Source of the DNA: Paraspadella gotoi
Taxonomy: Eukaryota; Animalia; Chaetognatha
Direction of reading: 5' to 3'
Length of the DNA: 64,000 nt
NCBI GenBank assembly: GCA_051294375.1
Contig: CM119269.1
Span: 11,816,809-11,880,808, forward strand
Below the pieces are notes generated by a model that searched no databases, had not been told where the DNA came from, and saw only the letters and a list, made by a program, of their open reading frames with translations. Positions 1 to 64,000 of this stretch are shown here, one piece after another (position 1 is the stretch's first letter; the number at the start of each line of letters is the position of its first letter). Position numbers and translations under genes: made by a program.

Positions 1-3000
1 ATTAGGGGAGAGGCACAGAGTTGAACAGAGGTTTTTTAGGGTTAGGGTTGGGAGAGGAGCCCGTAGGTGATGTTCATCCCCGTGTTAGCTGCGCTTTTTA
101 TAATATTCGCTACTTTTATCACTGGCGAGGTCGCCAGTGGAGGTACTGGCGACATCGCCAAAGCCCTTGCGATATCGCCATGGCGAAGTCGCCAACCAAC
201 TAGAACCACTTATTTTTTAATAATTTTTAAAAAAAAATTGTTATCAAACTTTGTAAATAGGTAATTTAAAACAAGTCTAACATAACTAAATAAAAAAATG
301 AAATTAGTATATTTAACACCTCCGTTTTAATTATATATATATTTAATTGTCTTTAACATCTATCAAAAAGGTAAAAATGTGATCGATTTTGATGGGGTTT
401 TTTTAACAGATAGAGTAGATGATAATTAACCCATCTAGGTTCAAATTGATTAATTTTAAGTTCTTAGCTGCGGAGGGGGTAAACAGGAGTGTTAAACATA
501 CCTAATTATTATTTTTATTTTAATCTTGTCAAGCTTGTTCTATTTAACCTATTTACAAAGTTTGATAATAATTAAAAAAATAGACGATTGTTTTTAACAT
601 CTATTTAAAAGCACAAAATATGATCCAATTTGATGGGATTTTTTTTAACAGATAGAACCGATGATAATATGACCCGTCCAGGAAGTTTGTTCAAATTGAT
701 TAATTTAAGCGCTTGGCTGCGTACATTATTGACGAGCAACTTCAACATCATGAAAAGGGGTGCTAAACGTTATAAATTATTTTTTACAGATTCTTGTTAA
801 GCCTGATTAAATGAACCTTCCTACCATGTTTTATAAAACTTTTTAAAAATAATTCAAAAGAAATCCTGATTTTCATATTTTTAAGAGACGAACTACTTCA
901 ACATCCTTTAAGAAGGTGAAGATATGCTCCGATTTCAAAAAAAAAAATTAAAAATTCTTTAAATATCATAAAGAATATACATATAAATTTTTATTCAATT
1001 CTATTGATAAATAAAAAAATGGCTGCACTTCATATGTTGACTAGACACTTCAATATCCTCAAATTACGTTGTTAAGAAGCTGTGTACCAAATTTTGTGCT
1101 GGTATCATAAAAATAACTATTCTTTTGCCTAACTTCCTTAAGGTCCGGGATCACTCAATTCAAATTATAATTAGGCAAACCGAGCTCGGATTCGAAAGGA
1201 GAGCTCCTGACGATTCCGAAAATGTATTACTTTACTATTATTTCAAAGGCGTTATCGTTTTTTTCGATTTTTTTTGTACATATAAAAATAAAAGAAACCT
1301 ATTTGAAGAGTTGCAGCCCAAACGGTAAGGCGGTTCTCATGAAATTTGGCATGGATTACTTTTAGGTGACGAACTCCAATTCTATGAAAAGATACTTTCA
1401 AAATTTGCCTTCCTTCATAGAAAATTCGATTATTTTAGTCAATTTTTGAGATAAATTCCTTGATATCTTTGAAACAAAAAAACATTTTTCCAAAAACGCG
1501 CTCATAGAATCTCCCCCACCTTTCCTTTCTTCTAGAAGAGTCCTATGGTTTGAGCTGCAACTCTTCGTTTTAACTTCACTTCGTCAAGAAAGTAAAATTC
1601 TGTACTCATTACTTTTGTAAGATTCACCACAACATACACAAGCACGGGATGTGATGATGGAGTTTGTTCAACGCCGATGTCTTAAAAAAATGGCTTACTG
1701 TTTTTAATTTTTTAATTCAGATTGGATTTTTTTTCAGANNNNNNNNNNNNNNNNNNNNNNNNNCAAACTTTGTAAATAGGTTAAATAGAACAAGCTTGAC
1801 AAGATTAAAATAAAAATAATAAAATTAGGTATGTTTAACACTCCTGTTTACCCCCTCCGCAGCTAAGAACTTAAAATTAATCAATTTGAACCTAGATGGG
1901 TTAATTATCATCTACTCTATCTGTTAAAAAAACCCCATCAAAATCGGATCACATTTTTACCTTTTTGATAGATGTTAAAGACAATTAAATATATATATAA
2001 TTAAAACCGGAGGTGTTAAATATACTAATTTCATTTTTTTATTTTAGTTATGTTAGACTTGTTTTAAATTACCTATTTACAAAGTTTGATAACAATTTTT
2101 TTTTAAAAATTATTAAAAAATAAGTGGTTCTAGTTGGTNNNNNNNNNNTCCCGGACCTTAAGGAAGTTAGGCAAAAGAATAGTTATTTTTATGATACCAG
2201 CACCAAATTTGGTACACAGCTTCTTAACAACGTAATTTGAGGATATTGAAGTGTCTAGTCAACATATGAAGTGCAGCCATTTTTTTATTTATCAATAGAA
2301 TTGAATAAAAATTTATATGTATATTCTTTATGATATTTAAAGAATTTTTAATTTTTTTTTTTGAAATCGGAGCATATCTTCACCTTCTTAAAGGATGTTG
2401 AAGTAGTTCGTCTCTTAAAAATATGAAAATCAGGATTTCTTTTGAATTATTTTTTAAAAGTTTATAAAACATGGTAGGAAGGTTCATTTAATCAGGCTTA
2501 ACAAGAATCTGTAAAAAATAATTTATAACGTTTAGCACCCCTCTTCATGATGTTGAAGTTGCTCGTCAATAATGTACGCAGCCAAGCGCTTAAAATTAAT
2601 CAATTTGAACAAACTTCCTGGACGGGTCAATTATCATCGGTTCTATCTGTTAAAAAAAATCCCATCAAAATTGGATCATATTTTGGCCTTTTAAATAGAT
2701 GTTAAAAACAATCGTCTAATTTTTTTAATTATTATCAAACTTTGTAAATAGGTTAAATAGAACAAGCTTGACAAGATTAAAATAAAAATAATAAAATTAG
2801 GTATGTTTAACACTCCTGTTTACCCCCTCCGCAGCTAAGAACTTAAAATTAATCAATTTGAACCTAGATGGGTTAATTATCATCTACTCTATCTGTTAAA
2901 AAAACCCCATCAAAATCGGATCACATTTTTACCTTTTTGATAGATGTTAAAGACAATTAAATATATATATAATTAAAACCGGAGGTGTTAAATATACTAA

Positions 3001-3307
3001 TTTCATTTTTTTATTTTAGTTATGTTAGACTTGTTTTAAATTACCTATTTACAAAGTTTGATAACAATTTTTTTTTAAAAATTATTAAAAAATAAGTGGT
3101 TCTAGTTGGTTGGCGACTTCGCCATGGCGATATCGCAAGGGCTTTGGCGATGTCGCCAGTACCTCCACTGGCGACCTCGCCAGTGATAAAAGTAGCGAAT
3201 ATTATAAAAAGCGCAGCTAACACGGGGATGAACATCACCTACGGGCTCCTCTCCCAACCCTAACCCTAAACCAAACCTCCTGTTCAACTCTGTGCCTCTC
3301 CCCTAAT
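1..3307. repeat. Large near-identical inverted duplication (1-1150 vs 2149-3307), plus a gap-bounded direct duplicate (1764-2138 = ~2736-3110)
   Basis: Mirror ORFs 67..264(+) and 3041..3238(-) encode identical peptides. The arms differ mainly by single-base indels, and the boundaries abut N gaps. Confidence 0.85.
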
Positions 3308-4220
3308 CCTAACCTTGGCCTCGGCCTTCCGTACATCTCCGTGTCTCAACCCTAATCCTAACCGCCTTCTATGCATCAACCACGGGCCCCACACTCAACC
3401 CTAAACCGAGCCTCCCGTTCAACTCTGTGCCTCTCCCCTAACCCTAACCCAGGCCTGGGCCTCCTGTACATCTCCGTGCCTCAACCCTAACCCTAACCGC
3501 CTTCGATGCATCAACCATGGGCCCCTCCCCCAACCCTAACCCAACTCCATGCCTCTCCGCTAACCCTAACCCAGGCCCGGCCTCCCGTACGTCTCGTACC
3601 TCAACCCTAACCCTAATCGCCTTGGATATATAACCCACGGGCCTCTCTCCCAACCCTAACCCTAAACCGGGCTCAGGCCTCCCGTACATCTCCGTGCCTC
3701 AACCCTAATGTCCTTTGTCAGTACCTTCCCTAAGCCTAACCCTAACGCGGGTCTCCTAGTCATCAACAATACCCTCCCGACCCCTATTCCTAAAATTGAC
3801 ATTAATATTAAGCCTAAAATAAACATAACTCAACCCTAACCCTAAACTACTCAACCCTAACCCTAATCTGAGTATTGTTTAGGCGAAATCGCCATAACTA
3901 GAATGCTAAATGTAGTTCACAGCTAAATCGCAAAATGACGAGGGGGTTACACAGAGGCTCGAATTAAAAGCACCACCCTGCAAAATTCCCTAACTCCTCA
4001 TTCACCCTGCCAATCAAATATACACAGAGGCTCAAATTATAAGCACCACCCTACTAAATTCCTAACTCCTCATTCGCCCTGCCTATCATGGTCATGGCTA
4101 AGTCGCAATTTGACAATTTAGCACTGAACTACATTTAGCATTATAGTTATGGCGATTTTGCCTAAACTAAACTCAGATTAGGGTTAGGGTTGAGATGGTT
4201 TAGGGTTAGGGTTGAGTTGG
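3240..4220. repeat. Telomere-motif (CCCTAA/TTAGGG)-containing satellite, with an inverted repeat ~3825-3935 / ~4100-4220
   Basis: AACCCTAACCCTAA recurs inside ~40-80 bp GC-rich units. ctcaaccctaaccctaatctgag...gctaaatgtagttca is mirrored by tgaactacatttagc...ctcagattagggttagggttgag. Confidence 0.75.
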
Positions 4221-4260
4221 TTTATGGCCATCTGAAATAATTAAATCTTTTACAGAAATA

Positions 4261-4344
4261 ATTATCCCCCACCTGGGATTCGAACCTTCGAACTCAGGAC
4301 TGATCAGCATCGAGTTACAACTCTTTGCCAACCAGTCAGCCTGA
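4261..4344 (-). mobile_element. tRNA-derived SINE-like head or tRNA pseudogene
   Basis: The minus strand has a B-box GGTTCGAATCCC and a weak A-box (TGGTTGGCAAAG). There is no clean cloverleaf. Confidence 0.45.
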
Positions 4345-4981
4345 TTTTTCCCCTGATAAAATCGATTCTTATAACTTTAAATCAGATTTCGATGCCTTTT
4401 GTTTTCAACCAAAAGTAAGAGTTATGCTTTAAAACTGCAGATGGCTTGGCGCCTTTTAAATGATAGATTTAAACTCCAGTAAAAGGGGGGAAAGAAGGAG
4501 GGGAAAAGAGAGAAAGAAAAAGAAAGGAACAGAAGGGTATAAAGTTAGGGGAAGAAAGACTAAAAGAGATTAGGATAGAAAAAAGATTGGGGTTGATAAT
4601 AAAAAAGGAAAAAAAAACATTGAAAAAATGGAGAAAAGAGAGAGGGGGGAAAATATGGCGAGAAAGGGAGAGGAGTGGAATAAGAGAGGACAGGAAAAAA
4701 ATACTTTTCTTTCAAAAAATAAAAGATTTCCTAAAAAATAATAAAAAAATCGTATTTGAAAATTAACCGAATTTAGCCGTTAAAATAAATACATTAATGG
4801 TTAAGTTAAAATTATAATTAACCGTTTATAACCATTAACTTTTAACGGTTATCGGAACACTAAATATGACCAAGTTATGAAACTTTTTTTTAAAAAATTT
4901 AGGCCTATTTTTAAGTGGTTTACAATAATCCGATTTTGAATTTAAACCCAGTGGGCAATAGACCTACGTTTAGACTATTTT

Positions 4982-5310
4982 ATGAAATTGGTACAACCTA
5001 TATAAAAATTATCCATTCATTTAATAAATAAGCTATCTTGCCCCTGACTTTGGACAGGCTTTGGTGGTTTAAGGCCTCCATCACTTTTCCAAGATAATGA
5101 CATAGCAGGTCCCTGCAAGCTTTCAATCAAGACTTTCTCACAGTCTCGTTTATTCACTCCCAGAGTACCTGGCTTCCCTATCAATGAAGTGGAAAATATT
5201 TCAAAGAATGTTTCAATTGTATGAAAAGACCACTCCCTTAAGTATTAGATCGGAGAATACTTATTGTACTCCGCACTAGGATCAAAATACAAGGATCTGA
5301 ACTTTATGTT
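4982..5310. repeat. Dispersed ~330-bp repeat (other copies 7079-7410 and 7410-7580 in tandem, ~29870-30131 inverted, fragments near 55730 and 63440)
   Basis: All copies share gaaattggtacaacc...cttgcccctgactttggacaggctttggtggtttaaggcctccatcac. Confidence 0.85.
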
Positions 5311-5483
5311 AAAATATCAGCACATTGGACATCAAAATAGAAGAATTATTTCATCCCTGGAAAAAGGAGACGCTACGCTTCGAATACTATATTTAAATAA
5401 TATTAAGATTAAGGTAGTTAATCAAGAGGAAAGGTAGTTTTCGTATTAAATCGAAAAGAATTAAGAACGCCGTCGCAACTCAC

Positions 5484-17338
<11,855 letters not shown>

Positions 17339-17364
17339 GACTTCCGGTTAGGTTTAGAAAATAA

Positions 17365-17425
17365 AGAGGGGGCGGAGGGGCGTTGCCGATGGGCGTGGCC
17401 AATGGACGTGGCCGATGGGCGATCT
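17365..17425. promoter_or_regulatory. GC-box/CCAAT-like cluster just upstream of the SDR start codon
   Basis: gggggcggagggg and gggcgtggccaat in an otherwise AT-rich context. Confidence 0.3.
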
Positions 17426-18139
17426 TCTTTTTTTCGTTAATAATTCAGATTCGATCGGAGAGAAAATAAAAGAGAAATCAACTTAAGAAAAACATTCTCG
17501 TCGTCGTCGTCGTCTTCGTCCTCGCACGATATGAGAGAAGACAATGTGCGAACGGCTTGTGTGATATGTGCATGTGTGCAATGTGTGCATGTGATGTTTC
17601 TTTTAACAAAGACTAAGGAGGGCGGATCGATAAGAAATGAGACGAAGGGCAAAAAGATTGTCTCTTTTGAGACACGCGAGATATCGGAAGCGATCAGATG
17701 CGAAATCGGCATTTATCAGATGCCGACATATGCCGGACGGATGCCGAACGATATATTTCAAAGAAATTGGATATGTAATATGTATGCATATGTCTGTCGA
17801 GTCAAGAGACCAACTGAAATTTTTTTAAAAATCTCAAAATGAGAATTGTAATATCTGAAAAACTGAAAATATAACTGAAAAAGAGTCAAATGATGATGTT
17901 TACATTTGAAACTAATTGTCAAATAGTAAATATATCAAAAATAAATAAATAAATATATAAATAAAATACTGGAAGAAATGATGAATGGAATAAAATGAAA
18001 TAATGAAAGTTGAGCAAACAAAGTCAAGTCACAACAATGATCGTGTGAAAGGTCACGACTGCGGAAAATCACAAGTCACAAGCGACAACGACGACGACGA
18101 CGACGACGACGACGAAAAGAGTCACAATGAAGGTCAAGG

Positions 18140-18250
18140 ACTCATAATTTCGCGCGCGACGCAACCGACGAGCGATGCACGTCACTTCCGGCGCGACGGT
18201 TGCATCGTGGCAGGTGGCGACACTTTTATTTTAAAAATTCTCGCGGCTGG
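18140..18250. promoter_or_regulatory. CpG-rich promoter-like patch (E2F-, CRE- and ETS-like motifs)
   Basis: TTTCGCGC, ACGTCA and CACTTCCGG are clustered. These are motif matches only. Confidence 0.25.
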
Positions 18251-18868
18251 AAAAGCGTCTATGTCTAAGAACAAAAATAATGATAAATGAATAAAAAATA
18301 GAAGAATTTAAAAATTGGCAAGGCGGCTAGGATTGAGACTTGGAAGGCTCGAGAAAAAGCTTACTTGGAATGGAAAGCAGTTAAGAAAATTGCTTGGTTG
18401 GAAAAATTATAAAAAAAAGAGAGAAAAGATGAGAAATATCACAAAGACGAAGAATGATGTTATGAAATAGTAATTCTTTTAGTTAAATAACTCTCATACT
18501 TATATTTAAAAACACTATAATTTTTAAACCGACTCGGACGCCCTTGATCACAATGCCGCGTGTGAGAAGAAAAAGACAACGACAACTACGACAACGACGA
18601 CATGAATTATCGACGAACATAACAAATCGATAATTTCAAGGCTTTTTTGTTCTAGAAAAGAAGAAAATAATGTGCGAATATGAAAATCGTTATTTTAGTT
18701 TATCATTATTAAAGAAAAATAACTTCTCGTGAATAAACACTACACAGTTAAACAGTTTGCGAGGTCACATTTATTGTAACTCCATTCATAATACTTTTAT
18801 CATCCCACAATGAGAATTTGTTTCAACAGAAAAAAAAAAGTATAATAAGTTTGAGTTTCAAAAATTCG

Positions 18869-25980
<7,112 letters not shown>

Positions 25981-26056
25981 CTACGTGATTGGTTGATTGA
26001 TTGATTAACCTTTTTAAATTGATTTGTTACGAAATCTTTTATGAACAAATTAGTAG

Positions 26057-26111
<55 letters not shown>

Positions 26112-26225
26112 CGAGAGGAGAGGAGAAAGAAAGAGAAAGAAAGAGAGAGAGAGAGAAAGAGAGAGATAATTTTTTTAAAATAGAGATGATCCTTGGAGAG
26201 AGTGAGAGAGAGAGAGAGAGAAGAA

Positions 26226-26261
<36 letters not shown>

Positions 26262-26283
26262 AGAAAGAAAGAAAGAAAGAAAA

Positions 26284-26323
<40 letters not shown>

Positions 26324-26810
26324 AAACCTTATAAGCGTTTTTATTCGTATGCAACAAGGTTGATTTAGTACAAAAAACAAACAAAACATTCATACATAAG
26401 TCTGAAAAATGCGTTTAAAATAAGGGGGAGAGAGAAAAAATAATAATGATAATAAAGTAGTAACGGTAAACAATATTTAAAATTGTTTTCATGTCGTAAA
26501 AAATGGAATCAAGCCCTTAAGAATGGAATTTTTTAGGGAATAAATCTTAGAAATACAATTCTTTCTCAAATTGTTAAACATAGTCATGACCAAACAAGTT
26601 CACGAATATGCCTAATTAAAAAAAACTATTAAAAATAATTTAATAAATTTATTTTTTAATTTCATACATTAGTGGGCACCAATGAGTTAAATTTATATAT
26701 AGTAATAGATATATAATGGCTAAAATTTTTAAATTTTAAGATTGGATTTGGATTCCTTGCAAAAAGTTAATATATGAAAGTATGATTCTTTTTTAAAAAT
26801 TCCTTCATTA

Positions 26811-26841
<31 letters not shown>

Positions 26842-26896
26842 GTTGGTCAAAAATCTAAAAAACTATATTTAAGATGCCGATTTTTAATTTCGAGCT

Positions 26897-29619
26897 TGTG
26901 GATAAGGCGCTACGTGGGCTGAAGATGACTGTCCGTAACTTCTATAACCCCCTCTCATGAGCCACCGGGTCACAACTGAAAGTGTCATGATTCTAGGCGG
27001 GGTGAACCTAGGCAATGCCCGACTACATGCCCCCCAGCAGAGATGTGGAAGCGATCGATTTTTCCGCCGCTGCCAATCCGGCGCTTCCAAGACCCCTCCC
27101 GCTCCCGTTTTCGGGTGCAATCCTTACTTTTTTAGCCCGGATCGCTTTCGGTTTCGAGTGCACATCGCTTCCTTCCTTTAAAAATTTTACATTTGACAGA
27201 TTTGTTATTATTTATAAAAATACTCTCTTTAGACATGTAATTCATTGGTAGAATAATTTTAAATAATCTTTTTTGTTAACAAATAACAAGTGAAATTTTT
27301 ACTATGAAAAATTGTAAGATTTGTAAGAATCGTTCAAGTGGAAATGAGTTTAAATGAAAAAAACAAAAAACCTATTTCCCTATTTGCTTTTTTCTTTTTT
27401 ATTAAATGTAAATACAAGCTGCATTAATTATTCAATTAATCAATTAATTGATCAATCAATCAATTAACTAAATAACTAATCAATCAAAATCACTTAAAAA
27501 ATTAATGAATCAAATCAATCAATTAATTAATCAATTAATTTATCAATAAACCAATTAATAAATTTATTTATCAATAAATTATTAAAAAAACTAATTAATT
27601 AATCAATCAATTAATCAATCAATTAAACAATATCAGTGTTATCATTGTCATCTCCAACGTTGTTGTTGCTGTTGTTGTTGTTGTCCTGGTCAGTGACCTG
27701 ACAAAAAGACCTAATATAACAGGCCTGATATGAATTTCTTTTATTTGATCAATCAATCATTCAATTAATCATGACGGTGTTATCCTCGTTGTCATCATAA
27801 TCATCATCATGGTCGTCATTTCTTTTGTCATAATGAAAAGATAAAAAAACAAACAAGTTTGAGCTAACAATGCCAGACCAGATCAGTAAATTAATTATGC
27901 AATCAATTAATCAAATATTCAATCAATCAATCAAAAAATTAAGCAATCAATCAATTTGTCATCGTCGGTGTTATTATTGTCGTAGTCGCCATCATTAATT
28001 ATTTAATTAATTAATTGAAATTTTTTTATAATGTTTGCGGTAACTCAAAACAAAAATTGATAGAAAAATTTCAGGCGTGTTTTTTGTAATAAAAAAAACT
28101 GGTATTATCAAAAACAGTAAAAAAGCAAATGATAAAAATAATAACAACAACTAGTATTTACATTGGCTGAGAAAAAGGTCAGCCATAACAAGATTGGGTA
28201 AGAACAGGTCATTCTTATTGACCACTACTGTACTACGGGTCACAAAGTACAAAGACTTCGTCGTCGTTTTCGTCATTGTATTCGTCGTCATTGTCGTCTT
28301 TGTTCAAATCATTTGAGCTCCCAAATGTTCGATATTATTTTTTTAATTAATCAATATGTAATTAATTAAATAATTTTTTTTTCAATTGATTAATTAATTA
28401 ATTATCGCTAATGATCGTGGGCAGATCCAGCATTGTTTGCTCAAACTTGTTTATTAATAATTTTGATTTAATTATTTTATATATATTTTTTTTATTTGCT
28501 TTTTTGTTCAGTACAAGAGGGAAAAAAGAAAGAAGATAGAGAGAGAGTGTGTGTGTTAGAGATTTAAGTATTTATAAGCATAATATTATGCAATATTGCC
28601 AATAAAACAGATCAATCCTTTTGGTTCAAACTTGTTTGTAACATGAAAAACGTTATGGATTTTAAAAAAAGTAGACTTAAATTTAAAAAAAAAAATACAA
28701 GAAATAAAATTTTTAGTTTTATAGAATTAAAAAGTTTAATTTAAATTTTAATTTAACTTAATTACAGTTTTTTTCAGATAGAAAAAATCTTTTGTTCAGC
28801 TCAGATTTTATTTCAATATATTAAAAAGAATAATTAAAAAAAATAAATATGTAATTTTTTTCATAGATTCTCGACCAAAGAGGAAGAGAGAATAAAAGAA
28901 AACAAAAAAATAAAGAAGAGAATAAGAAAAAGTGAATAAAAAAATTAGGAGCAAACAATTTTAAATGTTGAAAACAAATTTTTAAAAGAAAAATCAAGAA
29001 AGAGCAGGGGGTTGCAAAGATTTTAATACATTAAATACCTTTCAGTTCTAACCAATAAAAACAAATGACCAGGAAGCGAACACGCAGGTTATTATAGCTT
29101 CCGGGTTCAATCCTTTATTCTCAATTTTTCTATCCTTCCCGGTTTCGGGTTCTTCAAAAATCGGCCGCTTCCACAGTGTTCGGTTTCGCTTTCCGGATCG
29201 CGTCCACATCTCTGCCCCCCAGATTGTAACCCACCCTGCACTGCTTCCAGTGGAGGGAGGGGAGCAATCTTCAGCAAGACCAAGGGCCTGGAATCAGAAG
29301 GTTGGAATACGCTCGACAGGATGGGCTCACCAGTGTGGATAAGGCGCTACGTGGGCTGAAGATGACTGTCCGTAACTTCTATAACCCCCTCTAGCAGCCA
29401 TGGAACGGGTCCCTGGGCTTGGAACCAGGCTTGAGGGTTTGCCATGCCCCCAAGGCAGCTTACGGCCATCCTTACGCTTCCCGCAGGGTAGGTACTGGGT
29501 TGGGATTGAACCCGGTACCTAGTGGTCATGAGCTGATGGCTTTACTCAATGAGCCACCGGGTCACAACTGAAAGTGTTATGATTCTAGGCGGGGTGAACC
29601 TAGGCAATGCCCGACTACA
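26897..29619 (-). mobile_element. Family-A twister-bearing TRIM / LTR retrozyme: 5' LTR 29619-29334, internally deleted 3' LTR 27027-26897, ~121-bp native internal region, interrupted by a hAT MITE
   Basis: TG...CA LTR ends and AGCT TSD (26893-96 / 29620-23). PBS TGGTGAGCCC follows the 5' LTR, and a G-rich PPT (TGGGGGGCA) precedes the 3' LTR. Confidence 0.88.
27038..29214. mobile_element. Non-autonomous hAT element
   Basis: TIRs CAGAGATGTGGA(A)GCGATC / GATCGCGTCCACATCTCTG. The 8-bp TSD CCCCCCAG is at 27030-37 and 29215-22. Confidence 0.88.
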
Positions 29620-30967
29620 AGCTTAAAAATATAGTTTTTTATAATTTTAACTTACTTAATAACATAATTTTTGAAAAAGATTTATATTTTCTTTTAACAA
29701 CTTTTAACAAGGAATCTGAATCTGTTCTCAGAATTTAAAAAAAAACATTTTGAGATTTTGACATTATATAAGGGTAGTACTATATACAAAATAAGCTGAC
29801 TGGGCTACTATATTCATAAAAAAAGAAAAATAACTATAGATTAGTATTCACTAATATAAGGGAGTGGTCTTAAGGGAGTGGTCTTTTCATACAATTGAAA
29901 CATTCTTTGAAATATTATACCACTTCATTGATAGGGAAGCCAGGTTCACTGGGAGTGAATAAATAAGACTGTGAGAGAGTCTTGATTGAAAGCTTGCAGA
30001 AACCTGCTATGTTATTATCTTGTAAGTGTGATGGAGGCCTTAAACCACCAAAGCCTGTCCAAAGTCAGGGACAAGATAGCTTATTTATTAAATGAATGGA
30101 TCATTTTTATATTGGTTTTACCAATTTCATAATAGTTTTCAAGATATAACTGCTAAATATGGATTCCAAACTTTCACTTCACCCTACTAACCATAATCCC
30201 TTTTCCTAATCACTAATATAATCACTAGCTTAATCCCTAACCTAATCTTTAACCCGAATTTCGAACCCAAACTTAAAAAATTAACCTAATTCCGAATTTA
30301 AGATGGAATTGGGGTTCCGTTAACCGTTAATTTTTTAGGAATTTTGCTTAACCGTTAAAACTAACATTAACTGTTAAAATCGATAAATTTTATAATTTAA
30401 CTTTAGATTTAAGTGAAACGAAATTTTTTGAAACAACAATGTAATTTTATTTTAGAAAAAATTGGACATGTTTCGGCTCAGATTTCGGAACTTGTTTCAC
30501 GAAAATTTTGTTTCACTTAAATCTAAAACAACAAAAAGGCTTAACACAATGTCTAATTTAACTTTAAAATTTAAAATATTGTTATTCAAATCAAACTAAA
30601 GTATTTCATGGTATTTTATCTTTTACTCTTACTCCTGAATCTTCTTTATCTTCTATTTCAGATAGATTAGGTAATTTAGCTAATCAGATAATGCATACAA
30701 AACTTTTTTTTTTGCCTCATAGCTAGTCTGGCAAGCTTCCTATAGGACAGGTTGGAATATCTTTTCAAAACCATGGGAATATTACCTTGGTACCAAAATA
30801 AGAGATTTGAGATAGAACGATAGTTCGTAATAAAAATCGGGTTACTCCAATATGCAAATGAGATTAACATTTCACAGTAATATTCTAATTTGATAAAAAC
30901 TTATTAATATTATCTAAAAATTGGAAGACGTTTTTAATGTTTTTCTACAACGACTTTATTTGTAAAA

Positions 30968-31009
30968 AACGTACATATTTCGGCTTACATACAAGCCTTC
31001 TTCAGCGTT
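30968..31009 (-). ncRNA. Minimal hammerhead ribozyme (Penelope-type)
   Basis: Minus strand: AACG-CTGAAGA-A-GGCTT-GTATGT-AAGCC-GAAA-TATG-TA-CGTT. Confidence 0.7.
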
Positions 31010-31349
31010 AACAAATTATTTGTGAATTTTTAAATTGATTTGTTCAAATTCAAATTCAAATTCAAATTCAACATCAAATTCTACTTTATTGTATTTGTTT
31101 ACTGTCTGTTTATTCTGCATAATCTCCATCAATTATCGTTATCTCCTCGTGTGTTTAATGTTAATAAAACTTCTCTAACTTCTCCTCAATTTTACCACGC
31201 CTACTTCCTTCAATGACAGTTAAAATAAATATATTAACGGTTAGGTTAAAATTATTTTTAACCGTTAATAACCGTTAACTGTTATCGGTTATCGTAACCC
31301 TAGATGGAATAGGGCGTCCTGAGAAAATAAGGCCTATAAAGGATATATT

Positions 31350-33504
31350 TGCCTTTGACGAGTAACTGTAGGATAGGGAGGCGTCTTGTAGCTTCCGACG
31401 CTGTCTGATTGATTGAGTTTCATTCTTAACTTCGAACGACCAAAGTGAACTGAAGCCAAAAGAAATATTTTTTATTTTACATCAGTTACATTATATGATT
31501 TATTTACATTGGATAGTGGATACCTTATTATTACCATTTTAAGCTAAAAAAAACATAAGTTTTAAAAATGATCTACACTCAGAAATTTGATAAAAATCAC
31601 TAATGATTCTTTTAAGTAATTATTAAGATTACTATCATATCATTTTTATAATTGATATTATTTTTAATTTTCATTATTAGTATTAATAATGTTATTGAGA
31701 TTAACTTACCTGCTCGACGAGTCGTCCTTTTCGAAAAATTCGAGGTCCCACTGAATTTTTTTGTTCTTGTCAAAAAATGGATTTTCTTGGGAGTCTGAGA
31801 AGATTTGAGCAAACAATGACTGAGTTGCAATGAGACATTGAGTTTTCGCCAATTCTTACCGACTTTCATGGACGCGCGTGAATATTTTTTTTTTCCCGTT
31901 GATGACTCTCGACTGATTTCAAGTCAGAGAATCAACCATTAGGCAATTTTCAGTATACAATACATAGATTTATAAAGTTAATATATTCTGTCTTATTCCG
32001 TTTTTTGTTTTGTTTTTTTTTTTCAATCGAACTGACCTTTGTTTTGTTTTTTTTTCAATCGAACTGACCTTTGTTTTTCCGAAATTAATTCATAATCGAC
32101 GACGTCTTTGAATGAGATCGATTTTTTCAAACCTGATATGGTGGACTAAAACTGATTAATTTTCAAATAATTTATTGCGGGGCCCGAAAAAAAAAGAATC
32201 TTATACATAATGAAGTAACTTTTTTCAATTTGTGTAGGTGTCCATTTACCATACTCGTTCAAAATTTCTGACGAGTCTTTTTAAAAAATATTTATCAAAT
32301 ACAAATTCAATGTGTTACTTTTTCGTTTCCCTTTTCCTTTTCCCCAATTTGTATTCGTGACTCGATCAAGTTCTTCCTCTTTCGTCGATTCGTCCAAACT
32401 AGAAAAGCGAAAGAATGAACAAAAGGCTTATTTAGGTACAAATACAATACAATGATAATATAATGACGTTTAAAAAAAAATAATAATAATAATAATAATA
32501 CGTAATAATGTAAAAATTAAACTAAAGACCTTTAACGAAAATTATTTTATGATGCAACATAAAATATAAAATAATTTTCGTTAAATCTCAAACACAACGA
32601 AATAAAAGGATAATATCGAACAAACTAAAGACCTTAAATTAAACTGATCGGGATAAGTTTCTCGATTCAACGACGGGGTGCCCCTTTGACTCTCTCTCGC
32701 TCTTGCTCTTGCCGCCGCCACATCCTTCGCCCAAATCGCGATTCGCTCTCGATCGTAGACTGGGAGAAAAGGAAGGATCTCATATATATATATAATTTTT
32801 TATATATATATATATATATATATTCACATCCTTCGCCCAAATCGCGATTCGCTCTCGATCGTAGACTGGGAGAAAAGGTAGGATCTCATATATATATATA
32901 ATTATATATATATATATATATATANNNNNNNNNNTTTCTATGTCTCACCTTTCTCCGCCTTTCCTGCTCCCACTCCCTCTGGCGACACCGACCCTCTCGC
33001 CAACGATGACCTCCCTTCATTTCCGCGGAGAGGCCCGTCCTCCAGCAGCCCGTTTTCCAATGGCTCGTCCAGGGGCTCCGCATCGTCCACGAGACGTCGC
33101 TTCCCGAGTGAATCCACATCCGGTTCCAGAAATTCAGAAAAACTCGATAATTTGTCTTCGCTTCCGTTAATGTCGTCGTCGTCGTCGTCCACATTTCCCG
33201 CGCCATCATTGTTGTTGTTGTTGTTGTTGTAGCCTCGCCGAGTCGAGTCTCTCCTACTCCTTCCACCATTGTGGGCGTGGTCCTTATTTTCGAAGCCCCC
33301 GTCGTTGTTGTTGTTGTAATTCTTTCTACGCCCTTCCACAAGTTGACGACCGAGTTGGCGGAGGTTGGGCCTTGTCGAGGAGGTCTCCCCGTAGAGGCTC
33401 AACATCGTCTTCAGCTTCGCCATCTTCACCATCTGCGAGGGACTTCGGAAGTCCAGCATCTCGGCCAGACGGTTGATCTCCTCCAGCCTGTTCTTCCGCG
33501 CCAT
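31350..33504 (-). CDS. Uncharacterised low-complexity protein; probably the 5' part of the SHIPPO-repeat gene
   Basis: ATG at 33504, then phase-compatible exons 33504-32949, 32759-32633, 32398-32319, 32132-32069, 31912-31860, 31794-31710, 31449-~31350. Exon 1 has strong GC3 bias. No domain was recognised. Confidence 0.6.
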
Positions 33505-34027
33505 TGAGTTGGTCCTCGTCGTCGTCGTCGCAGTCGTCTTTAACGAAGTTCGTTAAAAACGTTCGGATTTGCTAATTCGCTTCATTATTACGGAAAAGTT
33601 CTTGAGAATAGTAGGATGGCGTTTTATCGTGCTATAAAATTATTAATATACATACAGAGTTAGATTTATACTTATGTTAAAACTCCATTTTTACTTTTAG
33701 ATTTTCCAAAGGATATTTAAAAATGCGGCGGCACTTCGATTGAACAATATTGACAGCATTAATTCCTTTTATGCCCGAACTTTCATTACCGTATTTTCTT
33801 TTATATACCGTATCGTTTATCATTCGTGCTTTTTTAACTTTAGTATTACATCTGATAATCATTTCTTTTCGTTGTTGTTTAATATTTAGAGAAAACAAAG
33901 CGTTTTTGAATTTATGACAACGATTTATTTTAATAGACGGACATCTTTTGACTCTTTGGGTTCAAGTCTTCATCAGCATTTGAAATTCACAAACTTTTCA
34001 GTTCTTTTCATTGACTTTGGAGAGAGA

Positions 34028-34313
34028 TGTGGATAAGGCGCTACGTGGGCTGAAGATGACTGTCCGTAACTTCTATAACCCCCTCTAGCAGCCATGGAAC
34101 GGGTCCCTGGGCTTGGAACCAGGCTTGAGGGTTTGCCATGCCCCCAAGGCGGCTTACGGCCGTCCTCACGCTTCTCGCAGGGTAGGTACCGAGTTGGGAT
34201 TGAACCTGGTACCTAGTGGTCATGAGCTGATGGCTTTACTCAATGAGCCACCGGGTCACAACTGAAAGTGTCATGATTCTAGGCGGGGTGAACCTAGGCA
34301 ATGCCCGACTACA
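34028..34313 (-). mobile_element. Family-A solo LTR (286 bp) inserted into the Penelope pLTR
   Basis: TGTAGTCGGG...CCACA with GAGA TSD. The insertion is absent from the sister pLTR at ~36060. Confidence 0.9.
34099..34178 (-). ncRNA. Twister ribozyme, P5-type permutation (best family-A copy)
   Basis: GCGAG-AA-GCGT-GA-GGA-CGGCCG-TAA-GCC-GC-[CTTGGGGG..CCCTCAAG]-CCTGG-TTCCAAGC-CCAGG-GA-CCCGT. T1 is UCC:GGA and T2 is GC:GC. Predicted cut between 34156 and 34155. Confidence 0.8.
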
Positions 34314-34337
34314 GAGAGAAAGATTGAGAGAGAGATT

Positions 34338-34370
<33 letters not shown>

Positions 34371-36105
34371 CTTCCAACAAAGAATTGAGTAAAGGACAGT
34401 GGTCAGATGTGAGGACAGGTGAAAGCGAGGGAAGGGAAGGAGAGTAAGTAAATGTGAAATTTGGTGAAAAGAGAGAGAGAGAAAGAGAGAGAGACAATAA
34501 AAAAACAGTGAAAAAGAAATAAACTAAAATAATAACAAAGATTATGATTCCATCGACCCCCAAGCTTCAGGCCGCCGAGCTTGAGCACATCAAAAGAGCC
34601 CTGGCGATCAATGGTTACCCTCTGTAGGCTTATGAAAAGGCTAGGTTCCGGCAGAATCTGGCTGAGGACAGTGGCCACCAAGGGGCTGTCCAAGTAGCTG
34701 CTAATGTAGGTTCAACCTCCACCCCCCCAGGAGGAAGAATGAGGCCTTGCCTTGCCTTGCCTTGCCCTTCACAGCACAACCGGGAGATAAGCAGAAGCGT
34801 CTCAAGAACGTGGGTCACTTGTCCCTCCCCTACCACCAGGGGATCACTGAATCATTGCTGTTGGTGCTAGCAAACTAGGGGATCTCCACTTCAGTGATGA
34901 CCCACGGCTCTCTACCTGAGCAATTGGTGAAACCGAAAGACAAAATCCCCAGACCAAAAACATCAGGAGCCGTCAATTGGGCAGCCTGTGCAGGGGCGGG
35001 CAACCAAGCCTGTACAGCAGCATATGTGGGCGAGACAGGCAAGTCTCTTTCAGATCGGTTCCAGCCCTATCGCGATTCAAGAGGGCATTTCCTTTCGGCA
35101 ATTGCAGAGCATGCGACGAATATGGGCCATCTGTTTAAAGAGGAAGACTGTCTTGTGCTGTCCCATGACCAAAACTGGTTTTCAAGAGGTATTAGAGAGG
35201 CGATTTACATCAAAGCCCTCGAGCCCTCTTTGAACCGTGATGAAGGACGATTTAATCAAAACTGTGGTGGAGCACCCAACGCCACCTTAACCGAATGGTG
35301 ATTTCCCTCTCCCCACTCAACGGGTCAGGCGGAGGCCTCCTAGCAAGCAATGGACGTCCAATGCCTCTCCCAACCCTCGTACTGAGTGCCGCCTAAAGCG
35401 ACAGCTGCAGGAGGAGGGAGAGGAGTCTGTATTTCCTGTTTCTAAACAGGCCAGAACAGACTACCGCCCGCCTCACCATCAGGTGAGAGGAGGGCTCTCG
35501 GCAGTCTTATCAGGTCAGAGAGATATTCGAGTGGCTCTTGGCATATTTCCAGCAGGATCCTTGCCAGATCCCAACCTCTCCTACTCCACCACAATATCCT
35601 CTCAACCCATTACAAGCCAATGACCCGAGCTCATTGTTAACGCCCTTCATTTGCCCTGCCAGGGGGGGGCTAGCTCATTTTGAGCTCCTTCTCACCTTAT
35701 TTTTCCTTTACCTTTATCTTATCTATCCCTCATAACTTATTCTTCCATTTCAAATTTCTATTCTTCAATTTTTCATTATTTTAAATCTCCAATTTTCACA
35801 AACAATTATTTAATAATCTTTGTTATTATTTTAGTTTATTTCTTTTTCACTGTTGTACATGACCAAATGTATTAATTTTTTTTGTCTCTCTCTCTTCCTC
35901 TCTCTCTCTTTTCACCAAATTTCACATTTACATACTCTCCTTCCCTTCCCTCACTTTCACCTGTCCACACGTCCGACCACTGTCCTTTACTCAATTCTTT
36001 GTTGGAAGCTCTCTCTCTTTCTCTCTCTCTCTCTCTCAATCTCTCTCTCAATCTTTCTCTCTCTCCAAAGTCAATGAAAACAACTGAAAAGTTTGTGAAT
36101 TTCAA

Positions 36106-36148
36106 ATGCTGATGAAGACTCGAACCCAAAGAGTCGAAAGATGTCCGT
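36106..36148 (+). ncRNA. Degenerate minimal hammerhead in the Penelope pLTR (sister copy 33938-33980, minus strand)
   Basis: ATG-CTGATGA-A-GACTC-GAACCCAAA-GAGTC-GAAA-GATG-TC-CGT, with a stem III mismatch. Confidence 0.65.
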
Positions 36149-36686
36149 CTATTAAAATAAATCGTTGTCATAAATTCAAAAACGCTTTGTTTTCTCTAAA
36201 CTTAAGTATTAAACTTATAATTAAATTTAAAGGCATACGATATTATTCAAATTCGCGATTTCTCTTCAGACACTCTTTAGACGCGAGTGCGATTCCTACG
36301 TTAAACGTAACCTATCTTTTAGTCTTTTTTAGACTCACTGCTGTAGCCCCCACATGTCGAACCCGCCATCCTATAGAAAGAAAAAAAACACACATTGAGG
36401 CGGGTCGGCTAGATTGACCCTATCTACCTCTTTCTATATCGGGTCAAAAAAAAACAACAACAAAAAACAGTCACGTGACAACCGTGCTTCAACAAAAGGA
36501 TTCGCCGTCTGGATCGACCCCTTTCGGTTTTCTCTCCATCGATTATTAATTCTTTTCATTCATTTCTTTTCTTCTTTTGATTCATTCATTTCGTTTCATC
36601 GTTTTGTTTCATTCAAAGAACGACAATTGATTTCTTAGTTGACCCTAAAATTAGTCTTTTGTTCCCCGGATGAAAAAAAGTTTTCT

Positions 36687-37830
36687 TAGTCGGATCTGCT
36701 TATCAGCAGATCCCGACTCTATAATTCACTTTGTTGGTCCGTCGGTCCGCCCCCTCAATATTGTCGGGCACTAACTTATATCATGTCAGAACATTGAATT
36801 ATGATAAATTATGCAAAATGTAAATGAAGGATGTATTAATAAATCAAATAATTAATCAGTTAATTAATCAATTAGCTAATTAATTAATTAATTATTAATT
36901 AATTAGTCAATCAATCCGTCCATCCGTCCCATCTTAGCAAAAAGCTCCAATAACTCGTGATTGGCTGGTTGGATTGGAATGAAATTTTATGTGTGGGTAG
37001 GACAGTGTGAGATGAAGCTGGATATAAAGTTTCGATAGAATCGTGCGAGTGGAAATGAGTTTAAATGGAAAAAACATAAGTTGCATTTACTAAAATCTTT
37101 TTACTTATTTTAACCAATAAATACTTTATTTAATCATAATTGGATGAATAGATTTATTTGAAATTTTGTGTGTCGGTAGGGAAGTGTGTGACGAAGCTTG
37201 ATACAAAGTTTCGGTGGAAACGTACGAGTGGAAATGAGTTTAAATAAAAAAAATATGAGTCACATTTACTTGAATCTTTTTGTTTTCACGACCTTTTTAG
37301 TCCTGCAATGTTACTTATTTTAACCCATAATTACTCGAATTAATCATAATTGAATTAATAGATTGAAAAGGAAAGTGTGTGAAGAAGCTAGATATAAAGT
37401 TTTGACGAAATTGTGCCTGTGGAAATGAGTTTAAATGGAAAAAACATAATTCACATTTTCTTGAATATTTTTTATTTATGATTACTAATAAATGTTTTAA
37501 TTAATTAATTAATTAATTTGAAAAAATGATACAATTTAAAAAAATTATGCAAGTTGAAAAAATTATGCAAGTTGAAAAAATGATGCAAGTTGAAAAAATG
37601 ATGCAAGTTAAAAAAAATGATGCGAATTGTAAAAATGATGTAAATTGAAAAAATGATGAGTTGAAAAATTATGTGCGTGAAAAAAATTATACGAGTTAAA
37701 AAAATGATGCGAGTTAAAAAAATGATGCGAGTTAAAAAAATATTAAAAAAATATTGTGATTTATCATCTGATTAGCAGATTACCGCTTAATTATTGTAGG
37801 CAGATCGGACATTGTTTGCTCAAACTTGTT
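36687..37830 (+). mobile_element. Helentron/DINE-1-like non-autonomous element (partial copies ~8850-9135 and ~24000-24203)
   Basis: 5' hairpin AGTCGGATCTGCT..AGCAGATCCCGACT, a CCGT microsatellite, 3' subterminal GCAGATCGGAC and a CTTGTT end in T-rich flanks. Confidence 0.7.
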
Positions 37831-39503
37831 TTCTCGTTGGTGACTGGTCGATATATCTGACTCTAGATCTTTGAAACAGGTTCGTCAGACGGGATCAGCA
37901 GCCGGGATCAGCAGCCGGGATCAGCAGCCGGAATCGTCGACCGGAATGGGCAATTGGGCATCCCTCGGCATCTCTCGGAAATCCCTAATCATCTCTCGGC
38001 ATCCCTCGGCATCCCTCGGCATCGCTCGGCATCCCTCACGTCGTAATCTCCCGACCTTTGAAATTTTTCGTCTCGTCGGCCGTCTGCGATCGAAGATCCG
38101 AATGAGACCACGGATCTCTTTTTGTGTTCCGGAAAATTATCTGATACCCGATTATTCATTGACCATTGATTAATGAATAATGCTCCATCGAAGTCTTCAC
38201 TTGATTTTTTTTTTTGGCCGATGGAATTGTCTGGAGGATTAATTTTAGAAAATCGTCTTCCAGTCAACATTGGGATTGTCTCCTTTAAGTCGCAGCTCAC
38301 AATTTTCACAAAGGCAAAAGTCTCGTTCACGATGATCTGGTGAAGATTTTAGACGCATTTCCTAACCAAAAACGACTCACTTCAAGAATTAATAGTGTGA
38401 TAGTAATACTCGTAATAGAGTTTTTAATTTTACACCATTACTACATAGTTTTAATAAAACTTTTATCGCCATCATTCTTCGTTCAGCCAAAAAATATTGT
38501 ATAATATTGGAAAATATTGTATCTTTCTCTGGAGTACATCCAAATATTTTAAAGCGAGAAAGAGGGAGAGAATGAATGAATAAAGGATTGAATGTGTCAA
38601 GCTGAACCAATGGCTATCATTACAGCGTGACTGCTGACGGACGGGGTGTGGTCACGAATCCACAGTGCCTCAGAGTCAACCCGATAGACAATGGGTTGAT
38701 GAAGCAACACTCAAGAGAAAAGAGTGTTTGAACTGTCGACAACTAGGGGTGTTCTCCACATGAAGATGAAGAGGACGATGCACCACTGTTACAGAGGGAT
38801 TGTTGTGGGGGATGCCGGCGGGCACTGGCCGGGCTTGAGAAGCTCGAGACCCTCAGTTAACCTCACGGCTTCACGGTCGACCACAATGTTGCCCATTGTG
38901 TAGGATCTGTGAATATGAATAACGCAAGAGACGGGAACCCAATGACCTTACTGGGCTTCATATTCTCGAGTGATGTGATTATATCTTTGACAATAAATTA
39001 CACTTTATGAAGTAAAGTTGTGTTACCTGTTTTGTCAAATGTCAAAATTTTATCCAACCTACCTTCTCTATAACATTTTCCTTATTTAAATATTTTTCTT
39101 TCTTCTTTTCCTTCTTTCTTCCTTTCTTTTTCTCTTTATGAAAATTTGCAAATTACTTGTTTCACTATTTTTTATTTTTCTATTTTAATATTTTAATATT
39201 TTTATGAAGGATTTAGTATTTAATCTATATTATTTATTCAAATATATATTGCTTTCTTTTTTAAAAATGTTTTATTTATCTAATAATTCAATTTGGGAAG
39301 GGGAAGTCAGTGTTGTCTTCTGGAAATAGAGGGAGCATCTATGCAACACAAGGTTAGATTACTATCTGTCCTAGTTTTCTAATAGATATCACTTTATTTC
39401 TTTATTCCTTTCTTCTTCATTCAAAACAACTAATCTTAATCTTTTTTTCTTCTCTTTTTCTTTCTTTTCTTTTTTTCTTTTCTTTTTTTTCTCTTTATTT
39501 TTT

Positions 39504-39547
<44 letters not shown>

Positions 39548-40184
39548 TTTCTCTTTCTTTCTTTTTTTTCTTTTTTTCATTATCCGCCTTGTTTGATTTC
39601 CAACCAGGGCCTATCCCCCAGATATAATATTCTTTCTCAATTCTTGGCCACACCTAAAGTTTGAGAATAAAATGCGAGTTATTAAGTAGACTAAGAATGG
39701 GGCCTTATTTTCCCAGAACGCCCCATTTTATCATAAAATATTAAATTAGGTTAATTTTTTAAATTAAATATTAAGTTAGAGGTTAGAGTTTGGGGTTAGG
39801 TTAAGATTCAAGTTAGTGATTAAGGTTAGGGATTTGGAAGCTCAAGGACTTTGTTAAGGATTTCGGTTAGAGACGAGAATTTAGGGTTAATGGTTAAGAT
39901 TAGAAATATGGATTTAAGGTTGGACTTCAAGATTAGATTAAGGATAAAGATTAAGGACAGGGATTAATTTATAAGTTTTAAAATAATTTAAGTTAATTAA
40001 TAATTATTAAGATTAAAATTAAATTCTAGGATAAACGTACAGTAACGGGGCAGTCTAGGAAAATAGAGCCATTTAACCCGGAAAAAATGAAAAAGAAAAA
40101 AAAAAAAACCAAAAAAATTAAACCAAACAAAATAAAACAAAACAGAAAACAACGTTTTTGGTTCATTTTCAAAAAAAAAAAATA

Positions 40185-40220
<36 letters not shown>

Positions 40221-40561
40221 CAAAATAGTGTCCATCTGTATGAGGGATGGAGGATCAGGTAAGTCGGAAGGCAAATCCGTCTTCGAATCCTCTACTTACC
40301 CTGAAAAGAGGGAAAGGAAAGACTTACCCTGTCGGGGGAGGAAGAGAACGACGGGGTTCTGGAAGAGGTCGATGTGGATCAAGGGTCTAAAGAGGAAAGG
40401 GGTTGAAAGAGGGGGTGGAAGCAGGAGGTGGAAGAGGGGGTGGAAGAGGGGGCTTGAGTTAAAAAGACTTTAGAAAAAAAAAAAAAAAAATAAATCGTAG
40501 CCTAATTTCTCTTNNNNNNNNNNNNNNNNNNNNNNNNNNNNNNNNNNNNNNNNNNNNNNNN

Positions 40562-40595
<34 letters not shown>

Positions 40596-40878
40596 ATTTA
40601 TATTTTTCATTTCTATCTTTCTCTCTTTCTATCCTTATTTCTTTCTCTTTTTCTTTATTCCTTTCTTCTTCATTCAAAACAACTAATCTTAATCTTTCTT
40701 TTCTCTCTTTTTCTTTCTTTTCTTTTTTTTCTTTTCTTTTTTTCTCTTCTCTTTCCACTCTTCTATTTCTTCCCTTCTCCTCTTCATTCTTAACGAGAAA
40801 AACGAACTCGGTTATCTTTTCTCCGTCTCTCACGTAATTTCTTTTATGTTTCGAGTGGCGCCTTACACACACTCTCTC

Positions 40879-40986
<108 letters not shown>

Positions 40987-41860
40987 GCGCCGTTCGATTA
41001 ATCGATGCAGCCTCTGCTCAAAACATCCTTTCCTCGTCCTCTTGTCACAGAGGCGCCGGTCTCGAACGACGACGTGAAAGACTCACTCGATCTCACTTTA
41101 TCTCTTCCCCCACTCCACCACTCCTTCCCCTCCCTCTCTCCCCCTCTCCCCCCCCCTTAGCTTCGAATTCCGTTATCTCATCGCGACGACGATAACGAAG
41201 ACAGTAAATGCGACGACGATAACGAAATGAATCGAACGTCAACTTTATCGTAATCGAGGAAAACGCCGAGACGTCGACGCCACCGGCAACGGAGACGGCG
41301 ACGATAATGAGGACGACGAAGACGAAAACAACGACAATGATGAAGACGACGACGATAATGAGGACGACGAAGACGAAAACAACGACGATGATGAAGATGA
41401 CAACAATGATGATGAAGAGGACGATGAAGACGACAACAACGACGATAAAGAGAACAATGAAGATGACAACAATAATGAGGACGATGAAAATGAAAACAAC
41501 GACAATGATGAAGACGACGACGATAATGAGGACGACGATGACGAAAACAACGACGATGAAGACGACGACGATGAGGACGACGAAGACGATAACAACGACG
41601 ACGCCTTTTTCGACGGCGAGACTTAAGTTTATTCCCCTGAACGGAAACAGGAGACAACGAAGAGACGAATAAGATTCAAGAGCAGACGACAAATAGGACA
41701 ATGGCGACGTAGGGACGATGACGACGACGACGAAGACGACGACGACAACAGCGGTAATTACGACGTTCGAATTTAATTTTGAAAAGAATGACGACGACGA
41801 CGACGACGACGACGATGAAATCGTTAAAATCGTCGATGATGAAGTTCAACAAAAAAGCCG

Positions 41861-41899
<39 letters not shown>

Positions 41900-41941
41900 A
41901 TGAGATGACCCTGGTCCCTAGTGTCGACACATCCCCTAGTA

Positions 41942-42025
<84 letters not shown>

Positions 42026-42120
42026 GAGAGAGTGAGAGAGAGAGAGAGAGAGAGAGGGTTGGGTGAGAGTTTTTTTTACGCTAAAAAAAATTCGTTAAAT
42101 ATTTCGATGATGATGATGAA

Positions 42121-42177
<57 letters not shown>

Positions 42178-43357
42178 AATTATAATGATGACAATGACAA
42201 GGAAAGAATAACGAATGACTGAATTAATCAACCGATACTTAAATGAATTAATGAATGAATCAATCAATAAAAAATGAATGAATGAATGAATGAATGAATG
42301 AATGAATGAATGAATGAATGAATGAATGAATGAATTAATGAATGAACGAAGCCGTCAAAGACCGAATTCATTTGTAAAAAAATCGAACCCAATTTAAATG
42401 TAATCTTTTATTTTATTCATAATTTCATTGTGCAATGTTTTTCGTCGTGATAAATAATCAATGAAATTCAGAGATGCGCGATGAAAACGAATCAGGTTTT
42501 TGTTGGAAAATCTTTATCTTAAAATAACAACAACAACGAAATTCGAGGCTTCGCTCAGTCGGACTTTATACGGCTAAGTACGACCAGTACATTATTACCT
42601 TTTTCTAACTTACTATCTAGAAAAAAAGTATATAACATAATTTATTTATTCAATAAAAAGTATACAAAACATGGGTAAAACATTCTCAATATTTGGTATG
42701 CCCTTCCTCGGTTTCAACTTCTGCCTGCATTTGTCTGGGCATGCTCTCATACAGCATATTTAGGTATGACAGTGAAATGTTTTTCTACATCTTTAACGCA
42801 ATTCTTTTCAGACTCGATATTGATGTTACATGTCTTTCCCTTTTTCTAAAAGGTATAAATCCCTATACTATAATAGCACTTTTTTGAACCAAATTTTTGA
42901 ACCATTGCCAAATTAAAAAAAAATATATTAAAAAATAACTAACTCTATTCGAAATAAAAACAAATAACTAAATATCAAAAAGGAGGAAAACTAAATATAT
43001 TTTTTTTTACCATTTTTCATTTGAAGTAACAATATTATTTGGCCTGTAACTTCTAAACGATTTGACCTACAAAAAAATGGAAGGAAATTACTGAAAAGAA
43101 ATTTAATGTAGATCTGGAAACATTCTGATTTTTTTTACATCAAACAAGTTTTCGAATAGATATCTTTTATGAAAAATGTTATATACTATTTTCCTAGATA
43201 GTAGTATATTTTCTTTTTTTTTTCAAAAGCTGGCAAAAGTTGTAACGAACTTTGAACGGTCCGCTCTCNNNNNNNNNNAAAGAAAAGGTGGAAAAAGACG
43301 AAATTCTTTTTTCGAGGAAAAAACAGAATCAAATTCCAGGGGGAAAATGTGGATCAC

Positions 43358-43390
<33 letters not shown>

Positions 43391-46310
43391 TCGTCGAAAA
43401 AACCGATGAAGACGACGATGACGACAAAAACGACAAGAATGATGAAGACAACGACGATGATGATGACTACGACGTCGACAACAACGACAACGAAGACGAC
43501 GACGAAGACAGCAAGAACGATGAAAACGACGACGAAGAAATGACGACGACGACGAAAAGAAAAAAAATAGTTTTGAAAAAAGGAAACAAAAGGAAGAGAA
43601 ATGGAATTGAAAAAGAAACGAGGATTCTAGACCTTTAGACGCCGAAGTTCGATCCAAGACAACGACGACGACGACGACGACGATTCACATCTCACAATCG
43701 TCGATTCTCACCGTCGTCATTCACTGAGACTCGCGACGTCCGTCTCTCTCTCTCTATCTCGCTCTCTCTTCTCTTCGCCTTACAATCGCGACCGAGAAAA
43801 ACAAAACAAAAACAAAGAAAAGAAAAAGAAAGGAAAAAAATTCAAAAAAATAATAATAAAAATGTGAAGAAGAAGAAAACATAAAAGAGAAAACCTCCTC
43901 ATCCTCTTCCTCCTCTTCCTCCTTTTCCTCTTCCTCCTCCTCCTCCTCCTTTCTCATGGTCTTCCCTTCTTTTTTTTCCCTACTCTTCTCCTCATCCTCT
44001 TCCTCCTCCAACGACTGACCTCCTCTTCTTCCTCCTCCTTCTTCTTCTTCTTCATAACAACAACGACGACAACAACTACCGGTAAAATCTAGGAGTGGGG
44101 TTTTTCTCCCTTCGAAGGTCGCACTATAAAATATAAAAAAAAGCGAAAAACAATATTTTTTTCATTCTTTCCTCAAATATCGCAGCTTCCCTCACTTTTC
44201 GATTTAAAAGAAAAGTTTGATTAAAAACGAAATTGACAAATTCTTATTATTTAAAACTCATCCACCGTCGAAAACTCGCGGCGCATTTGGAATCCAAAAT
44301 CTTATCAGATGAAAAAAAATGTCTTGTCGAAGGAATTGACCGGAAACTTAAGAAAAAAAAAAGAAAAAATAAATTCGCGATTTTAAGGAGAAAAAAAACT
44401 CAAATTAAATCGCGCGTTAAATTATAAACAGTAAACATTATTACGACCGAAAATATAAACAAACAAATAAAATGATAAAAATACAACAGTTAACGAGGGC
44501 AAACGCGTGATTTTTTCTCTCTCTCTCTCTCTTTCTCTCTTTCTCTCTCTCTCTCTCTGTGTCTCTCTCTCTCCTGGCCTCATCCTTGGAAAATGTCTCT
44601 CGTGCCTTAAATTCCGGACAAAATCTAAAAAAAAAGAAAGTTGAAAATTTGTGAGACTCGTCATCGAGATACGATGGAGTTCGGGAAAAAGGTGAGAGAA
44701 TGGATTTAAAAATAAATGATTTAATGCGTTTGAAAAGACGTTTAACAGTACTTTAGTTAAAAAATGATATTTCATTTATCACTGGGGTAAATTTTTTTAA
44801 AAATTGACGCTAATTTTTTTTTCAAATATTAACGACTCTAAACAACATAATAAAACTTTTATAATACAAATAAAAAAATAAAAAATAGAAATAAAACGAA
44901 CAAATTAGAAAAAATACGAAAAAATATTAAGAAAATTTATAAAAAAAATATTTAAAAAAAATGTATGTCAACTCGATTTTCTGCGCCAATTTTCCAATTT
45001 GTTTTTCCTGCTGTGGATTTTGGCCAAAAATTCGACTCGAGAAAAAAAACATCGAAAATAAAAAGAAAGTTGAGTCTTTCTTTTCTTTTCTTTTCTTTTC
45101 TTTTCTTTTCTTTTCTTTTCTTTTCTTTTCTTTTCTTTTCTTTTCTCTCTCCCAAGGCAGTGATTGAGTGGAGCATGCATAGTTTGCTTACTCGGAACTT
45201 TTATTTAACTAAGCTATGCGCGGCGTGCATACTATGTAAAAATGTACGACTATTGTCCGAAGGTTGAAGTGAAGGGAACTTGCTTGGAACTATGGTGCCA
45301 AAAAAAACTATACAATCGTTGGATAGCAATTAACAAATTTCATACTAAAATTAAATATATTTCAGAATTAATTTCTTAGTAGATGCTATGTAATGTCATA
45401 TAAGGCTAATAAAAATATAACACTATCGAAATAGTGGATTTTATTCGTTATCAAGGATGTAAATTAAATATATTTTAGCTTTTTCTTATGAAAAAAAATG
45501 TTTCCTCGGATATTCCTTCATATTTTTAACTGTTTAATATATTAACAATGACAATTACATTTTAAGTTTTAATTAATTTTTCACTCTTTTTTTGCTCAAG
45601 TTGAAAAAAAAATTAGGTCAATGAAGAAAACTGGTAAGAATTGTGTACGTGACTTCCTGGATTAACTTTTATATTGCGTAAAACTCATTCATAAACTTTG
45701 CAATTATTTTACAAAAACTTTGAGTTCGTCACGAAGAGATTATCTCTGGGATTCGAGTCTCGTGAAGGCAAATCTTTTTTTTAATAGTTTTGATTTATAT
45801 TTTTTTTTATTCTTCAATTTTTTTGATTATGTTTTGTTAAAATTTTTGTGATTGAACTTAAATTAACCTTTACTTACTCTTAACTTAATCTTCGTTTTCT
45901 TCTTAGAATAATTATTTGTATCTTTTAATTTTAAATTTTTAAATTCTCTAATATGAAAATTTGCAAAATTACTTATTACACTATTTTCTATTTTTATATT
46001 CTATAATGGTTTTACTATTTAATCTATATCATGTTTTGATTTTTTTAAATATACTCTTTTTTATTCATTTTTCTTTCTCATCCCCAAGGATTCACTCGGA
46101 GCTAAATAATGAGTTGAGGGTAAATACTCCCCCGCTTTAACTCCCCCCTGTCCCTCCCTCCTTCCCTCCCCCCCGCCGCCCCGCTATCCCAGCCTGTGAG
46201 GGATAAATCCCAACGTCCCGCCCTTTTTTTACCTGGAGAAAAAAAAGAGCGGGAAGAATCCGAAGCTCTCTCGCTCTCTCTCTCTCTTTTCCTCAAAAAA
46301 ATAAACACTG

Positions 46311-46343
<33 letters not shown>

Positions 46344-46363
46344 TTTTTTTAATAATCGTGATT

Positions 46364-46443
<80 letters not shown>

Positions 46444-46445
46444 AG

Positions 46446-47727
46446 ATGCGAAGGATCAAGATCGAAATCCTCCGACCGATCTCCTCCTCTTCCTCCTACG
46501 CTCTTCCTCTTCCTCCTCCTCCTCCTTCTCATCCCTCGACGTCTCGCCTCGGAGGCGCCGAGGCGACGATTCGGCGCCTTGTCCTCTTCCTCTTCCTCCT
46601 CCACTCCCTCTCCAGCCTCTCGGACGATCCCCCACCACCCTTCCCCGCGAGTCCCCTCCGATCCTCTTCCCCAATCCCCTCACTCTCTCTCCTCTCCACC
46701 GTCGTTACCTCATCTTCCTTCAAGCGTCTCGCTCTCCTCGAAACTCTCTCTCCCCGACGCCTCGAGCTTTTCCTCCAGCAACGAACCACACCTCCAATCG
46801 GCTCGTCGACGGCGTCAGGGTCTTCGTCGTCCGAAGCGAAGACGTCGACGGAAAAATGAGAAGCGAAAAACTTCGAAACGACGACAGCATTCGCCGCAGC
46901 ATCCGCAGGAGCCGCTTCGTCGATCTCCGCTGCAACAGCTTCCGCCGCCGCGACGCCGCCTCGGCTCTCCTCCGCAGCAGCAGCTGCCGCGCCTGCCGCT
47001 GCCGTCGCACCGTCTTCCGATTCTTCCGCTGGCGGAGAGACCCGATCCTTCGTTAGATCCGCCGCCAGAGGCGCTTCGATCCACGTCGTCGCTATTACAG
47101 ACGCTCGGCGCCGAGAATTTCCGGCCGCGGCTGATGTCGGTAACTGATCCGCGTTCTGGACCCGAGGGCGGAATCGTCATCGGCGGCGGCGGCGGCGGCG
47201 GCGGTGAAATTCCGCGGGATTTTCGACGGAAATTCACCGACTTTTTCGACGGCGGGAAAAACTTTGACAAGAAACGAAAACAAAAGATGAAGGAAAAACA
47301 AGAGAGAAAACAACTCGATAAACAAGAGAAAAAACAAAACGAAGCGGAGGAGAAGAGAGGAAGACAAAAGTCGTCGTCGTCACGTCGACTTCGCCGGAAA
47401 TTAATGCGTCTCCTATGGCGTCGAACTCAATGTCGCGTCCGATACGCGTGGCGCGATCTCGGCGCACGATTTTGGCCGCGTTACGTACGTGAGGGATCGT
47501 GCTCCGCGACCGAGACTTGCTCCTTTCCCGCCGGGATGCGCTGCGCTCCTTCCGTACAGTCTCGCATCACTCTGCTGCGATATTACTGCGGGACGAAGCG
47601 ATGGGGGCGTGCCGAAGTGGGACGTGGAACGACGACGATGACGACGACGACAACGACGATAAGGAGTTGTCGGTGGATCGTCGTTCATTATCCCATCGTC
47701 ACTGGATGCGCCTGCGGGTGTCAGTGA
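46446..47727 (+). CDS. nog: Noggin (BMP antagonist family); main coding exon, start codon unresolved
   Basis: Clip region PLPSHRLPILPLAERPDPSLDP...LLQTLG...FRPRLMS, a basic segment, and a cystine-knot C-terminus CRVRYAWRDLGARFWPRYVREGSC...CSFPAGMRC...C...CRW..YPIVTGCACGC with all nine cysteines. A splice acceptor follows (CT)n at 46445. Confidence 0.95.
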
Positions 47728-49681
47728 CAAAAAAATTAAATGTCACAACAGTTACTATCACAAAAATCACTGTCACAAGTCTAAAAAAAAACGGAGGTGA
47801 TTTCTATAATTCGGTTTAGATTTTTTACGAAACTCTCTGTCATCTTTTTCGCCCTGTATCAACTTCGTCTATGCCCCCTAAACCCAGTACTCATTTTAGT
47901 TGATAGCAGGTTACATTGTACCTTCATTGTATCTTCATTTACATTTACTTTTCTTTTTTCGTTATAAATTGTTGTATTGTCTTTCTCCTTTTCTTTCTCT
48001 GTTTCTTTTTTATTTTTATTTCTTATTTTATTTTATTAATGCTATTTTATTAATTGTTAAAACAATCGAGTCTTCAAAGCTTTTCTTACCGAGATTAATA
48101 GTTTTATTAAAATAACAAGAAAGGGCCCGCGCAGGCTAAATTTCCAAGCTACATTCCTTGACTGACTTTTGGACGTGATAAAAAAATTTTTTGAAAGGTT
48201 ATCAAACCTTGACACCGTTTATATCCTATCCCTTATTAACGTTATTTTGTACAATTTTTTAAATGATCTTTTTCTTTCATTTATTTTTCAAAGATTCAAA
48301 TTTTTCATTTAATTTATTCCTTGTACAGTCATTAAATTATTATTTCCTTTTTGCGTAAACAAATTTCGTTTAAATTTTTAAAAAACCCGCTTTACTTATA
48401 ATTGGTTTTTATCAAACTGAGCTCTTTGCATCATATTGATGCTTATTTGTAATATAACCCTTGTTGAAATGATCCTCCCGAAATAAATAACAAAATCATT
48501 CTATGACTGTTTTTTTAAAAAAACACTCTTTAGTACAGTCTTAAAAAATACGTACATAACCTAAGTAAGTGAATACATTTTGGACACTAGATTTAGATTT
48601 AGATTTAGGATCCGAGAGGAATTTGAGGAATTCCTTGAATTCAGTCAAGTTGCGATGAGGAAGAGGAGTAGGAAGAGGAGGAGGAGGAGGATCAAGGATC
48701 GAAAAAAAGAAAGAAAAAGAAAGAAAAAGAAAGAGGAGACGAGAAGTTGATTTCCGTTTCAGATTATTTTTTTTTTTTCGGTTTCACTTTATTTTTCTGT
48801 AGTAAAGAAAATTGAGAGGGTTGAAAAACATTTACATAGTAGAACAAAAAACGGCGTTTGTAAATGTAGATGTCATGCTATCGTTACGTTAAAGTGTTTA
48901 AAGTGGCGAGACGAGGGTTTTAACAATTAACAAACGAATAAATTAGTCAATTGGCACTCATACATTTTTGAAGTTTCATAATTTGTATCTATGTAAATGG
49001 CGAAGAATATTTGTACTACAAAATATCTCTATATGGTTGTCAGCTAAGTTTTAGTTTAGAGTCTTTTCTTATCAACTTTCTTCTTTATAATATTTAAAAA
49101 CTTCTTGTTCTTTAGGTTCATTTTTTGTAAATCGCTTTAGTTGTAAATCGTTTTAGGGGCTAAAGCGATTTACTTACCCCCTGAAAAATTTTTTTCCAAA
49201 TTTTTTTTTCAATTTTTTTTCCCCATCTTTGTAACTTTTGCTACCTAGGATTTGTATCTTACTTTTTGTACTATGAGCATTTTCCCTTTACTTTCTATAG
49301 AAATTTGCTCTTCTGTCTGCACCCACTAGATCTTGACTTTATTATATCTGCCAAAAACAATTCCAAAGGGTAAATAAGTATATCATTTTATGTAAAATTA
49401 AATTAAAGTAATAACAATTACCTTTATTACACAGACTCTTGAACCCTCCTTACACAAGACCTGGAATATACTTTTCCTTCAAAATTTGCAAGCAAGATAG
49501 ATAATTGTCTCACCTCTCCAGGTAAATATCAAAAAGGTATTAGGATTTAGCAGGGACATTAGATATTAAGGCAGGCAAAAATTGATCCTTTTTATTATTA
49601 AGAGTTCTGTAATATAAAATTCATTTGTTCATCATATACTTAATCAATATTTAATATCACTTTTTAACTAATGAAGCACAG

Positions 49682-51441
49682 TGTGAAAGATGTAACCTTA
49701 TAAGGACGTTCGGTGAAATTTTCTGGTCACTCTTTGATTGCCCAATATTTTTCGCAGGCATTTTTAACGTTCTCTCAATAACCAATTTCCGTGAGAGATT
49801 TCTTGATCAACTCTGTTTTCACTTGATAACTCATCGGAAGTGTTTCACTTGCTAAGAAACTCTGTTTTATGAGTTTCCAATGGACGTTTTATGAAAATAT
49901 AAGTTAACAAATTTGATACGACTCTCTTCTTCATAGTTCAGTGGGACTCACGTTAAACAATTCTACGGTGGGCAAAATACTACATTCATCTCCGCGTTAG
50001 CATAGAAATTATAAAACAATTTTTTACAGTAAAACAGATTGCTCGCTGCGTGGTTTCAACGTTATTAAAAAACAACAATCAACAAAAAATGGATTTATCG
50101 GCGATAACAATTCAAGTTCTCGTCAACGAGATCGCCAAGATTCTCGAACCTCGACTCTTAAAGATTGAAAAAACTCTTCAAACATTGCAGACTCTCGCGA
50201 CTTCTGCTACATCAACCAACGCGCGGAATAACGCGCCCTCTAATCTCCTTCCTACTTCAAAAAATTGAAAGTCGCTTCGAAGGCGACTCTCTATGTCTTC
50301 GATTGCGTCGGCAACTCCGGCGACTCAGTTGAAAAACGAGTCGGCGTTAACTTCAGCTACTGATTCAAAAAATCTATTGATTTCCCCCTCGGTAACTACC
50401 GTCAAAATAATGACGGACACTCTACCGGCATCTGCATCGGTAAATACGCCAGTATCATCGCCGGCATTTGCATCAGAATCATGGTCGGCACCTGCGTCGG
50501 CAACTAAGTCTGCAAGGAAATCGACTTTTTCAACTTCTTTATGACCAAAGAAACCGATGACGTGTCTCTTATGCGAGGACGACCACCTTCTCTCTCACTG
50601 CACCGGTTATTGCACGGCGTTTCCAATAACGAAGAAAAATTTTGTTGAGGAAAAAGATTTGTGCTACCGATATATGCAACCGGGACATCATTCTCGTCAG
50701 TGCCGCTCTGAGCGGCGCTGCGTTGCCTGCGAAGGGTTGCATCACACAATTTTTCATGATGCTTTCATGGCGGCGAGTGAAAAACTGTCGCAAAGAGTAC
50801 CTTCAAAGACGCCGCCGCTGCCACCCTTGGAAAACAAATACGAGACCGGCAATGGTTAAAACTTCAAATAGTTCAGCGAAGACGCCATTCAACTTACATT
50901 TTAACGTTTTTTAAAATTTTTATTCTTATTCTTATTGTTGGTAAATATTATTGCAGTGCCGGTTGTTTTGTTTCTGTGCTAAAAGCAATTACCTCTATTC
51001 TTTACTATTCATTTTTAATGACTGCTATATTTTTAAAGTTGTCACATCTTTAATTCTTTGTCAATACTTTGATTTAACATATTGACCAGGGGCGTGTGAA
51101 AGATGTAACCTTATAAGGACATTCGGTGAAATTTTCTGGTCACTCTTCGATCACCCAATATTTTTTGCGGGCATTTTTAACGTTCTCTCAATAACCAATT
51201 TCCATGAGAGATTTCGTGATCAACTCAGTTTTCACTTGATAACTCATCGAAAGTGTTTCGCCTGCTAAGAAACTCTGTTTTACGAGTTTCCAATGGACGT
51301 TTTATGAAAATATAAGTTAACAAATTTGATATGACTTTCTTCTTCATAGTTCAGTGGGACTCACGTTAAACAATTCTACGGTGGGCGAAATACTATGTTC
51401 ATCTCCGCGTTAGCATAGAAAATATAAAAAAAATTTCTACA
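49682..51441 (+). mobile_element. Internally deleted BEL/Pao LTR retrotransposon (LTRs 49682-50028 and 51095-51441)
   Basis: 347-bp TG...CA LTRs with a 5-bp CACAG TSD. The internal Gag remnant has a triple zinc knuckle CLLCEDDH....C / CYR...GH....C / CVACEGLHHTIFH. There is no pol. Confidence 0.9.
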
Positions 51442-51573
51442 CACAGTATAACATTGAATCGTTTAAATATTTATCAATGTATAGGCAATGAAAAAAATAT
51501 TTTTTTTAGAATTTTTTTTTATAGGAAAACGTTTAAATTGTGATTCGGCAACGAATTTATTTAATAATAATAA

Positions 51574-51613
51574 ACGGACATGTTTCGGTTCGGTTTACGA
51601 ACCTTCTTCAGCG
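51574..51613 (-). ncRNA. Minimal hammerhead ribozyme (Penelope-type), intact core
   Basis: Minus strand: GCG-CTGAAGA-A-GGTTCG-TAAAC-CGAACC-GAAA-CATG-TC-CGT. Confidence 0.8.
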
Positions 51614-52739
51614 CAGTTAAGGACACAACTGTTGCCGAATCACAATTTAAACTTTTTCCTATGTCCCAAACGCAACGAAATGAAAGGAAATTATAACATT
51701 TTTTTTTTAAATAGTGGATTCAGATACCCCATAAAAAGTCTACACAAGGTAAAATGCATTTTTCAATATTTTGATGAAAAGTGGGTCAAATAAGTGAAAA
51801 ACCCTTAAAAATCATCATCATCATCATCATTATACCATAATTTTTACAGTTTTTGCTATTTTTAACTAATAAAATATAAAAATTTAAAAATCTTGTAATA
51901 ATATTTTTTATTCATTTTTTCCCAAATCCGTTTTTAAAAATTCTGAATTTAAAAAAAAAATTTTATGATTTATAGTAAAACTTTAAATACTTCCATGTTA
52001 TTAACTATACATAAAATATTAATTTTTTTAAAAATTTCATTATCCCTCAAGGATGCTCTAACGTTATTTATATTACAGAACTCTTACTTTTTACCTTGTT
52101 CTGACTTATTAGATATCTTACCAGCTATCTTAAGAAGTTTTGAATGTTCAATAGCTGCATTACCTTATCACATGTTACCAAGTAGAGCCTCAGGATCTGA
52201 TCAGAATATAGTAACAGGGCATCTTCAATGATAGATTACAATTTTTAAAATGGGTACAGCATTAAACATATATTCCAGTATATTTATTATGTATTTTAAA
52301 ATGTATCTTTTATAAAATTATATAATAATACTTATCTGAAACTTTTGATAGAACTGTTGGGGATTCGAATCCTTCAATACTTTACCCCGCACAAACTGAC
52401 ATTGACTATGCTATTCAAGCATATTCTATTTAAGATTCATTACTACTTTTTCTTCTTTAATCCTCCTTACCTTAACGGGTTTTTAATCCTAAATGATGCA
52501 AGTTGAAAAAAATTATTAGTGTTACAGTAACAGTTCAGCTTAAGCCCTTGAAAGCGATTTACATGTATTGGTCCTGCCACTGGTCTTCATTGTTGTTTTG
52601 TTTGTTCTTTTATTTTGCGTTTAAATGTTTGTTAGGCGGCGTCTCTTTTTTTCGTTTCTATTAACTGATCCATTAAAAAAAGGTCTACAGTGCTTACACA
52701 CTTGAGTCACTCGCAATAAGTAACCAAAGTATTTTAATA

Positions 52740-53057
52740 CTCTAGGGTTAAAAACTGTATCAAACAAATCCATGCATTAACTCATATTAACTATCTCGCA
52801 TTCCGGCTTTGGATTAGCTAATAGCTATGGTATTGCATGATGATAAAATAGCTAAATTATATATATATATATATGGAATATATATATTTGGTGATTAATA
52901 AACTCGACTGAGACAGTGTAGTTATTAAATGCTTACATGATTTAGCTACTTTATCATCATGCAATACCATAGCTATTAGCTAATCCAAAGCCGGAATGCG
53001 AGATAGTTAATATGAGTTAATGCATGGATTTGGTTGATACAGTTTTTTACCCTAGAG
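52740..53057. mobile_element. Foldback-like MITE with ~120-bp near-perfect TIRs, TA TSD
   Basis: ctctagggt...ctcgcattccggctttggattagc is mirrored by gctaatccaaagccggaatgcgag...accctagag. Confidence 0.8.
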
Positions 53058-53699
53058 TATATATATATATATATATATTTATATACTAGGGTGAAGTGAA
53101 AGTTTGGAATCAAAATATAGCAGTTATATCTTGAAATCTATCATATTAGTGAATATTAATCTGTAATTATTTTTCTTTTTTTACAAATATAGTAGCCCAG
53201 TCAGCTTATTTTGTATATAGTACTACCCTTATATAATGTCAAAATTTTAAAATAATTTTTTTTTTAATTCTGAGAACAGATTCAGATTCCTTGTTAAAAG
53301 TTGATAAAAGAAAATATAAATCTTTTTCAAAAATTATGTCATTAAGTAGGTTAAAATTATAAAAAGCTATATTTTTAAGTTCAAAATTAAAAATTGACAT
53401 CTTAAATATAGTTTTTTATATTTTTAACCAACTTAATGAAATAATTTTTTAAAAAGAATTATACTTTCTTATATCAACCTTTTGCAATAAATCCAAATCC
53501 GATCTTAAAATTAAAAAAATTGCAATTTGAAATTTTAGCTTATTATATACTTATTACTATATATAAATATAGCTCACTGGTGCCCACTAATGTATAAAAT
53601 TAAAAAATAAATTTATATTGGTTTTTATTTTCATGTTTTATATGCTAAATTTTAATTTTCAAAAATTTTATCATTTTCACATCACTCTAATATATACCA

Positions 53700-54975
53700 T
53701 ATACCACGATATATATACCGCTTCTTTTATTACTCCTGAACATTTAATTTATGCGTGCCCTAAATTATTAATTCATATTCACATGTTATTTAACAGTTTA
53801 ATTCAACACGGCTGTTTGTTCAGACTTTTTAGATGGACTAATTATTCCAATAGTGAAGGATTACAGTGGTGATCTTTGTACAGTCTCTAATTACCGATGA
53901 ATAACTCTGTCATCAGTTTTTAGTCAATTGTTTGAGCACTGTCTCTTGTTAAAATTTGGGCATAATCTTTTTTCAGATGACTTGCAATTTGGTTATAAAT
54001 ATAAGAAATCTCATTCTACTTCTCATGCAATGTTCACTCTACGGACCTGCATAGATTATTTTCATGTTCATGGTTCGGGTGTTTGCAGTACATTCATGGA
54101 TTGTAGCAATGGTTTTGACAAAGTGAATCATTATAGTATTTTTACTAAGCTTATAGATCGTGCCATTATGTTTCTTAAAAATCTTGGTATACTGGTATAG
54201 CAATTTAAAGTAATTTAAAGTAATTTTAAGTAAATGTAGATGGAAAAGTACCATTAGTGATTCATTTGTAATGTCTTCTGGCGTACGCCAAGGAGGAGTC
54301 CTCAGTCCATACTTATGGGCAGTATATGTCAACGATTTAATTTTGGAACTAAAAAAATCAGTTTATGGTTGTTACATAGGACATGCATATTTTATGAAGA
54401 CGATATAGCATTACTTTCACCAACGATAAGAGGTATGCAAGTCTTAATTGACATTTGTGCAAAATATGCAAAGGATTTATGTTTTACATTTAGTTTCAAA
54501 AAAACGAAAGTCATGTATTTTGGTAAGTGGCAAACTACAATTCCAAATGATATACTTTTTCTTGATGGTAACAGTATCGATCTAGTTGATAAATGGACAT
54601 ATCTAGGGTTCAACCTTAGTAGTGAAAGAGACAGCTTGTTTGAGCCAAGCAAAGAATTGGTATCTTTTTTTGATAAATGCCTTGTTAAAGCCTTCAGAGG
54701 AATTATTGATGAAATTGTTTTATACTAACTTTGTTCCGGTTGTCCTTTATGGCTGTGAAGTAAAAACTTTTTCGGTACATAATGTAGCTGTAAATGATGG
54801 TGTCCGAAAGATTTTTGAATATAATCGATGGGAAAGTGTGAGATAACTTAGGAATATGTTTGGATACCACGACCTGTCTACAATTTTTAATAATCGTAAG
54901 AAAACCTTTATCTCAAAGATCTACACAATGAAAAATACTGTTCTTCAGAAACTTGTTCCATTTTTTACAACATAA
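53700..54975 (+). pseudogene. Decayed non-LTR retrotransposon reverse transcriptase
   Basis: Across shifting frames: IIPIVK, QFGYK...STSHA, FMDCSNGFDKVNH, SGVRQGGVLSP, YEDDIALLSP, TYLG. Confidence 0.85.
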
Positions 54976-55578
54976 GAATGAATTAATTAATTTTATTTAA
55001 TTAACTGTTTTTGTTTTCTCTCTATTTTATTATGTTTTTCGTTTGCACAGACTTAGTCTATGTTTGTTTGTTGATGATGATTGTACTGAATCAACCTTGT
55101 TGTATTCGAAGAAAATCGCATATATTATATATATTGATAATAAAATTGGTAGCAGAAAAATCCTTTACTTTCGGCTGAGCCGAAGTCAATCCTTTCTTGA
55201 ATTATATTATTATATCAATAGGTACTAGTACTTTCTACGCTCCCATAAAAACAACGCCGAAAAATAACAACCAACACCCCGATTCCACACCTAAGCCCTA
55301 TTACAAATACGAATTACTTAAGACGTTTGTGCCAATGAGTAATGCACCTCGCGTCGGAGTACAAACATTTCCCCTTAATCCCGTACGACCAGTTTTGTTC
55401 TTTTTGGATTCGATTTGAATCCGAAATCAGGTTTTCGTGTCAACAATCGACGTTTATTCTTTCCAGTTCATTGCATGTGGAACATTCTGGAATCAAACTT
55501 TCTTTTGAAGGCGGAAAACAAGAAAACTTTAATTAAATAAAAAAAAATTGAAAATCGGAAATATTTGGGAAAAGAAAT

Positions 55579-63247
<7,669 letters not shown>

Positions 63248-63462
63248 GTGAGAACCTCAGACTTTGTTGACGACATGATCACTGAAATTAAAGCTTTCAA
63301 TGATCTTGTTACAGCTGCCGCAATCACTATTTTATTGAAATTAAGTTTCAGTTTGATCGTGATTAATATTATATTAAGTGCCATCAATAGAAATAGTTGA
63401 CCTCCTGTAAGTTTTTCATAATATTAAAATTCATTTAATATCTTGCCCCTGACTTTGGACAG

Positions 63463-64000
63463 TAGAGTGGAGCACTGGGAAACATAAATTTTATTTGAGT
63501 GAACAAACAAGGATATTTAGACGTGAGATAGTATGATTAAGAAGTACAAAAAATAATTATTGAGACAAAAGATTGAATGTGTTACAGTTTATAACATTTT
63601 ATTGTAAATATAAATACAAAATATATTTTTTAATACTAATAACGTTAACTAAATACAGACAAACAAGGTGAACTAAAAAAAGTCATAATTTTCTAGTGAA
63701 ATGTGGTGTAGGGACCTTTAAATCGAGACGCCAGCTTTCTCGTAGAAAACCCAACTTTATTTTCCATTCCTTTCACGATGGTGCGCAACTGTCTTGCCGT
63801 GAGTTTTCTTGGCCGCCCTGCGCCTTTTTTGTGTTTGAGAGTATCTCCAGACTTTACTCTTTGTATTACGCGATATATAGATGGACGGCTAACATTTAGC
63901 TTCAAAAAATACTGTAAAGTAAATGGTGTTCCTTCTTGTTCATGATTTTGGTAGAATTGGGCAATAGCGCGGAGCATAAATACAAGATATGATATATGAC
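63463..64000 (-). mobile_element. Tc1/mariner element with truncated transposase (HTH region)
   Basis: ORF 63693-63977 reads ..SRPSIYRVIQR..GRPRKLTARQLRTI..STRKLA. The terminal sequence is shared with the MITE at 24766. Confidence 0.75.

Follow-up and report, generated by a model that had tools for sequence, protein, structure and literature searches.

Miniature LTR retrotransposons with a predicted type-P5 twister ribozyme in the chaetognath Paraspadella gotoi

Closest described systems

Non-coding LTR elements which harbour a ribozyme inside each LTR have been described from plants as LTR retrozymes (PMC4918200). Two families, here designated A and B and located in a window of 64 kb (the whole stretch of DNA analysed), share with them this layout as well as 4-bp TSDs, a PBS, a PPT, the occurrence of solo LTRs, a predicted unit RNA devoid of an R repeat and a presumed Gypsy helper. 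In contrast to the plant elements, whose ribozyme is a type III hammerhead, A and B carry a twister P5 motif and reside in an animal host. Their unit comprises 407-431 nt rather than ~600-1000 nt, their PBS is Trp-like instead of Met, and a putative internal tRNA-like promoter sets them further apart. Circles have been shown for plant LTR retrozymes, while for A and B they are predicted from sequence.

The other close likeness is to Helenus/TRIMp3 (Kojima 2024, PMC10886601), TRIMs of less than 1 kb which likewise possess a tRNA-derived LTR segment with TRGCY (in our case present in A) and GGTTC boxes, a PPT, 4-bp TSDs in animals and a PBS, the latter corresponding to tRNA-Trp as in Helenus-2_SyJa. 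Unlike these, A and B continue after the tRNA part for 125-155 nt which include the twister, and lack a T4 run. The description of Helenus/TRIMp3 reports no ribozyme, the word "twister" being absent and "hammerhead" occurring only in its references; Pol III transcription is unvalidated for Helenus itself, and self-priming by the tRNA-like part of the LTR was found in none of its families (PMC10886601).

Animal non-LTR retrozymes, which are tandem repeats with dimeric minimal type I hammerheads (PMC7229834), have no LTR, PBS or PPT, whereas A and B have all three. The SINE-like hammerhead repeats of schistosomes and the Perere-3 twister variants (PMC6765202, PMC8501958) resemble A and B in that a Pol III promoter, putative in the latter, precedes the ribozyme and twisters are tied to retrotransposition; they differ in being non-LTR elements without PBS, PPT or 4-bp TSD. 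Animal retrozymes are stated to be devoid of LTRs, PBS and PPT, and LTR retrozymes to be tied to plants and hammerheads (PMC7229834, PMC7761336, bioRxiv 10.64898/2026.07.22.740005). A ribozyme-bearing LTR design is known mainly from plants, and there with another ribozyme. If our reading is correct, A and B break both rules and unite retrozymes and Helenus/TRIMp3, which have been described separately.

Anatomy of families A and B

Family A consists of LTR elements which are non-coding, dispersed and present in high copy number, with a 286-nt LTR, 4-bp TSDs, a PBS and a PPT. Its parts and copies within the window are:

34028..34313, minus strand: solo LTR, 286 nt, TG...CA, TSD GAGA, empty site at ~36060
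29334..29619, minus strand: 5' LTR of the full-length element, its ribozyme having an A at the general-base position 29473
29323..29332, minus strand: PBS TGGTGAGCCC, 10 nt, the same in A and B
29223..29333, minus strand: 111 nt of the 121-nt internal region
27038..29214, no strand assigned: inserted DNA transposon, 2177 nt, non-coding, TIRs starting with CAG, 8-bp TSD CCCCCCAG
27028..27037, minus strand: PPT and last 10 nt of the internal region
26897..27027, minus strand: 3' LTR of the full-length element, ~155 nt being deleted from its interior
61789..62072, plus strand: diverged solo LTR with degenerate ribozyme, TSD TATT
25630..25675, minus strand: LTR-end fragment, 46 nt

An earlier note on this DNA had delimited the three LTRs at 29334-29619, 34028-34313 and 61789-62072, which agrees with our boundaries, and the TSDs could be read directly. 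The former two are 97% identical, while the opposite-strand copy shows 88-90% identity. The full-length element (26897-29619) is flanked by AGCT; the deletion in its 3' LTR takes out both the ribozyme and box B. The insert, which sits at the PPT, contains no ORF of 100 aa or more and is presumably hAT-like. Without it the element is non-coding, comprises two LTRs, PBS and PPT and, at 693 nt, falls below ~1 kb. Its removal had been claimed to leave an internal region of ~121 bp and a unit of ~407 nt; both values hold, and the uninterrupted joint is found in contigs of the sequencing runs. This joint (29619->29213, 407 back) is contained in six contigs each of X1 and X4 and in one of X9, without being listed for X10; the uninterrupted 121-nt internal region and the 407-nt period are hence seen in three of four runs. 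Runs X10, X11 and X12 account for small shares; X10 and X11, with 12 and 4 matching contigs, were left out of any conclusion on habitat or host. None of the runs listed as containing the sequence is marked as RNA. X9 may be RNA by guess alone, and as it resembles the DNA runs in its behaviour, it is uninformative on expression.

Family B is likewise non-coding, with two LTRs, PBS and PPT within 651-664 nt:

62082..62732, plus strand: full element with LTRs 62082-62315 and 62499-62732, PBS starting at 62317, PPT at ~62485-62496, TSD GTAT, period 417
58673..59336, minus strand: full element, TSD AGAG, cut-to-cut period 431

The A unit had been said to lie close to that of B, which is borne out by the periods of 417 and 431 nt measured for the latter. 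All five A and B insertions of the 64-kb window which have both ends are flanked by 4-bp TSDs. In X1, loose contig ends coincide with the exact A LTR termini 29334 (73 contigs) and 29619 (86 contigs) and continue into unrelated flanks; at the B termini 62082 and 62315 there are 124 and 137 such contigs. Agreement among the loose-end flanks at the A and B termini amounts to ~0.4. A ribozyme in both LTRs together with PBS, PPT and 4-bp TSD is observed in the B elements and, via its 407-nt period, for A; within the 64-kb window no element contains two intact ribozymes.

In both families the predicted ribozyme is preceded by a tRNA-like segment:

34185..34257, minus strand: tRNA-like segment of the A LTR, box A TGGCT starting at 34250, box B GGTTCAATCCC at 34206-34196
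62532..62604, plus strand: tRNA-shaped part of the B LTR, 73 nt long and found again at 62115-62187

ARAGORN calls no tRNA in the window at its default threshold, and relaxed thresholds lead to many false calls, so that only shuffle-controlled scores were used. By this measure the B segment, a 73-nt cloverleaf, is clearly tRNA-shaped (score 88.1, reached by 0 of 1000 shuffles), while that of A is weakly so (score matched by 42 of 1000 shuffles). The boxes are better kept in A, where TRGCY and GGTTC are present in all three copies, with YGG inexact, at a constant spacing of 44 nt from box A to box B; in B, GGTTC occurs in two of four copies and exact TRGCY in none. As judged from the sequence, the segment is a putative Pol III promoter in the architecture of Helenus/TRIMp3. 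No T4 run is present on the element strand, as is also the case for 13-42% of shuffles. The PBS TGGTGAGCCC is one base off a published tRNA-Trp PBS, and in B the PBS agrees in 13 of 14 positions with the tRNA-Trp PBS published for Gypsy-32_NVi and Helenus-2_SyJa. The window ORFs which were scanned include no autonomous Gypsy partner but only RT/endonuclease fragments and Noggin. A search with the Noggin-like protein yielded no more than 3 matches, all distant (31-34% identity).

The earlier note regarded A and B as unrelated in sequence. This is overstated, as both have a common LTR layout, the same 10-nt PBS and a weak collinear similarity reached by only 1-2 of 300 shuffles. On these grounds we regard A and B as diverged relatives, which is more probable than separate invention. 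Between their LTR ends and internal regions similarity can no longer be detected, shuffles scoring as high in 191, 298 and 37 of 500 cases. Independent origin as the default assumption was discarded in view of the common layout and PBS.

The predicted twister

The motif was located in A and B as well as in a separate repeat, designated family C, which has a tandem, non-LTR layout and, by eye, no PBS. The layout of C thus resembles that of animal non-LTR retrozymes (PMC7229834), albeit with a twister.

34100..34177, minus strand: predicted type-P5 twister of A, with the cut predicted at 34156/34155
62606..62681, plus strand: predicted type-P5 twister of B, with the cut predicted at 62630/62631
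30019..30075, plus strand: family C twister of the same subtype
5037-5095, 7141-7197 and 7465-7520, minus strand: other family C twister copies

Stems P2 and P4 are present and the 5' terminus as well as the 3' terminus lies in P5, which characterises type P5. As in Rfam RF02684, A and B exhibit the circular permutation, the U^AA site, the GA loop, L4, T1, T2 and P4. They deviate from it in that P2 has 3 bp and a bulge where RF02684 has 4 bp, that P1 is a 6-nt palindrome leaving no room for a normal loop, and that the scores of A, B and C stay below the gathering threshold. In addition, the top of P4 in B is an A-U pair, where G-C is nearly invariant in twisters. Bulged stems and a missing P1 are tolerated by twisters (PMC11662667, PMC5408937). 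Direct inspection reproduced most of the pairings proposed earlier, namely T1 as UCC:GGA in A and CCG:CGG in B, P4 as CCUGG/CCAGG and CCUGA/UCAGG, respectively, and the bulged P2 and 8-nt L4 in both. P3 and P5, which were said to differ entirely while still pairing, do so only in part, since the first two P3 pairs are common to both families and P5 of the 34028 copy contains one mismatch. Of the 13 core pairs, four are changed on both sides between A and B, none on one side and none is broken; accordingly, all eight core differences are compensatory. Across the 11 copies of the window T1 (3 bp) and T2 (2 bp) are paired in 100% of cells, with three T1 and two T2 solutions; three T1 cells, all in degenerate B copies, are G-U.

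Among the A copies of the window only that at 34028 retains all conserved twister bases, two of the three full copies having lost some; the 61789 copy shows UAG at the cleavage loop, an A-to-C exchange in L4 and a P4 mismatch. U^AA, the general-base G, the following A and L4 U..AA-GC are all retained at 34028, and the run-wide majority has them wherever it is listed: the general-base G accounts for 97-99.6% of depth in X1, X4 and X9, and UAA and the L4 A for 99% each in X1. The P2 bulge is variable (11-29%), and a variant of 4-22% converts a G-U pair to A-U. Variants breaking T2 (position 29456, 1.6-11%) and P2 (position 29475, 0.6-11%) are accompanied by no partner change among the variants listed. 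Both of these positions are CpG sites.

In its strict form, a family-agnostic descriptor yields 5 matches in the window compared to 4 in 150 shuffled windows; it is passed by 5 of the 11 window copies and failed by 6, and by 0 of 5000 shuffles of each of two LTRs, one from A and one from B. In the 11-copy alignment 94% of cells are paired and the covariation score is 0.506, compared to 0.200 after shuffling and 0.02-0.09 after sliding. A covariance model built from B alone recovers every full A copy (three of three, E 2.4e-4 to 3.9e-3) as well as each of the four C copies (E 1.6e-5 to 0.1). Antisense self-matches of B score as high in this model as A does, for which reason the test is modest on its own. 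Rfam returned no match at its gathering threshold. Below it, Twister-P5 matches A with 17.3 bits and C with 25.6-25.8 bits (cut-off 37.6), the Twister search of B gave no match at E<=10, and hammerheads are absent among the Rfam matches to these elements. In energy models, from which pseudoknots are excluded, the minimum-energy structure of the isolated A ribozyme is not the twister fold (z -0.23). Folded as circles, the units are 53-63% paired with z-scores of -0.64 for A and -3.6 and -1.9 for B (25 shuffles each); the A circle, at 63% paired, is no more stable than its shuffles, and in two of three A/B units the antisense strand folds as well or better.

From covariation between two families the earlier note argued for a selected ribozyme and a whole class of elements. 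This continues to be the best reading and gains additional support from the majority bases, the B-only model and the sub-threshold Rfam matches, although the covariation itself is not of R-scape grade, which two or three lineages cannot provide. As no compensatory pair occurs among the within-family variants listed, a family-wide R-scape test would be weak and a null result would not refute the ribozyme. The earlier note overlooked the tRNA-like putative promoter, by which the elements group with Helenus/TRIMp3, as well as family C, the degenerate state of two of the three full A copies and the palindromic P1.

A twister-fragment pattern was found at 15 loci in viral contigs, none of which passes the full descriptor, and at no fewer than 120 loci in metagenome contigs, where three pass among those listed; by blastn none of the 135 listed loci resembles the window.

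A possible pathway and its alternatives

Both families can be described as miniature LTR retrotransposons, non-coding and of high copy number, in whose LTRs a tRNA-like segment is followed by a predicted type-P5 twister. We consider it probable that they act as animal LTR retrozymes and transpose via circular RNA. This builds on the directly observed order LTR-PBS-internal region-PPT-LTR, the 4-bp TSDs, the dispersed insertions, the A/B-box spacing and the twister motif with its compensatory changes. Transcription by Pol III would begin in the 5' LTR, at its tRNA-like segment, and, there being no T4 run on the strand, continue through the element. Cutting at U^AA in each LTR would then set free a unit RNA, 407 nt long in A and 417-431 nt in B, which would lack a terminal R repeat and bear a 5'-OH and a cyclic phosphate at its ends, and which a host ligase may circularise. 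After annealing of tRNA-Trp at the PBS, RT and integrase of an autonomous Gypsy element would copy and insert the unit. Cutting, circularisation and Gypsy-aided copying have a precedent in plant retrozymes (PMC4918200). In this way, LTR retrotransposition and the formation of circular RNA would become concrete functions of twisters in eukaryotes.

It is unlikely, but deserves consideration, that an active twister only trims linear RNA, either at the ends of Pol III read-through transcripts or by cutting one LTR, the elements otherwise being ordinary TRIMs with a terminal repeat and strand transfer but no circle. The unremarkable structure of the circular A unit agrees with this, as does the link of twisters in Perere-3 and other non-LTR elements to end processing (PMC8501958). 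Furthermore, most published Helenus LTRs examined extend only a little beyond the tRNA part, and many of them terminate in a T run; since A and B lack such a run, the ribozyme could stand in for a terminator. The presence of the same ribozyme in both LTRs, however, speaks against mere trimming, since strand transfer requires the R repeat, which is lost once both are cut, an argument already made for plant retrozymes. Moreover, an LTR-LTR tandem joint of B (62315->62081) in three X1 contigs fits multimeric copying, although it has other explanations.

Quite improbable in our judgement is that the tRNA-plus-twister block is a passenger, left behind by a retrozyme of SINE-like or tandem type which had inserted into an ancestral LTR, its ribozyme being no longer needed for transposition. 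A SINE insertion has been proposed as the origin of Helenus (PMC10886601), schistosome SINE-like repeats couple a Pol III promoter to a hammerhead (PMC6765202), the same genome contains, with family C, a twister repeat in tandem, non-LTR arrangement, and the majority of window copies fail the strict descriptor. Yet the core differences between A and B are throughout compensatory, in contrast to the LTR ends and internal regions, where similarity has faded beyond detection, and the run-wide majority of each family is intact, decay of single copies after insertion being expected. That GC-rich hairpins of a repeat match the twister pattern by chance is hardly credible. The low Rfam scores and the missing folding signal of A would fit, as would the fact that the structure was picked after the sequences had been seen; they are opposed by the failure of shuffled LTRs of either family to pass the descriptor, by the occurrence of the same subtype in three families of one window, each on one strand only, and by a similar subtype in a separate repeat of metagenome contigs.

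Returning to A and B as LTR retrozymes, P1 is a palindromic hexamer in all three families (34162-34157 in A), which suggests cleavage as a dimer: within a monomer it would form one pair and a tetraloop, within a dimer 6 bp. P1 is dispensable in twisters (PMC5408937). The swapped-dimer twister fold is calculated to be more stable by 12-16 kcal/mol than two monomer twisters whose P1 is open, although the minimum-energy fold of the dimer, pseudoknots being outside the model, is not the ribozyme. Tentatively, and with the odds somewhat against it, the palindrome may pair the ribozymes of the two LTRs such that cutting is efficient only with both LTRs in one transcript. A natural dimer-gated twister of this kind would be new RNA biochemistry, useful for ribozyme-based RNA circularisation, and A offers a 78-nt construct with sharp predictions as to cut site, T1 rescue and monomer versus dimer. 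More doubtful still is an unrecognised animal class of Pol III-driven LTR retrozymes with interchangeable ribozymes, twister here and hammerhead in wasp Helenus-2, in which the twisters would be natural "double twisters" whose P1-paired LTR copies gate cutting to full-length transcripts, sparing solo LTRs and the circle. By eye, the published LTRs of Helenus-2_SyJa and Helenus-2_SyUm contain a hammerhead core at the same position.

Anatomy and mobility of the two LTR families

Families A and B are dispersed, high-copy, mobile miniature LTR elements which harbour a type-P5 twister motif in their LTRs. Self-comparison of the window reveals three full LTRs, one deleted LTR and one fragment of A as well as two elements of B, including:

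26897-27027 (-), second LTR of the A element
27038-29214, DNA transposon inserted into the polypurine tract (PPT) of the A element
29334-29619 (-), full LTR of A
34028-34313 (-), solo LTR of A (34028 copy)
61789-62072 (+), solo LTR of A
58673-59336 (-), B element
62082-62732 (+), B element with 3' LTR 62499-62732 (62499 copy)

All five insertions having both ends possess a 4-bp target site duplication (TSD), and the B LTR starts with TA, not TG. Read on the ribozyme strand, the A element begins with LTR 29619-29334, which is followed by primer binding site (PBS), internal region and PPT, and ends with LTR 27027-26897. The non-coding insert of 2177 nt, which we take to be a hAT element from the rule for ends and TSD, has inverted ends starting with CAG and an 8-bp TSD, its target site being the PPT itself, which is thereby duplicated. 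The period of about 407 nt which the earlier note had predicted for A without this insert is indeed present in contigs of the sequencing runs, since the joint from 29619 to 29213 (407 back) occurs in six contigs of X1, six of X4 and one of X9; it is absent among the joints listed for X10. With a mutated ribozyme in one LTR, a deleted one in the other and an interrupted PPT, the element 26897-29619 itself is probably dead.

The dispersal of both families follows from loose contig ends, which accumulate exactly at the LTR termini while the flanks disagree (agreement about 0.4; 19,201 and 6,469 X1 contigs placed on the two stretches compared). Run depth does not equal copy number. Only 9 nt separate the A solo LTR from the neighbouring B element at 61775-62755, both lying inside a short TATATTAG-like repeat, and other copies sit in GA repeats or in other repeats, hinting at a target preference common to both families.

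Directly upstream of the ribozyme, the LTRs of A and B contain a tRNA-like segment which the earlier note had missed. In the A LTR, TGGCT and GGTTCAATCCC are separated by 44 nt, the box spacing of a tRNA. The B segment forms a 73-nt cloverleaf scoring 88.1 (equalled by 0 of 1000 shuffles), that of A scores 74.6 (equalled by 42 of 1000). Five of the seven box-B matches in the window fall within A or B LTRs, on the ribozyme strand; the other two, at 4286 (-) and 35057 (+), are possibly SINE heads. According to the available text of PMC10886601, such a segment defines the short LTR elements Helenus/TRIMp3, with which A and B agree in the criteria tested. The B PBS shares 13 of 14 bases with the tRNA-Trp PBS published for Gypsy-32_NVi and for Helenus-2_SyJa. 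In the predicted fold of the B unit, a stretch close to where the internal region ends is complementary to the LTR 3' end and pairs with it, and the PBS lies enclosed (62305-62470).

Twister motif, kinship and covariation

A family-agnostic type-P5 descriptor has five matches across the window: A contains one, B has two, and two more belong to C, a third twister repeat family. All have a bulged 3-bp P2 and a P1 linker of 6-7 nt. Against Rfam Twister-P5, C scores 25.6-25.8 bits and A 17.3 bits, both below the cut-off of 37.6, and B gives no match. A covariance model trained on four B copies only yields 17 matches at E<=5: the training copies, 3/3 A, 4/4 C, four antisense self-matches of B scoring similarly to A, and two unrelated sites (E 0.2 and 4.5).

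The earlier note had considered A and B unrelated in sequence, a view which we do not uphold. While blastn detects no similarity between them, their local alignment exceeds chance (1-2 of 300 shuffles equally high), the PBS is identical across 10 nt and the module order is common to both. The similarity is limited to ribozyme and tRNA-like part (14 of 500 shuffles equally high); in LTR ends and internal regions it hardly exceeds chance, if at all. A shared ancestor followed by deep divergence is the simpler reading, and such ancestry supports selection on the fold, not independent invention.

The compensatory covariation claimed between A and B is retained in part. Comparison of the 34028 and 62499 copies shows two-sided changes in 4 of 13 core pairs, with no pair changed on one side or broken; the probability that eight changed sites form four whole pairs is 4.6e-4, a post hoc figure. 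An alignment of 11 copies is paired in 94% of cells and scores 0.506 for covariation versus 0.200 when shuffled. Its two-sided changes in 14 of 24 pairs (29 of 500 shuffles equally high) are inflated by the register-shifted 4-bp P4 of C and an arbitrary P3 alignment, and this count derives from three lineages. Among the variants listed no compensatory pair occurs within a family, so that R-scape on a single family would have little power.

Proposed cycle, its rivals and the P1 linker

Pol III transcription would start from the 5' LTR, and the twister would cleave each LTR at U^AA, located at LTR nt 158 of A and 132 of B, releasing a unit RNA without R repeat. This may be ligated into a circle and reverse-transcribed from tRNA-Trp, a Gypsy helper presumably copying and integrating it as modelled for plant retrozymes (available text of PMC4918200). 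A and B would work like LTR retrozymes, but their motif is a twister, not a hammerhead.

That the twister-like pattern is due to chance appears very improbable. The descriptor matches 0 of 5000 shuffled LTRs for each family; it finds four matches in 20 shuffled windows in its lax and four in 150 in its strict form. Predicted folding energy lends no independent support to the A motif, whose z is -0.23 in the 80-nt piece and -0.64 in the circular unit. In B, the ribozyme copy that folds best has z -2.2, and the units have -3.6 and -1.9.

Among the window copies of A, only the 34028 copy keeps every conserved twister base. Judged by run-wide depth, the losses in the other copies are private. In X1, X4 and X9, 97-99.6% of the depth shows the general-base G; for UAA, the A of L4 and the P4 pair the share in X1 is 97-99%, for the T1 bases of B 95-97%. 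A variant at 4-22% turns a G-U pair into A-U, and the P2 bulge is the most variable core position listed (11-29%). Speaking against such conservation are variants which break T2 and P2; those listed lie at CpG sites and reach 0.6-11%. In published tests, twisters withstood bulged stems and the absence of P1, whereas damage to the pseudoknots or to the catalytic G was not tolerated (available text of PMC11662667, PMC5408937). We regard it as improbable that the tRNA and twister block is a passive relic. Somewhat better placed, though still unlikely, is a twister merely trimming the ends of a linear RNA. We prefer the circular cycle.

A further feature missed earlier is the self-complementary P1 linker of all three families (CGGCCG, GGCGCU, AGGCCU), self-complementarity being found in about 2-6% of GC-rich hexamers. 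The Rfam alignment assigns it three pairs and a zero-base loop. Its central two bases swap between GC and CG among families, a change of consequence only where one molecule pairs with another. By calculation, a swapped dimer sharing a 6-bp P1 is 12-16 kcal/mol lower in energy than two monomers folded with an open P1, while the global energy minimum of the dimer is another fold. As P1 is dispensable in other twisters, we offer only as a hypothesis that the A, B and C twisters may act as P1-paired dimers. The axolotl hammerhead, which has a single pair and whose tetraloop is palindromic, cleaves better as a dimer (available text of PMC7229834).

Known systems and further repeats

In the full text of open-access articles, Repbase and some supplements lying outside this scope, we found no description of LTR elements with twisters, of LTR retrozymes in animals or of natural twisters acting as dimers. 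Metazoan retrozymes are described without LTR, PBS and PPT (available text of PMC7229834, PMC7761336), and insect type III hammerhead elements are cited as unpublished (PMC7761336, likewise). The accessible part of a 2026 preprint (10.64898/2026.07.22.740005) places LTR retrozymes primarily in plants and does not contain the word "twister"; related literature includes, as far as accessible, PMC6765202, PMC8501958 and PMC10085705. In the Helenus sequences of the PMC10886601 supplement no twister was found by eye or by short-string search, and the available main text is silent on any ribozyme in Helenus. By eye, the gall-wasp consensus LTRs Helenus-2_SyJa and Helenus-2_SyUm of that supplement, both with a tRNA-Trp type PBS, have a hammerhead core resembling type III downstream of the tRNA part.

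The window consists of AT-rich eukaryotic DNA, in which there are microsatellites, reverse-transcriptase and endonuclease fragments and one Noggin-domain ORF. Minor residents are:

1-3700, nested inverted and direct repeats (140-315 nt) adjoining CCCTAA-rich tandem repeats, resembling subtelomeric or foldback DNA
11453-13857 (-), LINE-like, and 54315-54728 (+), disrupted reading frames of endonuclease and reverse transcriptase (Pfam PF14529, PF00078)
46579-47727 (+), the Noggin-domain ORF, intronless, with three database matches (nearest at 31-34% identity), which marks the host as an animal
4977-5308, 7073-7584 and 29858-30132, family C, with a fragment at 63439-63462

Family C is a tandem repeat whose unit, about 331 nt long, carries the same twister subtype (T1 CCA:UGG, T2 AC:GU); T4 runs are present, and it contains no box B and, by eye, no PBS. 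It looks like a non-LTR retrozyme in which a twister replaces the hammerhead. AT-rich metagenome contigs (loci L031, L043, L051, L091, L115, L127 and L128, also L070 and L124) contain a dispersed repeat, about 340 nt long and without sequence similarity to the window, in which a P5 twister occurs that likewise has a bulged 3-bp P2 and a palindromic stretch immediately before the cut site.
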